A stretch of DNA of 64,000 bases from Neophaeotheca triangularis. Its lineage: Eukaryota. This document shows positions 1-64,000 of the stretch, piece after piece (the stretch's first letter is position 1; the number at the start of each line of letters is the position of its first letter). The DNA lies in contig BAAIJX010000003.1 of the NCBI GenBank assembly GCA_054600435.1, positions 434,001 to 498,000 of the forward strand. Direction: 5' to 3'. The position numbers and the translations under genes were made by a program. The notes under the pieces were generated by a model. It saw only the letters and a list, made by a program, of their open reading frames with translations, had not been told where the DNA came from and did not search any database.

Positions 1-211
1 ACCATAGGAAAGCACAGGAGGAAAAATGTGATCAACTTGGATCTCTGCGGTCCATAAAAAACGTGTTGTTCTTCCAATTAACCGTTGCATACCCTGTAAT
101 CGTCGTCCATCGTCGAAATCGTGCAGAAGCATAGCGTTTCCCTTTGTTCATATCCAGCGTATCCCCAGTCTCCCCAAACTCCCAACCGACGCACGCATTT
201 CGCAAGTAACC

Positions 212-868
212 TCAATCCAAAAACCCCATCTCCTCATCCATAACCCCTTTCAACCCCTGAGCCTCCCTCTGCACCCCAGCATTCACCGGCGGCCAGTCCA
301 GCCGACCCAACTCCCCCGCCTTCTCAAGCGCCTCCCCCAAAGCCTCTAACTTCCCATACACAACGTAACCCTGGCCTGCCAGCACCTCCGCAAGCTCGAC
401 TTGGTGATGGTCCAGGAGGGTGGGGTTGGGAACGACAATGAGCGGCACGCCGAGGCGAAGGGCTTCGAGGACAGTTCCGGAACCTAGGTTCGTCGTTCTT
501 AGCTCGCGCTCTTCTTCTTCAAGAGCAAGTAAGCGCTCTCCAAGGCAGCAGGGCTTTCAAATACCGGCATGTCCGATTACGCATCCCTCGTCACGCTCCT
601 TGCCGGCTTGGACGCGTTTCATGTGCTTCGCCAGTCCGGCTTTGTCGAGCTCGAAACCGGTTATTTGGAGGCCGGGTAATTGGGCTTTGGCGACGTGTTG
701 GTCGAAGAGGGGCTTGCCGCCGTCGCCGTATTGGATGAGGAGATCGGTGTAGGAGTGGGATTGAAGCGCTTTGGTGAAAGAGGGGGAGAGGACGGCGGTG
801 ATGAGGTCGGGGAAGGCGGCGGTTGCGCCGACGGTGAGGAAGCAGGTTTTGGAGCGTGCGGTGGCCAT
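212..868 (-). CDS. ALG13: UDP-N-acetylglucosamine transferase catalytic subunit Alg13 (GT28 C-terminal); exons 868-565, 483-212
   Basis: N-terminal FLTVGATAAF. Splicing GTAT..GCTAAG..CTAG joins [35 protein letters not shown], the Alg13 signature. Confidence 0.92.
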
Positions 869-1112
869 GGTGTTGGTGGGAGACTGTGGTGGGAAGAAGG
901 GCGATGGTTGGTATGGTTTGGTGCAAGCTAGCTGTGACTTACGGTTGGTTTCTTACATTATTTTGGATTGTTGGGGATATATCAATGGGATTTGATGTAG
1001 GTCGGAGGGAGGGGGAGACCGACATGGCTGATGGCTTGAAGGGAGCGGAGCTGTCTTGCATGTGACAATCGGCAGCAGCCAAAAGCTTGTCCGCCGACGC
1101 CGACGGAGATGC

Positions 1113-1123
1113 TAGGGTTAGGG
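1113..1123. promoter_or_regulatory. telobox-like TAGGGTTAGGG in the divergent ALG13/RSM24 promoter
   Basis: Motif seen directly, about 80 nt upstream of a mitoribosomal protein ATG. A role as a Myb/Tbf1-type site is inference. Confidence 0.3.
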
Positions 1124-1203
1124 CTACAATTTCAAGATCCAGGGTATCGACTTCATGCTTCTTCCAAAACAGCATCGGCAACGGCGACAGAGCATCAACA
1201 AGA

Positions 1204-2430
1204 ATGGCAGTACCCTTCCAACGGGCATGCTTCCAAGCAGCCCGACAAGCATCCAAACACCAATCCCATACACTCCACATCCGACCAAGAGCCGCCAACC
1301 TCCCACAATGGCCATCCCGCCCCTTCACCTCGGCCCCCCGATCTTTCGCCAAAGACGACGAACCGCCCATCCCCTCCGAAAACGAATCAGACGCCGGTGA
1401 AAGCGACTTAGCCCCCTACTTCAACACTGCCCTCTTCAACAGCCTCGACGCAGAAGAACAAGCCGTCTACCGCACCCTCAGCAACACAGAACGCAAACAA
1501 TACCCAAGCGTCCGCGATACCCTGGAGCAAGAATTCGACCGCGAGACGCGCTTTTCCCGCGACCTCGACCTCACCACGAATCAAGCTAGCGAGGAAATCG
1601 AGCGGCAATTCCCTACGCCCCGCGAAGAACGCACCGCCAGGGTCGAGGACAATTTCTGGAACATGGGCGAAGGGAGCGAGGCTTTCGGGCCCGAGGATGA
1701 GGTGCGTGAGGATGATATTTCGTCCACGGCTCACGCGCAGCTCGAGCAGCATCGCGAGATTCGTGACTTTATGCGGCGCGCGGCGTGGGAGATGCCGATG
1801 CTGGCGCGGTTGGCGAGGCCTTTTGAGCCGCCCGCGACCATGGGCGAGCAGGGCTTGTTGCGTTGGCGCTACACGACGTATATGGGGGAGATGCACCCGG
1901 CGAGCCGCAAAGTGGTTGTGGAGTTTAAACCCGCGGACCTGCCAGGGCTGGATGAGACGCAGGTGGGTAAAATGTGCAAGCTGGCTGGCGTGCGGTATAA
2001 CCCGTCGACTGGCGTAGTCAAGATGAGTTGCGAGAGTTTTGAGACGCAGGCGCAGAACAAGCGGTATTTGGGGGATACGATCCAGGCTCTGTTGAAGGAG
2101 GCGAGGGACTTAAGTAAGGATGATTTCAAGGATGTGCCGCTGGACACGAGGCATCATAAGGTTAAGAAGTGGCATAGGTTCCCTGAGGAGTGGCTGGTGA
2201 CTGAGGAGCGCAAGGCCGAGTTGGAAGCGAGGAGGAAGGGGGCGATGCTGGAGGAAGGCAAGAGGGTGGAGGAAGATAGGATTGTCGGTGGTGTCGCGGC
2301 TATTGAGGCTGCTAGGAGGATCCAGCTTGAGGCTGTTGAGTCGCCTGTCATGGCTGAGGCGAGGATGCCGTTGGCCCAGGGCAAGGTTGGGAAGAAGCAG
2401 ATGGGTCAGCAACGGGTTCAAAGAGGTTGA
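1204..2430 (+). CDS. RSM24: mitochondrial small-subunit ribosomal protein mS35 (Rsm24-like)
   Basis: Arg/Ser-rich presequence from MAVPFQRA. Conserved EQHRE-R-F-R-AAWEMP, LRWRYTTYMGE-HPA--KVV, LAG-RYNP and KMSCESFETQAQNKRYL. Confidence 0.88.
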   Translation: MAVPFQRACFQAARQASKHQSHTLHIRPRAANLPQWPSRPFTSAPRSFAKDDEPPIPSENESDAGESDLAPYFNTALFNSLDAEEQAVYRTLSNTERKQYPSVRDTLEQEFDRETRFSRDLDLTTNQASEEIERQFPTPREERTARVEDNFWNMGEGSEAFGPEDEVREDDISSTAHAQLEQHREIRDFMRRAAWEMPMLARLARPFEPPATMGEQGLLRWRYTTYMGEMHPASRKVVVEFKPADLPGLDETQVGKMCKLAGVRYNPSTGVVKMSCESFETQAQNKRYLGDTIQALLKEARDLSKDDFKDVPLDTRHHKVKKWHRFPEEWLVTEERKAELEARRKGAMLEEGKRVEEDRIVGGVAAIEAARRIQLEAVESPVMAEARMPLAQGKVGKKQMGQQRVQRG

Positions 2431-2913
2431 AAGCTGGCTTGTGTTGTAGAAATGTAACAATTGTAGACTGTACTTGTGTCTCTTACACCTTATCAGAACG
2501 ATATAAGAGCGTACAACGTTTACTCGCGGCCACTCGGCAGTTTGGGGAAGAATTGCGCTATGTACCTCACCGATACATGAAGCTACCTGTACCAAGCATA
2601 TAGTGCAAGCCAGGCTATCGGACCAACGATATCATCGTGAAGCAACATAGCGTATCTATCATGTGCAAGTATCTCGAAAATGCATCAGCCATTCCCAAGC
2701 CAAAATCTCCAAAACACCACAAACAATGCCCCTCCAACTTCCCTTCCTTTCCTTTCCCACTGCAAGGTCCAGAGTAATCCTGCCCATCATAATCCCCAAA
2801 CTCCACGCTAAAAACGCTTCCATTTCTCTCGTAAAATAAGCAAGGCCCCTCATCTCCTCATCACTGACTCCTTTACCTCTCTCGCAAATGCGAAATCTTG
2901 TGCCGGGGACACC

Positions 2914-5900
2914 CTACGCCTCCTTCAACCGCTTAGCAAACTCCGCGTCTTCGTCTCTGGCTCCGCTTTCCGCCGGGCGTTTTGTAGCCCCGCTTGGTGT
3001 CGTAGCTGGCACTGAGGTGGACTCTGCTTGGATCTCGGCAGGCCTGTCGGTGCCCGCGCTCGGTGTGCCTTCTGCTGCCGTTGGCGCGGGTTCTGGCTCC
3101 TTCAGCTGTGTGTTTGGTTTGGCGTCGGAACTGCTAGCTTGAGGTTCGGCGGGGCGCGTTGCGCCCGCGTCTGGTGCGGCGTTTGGGACTCCATTACCTG
3201 TGGCAGCTGGATCGTCGCTGGTTGTGAGGTCCACCATTGTTGGACCCTTGTTCACAGCATTAACCGGTGACGGTCGAGTTTGAGGAGCTGGTTGTTGCGA
3301 TCCTCCACCCGCAGTGGGCGCCGGTGCGCCTTGCTGAGGCTGCTGTGGGACTACCTGAACCATTGTCTGAGCTTGAGGATTGTCTGTACCTGTTGCGCTT
3401 GGTTAGCATGAGCGAATGGTGCTGCAGTGGCGGAAATACAAACCAGGCGGTGCGACGGCCGTCATAGGGGCAGAAGCTGTCTGTGATGTAGGAGCCGTGG
3501 CACTCTGTGAGGCAGTAACACTTTGCGTAGCAGTAGCGCCTTGTGGAGCAGTAGCGCTTTGTGGAGTAGTAGCGCTTTGTGGAGCAGGAACAGGAACAGC
3601 AGCAGGTTGAGATGCTGGAGCATTGTATGCTGGCCCCGTTTCGTTAGCAACTCGGTTTGGCTGCGTCGAAGGAGCCGAAGGAGGTGATTGAGCCGAGCCT
3701 GCCATGCTGGCAGTAGGCGCAATCTGCTGAGGGGGGTGCGCTGCAGCATTCTCCATTACAGCTTGGTTTCGTGGCTGCATAGTGGGCGTGGGCTGAGGCG
3801 GTACGTTAGTGGTAGAAGCCGATGGTGGCGCTTGAGCGGCGTTTGTAGCGACGGGGGCTGGTCCCGGCTGCACTGCTTGGTTCTGCGCCGACGCGTTCCC
3901 AGCCTGGCCACCATTGCCTGTAGCACCAGTGACCTTGTCGTTGGCTGCCTTCATTGCTTGCTGCTGTGGTCCCATACCCGGGATGCGCTGTACGGGACTG
4001 TTCTTGAAGACATCCATCAACCTCGAAAACACCTTTCTTTGTTCATCGGTCTGCTTTTCGGGTTCTGGCACTCCTGGATGACCCTGAATGTACAGTGACA
4101 GCCAACCAGAACATTCGGCGAAGATGGCAGCATGAGCCTCCATCTTCGTTTTGTCGGCAACATAAGGCGCCAGGTATTCTTGACGGTAGCTCATGATGAG
4201 GTCAATCAGGCTGTTTGTCTCAGCAGGATGCTGGCTTGATTGACGCGGTGTGCTGCCTCGGGAATGGTTCGGTGCTGGAGAGGCTTGAGAGGGTCGTTGT
4301 TGCTGATGCGGATGTTGGGGTGGAGGTGGCGGGTGGAAGCCGTTCTGGTGATGCTGAGCGGGCGATGGTCCACCCGCTTGGGGATGAACTTGCATGCCTG
4401 GCTGCTGGTGCTGAGGTGGCTGGCTCTGCGAGTACCCCTGGCCTTGAGGCATCCCATTGGGAGGCATTGGAGGCGCGCCGGGGCGTGCTGCTGCTGGTCC
4501 ATAAGGTCCAGGCTGCCCGGGCTGCCCATACGGAGAATAGTACGTGCCCTGTTGTTGCTGCTGCTGCTGTTGTTGTTGTTGTTGTTGACCGTTGGGTCCG
4601 GGGGCAGGGGGCGGCCCTCCGTAAGGGTTGCCGTACATAGATTGACCAGGATACTGCTGCATCTGTCCAGGCACTTGCTGCCCATTCATCATCATCTGCT
4701 GTGGCATCTGCGGTCTAGGCATGCCTGGGGGAGGAGTGTTTGCTCGTTTCTTCCGCTCCTTATCGATGGGAATGTCGTAGTCAATCTTCCAAAGCCTACC
4801 CTTACCTTGCTTGCCAGCCTCCACGAAGCGTGGGCATTGACCCAGATTGTGACGGACACTGCTCTGCCACCCGTTGGTTTCAACTTTGTACTTGTAGTAA
4901 GGCCAACGCTTGCACATCTTGTCGTAGATCTCCTGCAACTCCATTGGCTCGTCATTGTTTTCACGCAGGACTTCGTCAAGCAGAACAATGTACGTAGAGC
5001 TGGGCTTCTTCAGCTCCTCTGCAGTGTACTCGGACTCTGGCTTCATGGGTGAAGGTGATTTGACATTTCTCCTTATCTTTGGAGGAGAGGTCTTCTTGCC
5101 CTCGGCAGGTGTCTCGCTGGCCTGTTGGTGAGTCGGCGTCTCTCGGACAGGAGCCGCCATAGCCGGCGTTTGCGGCATAAGAGCAGGATCCACAGTCTCG
5201 ATACTTGTCATGATGGGCGCACCTGGAGCACCCGGCATGCCGTACGGCGGGGCTGGGCTTGGGTTGGCCTGGAGTTTCATAGCATCCTTCCTGCTATTCT
5301 CCGCACGCACAATTTCGAGAAGCTCTTTGGCTTCTGGAACGGGCAAGCCTGCCTTTTCAAGCTCTCTAGCCTTTCGCTTCATGCCCGCCTGGTCACGCTT
5401 CGAAGCCAGGCCATCCTTTGGAGGTCGACCGGGACCTTTACGCTTGGTTGGAAGCTGTTCAGCCCCAAGGCCCTCAAACACCGAACCTGGTAAGATCGTC
5501 GGTGGTGCAGAGGGAAGCTGCCCGGGGATCGGCGTTTCGGAGCTCGTTGCAACATGGATCGGGGTGTGAGGTTCTCCCTCTGGTTTGATCAGCTCATTGA
5601 TGAGAGGCTGCAACTGCGCAGCGTCGAAATCGTTCTGTGTCTGAGGCTGAGGCTGGGGTTGTGGTATTGGTTGCGGCTCTTCTGGCCTGATGCTTTTCTC
5701 GGCTTTCTCGACCGGTCGCTTGCCGCTTTTCACTGCAGCTTCTGCTTCAAGATCCTGCGGTTCGTTGGACTCCTTAGTTTCCTTGGGCTCCTTGGGCTCT
5801 TTTGGCTCTTTTGGCACCTTAGCCTCCTTGGGTTCCTTGAGCTCTTTTGTCCCTTTTTGCTCGACAGTCTTCTTCGCTCCAGACTTTGATGGCTTCTCCT

Positions 5901-7794
5901 TCTCCTTCTCCTTCCTAGCTGCCTTCTCGGCCTTTTCGTCCCTTGAGACCTTCAGTTTCAATTTGATCTTGGGTCGATTCTCTTCCTTTTCACGTGCTTC
6001 CTTTCGAACCGCTTGAACCTTGTCGACAAGGGGTTCGTCGTCACTTGCCATGTCATCGTCATCGTCGTCTAGCTCCGCGAACGCACCCCGACCCTCAAAA
6101 GTACCCATAGATCCAGGAGTCTGAACATCGTTCAACTTGGGAAGCTTGAAGACCATAAAGATACTAGTCACGCATATCTCATCATCGTGCTCCAGTATCC
6201 TCTCGTCCCCTTTGTAGATTGTATCGTCGTTTAGTATCGCTTGTCTGCCAAGCAATTTTAACTTCCATTGCTGGGCCGAGAAGTCATAACCAATCTCAAA
6301 GTGCTCACGACTGATGCGCTTGAGTTCGTCCTCTTTTTGAGAGTGTATGCCGACAAAGTGTACGTCCGGGTCGGCCTCTTCATCGTCCACCGCGCTCGTA
6401 CCATTCGCCAGGGCCATCTCGTGCATTGTATTGGGGTGAAGGTTCGCAGGCGCGATGGAGGTAGTTGATGAAGGCTTGGATATCTCTCTGAAAGTGCGTC
6501 CTTTGCGCTTTTTGCCATTGCCGCTTTCTTCCGAATGTGACTGGGGAAGAAAGGAAACGGCACCACCTTGCTCGCTGAAGTTGCTCGGTAGCCCACCCAT
6601 TGGTCTTCCAATGAGAGACTCGTCGGGGAAGGCATCCACAACATCTCCCCCACTAGGTCGGGAGCCTTGGCTCGGCTCGTTCTCATATTGCGCCAACGCC
6701 AATGCAGCCTCTTTCTGCGCCCTCCTCTCTTGCTTTTTCTTCTCCATCACGTGTCTTGCATGCTCGGGGTCCCGTCCAAATCTTACCCGGTAGGCGGATC
6801 CTCTGAAAATGTAGTCTCCGTCCGGAAATCTCAGTAGCGCGTACCCTGAGTCATTCTGCTCCTCTGGCTCTTCTGTCGGCAGGCGCATTCCTGTGCTTTC
6901 AAGTGCATTCATATCGGGATCCAGAGAATCCCCAACACCTGTTAGAAGATCGTATGACCCGTTGATGCCGTATGATGTGTCTGCCAAATCGACTGGTAAG
7001 TCTTCCAGCGAAGTGTTTGCTTGCTGCAGGTTTGCACTTTCACCAGGCGGCAAGTTTGCGCCTAACGCATCCTGATGCGTTGTGTCCTGCTCCGCGCTTT
7101 GGCGCACATGACTTGGCGGCAGATGGTCGGCGTAGGCAGGGAAGCCCGGAGTGCTCGGTATTGAAGAGTTCTGGGCTAAGAGGGAAGGTTTGGTGAATTC
7201 TGGAGTTATCGGTCGTGGCGCGGGAGAGGGGGAGAAGGTGTGAGCGGCGTCTGGAGGCAGCATTGTGGCCGCCATGTTGGTGCTATCGGACTCAGTGGGG
7301 GCAACTGGCTCGAACCGTTCAACTTCCATCGGGTTGCGGTTTGATGGTGCGGCTTCATCGCTGTCCTGGGGAAAGAGGTGGTCCGTGATGTTTGCGCCTG
7401 GCAAAGGCGCGGATGGCAGAAGCTGCGGAAGGGAGTCGCGATAGGCCGGATCGCTGTCGGAAGGGAGACAGAGGGGCGGCGATTGGTGGTGGAGGGAGGG
7501 GGAGAGGGTCGTGGCAGCGTTGCTCTGCGAGATGAAGTCGAGGTAGTCGTCGTCGCTGAAAGCCAGTCCAAAAGTTAGTCCAGCATCCGTCCTCGACCCG
7601 AGCCCGTCTTTCACTGCTGCTTCACCGCCCGCTAGTTGAAGATTTAATGCGCGGAAGGTGGACCCTGCATGCGGTCTGTGCACGCTTCCTTCTCCTCCAC
7701 CACCGCCGACATCACCGACATCACCGACACCACCCCCTCCCTCTCCCCCTCCCCCATCGATCGTTTTCGACCGGGAGGCAATCTCGCACGACAT
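2914..7794 (-). CDS. FHA + forkhead-domain transcription factor (Fhl1-like); intron 3443-3390; start uncertain (7794 or 7329)
   Basis: FHA-like GYALLRFPDG..GRD..ISREHFEI, AT-hook-like RKGPGRPPK, and forkhead KP--TY..LQEIY..WPYY..GWQSSVRHNL..F..GKG-LW. The GTTTGT..GCTAAC..CAG intron joins in frame to ORF 2914-3363. Confidence 0.85.
4550..4587 (-). repeat. CAA/CAG trinucleotide tract encoding poly-Q in the forkhead protein
   Basis: (TGT)/(TGC) runs on the + strand; Q12 in the translation. Confidence 0.85.
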
Positions 7795-8091
7795 CCTACC
7801 AGTCCATATCGACAGCCGTTCGATAGCGCCCGAGCTGGCACTCAAGGAAGACGCTACCCTCTACTTATATTTCTGCACTCCCACTACCAACTGTGCGAGT
7901 TACTCGAACGAGGCCTTCTTCTCGAAGAGGCAAAGCTAAGATTACTACTCATTCATCCTAAGCAAGTCATCTTCCATACGCCCATATCGATTGGCTCGTT
8001 CAACACCGACCGCTCACCCTGTCTCGGTCAAGGCTTCGTTGAGCTCCCGGCAATCTGACTCATCAACATCAAGTCAAACCTAGGCCATCTA

Positions 8092-8883
8092 ATGCCTCCC
8101 AAGTCCAAGAAGAGCAAAGTCGACACTCCAATTGCCAGCACGTCGAAGAGCGCGCCAGTAACGTCTCAGCAAAAGGTTCCGAGTTGGCCACAATTATCGC
8201 CGCTCCTATCGAGCGCCGACCTGGAACTCATCAACCTGCTTCCATCTCAAGTTTTAACAATCCCTCATTTCTGGACGGCAAACCTCTGCAAAACCTACGT
8301 GAACTTCCTTTCCAGCCTTCCTCTAACAACCACACCTGGTAAACCCAAAAAAGGCGACGCAGTTCGCGTAAACGACCGCTTTCAAGTCGAAGATGCCGCC
8401 TTCGCTGAACGCCTGTACAGCGAGACGGCGCTCAAAAGCCTAGTCACCAGCCCCGTCATCGATGGAAAGACGCTCACAGCTTCCGAGACGCGAGAGCTCT
8501 TTGGTGGAGAAGTGCTGGGTTTGAACAGCAATATTCGCATTTACCGCTACCAGCCGGGCCAGTTCTTCGACCAGCACTACGACGATTCGAATAACATCGC
8601 TTTCCCTTCCGCGGCAGCTGCATTGCCCACACCAGCCAAGACAACCTGGACGCTGCTTTTATACTTGACTGCACCCTCGACAGGCTGTAAAGGTGGCGAG
8701 ACGGTCTTCTACCCCGACGCGCCTAGCAAACGCGAAGCCGCACCACCTCCAGTTGTAGCCGAGTTGGAAGTTGGTTTGGCATTATTACATAGACACGGCA
8801 AAGACTGCCTGCTCCACGAAGGCCGCGAAGTAACGGCGGGAGAAAAATGGGTAGTCCGCAGCGATCTATGCGTCAAAAGATAA
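8092..8883 (+). CDS. 2-oxoglutarate/Fe(II)-dependent dioxygenase (prolyl-4-hydroxylase-like)
   Basis: LNSNIRIYRY..FF-QHYD (HxD), TLLLYL, GGETVF and LLHEG--V--GEKWVVRSD motifs. Confidence 0.9.
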   Translation: MPPKSKKSKVDTPIASTSKSAPVTSQQKVPSWPQLSPLLSSADLELINLLPSQVLTIPHFWTANLCKTYVNFLSSLPLTTTPGKPKKGDAVRVNDRFQVEDAAFAERLYSETALKSLVTSPVIDGKTLTASETRELFGGEVLGLNSNIRIYRYQPGQFFDQHYDDSNNIAFPSAAAALPTPAKTTWTLLLYLTAPSTGCKGGETVFYPDAPSKREAAPPPVVAELEVGLALLHRHGKDCLLHEGREVTAGEKWVVRSDLCVKR

Positions 8884-8930
8884 AACCCCCTATTCCGAAA
8901 ACCTCCCTCAAACTACTTGAGCCCACCCAA

Positions 8931-10031
8931 CTAACCCGCCCTTGTCGCCTCAACCAGAACTGGCATCACCGCCCCGGTCCCCAGCTTCCAACTCCTATGC
9001 CCCACAACCCTCAACAACGCCCCAATAGCACCCGAATGCGCCGTAAAACTCACCACCTCCGCCCCATCTCCCCCATCAACCCCCTCAAACAAATCCTCCA
9101 ACACCAACCTCATCCTCGCATCCACCTCGCCCAAATCCTCCCTCCTCTCCGCCTCCCACAACTCATCCCCCTCCTTGAACCCAGGCTCAAATCTCCACCC
9201 AGGCAGCCCAAAAACCTCCTCAATCTCCTCCCTCCGCGATCTCCGATCACAAGTGTGCTCCCCCATCCTCTCGCGCAACATTTCCTTGATAACAAAAGTT
9301 TTCAACCCCTCAATCTCACCCAACCCCCGCCAACTCAGTGACGCAGTCTGCAAACACCGCCACAGCGGGCTCGTCCACCAGAGCTGCGGCTCCGGCATGC
9401 GCGCCGCGGAAAACTGCCTCCCAAACACCTCATTCGCTCGCCGCGCTTGCGCTTCCCCTGTCGCCGTCAAGTGGGCGTCCGCCCAGTACAGCGTGCCGTC
9501 CGTCGTGAGCTTAGACCAATAATCTACCAACAGCCAACCACCATTAGCAAAACGAAAACCAAAAGAAACTAGTATCGTCGCATTAGGAGGGAAGTTTCGG
9601 TTACGCACCATTCCACGCCTCTGTGCCGTACTGCGCTTCGGCGACATTGTGCTCGCCTTCGCCGTGCCGCGCAGCGTAGAGCAGCTTGTACTGCTTCTTC
9701 TTGCGGCCGTCGGGTGCGGTTTCGGCCTGGCTGTTGAGCTCGTGTAGTGCCTTGGTTAGTTCCGGCCAGGAGAGGGGCGGAAGGAGGCCAAAATTGTGCG
9801 CCGGGTCCGTCTGGTCGGGGGAGTTTGCGAGTCAGTTGTGTCTGGTGTTTTGGAGATGGCTTGACAAATACAGCCTCGGTGTCACTTTCTTGCGTAGAGT
9901 AGAGAAAAAGAAAGAGCAAAGGGAGGTGGAGAACGTACATAATCCCATCCTCCGTTCTGATCATCCATAGCCGTCTCATCTTGTACAAACCACCCGGGCA
10001 TCGCGCGGAATTCAAACTGGGAGTTTGCCAT
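8931..10031 (-). CDS. PMU1: histidine phosphatase / phosphoglycerate mutase-like protein (Pmu1-like); exons 10031-9939, 9810-9609, 9523-8931
   Basis: Spliced frame gives MANSQFEF..WFVQD..DY, KLLYAARHGEGEHN (RHG motif), DAHLT--G, SPL-RCLQTA, LRE--G-HTCDRR and AHSG. Both introns are GT-AG. Confidence 0.82.
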
Positions 10032-11140
10032 GGTGCTTGCAGTCGGGAGTTTCGTGGTTTGGCCCTTTTGGCCGGCTAGGAGGTACCAAACACTCCCCAG
10101 AGCTAGGAGAGCAGCTGATCTGAGAAGGGAAAGGGTGGCTTTAGTTAGTAGTGCGCTTGCTTCATTCGGGGTGGAGGGTGATTGAGCGTGCTTTGGGGGG
10201 GTAAGGGATGTTGAGTGTGTTTGGAAGCCTTTCTGAAGGGGTTCGACCAGGTGTTCGGGGGACTTTCGGGCTTACAGAGTGAGGACTGGACGTTTGAAGG
10301 ACATGCTCCCATGCGTGAATGGCGAAAGCAGCTGTTCGGTGTTGATTGTGGGTGTTGTTGGCTTATTGGCGGCTGCCGAGGGGCTTTAGTACATTCGGAA
10401 AGGAAGACGGGAGCCAAAGGTGTTTCTAATATCTATAGAATGTTGATGTATCGGACTATCAAAAACGGAGCCCAAAGGTACAAGTAGATGGAGGTTTTCA
10501 GCATCGCTGCGCTGTGGTTTTTTGAAAGCGGGAGCGTTTGTGATTGGAAATGCCGGCGAGAATTCGCAAGCTGCGTGGAAACTGCGGATTTTGTTGTTGC
10601 GGCTTTGCTGCACTGTCTCGAGGCATTTTGTAGAACGAGTTGTTCTTGAAATATCGAATTCACATTTGTCGGTACCTATGTAGGTATGTAGAAGGATGGG
10701 GTACGCATTGTAATGAGGTTGCCAAAGTCGTGGCCAAGAAGGAAAGTATGTTCAGCTACAGAAAGCAGTACTCAATCATAGATAGGGTTTTGGTCAAACT
10801 CTACAGCAGTGGCACTGTAAGAAAATGCAATACGGCGCGACTGAGAACGCTGCCACGAAGACACTTCGGTTGGATCTGATAGTAAAAGTCCTTTGCGGGT
10901 GAAGTATTCTGAGGATATTTCAGCGTAACACTAAGGCAGCTAGTCAAGCCAGCCGTTCAAAAACGCCATCGCTACAAGCAAAAAGGTATTGGTATCCCCC
11001 ATCCCTTCTCTCCTATGCTCGCAATGCCGCCAAACAGATTCTAGGACAAAGGAGAAAGCCAAACCCATGCCGTCCTGCCTACCAGGCCGTTAATTAGGTA
11101 TACCCAGCACGAAATCCCAGACAACCAGTAACTCCAGCCC

Positions 11141-13225
11141 CTATTCATCATCACCCACAGGCTCCGGCACGGCATCCGCAAGTTTCGACCCACTGAAGCG
11201 CTTACGGCTCGGGCTCGATGCCTGTACATTCTCCTCGTTCTCCTCCACATCGCCATTACCGTCACCACTAACTCGTCCCTTCTCCCCTTCCTCCTGCACC
11301 GCAGCGTCCAAACTCGTCTCGGGCGGAGTGACCCACCTCCTCAACCCACTCGACTCAGACGGGCTGGAGAACATCGCCGCACCATCACCGCCACCTTGTT
11401 CGCCATCCCCAGCGCCGGTACTAGGGTCCAGATCCCCCGCTGCCGCCGTGGTGTGAGCTTCATGGCCTTCATCCTCGAACTTCTCGCCGCCGAAGACGCC
11501 GCCATCTTCTTCCTCTTCACCCACTCCATCAAGCCCCAACCTCTGCCCCAAAGGTCGCGTTTTCACAACTTTGTCCTTCATCCCGCTCACGCTCTCCGCC
11601 GCGGTCGTGAATCCTGTACTATCGCTCTCGCGCGTGTTCTCCTTCGCGTCCTCGTAAAAAGTCACACCACGCGGCGCCGCGTTCTCGCGGAGCCGCGCTT
11701 TCCCTTTCCCTTTCCCATGCTCAGGATGCGGGTGGGGCACGGCGGCCGGTTGGCTCGGGCGTTGTTTGCTGCTAAAGGGTATCTGGTCATGAGGTTCGGC
11801 GCTCTGGGGGTCGAGAGCGGCCCAGCGGGAGTGTGACCAGCCGTGGCCTTCCTCGTCTTCGGCGAGAGTCTGCTGCTGCTGCGCCATGCCTTTGATGTCG
11901 CTCCAGTATTCCAACTCCTTGACTTGGTCGTCGGCGGCTTTGACGGCCGCGAGGAGGTTGTCGGCGCGTTTGATGGCGATGTCGTGGGCGTGCTGGGCTT
12001 CTTCGTCTGAGGTGTGGGCATGCGTGGCTAGGTCTTCTTTGCGCTGGGCTTGGGTGTCGAAGTTTTGCATTAGTTCGGCTAGGAGTTGGCGCCGGGAGGA
12101 TTGGAAGATGAAGAGATTCATTATGGCGCCCATTTGAGGGGAGAGGTAGTAGAGCTCTTCGCCGCCGGAGGCGATGAAGTTGCGGACGAGGACGAGTTTC
12201 TCTCGGTCTACAGCTGCGCGGCGTAGTCGTCGCATTAGAGACGCTATGTCTGCGATGTCTGGACCTTCGTTGGAGACGTCAGGGTGCTCGTCGATGGCGT
12301 CGGGTTGTTTAGAGGACTGGCCTGCCGCGACGGTTCCGAGGTATGCACTACTTGCTCGACTGCCAATGGGTGGGCGTTCTTTGACAGTTCGTGGGTGGAT
12401 TGTGAAGTAGTCGCTTGCCAGCGCGTGTCCCTTCTGGCTCGGCTTTTGTCCTCTATCCTTTCGAACACGCTTCCGCAGCCATCTCCGTCGCCGCACGAAA
12501 CTGTGGAACCAGGGGTGATTGCCATGCCAGGCGAACCCCCTCTGGAAAGAGAAACTGTACTCCCATCCCTCCTCATCCACGTCCCGGCTCATGTCCACAT
12601 ACCACGTCTTCCAAGCCCATTCCCAACTAGGATCCGGGACTTGCGCGTTGCGAATATCGACTGGACTCGTGCGTAGTTGACTGTTTTGCCAGGGTGTGGG
12701 GTCGAAGTTCAGCAAACTCGAGGCGCTGAAAACGGGAACGCCAAAGAGGAAAGCGCCGCGCTGGTTCTCGTAGAGTATGTCTAGTACGGTATCATTCTCG
12801 GCAGCGCGATTGAAAGCTTTCTTGCGTTTCCAAAAGGCCTTTGCGCGAGCACGCTCAAGACGAGATGTTTGTGCAGGAGCGGCTTCTTCCCCTTGCTCGG
12901 TCCGTTCAGCAGCCTCAGAATCGGGTGGAGGCTCAGATGAGACTGAAGGATGGCCGTGCTGGTATTTGGCGTACTTGCGCTTGTTAAGCTGGCGGCGAGC
13001 TTCTGTCTTGACGGCGATGGAGTTGCTCGTCAAGCGCTTCCTAAGCGGTTCCTTGAAAGCCGTCTCGTCTCCCGAAGAGGCATCGCTGTTCAGTCTTTGC
13101 GCGGCATTTGCTGCGTCCGAAGCCTCCTTTGTGTGGTCGATGAGTTCGATCTGATGCTCGGCCTTGAGCTTGCCGCCAGTGGGGGTACGGCGGAGCTGGT
13201 TGGACGAGCTGTTGTTGCTGGACAT
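11141..13225 (-). CDS. dysferlin/peroxin-domain protein, Mug65/Spo73-like
   Basis: DILYENQRG-FLFG-P-FS--SLLNFDP, WEW--KTWYVDM--DVDEEGWEYSF and FVRRRRWLR are DysF motifs. Confidence 0.85.
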   Translation of the reverse strand: MSSNNSSSNQLRRTPTGGKLKAEHQIELIDHTKEASDAANAAQRLNSDASSGDETAFKEPLRKRLTSNSIAVKTEARRQLNKRKYAKYQHGHPSVSSEPPPDSEAAERTEQGEEAAPAQTSRLERARAKAFWKRKKAFNRAAENDTVLDILYENQRGAFLFGVPVFSASSLLNFDPTPWQNSQLRTSPVDIRNAQVPDPSWEWAWKTWYVDMSRDVDEEGWEYSFSFQRGFAWHGNHPWFHSFVRRRRWLRKRVRKDRGQKPSQKGHALASDYFTIHPRTVKERPPIGSRASSAYLGTVAAGQSSKQPDAIDEHPDVSNEGPDIADIASLMRRLRRAAVDREKLVLVRNFIASGGEELYYLSPQMGAIMNLFIFQSSRRQLLAELMQNFDTQAQRKEDLATHAHTSDEEAQHAHDIAIKRADNLLAAVKAADDQVKELEYWSDIKGMAQQQQTLAEDEEGHGWSHSRWAALDPQSAEPHDQIPFSSKQRPSQPAAVPHPHPEHGKGKGKARLRENAAPRGVTFYEDAKENTRESDSTGFTTAAESVSGMKDKVVKTRPLGQRLGLDGVGEEEEDGGVFGGEKFEDEGHEAHTTAAAGDLDPSTGAGDGEQGGGDGAAMFSSPSESSGLRRWVTPPETSLDAAVQEEGEKGRVSGDGNGDVEENEENVQASSPSRKRFSGSKLADAVPEPVGDDE

Positions 13226-14169
13226 GCCGGGACTGTCGTAGAGTGATGGTGTGCGTTAATCGGAGCCCAAAGGCCAATCGAGGGTACTTTAGTAGATCAT
13301 GCGAGAGGGTAATAATGCTTGTACGTGCACAGGGTGTGATACAGTATGCGGCCCTCGATGTGGATGGATCTAGGCTTTCCGTCTGGTCTCGTCCCGTCTC
13401 GAGTCTCTCAGGCTGCCGTCATAGGATGCTCGTGGGCATGAAGTGGATGCAATGTCGACATGGAACAAGCGAGCGACACGCGCACTCGTCGTTTGTATTG
13501 GCGCGAAAGAGAAGAAGAAGGTCTGTCTGTCTGCCACTGCCACTGCCACTGCCACTTACCCGACGACCGTTTCTAGGCGTGTATTGACAATTTACTGTCG
13601 GCGCCACAGTTACAACTCAATGAAGAAGTCGCGTGGGGAAAAGGGCTGACCTCTAAGCCGCATGCGGAAAGACGGTGGCTGACGATGGGATCAGCGAGCA
13701 GCACAGGCCAATGACGCGTGAGGACGTAAGGCACCTGCACCTGCACCTGGGTACCTACTACCTCTAGTAGCCGTACCTAGGTAGATCGAGCCCCCACCTC
13801 CCGTCCCGTCACTGCGGGCCTCTCCTGCAGTTGCAGTGGTAGTTGTAGGTGATGATGAGCTTGAGACCAGCCTGAGGCCCAGTTCCCAGTTGCTTTGGAG
13901 CTAAGGTAGGTGAGGTACCTAGGTACTACTAGGTGGCTAGAGGTACTAGGAGGTACTAGTAGTAGCTAGGAGGTACAGCAGCAATTAACGTTCAAATACC
14001 GCCGAGGAGGGATACAAGTTGAAACACCGCTACAAAACCAGCCCAGCCCACTCACCTTTTGCAGACAGACCTAGCTAGTAGCTACTACATCTAACAATCA
14101 CTCAATCTCAATCTCAACCTCAACCTCAACCTCATCCTCATCCTCGACCTCACAACACTAAATCACAAA

Positions 14170-14842
14170 ATGTCCCGCAGAGTCGCAGTCCCCGTCGCCG
14201 TCGGCGCAGCCGGTTTCGCAGGCTACTACCTCTACAATGCAGGCGGCGACCCCAAAGCGGCCGAAAAGCGTGTCGAATGTACGCAAACAAGCATCGCACC
14301 CCTCCGTCTTATGCCCCTAAACTGACCCCTCCAGACGACGCCGCCCGCGCCTCCGCCAACGTGCGCTCGCACTTGCCCGGCGCCGAGAAAGAAGCTAAAA
14401 CCGGCGGCGAGGTGCTCGCTGCCGATGCCGAAAAGGCTTACAAGGACGCTGCGTCCCAGGCCAAAGACGCTACGAGCAAGGTCGATGCCAAATTGGAGGA
14501 CTATAGGAAGGAGGCTGAGAGCAAGCTTGAGGGTGCTAGGAAGTCGACGGGGGATGAGTTGACTAAGGCTGTGGATAAGTTTGATAAGTCTGTGGAGGAG
14601 GTGAGTCTTGCTTGTTCCTTTGCCGCTGTCGTGGAAGGGCCTGCTGTGGAAAGAAGCCCTGGTGCTCTTGACCACTACTGCGGGACTAGGGACACACTCG
14701 ACACGGATTGTTCGAGTCTCAGCACCATCGACAGAGCAATTTTGTCTCATCAAGACCTCAGAACGACTGCTAACGCAAATACAACCACCAGGGCGCAAGC
14801 AAGGCCAAGAGCGGCATCTCCAGCTGGTTTGGCGGCAAGTAA
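14170..14842 (+). CDS. small Ala/Lys/Glu-rich helical (LEA-like) protein with N-terminal GYYLYNAGGDPK motif; exons 14170-14278, 14335-14600, 14792-14842
   Basis: ATG in CACAAAATG context. Two GT-AG introns with CTGAC/CTAAC branch sites keep the frame through to ...KSGISSWFGGK*. Confidence 0.82.
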
Positions 14843-15150
14843 GCGCTTGCCTGACGGCGCTCACGAGCCACGAAACAAGAATCTTCAAATCACTCCAGAC
14901 ATCATCAGCAACAGTAATCGACCTACCGGCGTTCTGGGGCAGGAGGCAGGGTAGGCGGCCGTAGCGTTTAGCGATATCTCACCTCAAGTACCATTAATAC
15001 CTTGCTGTGTTTTCGGGTTCTCTTCCAAGAAAAATAATCGTACCCTTGAACCATTGATTGAGTTTTAAGTGAAGTCGTGAGTAGCTAGATCGAAGAATCG
15101 CTATCGAGGAACATGGTGTCCAGAGCACTTGTGGGCTGCCATCATCCTTG

Positions 15151-15575
15151 CAAGGCGGTACATGCCAGCCCTTCCTGGCACAGGACAGGACACCAAGAGC
15201 GAGGATGCTGTGCTTCGAATAGCCCCCGCAAAGCCACCTCGAAAGTTTCGGAAAAGACGGTAGACGACACATAACAAGATACCTAGGTAGTCGAGACAGC
15301 CAGAAAGTCCTTCCAAGATTGTACATGCCAGCTGTCCTTGGTGCCGGAAGGAGCACCAGCAATAAAGATGCTGTGTTTCGCGTAGCCGCTGCAAAGCCAC
15401 CTGTAGATCTCAAAAAAAGCTAGGTATTAGACAACATCCCATGAGGTACCTAGACAGCTGGGATGGCAAACCCAAGATTGTACATATCAGCCGCCCCTAC
15501 CTCCGTAAGTAAGGGGGATCAACAGGGCGTACGTTGTGCTTCGAGTAGCCGCTGTAAATCCACCTCTTGGATTAC
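15151..15575. repeat. three diverged tandem units of ~160 bp
   Basis: CAAG..GTACAT..CAGC and TGTG(C/T)TTCG..TAGCC...G(C/T)AAA.CCACCT blocks recur in units starting near 15151, 15314 and 15473. Confidence 0.75.
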
Positions 15576-15968
15576 AAGAATGGGTCAAACGGCGCTCGAT
15601 ACGATACATGAGTAGCCAGGACACCAAGTACCAACATCTGAGAGACAAGCAGAGTGGACAGCCGTTTCAATTCATAATCTAGACAAGGAACCGTCTGTGC
15701 TAGTAAAGACACCAATGCCCTGCCCCTTTGGCCTTCGCTATGCAACATTTACAGCGACCTTGGTAAAAGTCCCAGCCCAAGCAGCACGAAAAACACCCAT
15801 TGCAACCTCCAGAAACCCCATGCCAGCGCCTTTCGCTAGCCGTACTCATGGTAACTCTAGAATCGTGAACTTCGTAAACTGTGTTTCCGTCCCCAGAACT
15901 CCACCCGTCCATACTCATCCAACCCCCACATTCCTAGCCGGGAGCGTATTCTACTCTGCCCGATCAAT

Positions 15969-17576
15969 TCACTTCCTCCCCTTGAGTGCAGCAAGCTTCT
16001 CCTCGAGCTGGGCAGCAGCGCTCTCAAGCTTCGCGATGTATTCCGGGCTGAGCTGGATGCCGGCGGACTCCTTGGTAGTGGTGCTGCTCTTGCTGCGTTT
16101 CCTGGGCGAAGCCGTCTCGGTCGTGGTGTCGGTGTGGTCGTCGGCGTTGCGCTTCTTGCCTGCAGCGGAGAGGGCGGGAATGCGGCTCTTGGACGAGGAG
16201 GCTATGGCTGGCTCGTTGATGGGGCGGGGCTTGACGGTGAGCTTCAGTCTCTTGATAGGGGCGGGCTTCTCGGACTTGATGAGGGTCCGGTCGTGGTGCT
16301 GGGCGTGCCAGAGCTGGTAGTTGTTGATGGGCTCGGTGTGGTGCTCGCCGTGTGGGATTTCGTTCTTGTTGGCGAACTCCATGAGGAACTCGACGGGCGG
16401 GAAGGTGGAGGCTTCGCCGTTGTCGCTCTTGCTCTGGGCCCAGAGTATCACGGCCTCGATGTCCGTGTAGGTCTTGGTGCGGCGGCGCTTCTTGATGTCG
16501 TCTTTGGTCGAGCAGAAGGTTTCTTTGAGCTCTTGGAGGAGCTTGCATGGGTATTGAGGCTCGCTGTCATCGTCTTCGGCTGGCTCGGCTTCGTCGTCGT
16601 CAACCTCCCGCTTGGGCGCTTTGCCTTTGCCGTGCTTCTTCGTGAACTTCTTTGCGGCTTTGGCCGCGTGAGCTTCAGAGGCTACACGGTTCATCTCAAG
16701 CTGGGCTTCAATCTCGATCTCGTCGATGGATTTTCCGTCTTTCCGAGACTGCGATTCGCGGATACGGGCGTTGATCTCGGCGGCGTAGTTGGCGAGCTGC
16801 TTCTCAGCATCGTTGCTGAGAGCGATGATGAAGTGGGCGCTCGGGCGCCACACGGCGAAGCGCTGCGCCTGGTCCCGGATGGCGTTGGCAACCCGGGAGA
16901 CGCGGGCCTTGGTGCCGACCTTGTGCTTGTTCTCGTAGGTCCACGTTTGGTAGCTCTTGCGGCACCAGAAGTTCCAGACGGCGTCGGGGATTGCGACGGC
17001 GCAGGCCTTGTTGCGGCCAAAGGTCTGCGAAATGACCTTGCGCTTGTAGACGTTCTTGTCTACCCACGTCTGCGACGTGGCGCACTGGCGGTCTCCGCAG
17101 TTCCAGGGCTCCGTCAGGTAGCTGTGATCCCCCTCGGCACCGGGGGGAGGGGTCTCTGTGGAGTGCCCCTGGCCACTAGGCACACCCCTCCAGTCTTTGC
17201 GCGAGTCCTTGGCGGGCGCAGGATCCTTGGTGGCCCTCTTGGCCTTCTTCCCACCGCCGTTCTTGGCGAGGGTGAAGGGCTCGCCGGAGGGCTTACCAGG
17301 CTCCTCCTCGTCGCCCTCCAGGGCCTTGAGGAAGCCGTCGATGACGACGCCGGCTACCTCCGTTGGGAAGTCATCGTCGCTGTCGACGGCAGGGACCAGC
17401 TCCCCGGCGCACGACCCCTCAACCTCGTCGTCGGCGACGGTGGTGGCGCTGCCAGCCACGGCGTCACCAGACTCGAAGGGGGGGATCGTGACGGGGGCGG
17501 CTAAGAGGCTATCCGCACGGCTGAGAGCGACCAGCACGTGCGCGGCTTCCATCGTCGTCATGCATGGAGAAGCCAT
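15969..17576 (-). CDS. fungal-specific hypothetical protein (ORP1-like family)
   Basis: 535-aa intronless ORF with strong codon bias. RKVISQTFGRNKAC--IPD-VW--WCRKSYQ and FPPVEFL resemble the RK-IS-IFGRNK..CRKHYQR family motif. Confidence 0.72.
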   Translation of the reverse strand: MASPCMTTMEAAHVLVALSRADSLLAAPVTIPPFESGDAVAGSATTVADDEVEGSCAGELVPAVDSDDDFPTEVAGVVIDGFLKALEGDEEEPGKPSGEPFTLAKNGGGKKAKRATKDPAPAKDSRKDWRGVPSGQGHSTETPPPGAEGDHSYLTEPWNCGDRQCATSQTWVDKNVYKRKVISQTFGRNKACAVAIPDAVWNFWCRKSYQTWTYENKHKVGTKARVSRVANAIRDQAQRFAVWRPSAHFIIALSNDAEKQLANYAAEINARIRESQSRKDGKSIDEIEIEAQLEMNRVASEAHAAKAAKKFTKKHGKGKAPKREVDDDEAEPAEDDDSEPQYPCKLLQELKETFCSTKDDIKKRRRTKTYTDIEAVILWAQSKSDNGEASTFPPVEFLMEFANKNEIPHGEHHTEPINNYQLWHAQHHDRTLIKSEKPAPIKRLKLTVKPRPINEPAIASSSKSRIPALSAAGKKRNADDHTDTTTETASPRKRSKSSTTTKESAGIQLSPEYIAKLESAAAQLEEKLAALKGRK

Positions 17577-19008
17577 CTCGGCTACTGGTGCAGTCGGTGA
17601 GGTGAGGTTGGTGTAGGGTCGGTAGGGATTGAAGGCCTGCTTCGCCCGTTACGGTGGGTAGTGGTGGTGAGCTTGTGGTAGGAGCTTTTTGCTGAGCTAT
17701 CAAAGAATGGTGGTAGTAGTGTTGGTAGTATCGTTGGTAGTAGTGGTGGATTCGGTATGGTAGTAAAAGGTTTGATAGTATTGGTACAGAGCGTTTGGTA
17801 TGCGTGTCGAGTGTCTGGAAAGGACGAAGGTTGAAGCAGCAAGGGAACTCTTTTTTATGGTAGGACAACCTATTGTCACCAGTTCCTATTGTTGGCGATA
17901 CAATGGTTCTTCGTGACAATAGCAATTGCAGCGAGCAGCAAGGGCGTGATGTGGTGGTCAGCTGCGATCAGGCGGAGTAGAGCTTGACAATAAGCTGGCG
18001 GTGCGTGGTTGTATTGTCGATATTGTCAAGAAAAGGTATCCGCTTTCGACAATACCATGTATGCGGCTGCTATGCGTCTTGCGTCGTCTCAAGTGTCTCA
18101 GGTTCAGAGAGCAACGGCGTGATTCGTCCCAAAGTCTACTTGCCCCACTTCCGCCAGCCATTGTGTATCAATAAACCTCACCTCACCTTCACTTGGACAA
18201 CACTTGGACAAGCAAGCGGCCTGCTATGAAGTGAAGCGCGAAAGATTCGTGACCTTGTACTCAGACGATGAGATCTCCAGGGCATCCTCGACCACGTGTG
18301 TGCTAGGCAGAAACTCGGTCCTCAAGGGTGGGTGTCACGCAGCTGGTCGAGAAAACCTCTGGCATAACCCAGCAATCAACTCAAATAGCGGTAAACATCT
18401 TCCAGACTGCCACACTTCTTTTGATCCTGGTGTCACCAGTGTGCCACATGTTGATAAGGCTGTCAGTCCCAGAATCTAGATGAACCGTGGGGGATCCCAC
18501 CCGGCTGTCTTGCTCTTCACTTGAAAAACCTGAATGAGATCCAAGTGCGGCTCAGCTTCCGGCAAGATTCCAGGGAAAGTCAGAAAAGTCTCTCTACAGA
18601 GCCCCTTGCAACACTGCTTTGTTGCAGCATAACGGGAGACCCCGAGTCCAGGAGGCTTCGACGCTGCTCTACTTTTTGTTCCACCTAAACCCAAGCTCTT
18701 ACCGGTTGTCGTGCTCTAGTCTTCTTTTTTTTTCCGAAATACTTCAACGCTCTCAACGGTTGCACGGCACTACTTACAAGCATCGCGGAAGCAAAGGGCG
18801 AGCAGAAGGGATGACGATATTTCGCTTCTCATGGCAACCTCCTCTCCTACCCTGGTACAGCAAGAGCAGCCTTAAGCGACACTGTGAGAAACTCACTCTT
18901 GGTTTTCACTACAGAAAGCAGGTTCATACTATACAGCTATTTCCAGTGTATCTATCGTGACGGGGCAAGGCAAGCCTGGATGAGGTGAGGTTGGAAGTCG
19001 TGGCTTAG

Positions 19009-19016
19009 TCACGTGA
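19009..19016. promoter_or_regulatory. TCACGTGA E-box (Cbf1/bHLH-type site) upstream of ARP1; similar sites at 22481-22488 and 25553-25559
   Basis: Palindrome seen directly in three promoter-like intergenic regions; binding is inference. Confidence 0.4.
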
Positions 19017-19220
19017 TAATCGACCTATGAAGGAAAGTGTGCCGAGGCGCGCATCGGCCAAACGACGCGCTCTCGCATGAAGCTGCCCAGGTGCATGGAC
19101 ATTAATTGAAACATCTACGTTGTCAATCATTCGGCCGTAGAGGTTCAGTAACATTCGTTAAGACGCATGCGATCACAGGCCCAGTAATTCAGCGCTCAGC
19201 GCTTTCAAAGCACAAACACC

Positions 19221-20484
19221 ATGGCCGACCTCCACAATACCCCCGTGGTTATCGACAACGGAAGCGGTACAATTCGAGCAGGATACGCTGGAGAGGACTT
19301 GCCCAAATGCTTCTTTCCCTCATACGTCGGTCGACCGAAACATACTCGAGTGTTGGCTGGAGGTCTCGAAGGGGACACATTCATAGGAAATCGAGCGCAG
19401 GAGCTAAGAGGGTTGCTCAAGATCCACTACCCGCTTGAACATGGCATCGTCACCGATTGGGAAGACATGGAGAGGATATGGCAATACATTTATACAGACG
19501 AGCTCAAGACGCTGAGCGAAGAGGTATGTGTTGGTTGAGGTCAGTCGCTTGGCTGAAGTGGAATCGAGGGAAGCTAACAACTTCTCAGCACCCGGTGTTG
19601 CTGACCGAAGCTCCCCTGAATCCACGAGCAAACCGCGATACGGCTGCTCAGATACTGTTCGAAACGTTCAATGTACCGGCTCTGTACACATCCATACAGG
19701 CCGTTCTCTCTCTTTACGCTTCTGGTCGCACCACCGGTATTGTGCTCGATTCGGGGGATGGCGTTTCACATGCGGTACCGGTCTACGAGGGATTTGCTAT
19801 CCCTTCGAGCATCCGGCGGATTGATGTAGCAGGCCGTGATGTCACGGAGCATCTGCAAACGCTGCTAAGAAAAGGAGGAAACGTTTTCCACACGAGTGCG
19901 GAGAAAGACATTGTGCGACAAATCAAGGAGAAGACCTCCTATGTTGCGCTTGACCCAAGGAAAGAGGAGAGAGAATGGTTCGGAGCGACCGCCCGGACCG
20001 GCGACGACAGAACCTATACCTACGACTTACCCGATGGCCAGAAGCTAAAGGTCGGACCCGAGCGTTTCCGCGCATCAGAAATCCTTTTCGACCCCGAAGT
20101 GATCGGACTAGAGTACCCTGGCCTTCACCAACTGGTCGTCGATGCTATCAGCCGGACTGACATGGATCTTCGTAAGGCTTTATTTGGCAATATTGTGCTC
20201 TCTGGTGGTTCCACTCTAACCAAAGGGTTCGGTGATCGGCTGTTGCATGAGGTGCAAAGGTTGGCTGTCAAGGATATGCGCATCAAGATCTTTGCACCTC
20301 CGGAACGAATCTACAGTACATGGATCGGTGGTAGCATTCTTGCGGGTCTCAGCACCTTCCGCAAGATGTACGTGTCGCAGGACGATTGGCAAGACAGTAA
20401 GTAAAGTCAGTGTGAGATTTCCCCGGTGAGGTTTCGCTAACCACAAGCACAGATCCCGAGATCATCCACCAGAAGTTCGCTTGA
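19221..20484 (+). CDS. ARP1: actin-related protein 1 (centractin, dynactin); exons 19221-19523, 19589-20396, 20453-20484
   Basis: [49 protein letters not shown] and [19 protein letters not shown] are Arp1-type signatures. Confidence 0.93.
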
Positions 20485-21033
20485 GTTGGGTCGAATTCCA
20501 GGACTTCCAACGACTAATAAGGCATTGCATAGCCTCCGCAAAGCGAAATCTCGATGGACGAAACACTGCCAGCGCACCGTGCCATTTCAACACATAGCAG
20601 CTCCAGTGTTAGTCTCAGTGACTCCGAGTCAAACTCACGATTGTGTGTCGGTCGCACAAAGGGGTCAGAAGTTCCGGCCTAGCCATTACCAGCTGGCGCT
20701 TAGCGGGCTGCTTGCGCGTGGGGCGCTAAACATTTCCTGTAATGGTGCAACGCAATGCTACGTAGTGGTAAAGCAGGACGAGATGAAGACAGGAAGAGAG
20801 CGACGATGACTAGTAGCAGCGAAAGAAGAGTACTAATCGCGCATAGACCTATACCCCAAGAGCGTTAAAAAACTCAGCCCCTCCATCATAAATCACAAAG
20901 TGGTATCATGACAAGCCCTTAACCGCAAGAACTCCCCAACAGACAACTCCGCTGACTGCCAAACCAACTTCAAGCAACAAGCAGAACCTGGCACAGCAAA
21001 ACCCATCCCTCTGAGCTCTCCGAATCCAATCCC

Positions 21034-21872
21034 TCACCAACTCTCCCTTCCCACCCCCTTCCTCTTAGCCCCCGCCTCCCTCTTCGGCACATCCATCTTA
21101 TGCGTCTCCCTCAAATGCTCCAGCAACTTGTCCCGCCTCGGCAGCCCATTAGCCCCCACGCGCCGACATCCCGGGACTGTGCAATCCCACAGCTGGCGCT
21201 GAGGGTTATGCGCGCTGTCGTCGTGGCGGTCGAGGTCCGCGGCGCGGCTGAAAGCTATGCCTTTGCATTGGGGGTGAAGGCAGATGTAGTGGCCTTTTGG
21301 TGGGCGGGTTGGGGTTGAAGTTTGTGTGTCGGAGGGTGGGGAGGCGGATGAGTCGGGGGAAGGGTAGGGGGCGCTTGCTGTTGTTGGTTGGGGGGTGTGG
21401 CTTTGGGCTTGCGGTTGGTACTGTTGTTGTTGTTGGGATAGTTGAGTGTAGTATTGTGGTTCGTTTCGGTAAGTCGTTGGAGGTGGCTTGAAATATGATT
21501 GGCCGGGCGCTTGCTGTCTATTCTGTTGGGTGGACGAGCGTGGAGTCATGGTCTCTGAGGTCCGCTGCGTACGCTGTATAGGAGCGGAGGGCGGGTGGGT
21601 GGTTCTCTGCTGCAACGGGTAGCCTTGCGGCAAGTTATAACCGCTTGGTACTGAAGATGTACTTTGCGGACGTTGTGACTGTCGGAGGTTGTTAGTAACG
21701 ATAAAGGGTGTGGGCTTTTTTGCTTGCGCGTACGTGACGGGAAGCCATGAGGGCTCAGTGAGCAATGTCGTACGAATTGCAGTGGGCGACGATCGGAGTC
21801 GAATTGGAGCGATCGGATGAAAGGGATGCTCTTGATATGATACGTCGACGCAGGCTCTCTCGAAAGTTCGGT
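21034..21872 (-). CDS. C2H2 zinc-finger protein with two C-terminal fingers; 5' end unresolved
   Basis: CLHPQC..FSR-ADL-RH..H and CTVPGC-R-G..R-DKL-EHLR--H. The frame is open to a CTGAT..CTAG acceptor near 21873; the first exon was not identified. Confidence 0.7.
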
Positions 21873-23153
21873 CTAGCAGAGTCGAAATCAGTACGGAATT
21901 CCAGTGAGGGCCGAATGACTCCTATATCACTACAAGTCTTGATGAAGGGCGACTGGGCTGGGCGAATGAATTCTTCATCACACCATAGTTTGGGGATTCC
22001 TGATATCAATTCAGGCTACATCTGTCACAACACCGACGAAGGCAATATGATGAGCCTGACGTTAGAGCTTTTTCGTCAAGAACTTCCATCTATCGGTCAT
22101 ACAGGTCGTTTATCGATGCGCTGTCATTCCTCACCCCTAGGCAGCTGGGTTGTGTAGTTTCTCCAAGTGAATTGTGCCGGTGACCCAGTAGCAGCGCGGA
22201 CAATTGCGGGGCGGACGCCAAAGAGGGACAATGGTGAGTCGCGGGCCACCCTCTTGTATATAGGTGCCGTTGACTAGTGCGGACAGCCGCGAAGGTGCGT
22301 TGTACTCTTTCTACCATCGACGTCCGGCGCCGTCAGTTTTCGGCGAAGCAGGGACGGCGCGGTACTTGGGAGTCATAATTTGGTGGACAAACTTTCGAGA
22401 GCAGGGTGAAAACGTTTCGTGGCCGCAGGATTGATGGCCATAAATTTGCCTTCGCGAAGGGGCGGCCTCATTTGCCTCGATCACGTGACGTTCTTTTAAA
22501 CTGGCCTTTTTTGTCGTAGAGTCACTTGGCTAAGAATCGCAACGGGGTGAAGGCTGCTGCCTATTGCGTATCAGCTCAGATCACCATGGTGATTCGTTCG
22601 TGAATTAAGATGTAACCGCCTATATCTTGAAAGCGGGCTGTGCAACCCCCGTTGCCTTTTCTGCCTTCTTTGCGCGCGTTAGAGGTGTTCGAAAAATGAG
22701 GCGCAAGAGGCCGCGCTCGCTAGCTCAAGTCAGATGGGCGCAGATTGTTTCGGCGCCCACTTGCATGACCAAGTCAGCATAGCGGTGATGGCGACTTCTT
22801 GATGGTGCAACCCTTCCAAAGTTTTGAAAAAGAAGAAGAGCAGTTGCGCTTGCAGGCTTGGCAGAAACGCCTCTGGCACAGATGCCTCCATTCAAGTTCG
22901 TCAGCAACCTGAACACTTGAATGCTTACCTACCCCGTTCAAAAAGATGCGGACGTCACTGATACGAGTGAGCTATCTGAGGACCGCGAGACTGCCAGATA
23001 AAAATGGAATAGGCCTGCCTAATCAGGCGGCTCAAGCTGCTGTTCGAATACACTGCCTAGAGAAGAAACCGTATACTGAGCAGGTAACTGATACACCCAA
23101 ACTTCCCGCCCTCCTACACGCCTCTCCTCGCAAAAACGGACAAAGCGAGTAGG

Positions 23154-25308
23154 CTATAGATCGTCTTCTAGGAACTTGTAAGCGAACTTGAATTCACCCT
23201 TTCGTCGGTTCATCCTGTAGCAAACACCGTGTCAGCAAAGTTCTTTTCTAGTGACGAAAGCAAAGTCAGCGAAACGGGGGGCCAAGCGCGAGTAAAACTT
23301 ACCAAGTACTTTCGTAGTCGAAGAAGCGATATGTACCCTGCTCGAACTCATCCGTAATGTGCTTCGGCTCTTCGTGTCGTTGGAACCAGGTCTGGTATTG
23401 CTTGTGGAAGCGCCAGCTCTGCGACTTGAGGGCCTTGGCTGCGAGGTACTGCTGGTACGTGCCTTGACGGTAATAGAAGGCGTAGAAGAGGGAGTCGGTG
23501 TCGATTCGGGAATAAAGGCGGGGGTCGTCGAAAATGCCGAGGGGTTCTTGCGGGTAATGCGGTGGCGTGTAGGGATAGGGATGCGTGGGTTTGTAGTGGT
23601 TTGGCTTCTCAGCATCGAGTGGTGTGGGGCAGGAGAGTCGAGAAGAGTTGAGGAGACTTGTGTCGATGGGAGCATTGGTGCCCGCTCTCTTCTTGGTCTC
23701 CTCGAAGGAGTCGAGCAGATCCATGAGCGAAGAGGGTAGGTGGTAGATTGACTCTTCCTCTTCTTCTTGCTGAGCAGGCTCCCCGTTCGACAAAGCTATG
23801 CCTGCTATGCCCGAGTCCGGCGAAGGGGGTTGGGGTGCCTTTGCTTGTAACGTGTCCCCTTGTTGTGATACCTGTGCTTGTGCCGTCTGAGGTGACGGTT
23901 TGACAGATGCTGTTTTGGACGCTCGAGATGGTGCACGATCGCCTGTTGGCTTTTGTGTTTTGGTCTCCTCCTTGGGTACTGGCGTTGGCTGCTTGGGCGG
24001 TTGCTCGGTGGCTCTGACAGGTTGAGAGGGCTGTTGTGAAGGCGAAGGGGTTACCGCAGCGGGTTGAGCTGGGGCTGTTGCCGGCGACGGTGCTTCACTT
24101 GTCTTCGCTCCTGGTGGCGGTGGCAAAGGAGCTATGCCAACGCCGTTCTTGTCACTTGCTGCTGCGGCGGCGGCTGCAGAAGCGTACTTGAGAGGCTGTC
24201 CAGTGGGAATCGATGGCGGGGGCGCAGGCTTCATACCAGAAGGCTGGCTATTCGTGGTATTTGTGGGTAGACTTTGATGAAGTGTCGCCAGTGCGGGCAG
24301 TGGAGACTTGAGTTGTACGCTTGGTCTTCGATTTGGCACCGGGGCCTCGGACACGGATGCTGACTTGGACTGCTTGCCCGCTGCACTACTAGATCTTGTG
24401 GCCTCAATCTCCGGGAGTTCCTCCTGCGTGCTTTGTGCGTCTTGACTGGATACTCGGTCGGCATCGTTCCCGAAGCCGTACCCTTCCTCTTCATCGTCCA
24501 GATTCAGGTCGTCGTACAAGCTGTCGTCCTCCATGAAGTCCACCTCCTGGTTCTGCTCCACGTAGTACCTGATGCCTTCTTCGATCTCCTTGACTTGATC
24601 CACATCGACATTGCCGTTTTCCAGTGACCGCAATAATATCTCGAGCTTGCCGGAGTGCCACTTATGTCGTTCAACCACGCGCTCGAGCTCCGATAACCTA
24701 TCCGCCTTCGCACCGTCCTTCTTGCCCTTCTTCAGCCCTGCTTGCAATGTCTCTGACTCAGCTTCCGTATGTTCAATTTGCCGCGCAAGTTCATCGACCA
24801 TATCTGAGACAAAGTTGCAAACTTCCATCTTCTCCTTCTCCTTCGGGTCCAGTTTGGCGGCTGCAGATAAGCCCTCTTTCGAATACGCCTTGGTCTTCAT
24901 TTCCTTTTCCACCGCCTTGAACTTCTCCATTTGCTACAGTGGTTGTCAGCTCACTGTTCCCGGGATCATCGATGCGCCACTGTATGCTTACCGTCTCAAT
25001 GCTCTTACGCATATCCATTAGGGGCTTCTTGTCTTTGATGTCGTTTTGACCCGCCCAGCCTTTTATCTTGTCTCGTATCCGCTGCAGCTTCTTGATCTCC
25101 TTCTTGAGCGAATCCTCATGCTTCTCTCGTTGCGCAGGGTTCCCTGCTTGCTGGAGCTTGTCGTGTATGCTCTCAAATACTGCAATGCCTTCGTTGGCCT
25201 TTTTGAACTCCTGCGCTGGCTGTCAGTATGCTCCCAACTCTCATTCTCATCCTTATTGCAGGCGCTCCTTACCTTATCAATCTCCTGCTGCAACTTGCGC
25301 ATCGCCAT
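23154..25308 (-). CDS. NOT3: CCR4-NOT complex subunit Not3/Not5, multi-exon
   Basis: MAMRKLQQEIDK, MEKFKAVEKEMKTKAYSKEGL, NOT-box DSLFYAFYY-QGTYQQYLAAK-LK-QSWRFHK, and last exon MNRRKGEFKFAYKFLEDDL*. Confidence 0.95.
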
Positions 25309-25801
25309 CTTGCCGGCAGCTCCGCTTGGCGACCCGTTTGTCGCTCAGCCTTGCGTATGAATGTCGAGTGCCTCAATCGGCGCGGTGTTCGGTGTCGGAT
25401 CGGGTTTGCGGGTGGGTCGATGAGTAAAGCGACGGCATGCAACTTGTTATCGTGTCGGGGGGTGATGGGTACGGACAATAGGCGGTCGTCGTAGATGCGA
25501 GCCGCCAGGTGAGGTGCAGCCTGCCAAGCATCCTGGTTGGAGCTCTGAGCTGTCACGTGCGGCCGCGTAAAGTGGGATTCTCGACCCGCGAAAACTGCTG
25601 ACCATCACATTACCATATCCAACAACTATCCATTCATTTCTTTCGTTAATACTCTGAGGCCCGGCGTTTTCGTCTACAGTTACTTGAAAAGCGATTATTC
25701 TTTGTCAGTAGATATACATCACCAAAGGTACGCGAGATCACTAGTCGATATATTTGCGGACAACACTCGTCTCTACTCTGAGTCGGAAGGCTATCACGAG
25801 A

Positions 25802-26623
25802 ATGAAGAGTACGTATATCAGATTCACGCCGTGGAGACGATGCGCAAGGTTTCCACAAGGCTTCTAACGGAAAAATCCAGCCGTAATACAACGCGTTAAA
25901 TCCGCCTCCGTGACGGTGGACGGCCAGCTCATCTCAACCATCGGCAAAGGTCTCTTGATATTCGCAGCCGTAGGCAAAGATGACACAGCCAAAGAAGCCG
26001 AGAGCATGGCCAGCAAGGTGCTCAAAGCCAAGTTCTGGGACGACGCTCAAGGCGGTAGATGGAAGAAGAACGTCCAAGAGATTGAGGGCGAGGTTCTCTG
26101 CGGTAAGCCTTGCGGAGCCCTAGCCCAAAGCGCCATCAAGGTGGTCTTTGGGTTTCGTTTGATCGATGTCTGACATCTTCGCCAGTTTCTCAATTCACCC
26201 TTCTAGCATCAACAAAGAAGGGCAACAAGCCTGATTTCCACAAATCAGCGCCGGCCTCTCAAGCCAAGGAGCTCTACGACACCTTTTTCCGCAAAGTCCG
26301 CTCGCTTTATCGCGAGGACAGAGTTAAAGATGGCGTTTTCCAGGCCATGATGGACGTTAGCCTCGTCAACGATGGACCGGTAGGTGTGGACTATCGCTGC
26401 GAGGACGAAGCGGTAAAACAGCACGCCCAGCGAAATCTATTGAACTTGCCTGTTCTGCACCGTTGCTCCTGCTAACTGGACCGTTTAGGTGACGATTGAG
26501 ATTGATACCAACCCCCCGGAAATGCAAAATCCCTCTGGTCTACAGCCGCCTGAAGAAGGTGACACTGTACACAAGGGACACGTGCATAAGACTTTTGAAC
26601 TACCTAGCTCGCTTCTCGAATGA
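25802..26623 (+). CDS. DTD1: D-aminoacyl-tRNA deacylase; exons 25802-25808, 25881-26102, ~26185-26379 (or 26412), 26489-26623
   Basis: Spliced MKTVIQRVKSASVTVDG, SQFTL, KGNKPDFH and G-FQAMM-V-L-NDGPVT signatures. Confidence 0.92.
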
Positions 26624-26965
26624 CGAATTATCTTCCACGCACAGAATCCTTTTGGTGCTGCAGCACACCCTACCCGTGACGGCCACCGATGAGACGTCCT
26701 CGCGTCGACTGCTGGACTGAATGATTCAGGCGGCCGTGCCAAAGGCCATGCAAAGGGCGGGAGTTGAGAACGCGCCAGGCTTGCGGCAGTCGAAGCCTGC
26801 CAAGCTTCATCAACAAATCACTCAGCGACCATTTGAGAAAAGAGGAGCACTTGTTTTATCGTAAATCACACTGCCCTCCGGCTTTGATTGATCGATCTAT
26901 ATTACAGCTCGCTCGCTAAAATGCAGCACATGAAACGTCGACTTTTTTCGCGCTGACAAACGCAC

Positions 26966-28029
26966 TTAGTTGTTCTCAGGGATGAGCACAGCCCTGAAGT
27001 GAACCTTGCCACCATCCAAGTCGTCCATAGCCTGGGTGATGCCCTGCTCGGTCATGGGGTATTTCTGAATGACAGGCTTGATACCATGCTGGGCGGAGAA
27101 CTGGATCATCTTGTTGTGGAGGTGACGAGGGGCGACGACGGAACCCTGGATGGCAATGCCCTGCAAGATGAGGGGCATGTAAGGAATGCTGAAGTCACCG
27201 CCGGCGACGGAGAGAGGGTGAACGGTGGCCTTGGGCGCGAGAGCGGGCACAAGGAGAGACCAGTCGGGCTGGGCGGATGTGGTGACGAGGAGACGGTCGA
27301 CGGGGCGGGAGGCGGAGATCTCCTTCTTGTCCTTGGTTGCGATGAACTCGTTGGCGCCAAGCCTCAGGGCCTCATCCTTCTTGCTGTCCGAGCCGGAGAA
27401 GACGACAACGTATTGGCCCATCTTCGCGGCGTATTGAATGGCGAGGTGACCAAGGCCACCAACACCGACAATACCGACACATTCAGTGGGCTGAGCGTCG
27501 TAGGCGCGGAGGGCGTTGAAGACGGTAGCACCACCGCACATGAGCGGGGCAGCATCCTCATCAGAGATGCCGTCAGGGATGGGGAAGAGGAAAGACTCCT
27601 TCCACACGGCGCCGTGGGCGAAAGAACCCTGGTCGAGGTCGGCCATGCCGTACATCTTGCGCTCGGGGCAGTAGGTCTCGGTGCCCATCAAGCATTGCTG
27701 GCAGTGTCCGCAGCTGTCGTGCTCGTATCCCCAACCGACACGGTCTCCCTTCTTCATGTACTTGACGTTAGGGCCGACCTCTTGGATGACACCGACACCC
27801 TCGTGGCCGAGCGCGCAGCCTGCGGTACGGTAGTGCTCATCGGTACCTATTGGGCAAAGTCAGTTGGCCGTTGATTTTGCAAGAGCATGGGATTCGAGAA
27901 CAACGTACCACAGAGACCGGAGGCGGTGACCTTGAGGAGGACCTGGTCGTCCTGGAGCTCAGGCTTCTGGGTGGTGTCCTTTTTGATGGCGCCGGACTCG
28001 GAGCCCTTGAAGACGGTGAACGAAGGCAT
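26966..28029 (-). CDS. zinc-dependent NADP alcohol dehydrogenase (cinnamyl/Adh6-like MDR); intron 27908-27847
   Basis: SGLCGTD-H, GHEGVG, structural Zn C-xx-C-xx-C-x7-C, APLMCGGATV and GVGGLG. Confidence 0.92.
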
Positions 28030-29287
28030 GTTGGGGGATTGATTGAGGTAGCGGTAGAAGTATTGGAAGAGTTTGACTTGCTGGTTTGGTTTGGTGGGGA
28101 GTGGATTGAATTGGAATGAAATGCAAAGAGAAGACGGTTCTGCGGGCAAGGAGGTCTTATAACTTGTCAAGGAAGCCAGCAATGGGGCAGCCTTACCCTC
28201 GTATGACGTTCACCCAGACCGCTCCAGCTGGCAGGTGCCTCCTAGCACGGTCAGCAAAGGTACGCTGCTTACACGATCACTTTCCCAACGCCACGTGCCA
28301 AAAGCGCATTTGCCTAGGACAAAGCTCCAGAGCTAGAGTGTTGCAAATCGCACATGGCGCAACAACGGCTCGTCAGTAGGAGGTATTACCAGGTATGGTA
28401 GCCAAACGCCGTTTGGACAGAGTGCCAAATCACAATAATAATAGCGAGGCGTGGCGTGGCGTGGCGAGCGATGAAAAACTCATCATCTCCCTCCCGTCTG
28501 TGCCTCGAAGCATGGCATTGGCGCGCGCGCGCCAGAAGACTGTAGAACCACCGCCGAAGAACCGCGTCTCGGAAAGAAATGGAAGGTGAGGTGTGGCACA
28601 AAGACGTTCGGTCGTTACCGCATGACGTCTTCCCACCAAACTTCCGATCGTACCTTACCTTAGGTGGATGTCTCGAATTTTTCTTCGTCGGGCGTTCGCG
28701 AAGCTTACCAAGCGGCCAATGTGGTGCGGCACCACCCGGAAAGAAAACTCAAAGCCCGAGCCAGAGCCACCTACTTTCGCTGTCAAAGCTATTGCGGGCG
28801 AGAAGGAGATTTCCGAGATATGGCCGTGGCGTCGGATCTCACTCCGAATGCAGCGCCGTGAGCCAAGACGGGAGCTGGACATGATGGTCGTGGTGAATCG
28901 TGATCAGGCGACTTGCGGTCTTTAGATAACTAGCTCCGTGGGTATTAATCAGAGTACAGATTCTTCACTGAGTTGACATTGCCGTGCTGTGCATTTGCTT
29001 GAGATTGGGCGATTACTTCAGGTTAGCTGTCTGACCAGGCCGGCACGTATTCGCAAGGCTGGGCGGTTAGCATTCAAATTCCTAATCTTCCCCATCGGCT
29101 CTAGAACTAAGCAATACCGCAGGCCGACTCTTTTCAAGGGGGAAAGGTGAAGCAGCAGCAGCCATCCAGAAGCACAAGCGCAACACGATGGCATTATGAA
29201 CGAACACCGAATACAGCAAAAAGCTCCATACGCTGTCATTAATGCCACTACAGCACGAAACACCGCACAGTCCCCTAACAGCCCAAG

Positions 29288-31653
29288 TTAACCGCTCTCC
29301 CTCCCCAACCTCGCAAGCTCCTTGACAAAAGTCTCCGCATTCACCAACTCAGTACTCCCGTAGATAACCCTCTTCTTCCCCACAGACGAAGCCGCATTAT
29401 TCCCACCCCCGCTCGTGCGATTCGCCCAGTCCTGCAAATTCCCATACTCATCCATACTCCCACCGCCGACAGTGAAAACCAACGCTTCGCTGAAGCCCTG
29501 CCTCTTTTGCCCGAAAGAGGCTTCCAGACCCCTCGACTGCGTGTTGCCGGACCGAGAGTCTTTGGCCGAGGGCGGCATCGTGCCCCTCGCGTTCGCGCTG
29601 CGCGGGTCGAAGTAGAGGAAGCCTTCGGTCTTTTGCAGGGCGCTTGTGGAAGCGTTTTGCGGGTCCATGAGGGATTCGGTGATTTTGGTGAGGGTGAGGT
29701 CTTTGTTTGCAGGAAGGAAGTTTTTGACGCCTTGGAGGAGGTTGTCGGGGATTGAGCCCAGACCCGGAACGTCTTTGAAACGGTCTGTGAGGCGCGAGGA
29801 GAGGGAGGAGAAGCCTTTGAAGAGGTCGGAGGAGGTGGAAGAGTATTGTTGCGATTGCTGGGTCGTCGGGGCGCTGGAGATCATCGTCATGCGGGTGATT
29901 TCGCGGACTCTGTCGGATTGTTAGCTTTTCTGCGACGGTAAGCAGTGCTACGAACGAACATCACCACTTACTTGCGAATGTAGGTCAGGGGCGCAATATC
30001 CACTTCAGTAGCCTTCAGCGCTTCTTCAAACTTTTCCATGTCGGCTCTGGAAACTTCTTGCTCGGTGCTCAAGAACCAGATGATGAACAGCCGCAGTTTG
30101 TCTTGAGGTTCATTCCCTTTCTCCGGGTCCTTGAGTAGCTCAAGCATTTGCGCCTTCGTCTGCTTCCGAATGTCTTCCTCGAGCTGGAAGAAGTTGTCCA
30201 ATTGCCTGTCCTTGATCCCTTTGAGGAGCGACGTAGCAATGTTCATGTGCATATCGAGCAAGCTCTTCCTCTCTCGTAGTTCGGGAAGAAGAGTGATGGC
30301 AGCTTTGAGGTGTTGCGCAGAGGAACTGGTGTCACTTTGCAAGTCCTCAATCGAATTGGCTCCGGTCTTCTTTGTAACCTCCTCAGCATCACTCTTGTAC
30401 CGAGTGAGCTCCGCATCAATATCTTCGGCCACTTGCGGGAAAGGCATGCTAGCATTCTTATTCCAGAAGAAGTCGTTTTGGTTGAGGTCGTAGGAGCGCT
30501 TGACGTTGCCTTTCGAAGGATTTGAATCGTCGGCGGGTATCTCGACGGTGATGCGATTCAGGTGCATGCTCAGCACGTCGTGTATAAGTGATTGATAGGT
30601 CCAAGAGTGGGACAGCATCGGTACAAGATCAACATTACGGTCGACTATCACCAACACTGGCCTGGAGGACGTTGTCGGCATGTTTGACGATCGGCTGCCA
30701 GAGAATAGATTGTCTTTGGCGTTCAGTATGTGGTCGCGCAGCTTTCTGTCAAGCTTGGCCGCAATCATTTCGGCAGCGCCGCCTTTCGGACAGCGAATGA
30801 CCGGTATCGTGCCTGGGTGTTCGAGTCAGTCCTGGCTTCTCAATGCAACGAAGCAAGGGGGGAGGTAGTTTGCTCACCCATCGTCACCGCCACGCTGAAC
30901 AATCCGCTGACGATACGATCAACGTTCGTGTCGATGTCTTCATCGCTCGTCTGCGCGCTGTTCATAGTCCAGTAGGTATCATTGCCCATTCCCAGACTGA
31001 AAAGGTTCGGCTCAGAAACCACAAAGTTCAGATACTGGTCGTAGACCTGACTGATACACTCGGATGTCGCTGCCTGCGCAGTCTGAGTCGCAAAGTCCTC
31101 CAGGAGCGGTCTCGGGATTGAGGATAGGAAGTTGATGTAGGCCGGCGCATAGAGGCCCTTTTGTAGATCTTGGGTGATGAGGTGTAGATTTTGACTTGTA
31201 GGCTCGACCAAGTAGACCACGGGAACGTCGGGTATGGCATGTCGCTGCGATGCGATATTGCTGACAGAGTGTCAGTGCTTGCTGGAGTACGTTCAGCCAC
31301 TTGCGCAGACGCCGTGCTTAAAGTATTGCCTACAGGTGTATTGTGACACCCCATCCTCTGAGATCATTGACCCTCAGCACACTACTGATCACGTCGCGCC
31401 CCAGATTGTCGAACACCAAGACCTTCCATATCGGCTCGCCATCTGAGTTGAGTATCGGAGTGGATTGCGGTATGAGGCCATTGGAAGTGGAGGAATCGTG
31501 ATGGGGGTCGGAAGACTGTTCGGGTACGTGGTTCAAGTTGAGGATTCGCTCGATCGATGCTGTAGAATGTCAGTCAAGCAGAAAACACCGAATCGTGCAC
31601 TGGAAACACCAACCTACTTGACGATCTCGGAGGGTTGGTTGTGAAGTAGCCAT
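29288..31653 (-). CDS. SLY1: Sec1/Munc18-family ER-Golgi SM protein Sly1, multi-exon
   Basis: [78 protein letters not shown] and YGSTE. Confidence 0.95.
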
Positions 31654-32849
31654 GGCTGGGAGAAGAGTAGGCTGTCGGGCAGCCAATTCACGCGCTCAAG
31701 GCATGTGATGAAGCACAGTGAACTGGATGGGCGATTATGCTGCCGAATCCGAAGGCATCAAAACGAAAACACGAGGCGTGAGTGATGATTGCTTGTCAAC
31801 AACCTGGTATCAACGTACTATGTACATAGTACTGTTCACTGACGTTGCAGCAGCGGCAGCAACAACTGGCGTTGTAACCAAACCTAACCCTGAGCCGTAC
31901 ATGGCCGTATTGGGACTAGCTTACGCCAAGCCAACATCTTCCCGCTCTCTCTCTCTCAAAGCCGCAGTCTGCAGATGCTTGCCCTTTCTCTCCTCCGCTT
32001 CCACGCAACAACAACAACACCCCCGTCCTTTCAACCTCACCTCCGACATCACCACCTCACCTTTCCATCAACCACTGACTCTCCCAACTCATCCCCTGTT
32101 CAATCCTTCATCCATCTTCCTCTACGGCAACAACACCTTTTTGTAGTTGAGGATATCAGGCTTTTGGAGGGGTGGAAACTGTCACTTCGTTATTGTGTCG
32201 CTCGTCCGGGTGGCGAGCTTGGGGTGACAGATTGCGCCCATTTGACGTGCACTCACTGTATCTGACTTAGCCTGCCTTCACTGCCACGCTACGTACTCGG
32301 TGCTTGTCACAGACTGTCTCCAAAGAGACTCTTGACCAGCTAGCGAGGAGCAATTAAGCATAGCGTATGTTTTGTACCCTCTGCGCGTGAGGCGAGGCAC
32401 ACCTCAGTACACATTGGAAGGCAGTGATTGCGTCGACCAGCTTCTTCTAAAAGGCTCGGCAGAGAGACGGGCTGCTCATCTGTTACGGGCTGGGCTCTCA
32501 TCAACATCACTCGGGTCTGCACTCTGCACCCAGTACAGTACTCCAGCTACCTACAGTACAGTACTATCACGCAAAAGCGCTCTCTACGGCTCAAAGCGCT
32601 CGACTGCATCCACCACAGCCTGCCTTGTTTTCTCTCTCAATATTCGGCCCCATACCTATAGTACTCGGGCTACCTCAGTACTAGGTACCGTCAATCGTCA
32701 CCGCCGCCGGTAGAGCGACCTGAGCTTCCGTCGCTGGCTCGCTCGCTCGGTTGTGCCGCATCCGGCGCAGCTCTTTCGTGCACGGACCACGCGGTCTTGG
32801 AACATCCCGTCCAACGCCGGCGTCCACGGGTGTCTTGGACTTGGGCAAG

Positions 32850-35800
32850 ATGGGCGACGGCCAGCGCAATAACCCAGGCTTTGGCGACCTTTTCGCAGAC
32901 AATAACAACTATGAGTTTGACAATTTGTTTGCTACAGGCAATGAGCAGTCTCTGCACAATGACCCCCGTTGGGCTGTAAACGGCACCCAAAATCCCAGCG
33001 TGTCACGTGGTCAGCCGCCTCCTACACTCCCTGGCTGGCAACAAAACGGCAGCAACTTCTCTGCAGGCACCACACAATCCTCTTTTAACGGTCATTTCGC
33101 CTCGTATGGTCGCACTACTTCCGGTAGCCCCTCGCCGTATGCCCAGAACACCTTCACAAATTACGGACAACAACAACAACAACAACAACAGCCTCCATAC
33201 CAGTACAACTCTCATCATTACGACCCAAACTTGACTGCACCGGCACATCCCCACCAAACATACAGCAAAGCCAACACCAACAACTTTCCCGACTACCACA
33301 TTCCACCCTACCATGCCGCCACTATCGCCCCACGTGCCCTCGAGCAGCAAGTGCCTCAAGGTTCTCGCCCGCAAGTCAGCGGACCTCCTCACCACAACAC
33401 CGTCACACATCCAGTGCATCCAGCACAGCCTGCTGCGGCCGCTCCAAGGCCACAACTTTCCGTACCCATCCCCGTCGACCAGAATGCTCTCGCCGCTGCT
33501 GTGCCCCAAGGTACAAACAACGGACCATATTCGATCATCGACTACGATCAGCTCGCCGGTCCAACCAACACTGTCCGCATGGGCCCATATGCCAACGTCG
33601 GTAAACATATTGGGGATTGGCCCATCAACCGTGCTGTACTGCCAAACTACGTCCCACGCAAGTCTAGGGCGACGCTGAAAGCTCTCGCTGGCAGTGACAA
33701 GTCCGTCATTGCAAAGCTTAGCAAGCATTCCATCAAGAAGGACAGAAACGTCGCCGGCGTATCGAAAACTGCTCGAACCCAGTTGGGGTCATATGTTGTC
33801 AACGCCAACAGCCCAGCCAGCGTTCAACAAGACGAGGAATCTTCGAGCGAAGAGTCTTCTTCTGACGACGACTCACTTTATTCATCAGATGAAGAGGACG
33901 AAGCGTCGCCACTTCCCGCCAAGAAGCCCGATAGTCCAAAAGATCTAGTAGTGTACAACACTATCAAGGCTCTGTGGCGGGGCAAACGCAAGGCCGTCGA
34001 AGGTGAAAGCATTCGCAAGGGAATGTCGGATTTCTGGAATATCATCAGCGAGATTCGCGACATCTGGAAGACAGACTCTGCCGCAGCGACCGAAGCGATT
34101 GAGAAGAAGAAGAGCTCCGCTCCCACACTGCAAGGCCGAGTCAAGGACCAAAGGGGGATGCTCGAATGGGCTTTCAAGACCGCTCTGAAGCACGGCCACC
34201 GAGGTATAATTGAGCTGCTTGGTGGAAGTCCGTCGTTCCCCTATCTGTGCTACCAGTTCTTATTGGACCGATGGAAAGATGACAAAGACATTAACAGCGG
34301 CCTTTCGCGCGCGATCCTCGAGACAATGTCCCTGTTCACTACTTTGACGGACGAAAGCCTCGAAAAGACGCATCTTGGCAAGTTGCTGGTGAGATTCGTT
34401 GCAGCAGGCGACGCAAAGACAAAGTATTACGCCAACAGGATTCGCGCCAATGCTGCGAAGGCTAGCAAGGAGCATGCCAGCAAGACCGACACCGCTAAAC
34501 CACAAACGACTGCTACCAAAGACAAGGAAAGCAAGCCCACTCCGCCCATAGCGAAACCGGAAAAGCCACAAACCACTACTGGAGTGAAGCGTGCAGCTAC
34601 TACGGCGGATGAGGGGAATGCACAGAAGAAGCAGGCTACCGATGAGGCTGTCAAGACTAATGGTAGCACAGCTGCCCCTGCCCGGCCCACTCTCAAAGAC
34701 ATGAAGAAGACGGTCAGCACAGGAGCAAATGCGCAACCTACATCAACAGCCGCGACAACGGCCGGGAAGAAGGTCACGGCAAAGCCGTCCGGCTTCTTTT
34801 CAAGCTTGCAATCAGCTGGCAAAAGGCCTGGAACTTCGCTTGCTTCGAAGCCCGCTTCGAGCGGTGGCACAGCTACTACTGGCAAGCCTGCCGAAAAGAA
34901 GGCGCCGCCTGCGAAACCAGCTTTCTCGTTCACAGAGACCATGGCTAATCTGACCAAACCGAAGGAAGAGAAGCCCGCACCCAAAGCAGAGAAGGAAGAG
35001 CCGCCAGAAACACCCGAGGAGAAGGCCAAGCGTCTTCGCAAGGAGTCTAGAAGGCACCTGCATGTTTCGTTCAAGACCGGCGAGGATCTGGTGGAAGTCC
35101 GAGTCTTCGACCATGATCCTGAAGAAGAGCTCGGCCACGACTCAAGCCAGGTTCGCGACCTTTCTGATGTAGGAGGAGAGGGACGCATGTTCAAGCAACA
35201 GCATTCGATGATGGAAGTTGATGAGGACGAAGATGCCGGCGCAGAAAAGTTCCTCGAGTTCTACACGCCCACCCTGATCGACTTCAGCAACGTGGGCGAG
35301 GATGCACGGAACAGCAACTATGCTCCCTACGGTGGTGGTGTGAATCAGCCAGAGTTCAAGCACAAGGCAGCACTCGATGAGCATGAGACAAGCACCCTCA
35401 TGGTACACTATACCTCGAACAGTGAGATCCCAGACAATCCCAAGGAACCGATCGAGCCATATTCCGGAGAGTTACCTCAACCAGTCACAGATTTTGGAAA
35501 ACCACCAGACGAACTGATGCGGCGTCACGAGCGTATTACACCACCTCAGCAGGCAGCTCCTGTCCAGCAGAACGGCCAACCAGGTGGTTTCGACCTATCT
35601 GCTCTGCTCAACAACTTCCAAAACCAGCAGCAACAGACCACGCAAAGCCAGCCACAAGCTCCGCCCAACCCTCTCGGCAACATTCAGGACATCCTCGCAA
35701 ACCTCCAAAAGTCGAGCACTCCCGTCCAGGCCCAGCAGCAACAATCCGCCCCTCCAGCATCGGCACCTTACGGCAACCAATTCCCCAACTTGCAGATGCC

Positions 35801-36131
35801 GCCGCAACCACCCCAGCAAACTCTCAGCGGCCAGCCCGACATCACGGCCATTCTCCGATCCCTGCAAACCAACCCACAGTATTCCCAGCAGCAGCAGCAA
35901 CAAGCACCAGCTCCTCAGATGGGAGGCAATTTTCAGCCCAACAATGTCGGTCTCCAGGATCAAGACAACAACAACAGCAGCAACCGCAAGCGTGCCCGTG
36001 ATCCGGAGCCTGAGGAGGACATTGCTAGGAAGCGTATCAAGAACCCGCTGTACAAGACGCGGCCTTGCAAGCTGTGGAAAGCTGGCGACTGTCGCCATGG
36101 GACGAGGTGCCACTTTTTGCACGAGGATTAG
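32850..36131 (+). CDS. PNUTS/Ppn1-like nuclear protein: TFIIS-N-like helical domain, RVxF-type motif, C-terminal CCCH finger
   Basis: Intronless ORF of ~1090 aa with LEKTHLGKLL (TFIIS-N-like), RRHLHVSFK (PP1-docking-like) and YKTRPCKLWKAGDCRHGTRCHFLH (C-x7-C-x5-C-x3-H). Orthology is inference. Confidence 0.7.
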   Translation: MGDGQRNNPGFGDLFADNNNYEFDNLFATGNEQSLHNDPRWAVNGTQNPSVSRGQPPPTLPGWQQNGSNFSAGTTQSSFNGHFASYGRTTSGSPSPYAQNTFTNYGQQQQQQQQPPYQYNSHHYDPNLTAPAHPHQTYSKANTNNFPDYHIPPYHAATIAPRALEQQVPQGSRPQVSGPPHHNTVTHPVHPAQPAAAAPRPQLSVPIPVDQNALAAAVPQGTNNGPYSIIDYDQLAGPTNTVRMGPYANVGKHIGDWPINRAVLPNYVPRKSRATLKALAGSDKSVIAKLSKHSIKKDRNVAGVSKTARTQLGSYVVNANSPASVQQDEESSSEESSSDDDSLYSSDEEDEASPLPAKKPDSPKDLVVYNTIKALWRGKRKAVEGESIRKGMSDFWNIISEIRDIWKTDSAAATEAIEKKKSSAPTLQGRVKDQRGMLEWAFKTALKHGHRGIIELLGGSPSFPYLCYQFLLDRWKDDKDINSGLSRAILETMSLFTTLTDESLEKTHLGKLLVRFVAAGDAKTKYYANRIRANAAKASKEHASKTDTAKPQTTATKDKESKPTPPIAKPEKPQTTTGVKRAATTADEGNAQKKQATDEAVKTNGSTAAPARPTLKDMKKTVSTGANAQPTSTAATTAGKKVTAKPSGFFSSLQSAGKRPGTSLASKPASSGGTATTGKPAEKKAPPAKPAFSFTETMANLTKPKEEKPAPKAEKEEPPETPEEKAKRLRKESRRHLHVSFKTGEDLVEVRVFDHDPEEELGHDSSQVRDLSDVGGEGRMFKQQHSMMEVDEDEDAGAEKFLEFYTPTLIDFSNVGEDARNSNYAPYGGGVNQPEFKHKAALDEHETSTLMVHYTSNSEIPDNPKEPIEPYSGELPQPVTDFGKPPDELMRRHERITPPQQAAPVQQNGQPGGFDLSALLNNFQNQQQQTTQSQPQAPPNPLGNIQDILANLQKSSTPVQAQQQQSAPPASAPYGNQFPNLQMPPQPPQQTLSGQPDITAILRSLQTNPQYSQQQQQQAPAPQMGGNFQPNNVGLQDQDNNNSSNRKRARDPEPEEDIARKRIKNPLYKTRPCKLWKAGDCRHGTRCHFLHED

Positions 36132-37050
36132 GCGTGGACTGGAAGACGAAAGGGTTTTCGGCGGGAAAGTGAGTGCTTGCATGATCTATACGGTGGGGAG
36201 GGAATTGGCGTTTCTTGTGCGTCGAGCAGTCTTGCTCACAGTATTGCTGATGCCTGCTACTGATGTTGAAATCCCGTCTAAGGATGGGTTTCCGTCGCTC
36301 GTGCAAATGCGTACCTAGGTAGCGTAGCTTACTGGATCTTGCTCGCGACGGGCGAAGATCAAAGTCCAGTTGTCACGGACAGATAATGTGCAATCAAATC
36401 AGTTTAAATCATTTCATGTTTTCATGTCTCACACATTCGTTCTATACACATCTGCTGTATTGGTTCTCTTCCAGGACAAATCACGACCAACATCCACCAC
36501 CTCCGACAGACACGTGATTCAGCCTTGTGCGGAAACATCCCATGCACGGGGAAAACCTAGAATACGCCAACCCTCCCTCGGTCCAAATTATTCGTCAACA
36601 TCAAGCTTCTTTTGCAAACAATAACCTGCCTCTTTTTTCTTCTAGCAGCGATTATTGTCTGTTATACCGCCGGGCGCCCGGTAGGTCGCGGATACACGTA
36701 CGGTAGTCAACGGCTGTCACGCTCGGGGCTCAATGCATCAATGCATCCGAATCTTGGCCGGCATAACTTCATAGGCTGTACTGTGGCAGTGACGGACGAT
36801 AGTAGAAGCAAACGCGTCAAGTACTATACTCTTTCTCCGCTACCTCGTCCCCCTCTCCCTCCCAATCTCTTCTCATATCCCGCCACCTTCAACCAACAGC
36901 ATTCCTCCATGACCATCCCATAGCTACTATTCCTTCAACTCCACAACCGACCATCACCAAGAGAACCACCACCAAGCCAACCAACCCTCTTCCGTCTCGC
37001 CAACCCCATACCCCCGACGCCAGCACTGCACTCCCAACCTCAACAAAACC

Positions 37051-37460
37051 ATGGACTGCGACTGCTGCTTCATCCCACTCTGCATCCAATGCGGCACCAA
37101 CGACAATCCCTGCAAAGTCAAAGTCGTCGGCCCAACCCTAGGGTTCATCACAGCAGTGGTACGAACGAAGCCACCAAGCCCCTCCTGCGCATGAAGAAGA
37201 AGAAGAAGAAGAAAGCACAAATAACTGACACCAACGGCGGGGGAAACTAGTGTATGGCCATCATCTGCTGGCCAGCGGCCATTCTGTGCGGTTGCTGTTT
37301 GACGCAGACGGGCAAGAAGTGAGTTGTTCTTTCCCCTGAGCTTTTCGGTTTTCTTGGGAAGTTTGCTTTGCTGAGACTGTTTTCTTTTTTCCTGTGGTGC
37401 AGTGTTCTGGGGATGCCGGTGGATACTAGTAACGGGATTTCGAATGCGATACCGTTTTGA
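37051..37460 (+). CDS. 77-aa Cys-rich hydrophobic peptide; exons 37051-37158, 37251-37318, 37403-37460
   Basis: AAAACCATG start. Introns GTACGA..CTGAC..TAG and GTGAGT..CTGAG..CAG give an open frame MDCDCCFIPLCIQCGTNDNPCKVKVVGPTLGFITAVCMAIICWPAAILCGCCLTQTGKNVLGMPVDTSNGISNAIPF*. Confidence 0.78.
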
Positions 37461-37985
37461 GGTTTCAGATTTGAGGGGGGGGTTTTGGCCTTGCTGGTGG
37501 AGGAGATCTGTTTCGCGGGGGATATGGAGGTGGTTGTTGGATTAGGCTTCTGATAGGGAGAGAGGGATACAAAGGGCATGGTTCAGGGTATACTGTTGAA
37601 GGACCGATGGGGATGAATGCAGCTGCGCGGTAGCCAGGGAGGCCCGCCACGCATGGAGGACAGGTCATTGGGAGGGCTCCAGGGACGCTGCGAATGTGGC
37701 AGTGCTCTCATGGATCGCGGTCTAGTTTGAAAGGGACGACGTCACCGGCGCCAAGGGAGGTGCATGCTTTCCCTTTCTGGAATAGGCGAGGTGACCTTCA
37801 ACATTGAAACTCAGATCTTTGTTTATGCGTATTTGCAAACACTTCAACTTTTACGACAGCAACACGTCTTACCGCAAATATCAACACCTACGCCTTCTTC
37901 ACAACTGCATTCACTAGGCGCTACTACTACTACTGCCTCCACTACAATTCTTGCTTGCAGGTATAACACCGCCCACCTCAGAGAC

Positions 37986-39294
37986 ATGAGCGCGCCAGAG
38001 CAACCTGACTGCGGAAAGCAACCCTACACCGAAGAGCAACTTCACCGCGAAGAGGCTATTGACCGCTACATCCGGCACAGACTCGGCCTCTCGATGCCAG
38101 GAAGATCCCAATTTGCCATCCACGACGAGAGCACCGATCACGAACGCATCCAATTCGCCATCAGTCCCCTAGGACCCCCATCCACCGCTTCAGCTGTCAT
38201 GAAGGAAGTCGACAAACTCGCCAAGACCGCAGTCCACGAGGACGAAGAGCTCTGGCGCGAGGGACAAGAAGCCATTGAGGCTTTCGATTTCGACACTCCC
38301 GCTGCGCAGCAGGAGACGCGGGGGCTGAATGAGCCTGGTGCCGACGAGAGCGCCAAGGCTGCCACGGTCGCTGCGAAAGGGGTAGAGGGTTCATCCACTG
38401 CTTTGTAGTTTTCACTCATGCTCACCTTTGCATCATCCCAGTCGGCTCCAAGCCCTTCTCCACCATTAAAGCTCAGCACGACTCCTGCCTTCACCGACTC
38501 CACTCCGACCACAAAGTACGAAAACTCGGATTTCTACCACTGCACCGTTGAAAGGCGAGGCTTCTAACAAAAGCAGTGCCAAGAAACCCTTCTCCACCAA
38601 CAAGAACAAAGAGCAAGCGCACGCGAGTCCACTAGGCACCGGCAGCGCCACTCCTCACTTCACGGCCGCCACGCCTGCTATCGAGTACGAGGACAAGCAT
38701 CCCCATCACCACACCAAAGACTACGACAGAGATTTCAACATACCTAGTCCCAAGACGTCCGTGCTCGCCAGCAAGCGCGTTGGTGGAGAGCAGATGCCGG
38801 TCAGCGATGACGAACGAGACGAAGAGCCAGAGGTAAGGGACAGCAGCGCAAGTAATAGACACCAGACTGCGGCAGGCCTAATCGCGCTTCAGCAAAAGCG
38901 AGAGCAGCACAAAAAGCGCAAACGCGAGGGGTTCACGGGCAAAGGCAATACCGGGGCCGACGCGACTGCGGAAGAGCAGGGCGGGGGCGACGGCGGTGGT
39001 CTAGCCGGGCAGGTTGAAGGCGAGGACGTGAACGAGGACACGATCGCGGGGCCTAATGGGGGTGGGGTGGAAGAGGAGGCGCCTCCCGCTGTGGCGGCTC
39101 GCCCCGCTAAGGTGAGGAGAAGCGGGCGCTACGTCGGCAGTAGAGAGGTTACGGGGCTTTTGGGCGAGGGCGAGGGCTCCAAGTCTGCGACCCCTATGGC
39201 TTCCGGTAGGGCCACGAGGAAGAGGACTGCCGAGCAGGAAGCTATGAAGCCGAATGCTGGGGCCGCGGCGCGCAAGAGGCATCAGGGGAAGTAG
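37986..39294 (+). CDS. hypothetical low-complexity protein, probably two introns (~38382-38441, ~38516-38572)
   Basis: Two coding-like ORFs joined through a GTAGAG..CTCAC..CAG intron and a GTACGA..CTAAC..AAG intron. Basic NLS-like HKKRKR; no family recognised. Confidence 0.55.
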
Positions 39295-40782
39295 GGTGGT
39301 CGGTGGCATGTGTGTGTGTTGGTGTGCTCTTGAGCTGAAGAGAGCTAGCGATGCCGGAGTTCTTTAGGTTCGCGCGTGGAGCGCTTATCCCTTTTGCCAT
39401 GTCGCGCGAGGTGTCGGATGCAGGTCCGAAATGTATACCTTCCCGAGGCTTTGAGAGCTCTCTTCACATTCCTTGGTCAGCTAGTCGCGTGTACTTGCAG
39501 TTTTTATGGAGAGATCTCGCTTGCTGTTGTACCTGAGTGCCAATTCAGTAGAGAGCTGCAAGGCCATTGAGTCAAGTGTTGGGCGTAAGGAGAGACATAA
39601 TCTAGGTAAATCAGAGCGACTTCGATTCGCGCGGTACTTCCGACCTGGCCTCCTGGCGCGGAGCATGGGCTTGAATCAATCGCTTCGCAGCAGTCAGATT
39701 CAGCTTTGAAAACGAAGCATTGCATTCGAAGTTCGCATGCAGGTGATGCTCCTATACGAGGATCTAAGAACGGCCCGGGGACGGGGCCAAAGTAGGCTTA
39801 GTAGACGGCCACAAGATGTCAACGCTCCTAGAGGCCATGCATATCTTCATCGCGGCTCAAGGCCCCCGGCATCGTATCGGGTGCTTGTATTCCAAGCTTC
39901 GCAGCAACGAGCTTTATCGTATTGCTAGTCCGGAATAACACGAGACAAGAGATCCAACAATGAACGCGCTGAAACGGGCGGAGAGTCAGGCCGGAGACTT
40001 GCAAGCAAGTGTGAGTTTCTACGGGGTCCCGAGTAACTCCAGTAGAAGCATCTTCAGCCGATTGGGCCAGTCCCCTGCAGAGATGCAGGCCGAGTGTCGA
40101 CGAATAGGCATCGTCAGAACGTCACCCAGTCATACACACCTGACGGACTGTATGTTGCGATGTGGAAGCTTGTAGGGTCAACCAAAGATGGACAATGGAC
40201 AATGGACTGTAGTAGTGGAGACGGACGAGGTGAGGTCGGACAATTGATCCCGCTCCCGGCGTCCCGATGCAGCAAGCACAGATCTCTACCGAACTCTCGA
40301 ATAGGTGACGGCGACAAACAGGTACGATGAGCTTTCGTTAGGCACACAAGCTTCACCTTGGTCCGCGTCGTCTCCGTCGGACGTTGGTTTCAACTGTGGT
40401 AACATGTCTAGTGCCATGGGGAGCCGGTGCTCGACATTCGACGATTCCCTATCTTGGAACAGCGAAAGGCCGCGAGCCAGCCTTTTCCGGTCTTCAAGGT
40501 TCTTGCAGACGTAGCCAACCGCGCCACCAACAACTCTTTTCTATGAGTATCGCCTGATTAAGACCCGAAACAGTGCATGCCAATCGTGCATGTCGGTCTT
40601 GGGCGTCTTGGTATCCCGGGTATGCTTTTGTATACAAAGGGTGCGAGAGTAAGGTCAAGGTAGCTCTTTCGTCTCTTCTTGTCGTCTACCCTTCATAACA
40701 AGCAACATCCCTTCGCCCTGCACTTGACCACAGTAACTCCAACAGACCAGCATACTCGAGGAACAAAGACAACACCGCAGTC

Positions 40783-41271
40783 ATGCCTACTACCACAGTC
40801 ACAACCACCATCGACAGCAGCATCGACCACCAGGTCCTCCTGGCCATCATGCACAACCACGAGACCATGATCGATGCTCTCGCTCCCGGCAACAGCGCCC
40901 GCGAGCTCGTTTCGGGCGACCCAGCAGGCAACGGCCCGGTTGTCTACTCAGTCACCGCGCCGACTCCCATCGGCACGAACATGACCTACCCCTTGACTCT
41001 CACCAACAAGCCCGACGGCGTTGACTCTGTCGTCGAGCCCAGGCCGCCAATGGGTCAGCTGAAGATCACCGCTCAATGGAGGATCAAGGGCGACAAGCTA
41101 CAAGAGGACGTTGAGATCGAGGGCAACTTTCTGACCAAGAAGTGAGTGTCGATTCGCATTCGTACGTTGAGAAGACAATCTCTAACATGTACACGCAGGG
41201 TCGCAAAGGGCAACGTCGAGAAGAATCACCCCGAGCAGCACCAGACGCTCCTGAAGCAAGCTGCCGCTTAG
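40783..41271 (+). CDS. small fungal DUF7053-like (START/SRPBCC-like) protein; intron 41142-41198
   Basis: LAIMHNH--MI, T-K-DGV-S-V--P-G, W-I..L-EDV pattern. GTGAGT..CTAAC..CAG intron continues to ..KGNVEKNH..AA*. Confidence 0.7.
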
Positions 41272-41657
41272 ATGTGATTTCTATCTTGTTGTCGCTGGCT
41301 CAGAACCGTTTGGGAGTTTGGGAGATACCATGAGGCATTTTTAGCAGGGAAGAAACTTTACGTTGGCTTTTTATCAGAGTACGCTCTGCCTTTGTACGAG
41401 GAGATGATGATGATGGCAGAAAGGGAACTGAATGCCGCTCATATAACACTGCGTATGTCTTTCAATTGTTTGTGTGGTCAACAGACTTTCTCGTCGCGAT
41501 TGAAGCAACAGCTCCCCCGGACCGAGGTTGAGACAAACGAACGCCGAAGTCGGTGGGGAGCAATCGAATTGCGATTGTGACGAGACGGTAGTAGGTATGA
41601 GCAAACCACTCTTCCTGCAAACATACTGTACCCATATCACCCTACGTTTTACCCACA

Positions 41658-42767
41658 ATGGCCGGCAGCAGTACTTTCACCTGGCGACACAACCTAACCA
41701 CCGACTCGCAAGTCTCGCCCTTCCACTCTCCCATCCCCTCCACCCACCAAGCCTTTAAAGATGCCAAACCCGTATCCTGGCGACGCCTAAATGTAGGCGG
41801 CATCCTAGCAACTGTCTACGGCATCCAAGAGCTGCCGTCAGACACCAGCGAAATCGCCTGCCTATGGCTCCTCCACGGCAGAGGCGACACGCAAGACAGC
41901 ATGAGCTTCACCGCAGCCGCCATGCTGGAAGCCTGGAACAAGAAGCGCAAACCCGGCGACAAGAGCCTGGTCTGCGTGTGCTTCGACCAGCGCAACCACG
42001 GCTCGCGGATGGTTGACAACCTCGCTTCTGTGAGCTGGAAACAGGGCAACCCGACTCACGGCCCGGATATGTGGACGCTGTACACGGGCACTGCGCAGGA
42101 TGTCTCGTTCTTGATCACAAACTTGCCCGCCTACCTGCCTTTCTCCTTTAGCCAACACATTTGTTGCGGCGTTAGTCTAGGAGGCCACGCGACCTGGCAC
42201 TGCCTCATGCACGACTCGCGTGTAAGCGCTGGTATCGTCGTCATTGGGTGTCCCGATTACACTCGTCTCATGACTGACCGTGCTATCCGGAGTAAGCTGG
42301 ATTCGTGTACGAATAGCGATCCTCCCGGGCGAGACTTTGTCGGCTCGAAGGATTTTCCGCCTACACTGGTCAGAGCGATCGAGCAATATGACCCCGCTGG
42401 GCTGCTGCTGGGAGAGCTGGATACGGTGACCGGAGACGATCATTTGCACGAGCCGTCGGACGCAGAGAAGAGGAGACTGAGGCCTCTTCTGCAAGAGAAG
42501 TTGGGTGGGAAGCGGATTATCTGCCTCTCCGGCGGCAAGGATAGACTGGTTCCGTATGCCCAAGGCAAGCCTTTTCTCGATTGGTTGGGCAGGGCGACTG
42601 ATAAGAATACCGGTTGGTTCAAAGATCAGGGGACTGAGTTGGTCGACTTCCTTGACGAGACCGGCAACCACGAATTCACGGCTCCCATGAGGAGTGAGGC
42701 TGAGAAGTGGCTTTGCGACTTGCTGAGCGAAGGGCACAGGAGCGAGGACGTCGCTAGTAAGCTGTGA
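41658..42767 (+). CDS. alpha/beta-hydrolase fold protein
   Basis: LLHGRG, FDQRNHGSR, nucleophile elbow GVSLGG, LSGGKD-LVP and GNHE. Confidence 0.88.
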   Translation: MAGSSTFTWRHNLTTDSQVSPFHSPIPSTHQAFKDAKPVSWRRLNVGGILATVYGIQELPSDTSEIACLWLLHGRGDTQDSMSFTAAAMLEAWNKKRKPGDKSLVCVCFDQRNHGSRMVDNLASVSWKQGNPTHGPDMWTLYTGTAQDVSFLITNLPAYLPFSFSQHICCGVSLGGHATWHCLMHDSRVSAGIVVIGCPDYTRLMTDRAIRSKLDSCTNSDPPGRDFVGSKDFPPTLVRAIEQYDPAGLLLGELDTVTGDDHLHEPSDAEKRRLRPLLQEKLGGKRIICLSGGKDRLVPYAQGKPFLDWLGRATDKNTGWFKDQGTELVDFLDETGNHEFTAPMRSEAEKWLCDLLSEGHRSEDVASKL

Positions 42768-43096
42768 TAAGCTTAGCCACGTTCACTTTCCTCAAGGTCG
42801 GAGTGCCGAGCTCCAGAATCCTTTGGCCCTGCTACTGGCTGAGCAATTCCTCTATCCATCGGTAACGCCACCGTTCAATCTTAACGCATCCTGTTGCTAC
42901 CTGACGAGCTGTGTCAAAGATGGAATATACTGTGCGTCACTCACAAACTGTATTCTTCCGACAGTCAGAGTCTGTGAGTAGTACGAAATTCACTGGGAGA
43001 CGTCTGCAGCACCAAAGGCTTGAACCTAACGAGTACTTGATTACGCTGTAGCAATACGAAGTCACACTTACAACCTAGGATGCACACTACAACACC

Positions 43097-45092
43097 TCAC
43101 GCATTCGGCTCGAATCCAATGTTAGCAAGCCCCTCCACATAGCTGTCCTCACCCGTCGCCCTCGCTCTCGCCATAGCCGCAGTAAGCACACTAGCATACG
43201 ACCAAGTCAAGTCAGCCGCGCCCACGGCAAATCCGTAGTCCCGGTCATACTCCTCAGCCAGACGTCCATCAGCTGGCGCGTGGTATTGGATACGGCGCAT
43301 AAAGGCATCGCCCCAGCCGTTCATACCCTCGAGAATCCGGTCGAACTTGCCATGCTGGGCATTGTAAGTCTCGCCAACTCGGGCATCAGCGTCGGGAGCA
43401 AAGTAAGCGAAAACGGGCTGCGAGACATCGGTGACTGTGATGGAGCCCGCGGCATTATATTCGGCCGTCGCGCTGTAGAGGAACTGCGCCATGGCCGCTG
43501 TAGTCAGGTACCAAGGGTTTCCGCCGTTTTCCTCAGTTCCCACGCCATTGTACACATCTTCCGGATACCTGCCCACGGGGATGCCTATGGTTGCTCCAGC
43601 CTCGTTCTGTGTCGTCCCCGCTATTGGGTAGACGTCCAGGAAGGAGGTGGAAATCCGCAGCGCCGACGACATGATCCTGTCGTTGGTGTAGCTGTACACA
43701 CCGTCTCCCGCGTAGCCATGGATGACCGCGAGGACGACGGCGATGTCTAGGTAGCTTGACTTCTCCCTCAGCACGGGACCGTACTCGTAGAGAATGATCT
43801 TCCGGTTTGGATCCCAGAACTGGTCGAGGGTAGCGGTAATGGCGTCGGCTTCGGCAGAGAGCGTAGCAGCGGTCTCGGAATCCCCCATTTGGGTTGCAAA
43901 ATCGGCTCCCGTGACCATGGCTCGGCGCTGCACCATGCGATTGTAGAAGTGGTCGCCTTGTACTTCCTCCCAGATGTCGAAGGATGAAGTCCGCCAGTTG
44001 TTGGCCACGAACAGCAGGTCCTTCTTCACAGGGGCCGATCCAGGGTAGCTCGTGGAGTCGTAGACACGCTCTCTGACCGTGTCGGCACTGCCGCCGTCAG
44101 CGAGGTAGGCGTTTGCAAACTCCATGAGCGTGACGGCCGCCGTCGCGGGACCGTCGTTTTGCGGCCTGCCCCACGGCTGGGTAAAGGCCGTGTTGTTGAG
44201 ATAGAACTTTGGCTCGCCGAGCCCCGTGATCAGATCATCGGCGTTTTGCTCAGTAGCTCTGGATTGCGAGTACTCGAACAGCACGTCTTCGTAAGCCGTC
44301 TTGGCGTCGCTGCTGGTGGCGGCGGCGTACAGCATCTCGACGACTTCCATTGTCAAGCTCGCGTCGCGGACCCAGCAGTATTCGTAGTCTGGGGTTTTTT
44401 GGTCGTACGAGGGCCCGCTGCGTGCGGCGACGACGGTCCCGAGATCCGCGCCGCCGATGGCGGGGTTGATGTTCACGAACATTTTCGCCAGGGAGAGATC
44501 GGCTTGGCTGGGGCTACTCGTAGGAATTGGGTGATGTCGTCTGCGAAACCGGAGGGGGAGGCGTAGGGGGCGGGTGGGGAGGGGAGGGATGGCTCGGGTG
44601 CTCCGCTCGCTTCTACTTGGAAGCCTAGCTGCTCGCTGTAGGTCTGTCCGATGTCGACGGCGCGGTAGGTGATGTTGAGGAGTTCGGTGATGCCGTCGAT
44701 GTAGATGGGCGTGCTTGAGCCCCAGAGTTCCCAGGTATTGTCGTCGCCGATGCTGGAGCGATAGTTTAAGCCAACGACTGACAGCGGCGTGCTTTCGTCT
44801 TGTCTGTTGGTGTAGTAGAGGTTCACGGCCTTGTTGTAATTGACGTTGGCGATGTAGGCCTGAAATCGGGGCGGGCGAATTAGCATTGAATCAGTAGTTC
44901 CTACGATAGATGGCTCATCCGTAGACCCACGGTAACGTCGAGTGAGCCACCGCAGTAGCTGTAGCTACCCAGTGCCACTTGCGACCCATCGTTCGGGGTC
45001 GAATCTCGAAGGGTAGTCGTCTGGCAAGCTTGACCACTGACAAGCCCAGGTAGGGCCAAACCACCAGCCAGCGAACCAGTAAGACCTCGCAT
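43097..45092 (-). CDS. secreted glucoamylase (GH15) with N-terminal CBM21-like domain; intron 44930-44860; apparent frameshift near 44510
   Basis: Signal peptide MRGLTGSLAGGLALPGLVSG, YIANVNY-K-V..WELW, then GH15 motifs WVRDA, LGEPKF, WGRPQNDGPA, DIWEE, GRYPED-Y, GNPWYL and LTWSYA. The two halves are out of frame. Confidence 0.85.
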
Positions 45093-46916
45093 GGTGATGT
45101 TCAGGGAGTCGTACAAAGCTCCGGGACCGAGGAAGACTTGAGACACGGCCAGAAACAGAGGTGCGAGGAATGAAGTCGCGAATGGCATTCGGGCGAGTAG
45201 TTGTAGATATGTCCTATATACTTTTGGTTATTAGGTTGACCAATGATCTCAGGAGTTTCCACTCTGTCGTGTGATGAGTCTGATACCCCCGTAGCGGTGC
45301 TTCCCGGGAGGAGGGTCAGGTCCGTCACATGTGCAAACCTTGGAAGCTTCGAGGGAGCAGCTTCGACGGCCCGCTTGTTTTCCCTCTACCTAGTATTGTC
45401 AACTACGACCAGCGAGGTGAGCTTGATGATTAGTAGTTGGCGAATGAGAGCGGAAATGAGAGCTGCTCGTTCAAGCTTGTTGACCGTCTTGTTAGGAGTT
45501 TATCGTTATTAGGCCTTGCAGGCTATAGGTAGAGCAGCGCAAGTACCGACGAACACTGCTTGGATGTCGTTTGTAGTCCACCTCAACGACACATCGGTTT
45601 AGTGACGCTGAGGACGAGGACGGGGCACCTTGTAACTCCCAGCGAGGCGGTGATCAACAATTTTCGAAGCTGCAGTGCCTTGACTCTATGCCACAAAATG
45701 CACACGCGTGGACTTCTCTCTGTCAAGTGTCCTCGTCGTTCTCACCTACAAACATGCCCGGCCGTGATGCGTAGCAAACCCTGCATCCCTGGGTGCGTCT
45801 TCGTCTTATTACCGTTCCTAGAAATACTACACGTTGACGGTCGCATCGACGCGTGCCTTCCTAAACCCCTCTAGCGTGGAATAAGCGAGAAACGCCAACG
45901 GTCTCCAACCTCTTCGTTCCCACTTGCTTGAAAGCGGGACGGACGTTATCCCCTTGTCTCTTTCAACCACCCTGTCCTATCTCCAGCTACAACAATTCAC
46001 AAACTTGAAGCTGAAACCCTTATCGTCGATGCACATGACAGCCGTGCTAGTAATGCCACACTGGATCTAAGCAGCGAAGCGAAGAGGGACAAACGGCCTC
46101 AGCTGGCTCTGGCAACGCTTTCCTTCATGGATGGGTACTTGGTCCTGTTCGGTCACGTCGGAAGTAGAAGTCTGTCCGGCCTGGGCTGTCGTGAGTCGTT
46201 CTTTGGACTTCGTCGGTTTCCTTTCCCACTCCGTGCTGGTACTTCTCGCTAAACGCTCTCGTCTGTTGTCTTCAACGTCTGACGTTGAGGTGGCTGCTTC
46301 AGCTAGGTAGTGCAGTGTACTCGAGCGAGCGAGAAGTTGAACAACAGAGTCGATCGGTCGGGTTGGCTAACAAGGCGGCATTGGTGCAGATCCGACGCTT
46401 GGGTTTGCGGTAGTACTTGGCATGGTTTACAGTATTCTTCGGCTTGATAAGACACTATGGTGGTGTTGCCGCTGGCGTGGCTCACGGGATGCACAATAGA
46501 TTTACGAGCATACTTAGCTAACATGAGGCAGTGAAAAGCCCTGGTCGACAATATGAAAGCATCATATCCCTGGACAAGTGATAGCAGTACCTCAGTGGGC
46601 AAAGACTCCACGTCCACCTTTCCCCAAGTCCTTCCTCCAACCTTTCTCTCCCTTTTAAATCGACGCTAACATGTGGCATTTGGAGTTTTGCGCCTGACAA
46701 GATGGATACGCATTCGACTGAACTATCTACTCAGGCCTATGAAAGCCCAATCTAAGATGTCCCGACCTGTGGTCAACGCCGCGCATGCAACCCTCCATCT
46801 CCAGAAACTTTGATGATCGCGTTGGTGTACGCGGCAACATCGCAGTCAAGCAGTCCCGAAGCCCTGCCAAACCACAATAAGCGGGTGGTGCATTTACCAG
46901 GAAGACAGGCCGAAGC

Positions 46917-48474
46917 CTACCAACTACCACCGCCGCCGGCATTAGCAGTCCCCCAACCACCATCGCCACCACCGCTACCACCGACCGCAGCTCCTCCGTC
47001 GTTGTCAAATCCTTCACCACCACCAAGCTCTTCCTCTGGCTTAGGGCACTTCTTATACGAATGACCCATTTCCTCGCAGCGGCTGCACTTAACCCTGGAC
47101 CAGTCGGTAGGCTTAGGGCACTCACGACCGGTATGACCCATCTCGTCGCAGTTGCGGCACTGAACGCGGCTCATGTCCTTGGGCTTGTCGCACTCCTTGG
47201 CGGTGTGACCCTCCTCGTCGCAGTTGCGGCACTTGATAACACGCTCCTTCTCGCACTCGGAAGCCTTGTGGCCCTCCTCGCCGCAGTTGCGGCAAGTCTT
47301 GGGCTCCTTCACCTTGCGGGGTTCGGGGCAATCGCGAGCACGGTGGCCCTCCTCGTTGCACAGAACGCAGGTGATGAGAACCTTTTCGATCTCGCGCTGC
47401 TCCTCGGGGCAATTCTTGCGGACGTGACCGAGCTCTGGGATAGTTTGTTAGCGGCTGAGTGTGTATTGAGTTGCATGGATCACGACTTACCCCTGCAATT
47501 GTCGCAGAGTGGCACTCCACGGTCCATGACGAAGCCGGCCTCCTTCAGACGCTCTGCATTCTCCTCCACGGACTTGGGCCATCCTTCGGCGAACTTCTGG
47601 CGAGTGGGCTTCTGGGAAAGCTGGAAGCTAACGGAGTATCTCATGTCGGGCTCGTTCTGAAGGTTGACGCGCGTGTGGGTGAGAGATACTTCCTGTTCTT
47701 TGGCGATGAGGAAGAAATTGAAGCCGTTCTGGCGGAACCCGTCCTCGAAGTCGGCAATGCTGAACTGAGGGCACAGCTTGGCGTACTGGAGGAAGGCCTG
47801 CGAGAATGTTAGTGCTGGTCAGAAGGGGAAGACTCGCAATCGGCTTACCTCTTTGAAGTCGTCGACATCCTTCTCCTTGTCGGCTTTAGCGAGCTTCTGG
47901 TAGATGTCGTCAGGGGTGACTCCTTCAGGGATCGGGACGGTCAAGGCGGCATGAACGCGGTTGACCTCGCACTCGCTGGCCTTGTGACCTTGCACACCGC
48001 AGCGCCTGCAGGCCTGGGCGGGGGCATCGGGGCAGTCGGCCTTGCGGTGACCTGTGGTAATGTTAGCCAAGATGACACATGCCTTTTGACTATATATTTT
48101 GCTGACTCACCCTCTTTGAAGCAGAAGTTGCAAGTACCAGTGAACTCGCGCTCGACAGTTGGTTTGGTGCACTCGGCCTTGCTGTGTCCCTCCTCGCCGC
48201 AGTTGAAGCATCCAGACGGGCGGTCCTTCTTGTCTGGACAGTCACGCGCGAAGTGAGCGTCGGAGTGGCAGATGCGGCACCCAGAGTCGTCGCCACCACC
48301 AAAACCAGCGTCGCCGTTTTGGGAGGTCGCATCGTTGAAGCCATCGCCAGCGGGAGCGGAGTTGTCGCCGCCCCAGGCAGTGTCACCTGCAGGAGCTGAA
48401 GGCAATGTTAGAGCGATGTTTTGCAAGGTCAGTGAAGTGTGCAACTTACCCGGGGTGTCGTCCCAGCCTGACAT
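46917..48474 (-). CDS. multi-CCHC zinc-knuckle nucleic-acid-binding protein (about 10 knuckles), several introns
   Basis: Repeated C-x2-C-x4-H-x4-C units (CRICHSDAHFARDC, CFNCGEEGHSKAEC, CRNCGEEGHKASEC and others) across exons joined by GT-AG introns. No gag/pol context. Confidence 0.88.
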
Positions 48475-50963
48475 TGTGGGAGTGACGAGGTCGTTTGATG
48501 TGGGTAGTAGGAAGAGGTAGAAGTCTGGACAAAGGTAAGTTAGTGAGAGTGTCCGATTTTTGAGTGTAATTTTCGTCGTTCCGCGACACGAGCTTTTGGT
48601 GGAGTTGCCGCGAGGCGATGCTCAAGGAGCGGGCGGCTTTGAGCAAGTAGTACGCCTTGCGGTTCAGTACAGTCGGGTGGTGGTTGTGCTTACCTTTGGT
48701 ATGGATGGAGTCGTGTGGTAGAAGTAGTCGCCGACTGTCGAGATCGTTGCGTGGGCGGGAGGCAGAAGGAGAGGGAGTTGTAGGAGTGTGAAGCCCAACT
48801 TATGGAAGTTGCAGTGGGAGCGGGAGCACGGGCCCCTGCCGCAACGATAACAACAACAGTCAATGGCAAGAACGGCCGGTCTGAAATTACGAGTGGCTTC
48901 ATCAGACCTCACTTGGGCATGATGGCAATCATCTGACGGTTGGTATCTGGCAAAGAAAAGATATGGATCGCACCCAGGGTCTTTCAGGAAAATAGGGGAA
49001 GCCCGGTGCATCCAACGCCAGTATATTAACGTCTAGGGTTCTGGGCTACGCCCACTGCCTTGTGTATTCGTCGCGGTGATGGTCGGTACGACTAGTACTC
49101 GCTACTGCGAAAGATCCTGGCGAACTCAGTAGACTGATCCTGGGCCTTCGTCACTCGGCGCTCTCGCCAGGCCTGCGTTCACAGAACATCGGATTGCGCC
49201 GCGCCGACTCTACTAGATCGCAATGCAACGGCAGACTCCTATCCTGGAGCGTATGCTCCTCCTCCGCTCTGGAACTCGCCTCGGAGACCCTTCGACGCTG
49301 CGTAGACTTGAACCATGTCCAAGAGGAGTTCCAATACTTCCGACGATCGCCAGCCTCCGATACACGCTTCATCTCGAGCCCGTTGTGCTTCGCTCGCCTT
49401 CCCTGGGACTACGGGAGCTACCAGGCTGCGCTGGAATGCCGTATAAGATAGTTGGGGCAAAATCGTATGGCCGAAAGACTGGCGTCGCACAGTTATTTGA
49501 GGAAGAGAAACGCGAGTGAGATCTCGAATGCGAAGGGCGGGCTTAGCCACACAGTCTGCTGGGTAGAAGCATCTGGTGATCGGTAGCTAGCGTGCCAGGT
49601 GAGGAGATGAGCGCTTGACACCTCACGTCCACTTCATGGGTAGCCGCGGCGGAGCTGAAGGCTTGGAGAGACGCACTGAATGAACCTACGCAGGAAGGAT
49701 GACTGGTCATTTAACGTCACTCTGGTGCCGTTTATACAATCGAGTGATACAGCGGGTCTTGCCAGAGGCTCCCAAAGAGCCGTTTGATTATGCTATAGGA
49801 GAGCTCGTTCGCCTCATGGATGCGGTCCGCCCAAACCCCGGGGCCACCAGCGGATCTAGCAGCATCTCATGCTTGTCTGTATCATACAATATTTTTCTTC
49901 TATTAGCGTTCATCTTTCTCTCTGACTTCTAGTCCTTCGCGTGAACATGTCTGTTTCCGAAGAGATCTACTGCCAGCATCCTCTAGGGTTAGAGTTTGAG
50001 TGCGGTTTTCCTCCTCCGTATCTTCCCACAGGAGCGCCCAGGCGAGTCTTGGGGCAATATACCATCTCCCTGGGTTTTTTCCGTGCCTATAAATGCCCAG
50101 GTGCTCTCGTTTGTATTTATACCGAAGTATCACGTACGGGCATGTTTTACAGCGTACAGCTCCTCAAAGCGAGATTCAAGTTCAGGTCACATAAAGTCCA
50201 GTGTGTCTTGCGTCTCTAGCACGAACATCACTACTTCGTAAATCAAACACCAATTCCTATAAATGCCAAACCCGCCACATGGGCTCGGAATAGGTCGACC
50301 AGCGCCAGGTGTCAATCGTCACGGAGCCATTCGCGCCTCTCACAGATTGTCAACATCACCACGAGCGGCCATGAGCCCCAAAAACGATACGATGGAACCC
50401 GGTCGCACTCTTGTCAATCCCACAGTGCTGGGGGACTAAATTACGACCTCATCATCATTCTGTACATACCTACAAGACTGTTATCAGGCGGTTGACAAGC
50501 GTGACCGAGGTTCAAGAGGCGCAGTTGCCAGAATCTCTTCATCAGACAGCCTTTTCTAGGCAGAGACCATCCACGTTACCCAAAACAACCTCCGCTTTGG
50601 CATTTGGCGACGGGCTCAAGGGTCATCGTTAACGAGGATCAGCTCGGTATGCGTGCAATCCAGCAATAGAACCCAACACTATACCGCCCCAACCATCTAC
50701 CAATGTTACAGGCATCGCTTTGCCAATTGAAACCCGTCCCTGCTCGCACGCCTTGGCCATGTAATTCAAAGGGTAGGATTGAGCGAGAATTCCATGTAAA
50801 GCAAAAAGGTAGAGCCATCGCAATACAGACACACCAATACCTCTTCTCATGGTCATAAGACGACGTATGATCGGATCAATCGCTTTCCGAAGCGGCAGAT
50901 CAAGAAGGGCAAAAACAGGACGCGATGCAATGCAGCAAAACAATCAAAAAGAAATAACACGCA

Positions 50964-51122
50964 TGATTTCCGGCGGGTTCGAACCGCCGACCTTCTGCGC
51001 CCACATTGCTACTGAAGTAGCATGTATGTTAGGCAGACGTGATAACCAACTACTGTAATATTTGTTAGAGACTAGCTCAGAAGTCGAATCTGATATGCGA
51101 GATCACGTACCACCAGGAAACC
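50964..51122 (-). tRNA. tRNA-Val(AAC) with a 58-nt spliceosomal-type intron in the D-stem (51110-51053) and a 27-nt canonical intron after position 37 (51026-51000)
   Basis: Removing both inserts gives GGTTTCC TG GTGT AGTTGGTTA TCAC G TCTGC CTAACAC GCAGA AGGTC GGCGG TTCGAAC CCGCC GGAAATC A, a complete cloverleaf. A T5 terminator lies at 50950-50946. Confidence 0.88.
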
Positions 51123-51960
51123 GTATCAATTGACACACTTAGAAGCCACTTGAAGATAACATCAACGTAGTTGATTAATATATATAGCTCAATTCTGGCC
51201 ATTGGTGCACATTGCACTCAACACAATTTTCCGAGATGGTGAACGCAGGTAGTCCAATCATGTCTAGCGTATCTCTCGGTCTCAATCTGACCACCACACT
51301 TCAATCACAGTCACACATTTTGGCACAGAATGGAGCGACATATTGATACTGACGACAGGCGATATGACGAGACAATTGAGTGTAGTTTAAGAACTCCCCA
51401 GCTACATTATTGCGACTTCGATCGAGCATCTCGACGAGCTGGCCCTGACTTGTCGCACCTAGTTACGGACGAATCCATAGCGGTAAAGGCATTGCTCAGC
51501 ACGCCCCGCAGGAGTCTCGGCCAGTCGGTGCTTCTGATTCTCCAATGACATTCAGCGTAATCGATCTGCCCAACCCTTGAACAGGCCACACAGCCATGGC
51601 CCATTTCAACGAGCTGCCTGGGGTAGTTGAGATTCTCGAACTGTCAAGCCTGGTATCGCTCTTTGGTACGCGGATCACAGGGACGATGTAAAAAAAGCAG
51701 AATAGGATTATTGGAGTCCATTGTCGTTGGGCAAGTTCGAGATTATTAGCCAGTCGGATCAACGTAGCGCCGATGTCGACGAATGAAAGACCGGAAAGCT
51801 CGTGCTCAAACCCCCTTGCTCCCTGATCACCTCCACTACTACCACCGTTGCGTATTGGCGAAAACCTGGACCATCCCATCGTACACCTAAAAGGCCGTGT
51901 TTGACGCCGGGCTAGACCATAAGTACATATACGATTTACCCCCTGCACCACCAACAACCG

Positions 51961-52031
51961 GCATTGGTGGTTTAGTGGTAAAATTAGCCGTTGCCATCGG
52001 CTAGCCCCGGGTTCGATTCCCGGCCGATGCA
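51961..52031 (+). tRNA. tRNA-Gly(GCC), intronless
   Basis: GCATTGG/CCGATGC acceptor stem, AGCCG-TTGCCAT-CGGCT anticodon arm and CCGGG-TTCGATT-CCCGG T arm. Confidence 0.96.
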
Positions 52032-52064
52032 TTCCAATCCTTAGGCGATTGGATTATTTTCCTT

Positions 52065-52163
52065 GGGCGTTTGGTTTAATGGTATAACATCTTCTTAGCA
52101 CTTCCCTTGTTTACAAGGAATGTTAATTGGAGAAGGTCCCCGGTTCGATTCCGGGATCGTCCA
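52065..52163 (+). tRNA. tRNA-Ala(AGC) with 27-nt canonical intron 52101-52127
   Basis: GGGCGTT/ATCGTCC acceptor with G3:U70 Ala identity pair (U6-U67 mismatch), TCTTC/GGAGA anticodon stem, CCCGG-TTCGATT-CCGGG T arm, and a T5 run at about 52179. Confidence 0.92.
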
Positions 52164-52724
52164 CCCATGTTCATTATCTTTTTGCCTTTTCGTTGGTCGA
52201 AAATCAAGTTTTTGTCTTCTCGACTTGACTCTGGGAGTTGGAGATTGTGTCCCATATCTCTTTTGACCCTCACATGTCCTCTGACATCGAATATGCTGTA
52301 GACTGATGGGGAACAATCCGAGTCAACGGATCATGGCGTCGAACGGGGAGCTTCGAAGCCATGAAGAATGTGAAGAGGATGAACAGAGCAGATTGCAATA
52401 GCAAACGATTACGAGGCAAAATGGCTCTAGTTCGCCGTCGGTGGAGATTTCCGCTTGATAACGAGTCACTGGAAGGGCACGCGAAAGGCAGGCAGGTAGC
52501 AGTAGCAGAGGGAGAACGGAAGCATTGATGTGTAGCATTGATCTGTAAAAGTCGTTGATACACCCATCCACGGTCAAGTCATGATACAGTGACCCGTCAT
52601 GCCCAGCCAAACGCCAGGCCGAATCGCTATGCAAGAAAGAAAAGGAAACCGGCCTTAACTAAAATGTGCGAGAGATCGCAGCCTCAATCAACGCCGAAAC
52701 CAACTGATTTTCCCATGCCGTTGC

Positions 52725-55700
52725 TTAGACACCCCTGAAAACCCTCACAACCAAAAACCAACAAGCGCCCAAAAACCTCACGGCACTCAATCCAGCAACG
52801 GAATAAAGCACCACGGCCATGTAAATCGTACTCCGGTCGCTCGTAGCATTATCGTTAACATTCACGCGCTCGAGGCCACCCGCATTCAACACAACAGCGG
52901 CGAGAGCGAGATTACAAAGCATCCAAGCCAACACAACAGCCGAGCGGAAACCCTTGTAATAGTCTTCATGCTTTTCCTGCTGGCTGACGACCTTTTGCGG
53001 CGGCGCGTACTTGGACGCAAACGTCTGGAGCTCGCTCTCGTACTGCGTGTTCAAATCGGCGTCGTCCGTGGGAATGGCGACGTCGACTTTGCCGCCGGGT
53101 TTGAGGTTCGCGGTCGGGAGCTTTTCGGGCTTGTCGTCGCCTTTGGTGCCCCAGGTGATGTCGTGGGTATTGCAGAAGGCGTAGACGTTGAGGACGTTGA
53201 TGTAGGTTGGGGTCAGAAGGAGGTATTGGAAGAAGGATGTGAACATGTGCCAGGGGTCGAGGAAGAGGATCGAGGTGATGAGGTAAAGAAGGTAGGTCGA
53301 GGCCATGGAGATGATGAGGGTGAAGAAGAGTCTGTTGGTGAAGAGCATCTCGAAACTGAAACCACTCGATTCCTCAAGTTGCGCTTGGACGGATTTAACG
53401 GTGATGAAGATTGTGGCGAAGATGAGGTAACTGAGTAACGTGTTAGCAGGTGAATGTCATGGCAAGGGCTGGCTTCGTATGCTTACCACATGAGGATTGC
53501 CCAAAAGTAAACCATGGTCATGTAAAACTTGTTGCTTCCTTGCGGTCGATTGCCGAGAGCCAGTACGAAACAGGTGACCAGAGTCGCCAGATATAGCCAT
53601 TCGAACACCACGCTCAAGACCAGACCAGCTGTACCCATTAAATCGTCCTCGGAGAGGGAGCTTGTCAAGATTCGAAATACCAAAAAGAAGTTGCCGATAC
53701 CAAACCAAGCGAAGAGCATGTTGAAGAATTGGTAGATGAATTCAATGACAAACATGAACTTCCGTATCGCGCTGTGATGCGATCGCCAGATTTGGTAAAA
53801 GTGTGCCAGAGCGTAGATGGCCGCAAAGAACGAGCCGTTCAACCAACGTCGCCTTTGCATGATAAAGTCGGCCATTTCCGTGGGTACATCAGTCTCACCA
53901 TTGGCAGACTTGACGTACTGCAGGATCCAGGAGCAATTCCGCTTGCTGACGAGCTCGAAACATAGAATACGGTCTTCGGCGAGGTACATGTTTGCGGTGA
54001 AAATGCCGGCATTCGCGCCGTGCATCTTCTCACCGGCAAAATACTTCTCCAGCGGGCCTTGGCCAGTCTTGTCGTTTTGCAGCGCCGTGAAGCGGTATGC
54101 TGAGAAAGCACCGGGTAAGACGGAAATAAAACCAAAGGCACTCTCCAGCGGCTTGTCAAGAATGTTGGACATCTTGTACTCAAAGTTCTGCGCAGCGACA
54201 AGCGGGTTGACCAACTTCTTGCCGTGCTCCAGCAGCGCCTTGATCTCTCCGCAGGCGCCTGCGCACATTGGTTCAAGATCAAACGCTTTCCAGAGGTTGT
54301 AAATGCTCGTCCGGCCTGGCTTCGTACCCGCGTCAAGGAGCACGCAGATGTTGGGATCCAGAACCTCACCAAAAGCCTGAAAGAACCATCTATGCGAGTT
54401 GATCTTCTTTTGATTCTTCTCCTTCAGACAGAAGAGCATCTGGATAGGAGTGCTCCCCTTCTTGACCTGCACAACGCCCTTTTTGATGTCCATGGTCATC
54501 TGCGAGGTGTACTCGTAAATATGCGCAGTCACATCCTGCCCGTTGACCTGTTGCTTTGCAATGCCGTCTTGATAGACACCCATGGCTGCCAGCACTGCGC
54601 GTGTCCGTGGGTTGATCTTTGCACGTCCGTCAGACACGACACACACAACAATCTTTTTCCATGCCTCTTTCCCCCAGGTTTTGCTGCTTGTCCGACTGTT
54701 CATGTATTCGATGTTTTTGATGACTCCAATCATTGTCCTCGCAAATAGCTCATCCTCCTCGTTGTACATGGTCACAACAATGAATAGCTCAGTGTGCCTA
54801 GGTTTTGCGAAAAGGCGTTGGCGCAATGTGAAGCGCTTGTCGTAGAACTCGCTTGGATCGCACGTCGCAGCGCTGTATCGCATGTGTGTGAATTCGTCCC
54901 TTTCCGGTGGCTGCGCATGCTGGATCTGATTTAGCAATCTAGGCGGCACCGGACAGTCGAGCACCAAGTTGCCGTTGAACAGCTGAACCTCCTTGACAGT
55001 CTTCCATCTCCTGATCGGCGCAGTCGCCGGCATGGGAGGCGCATCTTCATACCCAGCCTCAAGATCTGACGGCTCTACAGCCGCCTCGACATCGTGTGGG
55101 TCTGGGCCGTAGCTTGTGTCCGGCTGCAATATCGGCCTGCTATCCACTTCATCCTGCCAATACTGGTGGTGCTGGTTGCCAACATCGCCTTGAGGTGTTT
55201 GCGGATACGCGTGGTCCTGTACGCTCGGAGTACCATACGGGTCTTGCACAAAGTACTGATTGGCGTCACCGTGAGGCAGAGGGCTCAAAGAGTATCCGCC
55301 TGCACCCGGGTGCGCAGCTTGCTGGAATGGGTTCGGTGTATACCGGTGGGCATCCTCATATGATTCGTTGTGGCCAAAAGTCCCGGGCAGATTCTCTACT
55401 GAATATGTTGGCTGCGCTTCGAGTCTGTCTCCCGGCGTTCCTGGCCCCGGCCCCGGACCCATGGGGATCTCTAGCGGCTCGTTTCCCATGTAAGGTCTGT
55501 CGTCGAGTTGATAACCCGGAGAGGGTGCGCCAGGCGACGGCAAGGGTCTTCGCCCATGAGCATCTATGAATGGGTTGCGTGGGTCGTTGTAGGCTTCTTC
55601 TTCGTCGCGTGGTGGGCCATAGCCTCCTCCGCCTGTCAGATTGAACGGGGTCAGTAGGGAGACGGCGGGTACGTGAATGGCGCAACGATGGGGCAGCGTG

Positions 55701-55824
55701 AGGAATGTAATGACAGCTCTATGCTATACGAGCTCAAGCGTTGGCAATCACCATGCTCGAGTCCGTTGTCCACCGTCTGTTTACGCATGACCAGCGCATA
55801 CTCACCTAATGGGTTGTAGCTCAT
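52725..55824 (-). CDS. CHS1: chitin synthase, class I type; introns 55805-55633, 53486-53431
   Basis: [64 protein letters not shown] and HDITWGTKG. Class assignment rests on N-terminal features (inference). Confidence 0.93.
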
Positions 55825-56233
55825 GTTGCCAATACTAGCAGCCTAATGGCTGTTTGCGGCCTCTACTACTAACAAGCAACCTCTTTCGCTGTAGCTGTGG
55901 GGCTCGTTGGTTTCTTCTCCAGTCGATGTGTATGGTTGCCGACTTTTGCAAGCGAATGTAGTGGTAGGAAGTGTTGTTGAATATCAATGTCGTGGTAGTG
56001 ATGATTGTTTGGTTCGACAAAAGTTGAAGGCTGCACTGTTTACAGCTGAAGCGGGACCCCTCGCAACAGCTCAGATGCGCTGACGAAGTTAATCTGGCCA
56101 GGGCAGCAAGCGATAACAAACGACTTCCCGGCACGTAACGTACGTATTCAAACGAGAGAAATGTGACAAGTAGTAGAAAAAGTCAAGTGATTGCGACACA
56201 AGGCTTCCATGAACATGAACATGAGTATCTTTG

Positions 56234-56264
56234 TTATTATTATTGTTATCATTATTATTATTAT
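56234..56264. repeat. imperfect (TAT)n microsatellite
   Basis: ttattattattgttatcattattattattat upstream of the chitin synthase gene. Confidence 0.8.
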
Positions 56265-57080
56265 GTACCGGGCGAGGGCCAAGAGTGGGAAGACGCTTCT
56301 ACCAGCTCCCAGTGGCAGCACAGCCTTCGCGACGACGACGCCTCATCATCTGACCTGACCATCATCCGAAACGCGCGCCCTCTCATGGTCGTTACCCAAG
56401 GTTGCCTTGCCCCTTCATGCATTAGGTACTCAGGTATGTACTCTGCTAGTAGTCTACTCGGATTCTACTTGTGCTCTTTCACAATAGGGTGTCACATGGT
56501 CATGAGACGAGGTCCATATGACTTTCCAAGGCCATCGAACCAAGACAGCGAACATAACAATCTTTCGTGTTTCGCCATCACTACTAGGAGGTACTTACCC
56601 AAGACTGGTAGTATCTGAAACCGCGTCAACTCGGTCTCTTTCCCGAGCAGATATCGCTTGGCAGATCGGCTCCGCCCAGGGCAGAGCGATAAATGTCATA
56701 TGCCAGGAATAGCAGCAACGCCTATAGATACCTTACCTAGGTACCTTAGGTAGTCACACAGCGAACTGCTCCGCCTTGATCCGCCCTCGAATAACTTCAG
56801 CTCTTGTTGGAAGCGAGACGGCCAAACTATAGCAGAGACTCCCTGCCGTTCCTCCTCGAATGCGTGAAACTCTATTGTGTTACCGATAATGCGATTATCA
56901 GGCAGAATATTGCTTCTTGGCCAAATCCGCTATCGGCGGTGACGCAGGTAGGATTCTCTCGTTCACCTCTCTCTTCTAACATTTCCGTCTTCACCACAAT
57001 CACGACCACTGTCCTTGTTCAACACCCTCCAAGCCAGGCGTAAACAATTCCCCAACCTCGAAAGCCAAATTACTCCAACC

Positions 57081-57608
57081 ATGGCGCCCCCCGCAACCAA
57101 CAACCAAGTCTCCATCCTCTTCGTCTGCCTCGGCAACATCTGCCGCTCCCCCATGGCCGAAGGGACCTTCCAAGCACTCCTCGAAGCCCACCCCCACCCG
57201 CAAATCACCCACATCGACTCCTGCGGCACAGGCGCCTACCACGTCGGCGACCCGCCCGACCCCCGCACTCTCAAAGTTCTCCGCGATAACAACATCACGA
57301 CTTACAAGCACGCCGCGCGGAAATTGCGAGCTCCCGAGGATTTCAAGGCTTTTGATTATGTGCTGGGTATGGATGAGAGTAACGCGGAGGATTTGCTGGA
57401 AGTGCGGGACAGGTGTGTCAAGAGGGGGGTGTTGAAGGAGGAGGAATGTGCGGTTGTTGGGCTTTATGGGAGTGTGGCTGGGTATGAGGGTGAGGTTGTG
57501 GGGGATCCTTACTATGGTGGAGCGAAGGGGTTTACAAAGGCCTATGAGCAGTTGACGAGGTTTGGGAAAGGGTTGATGAAGAGGATTGAGGAGGGGAAGG
57601 CCGAGTGA
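57081..57608 (+). CDS. LTP1: low-molecular-weight phosphotyrosine protein phosphatase
   Basis: VCLGNICRSPMAE P-loop, IDSCGTG-YH, FDYVLGMD and DPYYGG. Confidence 0.93.
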   Translation: MAPPATNNQVSILFVCLGNICRSPMAEGTFQALLEAHPHPQITHIDSCGTGAYHVGDPPDPRTLKVLRDNNITTYKHAARKLRAPEDFKAFDYVLGMDESNAEDLLEVRDRCVKRGVLKEEECAVVGLYGSVAGYEGEVVGDPYYGGAKGFTKAYEQLTRFGKGLMKRIEEGKAE

Positions 57609-59083
57609 GGCTGTGAGCAGCTGTGCTTTCTGGACGCAGAGAACAGAGATGCGTGGTGAGTCTGCCAACATTGTCGGGAAGGGCGCACAGGTAAGCAATG
57701 GCTCAGAGTCCACGGAATCGACTTTGCACTATTGGCCAGGGCTGGGAAGGATGCCATCCATCCCCGATACTGGTAAGGAGGCAGTAATAGGGGTACGAGA
57801 CTCAATCGCGAGAGCAGTGACATGGTGGTCTTGACAGTGCAGACGACACGGGCTTCCGCGAGCTATCCAGGCCGCAGCCCCGTGTAGCGACGTGAGTGTA
57901 CAGGTGCTGCTTCTCCTTGGGCCAACCAAAGCCAGCGCAGGCAAAAAGCTGGCATAGCAGGCTCGCCAAGATATATACCCATCCAGTACCTACCTTCAGC
58001 AATGCATCAACTTCACTTCGCTTTACCTCACCGTCCCAGCGCACCGTCCACACACAAGCCCGTGCCCCAATCCCTCGCCTGCTACTGGCTCCACCCTCAC
58101 CACGCTAGTCAAGGGACGGATCTTGCCAAGCTTTCCGACCCCTTATATGTCCGGGCAGTCGCGATAAGTCATAACTCCATCGTTCTTGCGCCGATTCGCT
58201 TCAAATTTGCACTCAGGCGATCTACAACCGAGACTAAGGAAAGGTGCGCTTTGAGACTTGTAGTTGTTGGAGATACATAGTGGCACGAGAGGGTTCAAGC
58301 GCCGCTTAGTTGAAAAGGGGTTGAGGCTGGTATGTTGAGCTCGACGGGTGTGAAGCTTGCAGACGAAGGGACTTCGCGATTGTGTGGAGTCGAGTACGGA
58401 TGAAATATGCGGCGCTACTACTTCCAAGCCAACTCTCACCAAAACCTCGATACGCTTCTTGACTCTCGCAAGCATTTGGCCCTGCATAACGCTCTCTACA
58501 CCAGGGTCTTCTCGCACGCTCTCGCAATTGAAAAAGCCGTTACTCCTGTATCTCGAGACAGTTCTGCCGCACCACAATCACTGCCAAGACCTAGAAATGC
58601 TGCAACGACTCGCCCGAGGTCGTTCGGCTTCGAGACGTGAAGCAGTGCGTGTTGTCCCTGGCAGCTTTGCCTCATTCCTACCACTTTAGCCCGCATTCGA
58701 AGCGAAGATCAAGGCTGAGAGCGACAAGGTCGATTCGTTAGCGCGTACTGGCGGGAACCAATGATATCGAAGGAATTGAGCTGGTCTGCAGACGGGTCAC
58801 CGAGAGGCTGGCCTATTGCTTGAGATGTAGGACCCTCGGCCTGTCCCGGTCGATCTCACCGACCTCCAATATTGTTTCAACACTGTAGGGACCGCTGGTC
58901 AGAAGCGACATGTGCATTATGAGACCTGACGAGCATCATACTAAGGGCACGGGAAGAATGCTGAGGTCGCGGCTTCATTAAGCACGTATGCTCATATAGA
59001 CACTTCGACCGACAGTAGCCTAGAAAACACAAATTGCGCACCTAACGCCCGGCTCTAAACCCCAACAAAACGCTTCGACCCGC

Positions 59084-59908
59084 TCAAAAGATGCTGTTGA
59101 CGAGATTCCCACCCAGCGTGGCACCGGCACCGAAAATAGCCGCATTCCCCAACTTCCCACCAAACTTCTTTGCATGTCCTTCAATCTTATTCTCGCCCTC
59201 GGGGTTGTTGGGGTCCTGCGGCGGCGCCTGTCCGGGCTGACCCTGCGCAACCGCCATAGGCATGTTGCCGTAGCTTGCGGGTCCACTGTTATGGGGCGCG
59301 GACTTTGTGTCCACGACTTTGACGTAGGAGCGGGGGAAGATGCCCTCTTGGCCGGTTCGGCTGGAGCGCCCCTTCCACCACTCGGCGTTCATGTATTCGG
59401 TGACGGTGATTTGGTCGTTGGGCTGGAGGGGGAGGTCGCCTGCGTCGGTGGAGTTGTAGGCGTAGAGGGCGGTGGCTTGCGCGAGGCCTTGGGGCTGTTG
59501 CCATTGGGCTTGCGGTGGGGGGCCTGGTGGGGGCTGGTAGGCCGGGGGTTGCGGGGAGGGCGAGGGCTGGTAGTAGGATTGTTGCGGCGTGCTTTTCTCG
59601 TTTTGGTAGCCGTTGCTTTGGCTGTTGTAGCTGTTGCTGTGGGTTGGGCCGCCGCGGCTTTGGTTCAGGTTCATGTTTGCCATTGGGGAGGTTGGGGGTT
59701 GGAGGACGCCGGCTTGTTGGGCGGAAGTGGGGACCGCGCCGACGGATATGGGCGCATGGAGGGCGGTTTGTTGCGGTATGCGTTGGAGGAGGTCGGAGAG
59801 GGCTTGGGGGGTGATGATCGAGCAGTCTGTCAGGTATTCGAGCTCGGCTTTGATGGTACGAATCGCTCGATTGACGTTCGCAGTCTGGATCTCCTCTGAT
59901 TTCGACAT
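59084..59908 (-). CDS. SH3-domain protein, Lsb1/Pin3-like
   Basis: ALYAY..GDL..EYMNAEWWKG..EGIFP-SYV SH3 domain, PPAY motif and C-terminal KKFGGKLGNAAIFGAGAT-G--LVNSIF. Confidence 0.88.
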   Translation of the reverse strand: MSKSEEIQTANVNRAIRTIKAELEYLTDCSIITPQALSDLLQRIPQQTALHAPISVGAVPTSAQQAGVLQPPTSPMANMNLNQSRGGPTHSNSYNSQSNGYQNEKSTPQQSYYQPSPSPQPPAYQPPPGPPPQAQWQQPQGLAQATALYAYNSTDAGDLPLQPNDQITVTEYMNAEWWKGRSSRTGQEGIFPRSYVKVVDTKSAPHNSGPASYGNMPMAVAQGQPGQAPPQDPNNPEGENKIEGHAKKFGGKLGNAAIFGAGATLGGNLVNSIF

Positions 59909-60187
59909 GGTTGCTACGTAACAAGTACTAGAGAGCAAGTCAAGATCTTTCGATATGGCTAGGTAAGTATATTCTGGGAGAGAAAGGTGAACGAGGCTGG
60001 GTTGGGAAGCATATGAAGTCGCTGGCGCGGCTTGGCAGGCGAGACGTGACGAAGCCCCTATGCCGCAACAGTCTGGGCTTCACGGCAGTTCACGTTTGAC
60101 GATGCAACCTAAATTGACAACAATAAGGCATCTTCTTAATTTTATCTTCCTTCATTATTTACTACAAGCCACTAGTGTGCAGCTACT

Positions 60188-61049
60188 TCAGCTGCTCTGC
60201 TTCATCATCTCGACCACCTTGTGAAAGGTGTTTTGCCGTTCCTGCTCCCAAGAATTGAACCCAAAGTGCGTCTTGACCATCTGCACTGGGACCTGCTCAT
60301 TGTCTTGGGCAAGACCTGCAAATGCTTCCTCTGTGAAATCCTTGAGAGGCATACCAATTTCACGACCGTTCTTGATTTCAGGCTGGGGTCTTGTTAGCGA
60401 TAGATTCAGATACGAACAGCATGGATACGGCCCCAAGGCCTACCTGGTGCTTCTCATCGTGAAGCTCGGTCTGCACCGCGGGCGGGAACAGCTCGATGAT
60501 CTTGACATTTGACCCGGCATCCTTCAACTGCTGCCTCATCACAAGGATCATGTGGTGCAAAGCTGCCTTCGAAGCGCAGTAGTTGGGGCAACCCATGATG
60601 GGAACGAGAGCAAGACCAGAGGTGGTGAAGATGAGCGAAGTTTCCTTCTTCTGCTTCTGGAGGTATGGTAGAGCTGCTTTGGAGAAGTGCATGTACGACA
60701 GGTAGTTGGTCTTGAACTCGAGCTCGACTGTGTCCAAGTCCACACCGTCTGGCTTTGCCCAGTTCAACTGACGCTGAATTCCGGAGTTCAGGAAGATGCA
60801 GTCGAGGTCCGGGTGCTTCTGAAACATCTTCTCAACGAAAGAAGGAATGCCTTGGAGATCGGTAATGTCGAAGACCGCCGAGTCGACATTGCCTTTGTTG
60901 CCATAATCGTTGACGAACTGATCTAGCTTCTCCTTGCGGCGGCCAGACACTACGACAGACGTGCCTGTTTCGACGAACTTGGCCGCGAGGGCGTGTCCAA
61001 TGCCACTGGTGGCGCCGATGACGAGGACCTTGTTGTACTTGAGAGACAT
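60188..61049 (-). CDS. short-chain dehydrogenase/reductase (DltE-like); one intron near 60442-60382
   Basis: GATSGIG, LNSGIQ, TTSGL, YCASKAALH and ELFPPAVQTELH. Second exon P-IKNG--IGMPL--F. Confidence 0.9.
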
Positions 61050-61564
61050 GGTATTTTCCTGAGACTAGCGTTTAGAGGATTGATGAGTGTTGAGACAAGC
61101 AATGAGATAGATAATGGGTCGTTTGGCATTCAATGACTACTTTATCTTCCACTCACCGGGAGGCAATTTAACGTTGATGCCCTCTCAAATGTTCTTCATG
61201 ATGTCACCCTAAGTGCGATTAAGTCCGGGACGTTTGTTAGCATACCTAGGTACCTTACTGTATTGCGGATGTCCCGGCAGAGTGGTTCCGCCTCAAGAAG
61301 GTAGACTTCCATTGATAGTGGCTGAGAAGAAGAAACCTTGGCGGAGTTAGGAAGAACAGGAAGACATATCGAGTATTTCAAATATTCCAGGTTGTATTGA
61401 GATAACGTTAGCCTCAGATACCTCCTAGGATTTGATGTGGCACAGCACGTTCAAGAGCACGGTTGACGACGCGGAAAGCCGCCGCATTCTGCTGTCTGCC
61501 CCTCGTCTTCTCTGGAACTGTCTCTACCGTATCCACCTTCCTATTGCGATTCACCTTTGCTCTC

Positions 61565-63211
61565 ATGTCAACAGTCCATTCTAGCCTTCGTCGAACAGCC
61601 ACCTCCCTACAAGCCTCCTCAATACTGAAACCATCCTTTGCTAGCAAGATACCTAGATTTGGTCGACCTGCAACCTCGTCCAATCGAAGCCAGCCCTTCA
61701 GAAACACTTCCACATCGACGCCTGCTTGGCCGTATCTCTACCGTTCTCACGCCTCGTCAAATATGGCGCCTCAGCTCGACAACTACTTCAAGACGGTCGA
61801 CTCGCTTTCTGACCACTTCATCGACCGCCTCAGCCAAGCCGTAGCCATCCCTTCCATCTCAGCCGAAGATGAGCGCCGTCAAGACGTCGTCAAGATGGGC
61901 ACATTCCTCAAGAGCCAGCTCGAAAACCTCGGTGCTCACATGGAAGCTCGGGATCTTGGAAAGCAGCCCCACAAAGAGTACCTAGACCTCCCACCCGCTA
62001 TCATCGGCCGCTACCCTGCGAAAAAGGATGATAGCAAGCGCACGATTCTGGTTTACGGACACTACGATGTCCAGCCTGCAAACAAGAGCGATGGTTGGTC
62101 GACCGAGCCTTTCAAGCTCAGCGTGGATGACAAGGGTAGGATGTACGGGCGAGGAAGCACCGACGACAAAGGTCCTGTGCTCGGGTGGGTGAATGCGATT
62201 GAGGCACACCAAAAGGCCGGCGTGGACTTCCCCGTCAACCTGCTCATGTGCTTTGAGGGTATGGAGGAGTATGGCTCTGAGGGTCTGGACGACTTCATCA
62301 TCGCCGAGAGCAAGCCCGGAAAGTTCTTTTCCGACGCAGATGCCGTTTGCATTTCGGACAACTACTGGCTAGGCACCGAGAAGCCCTGCCTCACGTACGG
62401 TCTTAGGGGTTGCAACTACTACTCCATCGAGATCTCCGGCCCAGGCCAAGATCTACACTCCGGTGTTTTTGGAGGAACAGCGCAAGAGCCCATGACCGAC
62501 TTGGTGCGAGTAATGGCAACTCTCGTCGACGGCGACGGCAACATTCAAGTTCCAGGCATCAAGGAGATGGTCGCCCCCGTTACCGAAGAAGAGAAGAGCC
62601 TCTACAAAGACATCAGCTTCACGATGGAGAACCTTTACGAATCTCTCGGCAGCAAGACCGGCATCTTCCCCGACAAGGAGCGCACCCTCATGGGTAGGTG
62701 GCGATACCCATCGCTCTCCCTCCACGGCGTCGAGGGCGCCTTCTCTGCCCCTGGCGCGAAGACCGTCATCCCCGCCAAGGTCGTCGGCAAGTTCTCAATC
62801 CGCACAGTTCCAGACATGGACCCGGATCAAGTTGACAAATGCGTGATCGACTACGTCAATGCACAGTTCAAAAAGCTCGGCTCGAAGAACACCGTGAACT
62901 GCTACTTGCAACACAGCGGCAAATGGTGGGTAGCATCGCCAAACCACTGGAACTTCACCGCTGCCGCAAAGGCCGTGGAGAAGGTCTGGGGCGTCAAGCC
63001 TGATTTGACCAGAGAGGGTGGCAGTATCCCGGTCACATTGACTTTTGAACAGGCGACGGGCAAGAACGTGCTGCTCCTGCCAATGGGTAGCAGCACTGAT
63101 GCTGCGCACTCGATCAACGAGAAGTTGGATCGGAGGAACTACATTGAGGGGATTAAACTGCTGGGAAGCTACCTGCATTACGTCGCGGAAGAGCCTATGA
63201 AAGCGGCATGA
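61565..63211 (+). CDS. DUG1: Cys-Gly metallodipeptidase (M20 family, CNDP2-like); second in-frame ATG at 61763
   Basis: YGHYDVQPA, GRGSTDDKGP, EGMEEYGSEGL, ISDNYWL, DLHSG-FGG, REGGSIP and AHS-NEK. Confidence 0.94.
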   Translation: MSTVHSSLRRTATSLQASSILKPSFASKIPRFGRPATSSNRSQPFRNTSTSTPAWPYLYRSHASSNMAPQLDNYFKTVDSLSDHFIDRLSQAVAIPSISAEDERRQDVVKMGTFLKSQLENLGAHMEARDLGKQPHKEYLDLPPAIIGRYPAKKDDSKRTILVYGHYDVQPANKSDGWSTEPFKLSVDDKGRMYGRGSTDDKGPVLGWVNAIEAHQKAGVDFPVNLLMCFEGMEEYGSEGLDDFIIAESKPGKFFSDADAVCISDNYWLGTEKPCLTYGLRGCNYYSIEISGPGQDLHSGVFGGTAQEPMTDLVRVMATLVDGDGNIQVPGIKEMVAPVTEEEKSLYKDISFTMENLYESLGSKTGIFPDKERTLMGRWRYPSLSLHGVEGAFSAPGAKTVIPAKVVGKFSIRTVPDMDPDQVDKCVIDYVNAQFKKLGSKNTVNCYLQHSGKWWVASPNHWNFTAAAKAVEKVWGVKPDLTREGGSIPVTLTFEQATGKNVLLLPMGSSTDAAHSINEKLDRRNYIEGIKLLGSYLHYVAEEPMKAA

Positions 63212-64000
63212 TTTGATTAGGCGAAGAGGAGAGTTGCAATGCTTGCTATAGCATAATGAAAGCGCTTTAGCTACATATTTTTGCGCTTTGACAAGGTGAA
63301 ATGAACATGGAAGTGTCCAATACGTGATAGTAACAAGCATCTCTTCGATACGCTTGCCATGTGGTCCCGAAAGCTTGATGAAAGCCTGTTTGAACCCACC
63401 TCCAACGGCAGGAGCGACAAAAGCCGACTTCATGTGGCTACAAGCCTACAACCTCTTTCGGGGAGGAATCGGGCCTTCCGCCCCTGAATTGGCAGTAAAC
63501 AAACACGCACTTTTGCGATAACACGATGCTTGAAAAGGATGTACCTTGCGGAGATACGTGGAGGTACGTGGAGGCCTTGTGGAGTACATTGCTGCGCCAT
63601 TGCCTTGTCATTGGACGACACAGGCACCGGGTAAAGTGCCTGTATTTCGATCAGGCAGGATGATGTAGGTATTATTAGGCTGAGTCTTGCTTGGTTTCCT
63701 TCTTAAGCATTATTAGTTCCCCGTTGTACTGCTAATCAACGTACTTCCTTGGGGCCTACATCGACAAAATGACAAGAGTGACTGCCGTACTGCTAAGTCT
63801 GTCCGCGTTCGTGGCCACATCATTAGGCGAGCCCAATGGTGATTACACAAGCCCGGGGACCGCCATAAGGGAGAAAGGACCTCAACATTACCCCAGCCAT
63901 TGGAACCCCAAGACAGGCAAAAGGCCATCCTGCCCTTCAAAACCCTCGGGTAACGACACGCCAACCAAAATTTGGCCAGGTTGGGATGGCATCGAGTACA

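Follow-up and report, generated by a model that had tools for sequence, protein, structure and literature searches.

Within the 64-kb window, by which we mean the whole stretch of DNA analysed here, a tRNA-Val(AAC) gene is located on the minus strand (51122-50964), and its three tRNA pieces are split by two inserts. The 5' piece (51111-51122, 12 nt) represents tRNA nt 1-12 and provides the 5' strand of the acceptor stem, U8, G9, and the first three bases of the D stem. It is followed by a 58-nt insert of spliceosomal type at position 12/13 of the tRNA (51053-51110), which is defined by its coordinates, by its splice signals, and by a contig of a second isolate (see below). The sequence left 3' of this insert amounts to 89 nt (51052-50964). 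It starts with tRNA nt 13-37 (51027-51052, 26 nt), comprising the remaining D arm, the 5' strand of the anticodon stem, and the loop bases CUAACA. A canonical tRNA intron of 27 nt at 37/38 follows (51000-51026), for which the anticodon stem forms the outer helix with 4 of 4 pairs. The last piece, tRNA nt 38-73 (50964-50999, 36 nt), contributes the 3' strand of the anticodon stem, the variable loop, the T arm with the B box, the 3' strand of the acceptor stem, and A73. Coordinates and letters of the 12-nt piece, the 58-nt insert, and the remainder had been given in an earlier reading of this DNA (hereafter the original prediction), and all of them were reproduced.

Upon excision of the 58 nt by coordinates, ARAGORN reported a cloverleaf of 74 nt with 7 of 7 acceptor pairs, including one G-U pair, and a standard D loop; it is the 5' piece (51111-51122) that then pairs with 50965-50971 over all seven positions. 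The conserved nucleotides U8, A14, G18, G19, U33, G53, T54, T55, C56, A58, C61, and A73 are all present in the excised product. The claim that an exact GT..AG excision restores a full cloverleaf was thus confirmed by the 74-nt call and by the complete set of conserved nucleotides. ARAGORN labelled the product Pro(tgg), because the program placed the 27-nt intron of the anticodon loop at 34/35. Under the eukaryotic 37/38 rule, the anticodon is AAC (Val) within the loop C32 U33 A34 A35 C36 A37 C38, and the discriminator is A73, in line with the second, canonical tRNA intron that had been proposed for this gene. After excision, the tRNA body (51122-50964) presumably resembles that of a fungal tRNA-Val. 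Every stem is intact, and we saw no decay in the tRNA body or in the splice signals. The analysis hence confirmed a tRNA-Val(AAC) gene that carries a GT..CTAAC..AG insert at 12/13 in addition to a canonical intron at 37/38.

The gene lies in a spacer of 3.5 kb with a GC content of 0.49-0.50, compared to ~0.55 elsewhere in the window. This spacer is flanked by two genes of the minus strand, one encoding a CCHC zinc-knuckle protein and the other a chitin synthase. Intron style, GC content, and gene content point to a filamentous ascomycete as the source of the DNA. We saw no indication of a location of the Val tRNA inside a coding gene; the local open frames (50632-50943 and 51499-52053) match no Pfam family. 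In the whole window, ARAGORN found a tRNA-Gly(GCC) gene (51961-52031), and allowing introns added a tRNA-Ala(AGC) gene with a 27-nt intron (52064-52167). Apart from this canonical intron of the Ala gene, both neighbouring genes are uninterrupted. They are arranged head to tail on the plus strand (51961-52167) with 32-33 nt between them and a TTTT just before the Ala gene, and they may be co-transcribed. The canonical introns of the Ala and the Val genes are identical in length (27 nt).

Detection of the gene and specificity of the excision

In the native sequence, ARAGORN called no tRNA at 51122-50964, regardless of whether introns were allowed. At the gathering score of Rfam, matches in the window were limited to tRNA-Gly(GCC) and tRNA-Ala(AGC), and the Val gene was missed. 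With permissive settings, the Rfam tRNA model reached 16.8 bits (E 3.4) on 50964-51062 compared to a gathering score of 29. The expectation that standard finders may overlook the gene therefore held for ARAGORN, which drew a blank, and for Rfam, which remained below its gathering score.

The specificity of the excision was controlled by removing, one at a time, all GT..AG stretches in the window that measure 35-130 nt and contain a branch-like motif (n = 8,180) and by running ARAGORN on each product. This procedure resulted in 36 tRNA calls. An intact Gly or Ala gene that was merely present in the flank accounted for 29 of them, two were chimeras of the adjacent Gly and Ala genes, and the other five of the 36 were boundary variants that all map to the Val locus. 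Among these five, the 58-nt excision is the sole variant with a clean 7-bp acceptor stem and the standard length of 74 nt. According to our own arithmetic, a random 12-mer would provide the acceptor strand together with U8, R9, and the D-stem pairs with a probability of ~1e-6.

An alternative 5' piece further upstream (excision of 51053-51134) is accepted by ARAGORN as well; it was rejected in view of an 8-bp acceptor stem with a mismatch and the poor donor GTCAAT. The stretch at 51134-51147 (minus strand), just upstream of the real 5' piece, loosely resembles that piece. This likeness may be due to chance or may be a remnant of an earlier duplication that involved the 5' end of the tRNA.

The insert resembles the short introns of the window

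The insert starts with the 5' splice-site hexamer GTACGT (insert nt 1-6; 51105-51110, minus strand), contains the branch motif CTAAC (insert nt 43-47; 51064-51068, minus strand) with the branch A 12 nt from the 3' end, and terminates with the 3' splice site CAG (insert nt 56-58; 51053-51055, minus strand). GTACGT fits the extended 5' consensus GTRNGY, and CAG fits YAG. For comparison, we used a strict pattern taken from the genome's own short introns, consisting of GTRNGY, CTRAC, 6-10 nt, and YAG with a total length of 48-75 nt. Both strands of the window together contain 18 instances of this pattern, compared to 3.47 +/- 2.0 (maximum 10) in 100 dinucleotide shuffles, which corresponds to a shuffle expectation of ~3e-5 per position. 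Eleven of the 17 other elements are surrounded by at least 60 open codons on either side. One of the 17 is located inside the gene with the Pfam chitin synthase match, and four are located in or beside the CCHC zinc-knuckle gene.

The length of the insert (58 nt) falls into the range of the 17 other elements (51-73 nt), and so does the distance from the branch A to the 3' end (12 nt versus 10-13 nt). The start GTACGT is shared by 2 of the 17 elements, and the 3' end is CAG in 15 and TAG in 2 of them. With a GC content of 0.40, the insert is at the low end of the local intron range (0.39-0.55). Its longest T run is 2 nt; since runs in 16 of the 17 local introns likewise do not exceed 3 nt, we regard the absence of T runs as a neutral point. 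The combination of GTACGT, CTAAC, and CAG at the size of local mRNA introns, to which the original prediction had drawn attention, thus has counterparts for each of its parts among the 17 other elements of the window. Overall, none of the features measured sets the insert apart from local mRNA introns, and the spliceosome is the sole plausible machinery for its removal. We are highly confident in the joint conclusion that the gene has the three-piece anatomy described above and that the insert is spliceosomal in nature.

The 64-kb window does not contain a second copy of the 58-nt insert. A multi-copy introner inside the window was considered and rejected; the best other match to the insert covers 11 nt. 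We additionally observed that insert nt 3-9 (ACGTGAT; 51102-51108) are perfectly complementary to tRNA positions 21-27 (51038-51044, minus strand). In the minimum-energy fold of the whole precursor, the 5' splice site is buried in the resulting helix, and the acceptor and the T arms are formed nonetheless. By a rough estimate of our own, ~0.35 complementarities of 7 nt are expected in 159 nt, so that this one is not significant.

Endonuclease-type removal of the insert

Introns in the D arm that are removed by the endonuclease route are known from Crenarchaeota and from nuclear tRNA genes of Cyanidioschyzon merolae (PMC3978253, PMC3728597). By analogy, the insert might be an ectopic tRNA intron of endonuclease type that is cut by Sen at a bulge-helix-bulge, with its GT..AG ends being incidental. 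We therefore searched the insert junctions for this motif, defined as two 3-nt bulges holding the splice sites with a 4-bp helix between them and flanking helices, in both mirror arrangements and for one alternative junction that gives the same product (-1 shift). The central, outer, and inner helices showed 2, 0, and 1 of 4 pairs in arrangement A and 3, 1, and 2 in arrangement B. With the -1 shift, the two arrangements gave 2, 3, and 1 and 0, 3, and 2 of 4 pairs, respectively. No bulge-helix-bulge thus qualifies at the insert junctions in either arrangement, with or without the shift, which makes removal by the tRNA endonuclease unlikely. The canonical intron of the Val gene served as a control, and its outer helix, the anticodon stem, was fully paired.

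Two further points argue in the same direction. The tRNA-splicing enzyme of yeast measures from the mature domain to 37/38 (PMC10275265), and a site in the D stem would, by analogy, not be found by a measurement of this kind. Moreover, the reading of the insert as an endonuclease-type intron leaves the full set of local spliceosomal signals at local spacing as an unexplained coincidence. Taken together, we consider cleavage of the insert by Sen highly improbable.

The insert is present in a second isolate

The five sequencing runs listed for this locus are all DNA runs, and we compared four of them, X2 to X5, with the window over 50500-52300. X2 is an independent run of a related isolate; it bears the same organism label as the probable source run of the window, contains 0.42 of the sampled words, and covers 30 of 30 bins. 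One of its contigs (record 2, 140 nt, depth 101) aligns to 51027-51165 without gaps and with three differences. Two of these are substitutions within the insert, both C to U in the RNA sense: one at 51083 (insert nt 28) and one at 51070 (insert nt 41), the latter 2 nt before CTAAC. The third difference is located within ~30 nt of a contig end, that is, in 51027-51057 or in 51135-51165. The insert has the same length in X2, and its 5' splice-site hexamer, branch motif, and 3' end are kept among the differences listed.

The gap-free presence of the insert in an independent run shows that it is no assembly artefact. A chance resemblance or an assembly artefact is also opposed by the pattern statistics and by the excision control, and we regard this explanation as effectively refuted.

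The surroundings of the insert differ in their degree of change. X2 deviates from the window at 6 of 284 positions in 50616-50899, at 4 of 570 positions in 51238-51807, and at 12-13 of 131 positions in the upstream flank (51137-51267, two alleles). The region of the canonical intron is represented by two contigs (depths 157.8 and 86.5), both of which differ from the window: one of them has four substitutions and six added letters, the other lacks three letters. In addition, one X2 contig has a different flank at 50964. We read the contig graph as a 31-mer graph. The first of the two canonical-intron contigs ends at ~51056 and overlaps record 2 by 30 nt, which suggests that it adjoins the contig bearing the insert. 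As judged from their sequences, the X2 contigs suggest alleles and/or further Val(AAC)-like copies.

In the stretch directly preceding the Val gene, X2 is ~10% diverged from the window compared to 0.7-2% nearby. Over 51137-51267 and 52136-52276, the run contains two contigs each of roughly half depth, and each of them is unlike the window; the X2 sample seems to hold two haplotypes or two strains. Contigs of X3 and X4 stop short of the Val locus, and X5 gave no contig over 50500-52300. In X4 (a volcano metagenome) and X3 (an air metagenome), contigs match tRNA-Gly(GCC) at 51961-52033 with unrelated flanks. X3 additionally shows a perfect match to ~380 nt of unique flank, which points to a close relative of the source organism in that air sample.

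Promoter elements of the interrupted gene

The internal promoter of a tRNA gene consists of the A box at tRNA positions 8-19 and the B box at positions 52-62 (PMC3978253). In the Val gene, the 58-nt insert splits the A box at 12/13, so that a contiguous internal A box is absent. The B box remains intact, at normal spacing from the A-box half that is left (positions 14-19). An A-box-like stretch inside the insert was considered and, judged by eye, rejected as too weak. Downstream, a T5 run (50946-50950, minus strand) starts 14 nt after the 3' end of the tRNA and may serve as a terminator for RNA polymerase III. Since T runs in the insert do not exceed 2 nt, polymerase III would not be stopped within it.

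Upstream of the gene, we found the TATA-like element TATATATATTAA (12 nt; 51175-51186, minus strand), 53-64 nt from tRNA nt 1, which might act as an upstream promoter of the Val gene. TATA-like loci number 3, 8, and 11 in the window for the 8-, 7-, and 6-mer forms, respectively, and are present in 0.5-1.6% of 100-nt windows. However, 5 of the 11 hexamer loci fall in the AT-richer spacer of the Val gene, where the local chance is nearer to one in ten. In view of this enrichment, the position of TATATATATTAA may be due to chance. The five hexamer loci cluster within 49700-51200, where no open frame matches a protein family, and this stretch may hold promoters of unannotated non-coding transcripts.

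The TATA-like element is located at a distance that is usual for polymerase II, the insert is typical of introns in polymerase II transcripts, and the local open frames lack a protein family. The locus might thus be part of a non-coding polymerase II transcript from which the intron is spliced, and the tRNA-like part might be a processing signal, a source of fragments, or without any function. This explanation has to contend with the fact that all features of a decoding tRNA are kept, including the canonical intron, the B box, and the T5 run. We judge it to be improbable.

Candidate readings: a redundant copy with a transposed intron or a live tRNA gene

Two readings remain in the foreground. 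We place first, by a small margin and at slightly less than an even chance of being correct as a whole, that the locus is a redundant, un- or weakly productive copy of a Val(AAC) gene that carries a transposed U2-type intron. A complete and locally typical U2-type spliceosomal intron would have been inserted in sense orientation at 12/13 of a nuclear tRNA-Val(AAC) copy. The excised intron may have been re-inserted by reverse splicing, with either a tRNA transcript or the displaced strand of the DNA in an active tRNA gene as the target, or an intron cDNA may have been put back into the gene. Intron transposition would explain the exact GT..AG ends and the sense orientation of the insert. The ends are exact in a gene in which no reading frame could select for precision, and together with the completeness and the sense orientation of the insert this fits the re-insertion of an excised intron.

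With regard to expression, TFIIIC would still bind to the intact B box and to the 14-19 half of the A box. By the rule known from yeast, TFIIIC sets the start of polymerase III ~20 nt upstream of the A box. If applied to the remaining A-box half, the start would be located inside the insert, and the transcripts would begin downstream of both the 12-nt 5' piece and the 5' splice site. The tRNA would then be supplied by other Val(AAC) copies, and the locus would be a young, still undecayed record of the gain of a spliceosomal intron in a polymerase III gene. We rank the unproductive copy first on account of this predicted start and of the apparent presence of other Val(AAC) copies.

Several observations are at odds with an unproductive copy. 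The tRNA body and the splice signals are wholly undecayed, which counts against it. Both substitutions listed for the insert in X2 (nt 28 and 41) lie outside the 5' splice site, the branch motif, and the 3' splice site. By our own arithmetic, the probability that two random hits in a dead copy spare all 14 signal bases of the 58-nt insert is ~0.58, and it is ~0.2 if the exons have to be spared as well. A dead copy is also opposed by the absence of indels from the insert in X2, compared to much stronger change in the canonical intron and the upstream flank. Furthermore, the strong TATA-like element 53-64 nt upstream could drive a transcript that includes the 5' piece. Finally, the start inside the insert is predicted with TFIIIC rules from yeast, that is, by analogy with another organism, and this equally counts against the reading.

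The alternative is a live, doubly interrupted tRNA gene, to which we assign a substantial probability that is below even. Here, the spliceosome would remove the 58-nt insert, and the Sen endonuclease together with a ligase would remove the 27-nt intron. With a similar degree of reserve, the precursor would start upstream of the 5' piece and would be made either by polymerase III via the TATA-like element or by polymerase II. Likewise tentatively, splicing would rebuild the D stem, and trimming of the ends by RNase P and RNase Z would result in tRNA-Val(AAC). The intactness of the tRNA body and of every splice signal is in agreement with a live gene, as are the TATA-like element at 53-64 nt, the lack of a T run in the insert, and the T5 run after the gene. 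X2 keeps the insert, the substitutions listed are at non-signal positions without an indel, and nearby neutral sequence changed more, although the third difference in X2 could fall in tRNA nt 13-37 or in the last bases of the insert.

Against a live gene stand the split A box and the distance of ~120 nt between the TATA-like element and the remaining A-box half, which is beyond the range over which TFIIIC is known to place TFIIIB. The TATA-like element itself may be positioned by chance given its enrichment in the spacer (5 of 11 hexamer loci). The minimum-energy fold pairs the 5' splice site with the 3' strand of the D arm, and X2 apparently contains other Val(AAC)-like copies.

Precedents from other systems bear on the same question. 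For tRNA genes of Cyanidioschyzon with interrupted A boxes, an upstream TATA-like promoter has been proposed, and TFIIIC-independent transcription from a TATA box has been reported for yeast in vitro (PMC3978253). In fission yeast, a spliceosomal intron is removed from a polymerase III transcript, the U6 RNA (PMC5855946). These three precedents are the basis for the weight that we give to a live gene. Spliceosomal introns are additionally present in fungal U2, U5, U1, and U3 genes and in ascomycete rDNA (PMC5855946, PMC5832005). The interpretation offered by the original prediction, a tRNA that needs two splicing machineries, is supported in part: the structure, the likeness to introns, and the failure of finders stand, and the production of the tRNA by two machineries is a prediction. 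The split of the A box and the Val(AAC)-like copies, neither of which had been weighed, speak against a productive gene.

Significance and comparison with known systems

Introns of tRNAs, which are removed by a protein endonuclease, and introns of mRNAs, which are removed by the spliceosome, are treated as separate worlds in textbooks. If the Val gene is productive, both splicing pathways meet in one molecule, and the spliceosome acts on a tRNA precursor with a first exon of 12 nt. It would then be the first known case of a tRNA whose maturation needs the spliceosome, which would have to act before the tRNA-splicing endonuclease. A class of fungal tRNA genes that finders pass over or dismiss as pseudogenes would thereby have its first visible representative, and fungal tRNA gene counts from standard finders would be incomplete. 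If the copy is dead, it represents the footprint predicted for intron transposition via reverse splicing into a highly transcribed gene, and the non-coding targets of introns (U6, U2, U5, U1, U3, rDNA) extend to tRNA. In either case, excising candidate introns and rescanning the products can be applied to whole fungal genomes in order to gauge the frequency of such genes.

In the full-text literature, whose coverage leaves out most subscription journals, we came across no tRNA gene described as carrying a spliceosomal intron, and the passages on spliceosomal introns in PMC3879985 contain nothing on tRNA genes. The literature searched agrees with the earlier statement that tRNA genes of this sort are not known to form an established class. 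A loose pattern consisting of the 5' piece and GTNNGT matched at least 119 stretches in metagenomes. Four of these passed a filter for two of three motifs, and none of those listed carries the remainder of the tRNA. A tighter pattern spanning the insert gave 0 matches in prokaryote genomes and viral contigs, which are collections without fungi. We classify the Val gene as a variant of two known phenomena, namely non-coding RNA genes that contain spliceosomal introns and tRNA genes that are disrupted, in a combination for which the literature searched offered no description.

The closest precedents are spliceosomal introns in genes that encode no protein. The hosts described include U6, U2, U5, U1, and rDNA (PMC5855946) as well as fungal U3 (PMC5832005). 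Like the Val gene, fungal U2, U5, U1, and U3 genes and ascomycete rDNA carry ordinary spliceosomal introns without encoding a protein. This set includes genes that are not transcribed by polymerase II; none of its members is a tRNA gene.

Fungal U6 genes such as that of fission yeast contain mRNA-type introns (Tani and Ohshima 1989, 1991; Canzler et al. 2016; as cited in PMC5855946). Like the Val gene, fungal U6 is a small, structured RNA gene of the polymerase III class with canonical splice signals, and excision restores the RNA, in the Val case in silico. Fungal U6 introns show no conservation outside the splice signals, and the Val insert can be likened to them in this regard. For their origin, reverse splicing into the RNA followed by reverse transcription and recombination has been proposed (PMC5855946). 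A second route, discussed for introner-like elements, has an intron reverse-spliced into the DNA strand that is displaced in a transcribed gene (PMC11146597), and the Val insert fits both routes alike. Unlike the Val tRNA, however, U6 is located in the catalytic centre of the spliceosome, which accounts for a possible reverse splicing into U6. U6 is often encoded by a single copy, so that intron removal is obligatory, whereas the Val gene appears to have paralogues. Moreover, the Val insert splits an internal promoter element, and splicing of the Val transcript is a prediction from the DNA sequence.

Among disrupted tRNA genes, those of Cyanidioschyzon merolae and of archaea share with the Val gene the interruption of the D arm in addition to that at 37/38, and they are missed by standard finders (PMC3978253, PMC3728597). 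Cyanidioschyzon merolae further resembles the Val gene in the interrupted A box and in an upstream TATA-like element as a possible promoter (PMC3978253). In contrast to these introns, which contain a bulge-helix-bulge and are removed by the tRNA endonuclease, the Val insert displays spliceosomal signals. The same distinction applies within the Val gene itself: compared to the canonical intron of 27 nt at 37/38, the insert is located at 12/13, is twice as long, and is without the features used by Sen.

With regard to its possible origin, the insert can be compared to introner-like elements, which likewise represent short, complete, non-coding introns at a new site in sense orientation (PMC11146597). 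Such elements and the experimental transposition of introns have been the subject of several studies (van der Burgt 2012, Lee and Stevens 2016, Simmons 2015; cited in PMC11146597). Introners, however, are multi-copy and target coding genes, whereas the Val insert is single in the 64-kb window and is located in a tRNA gene.
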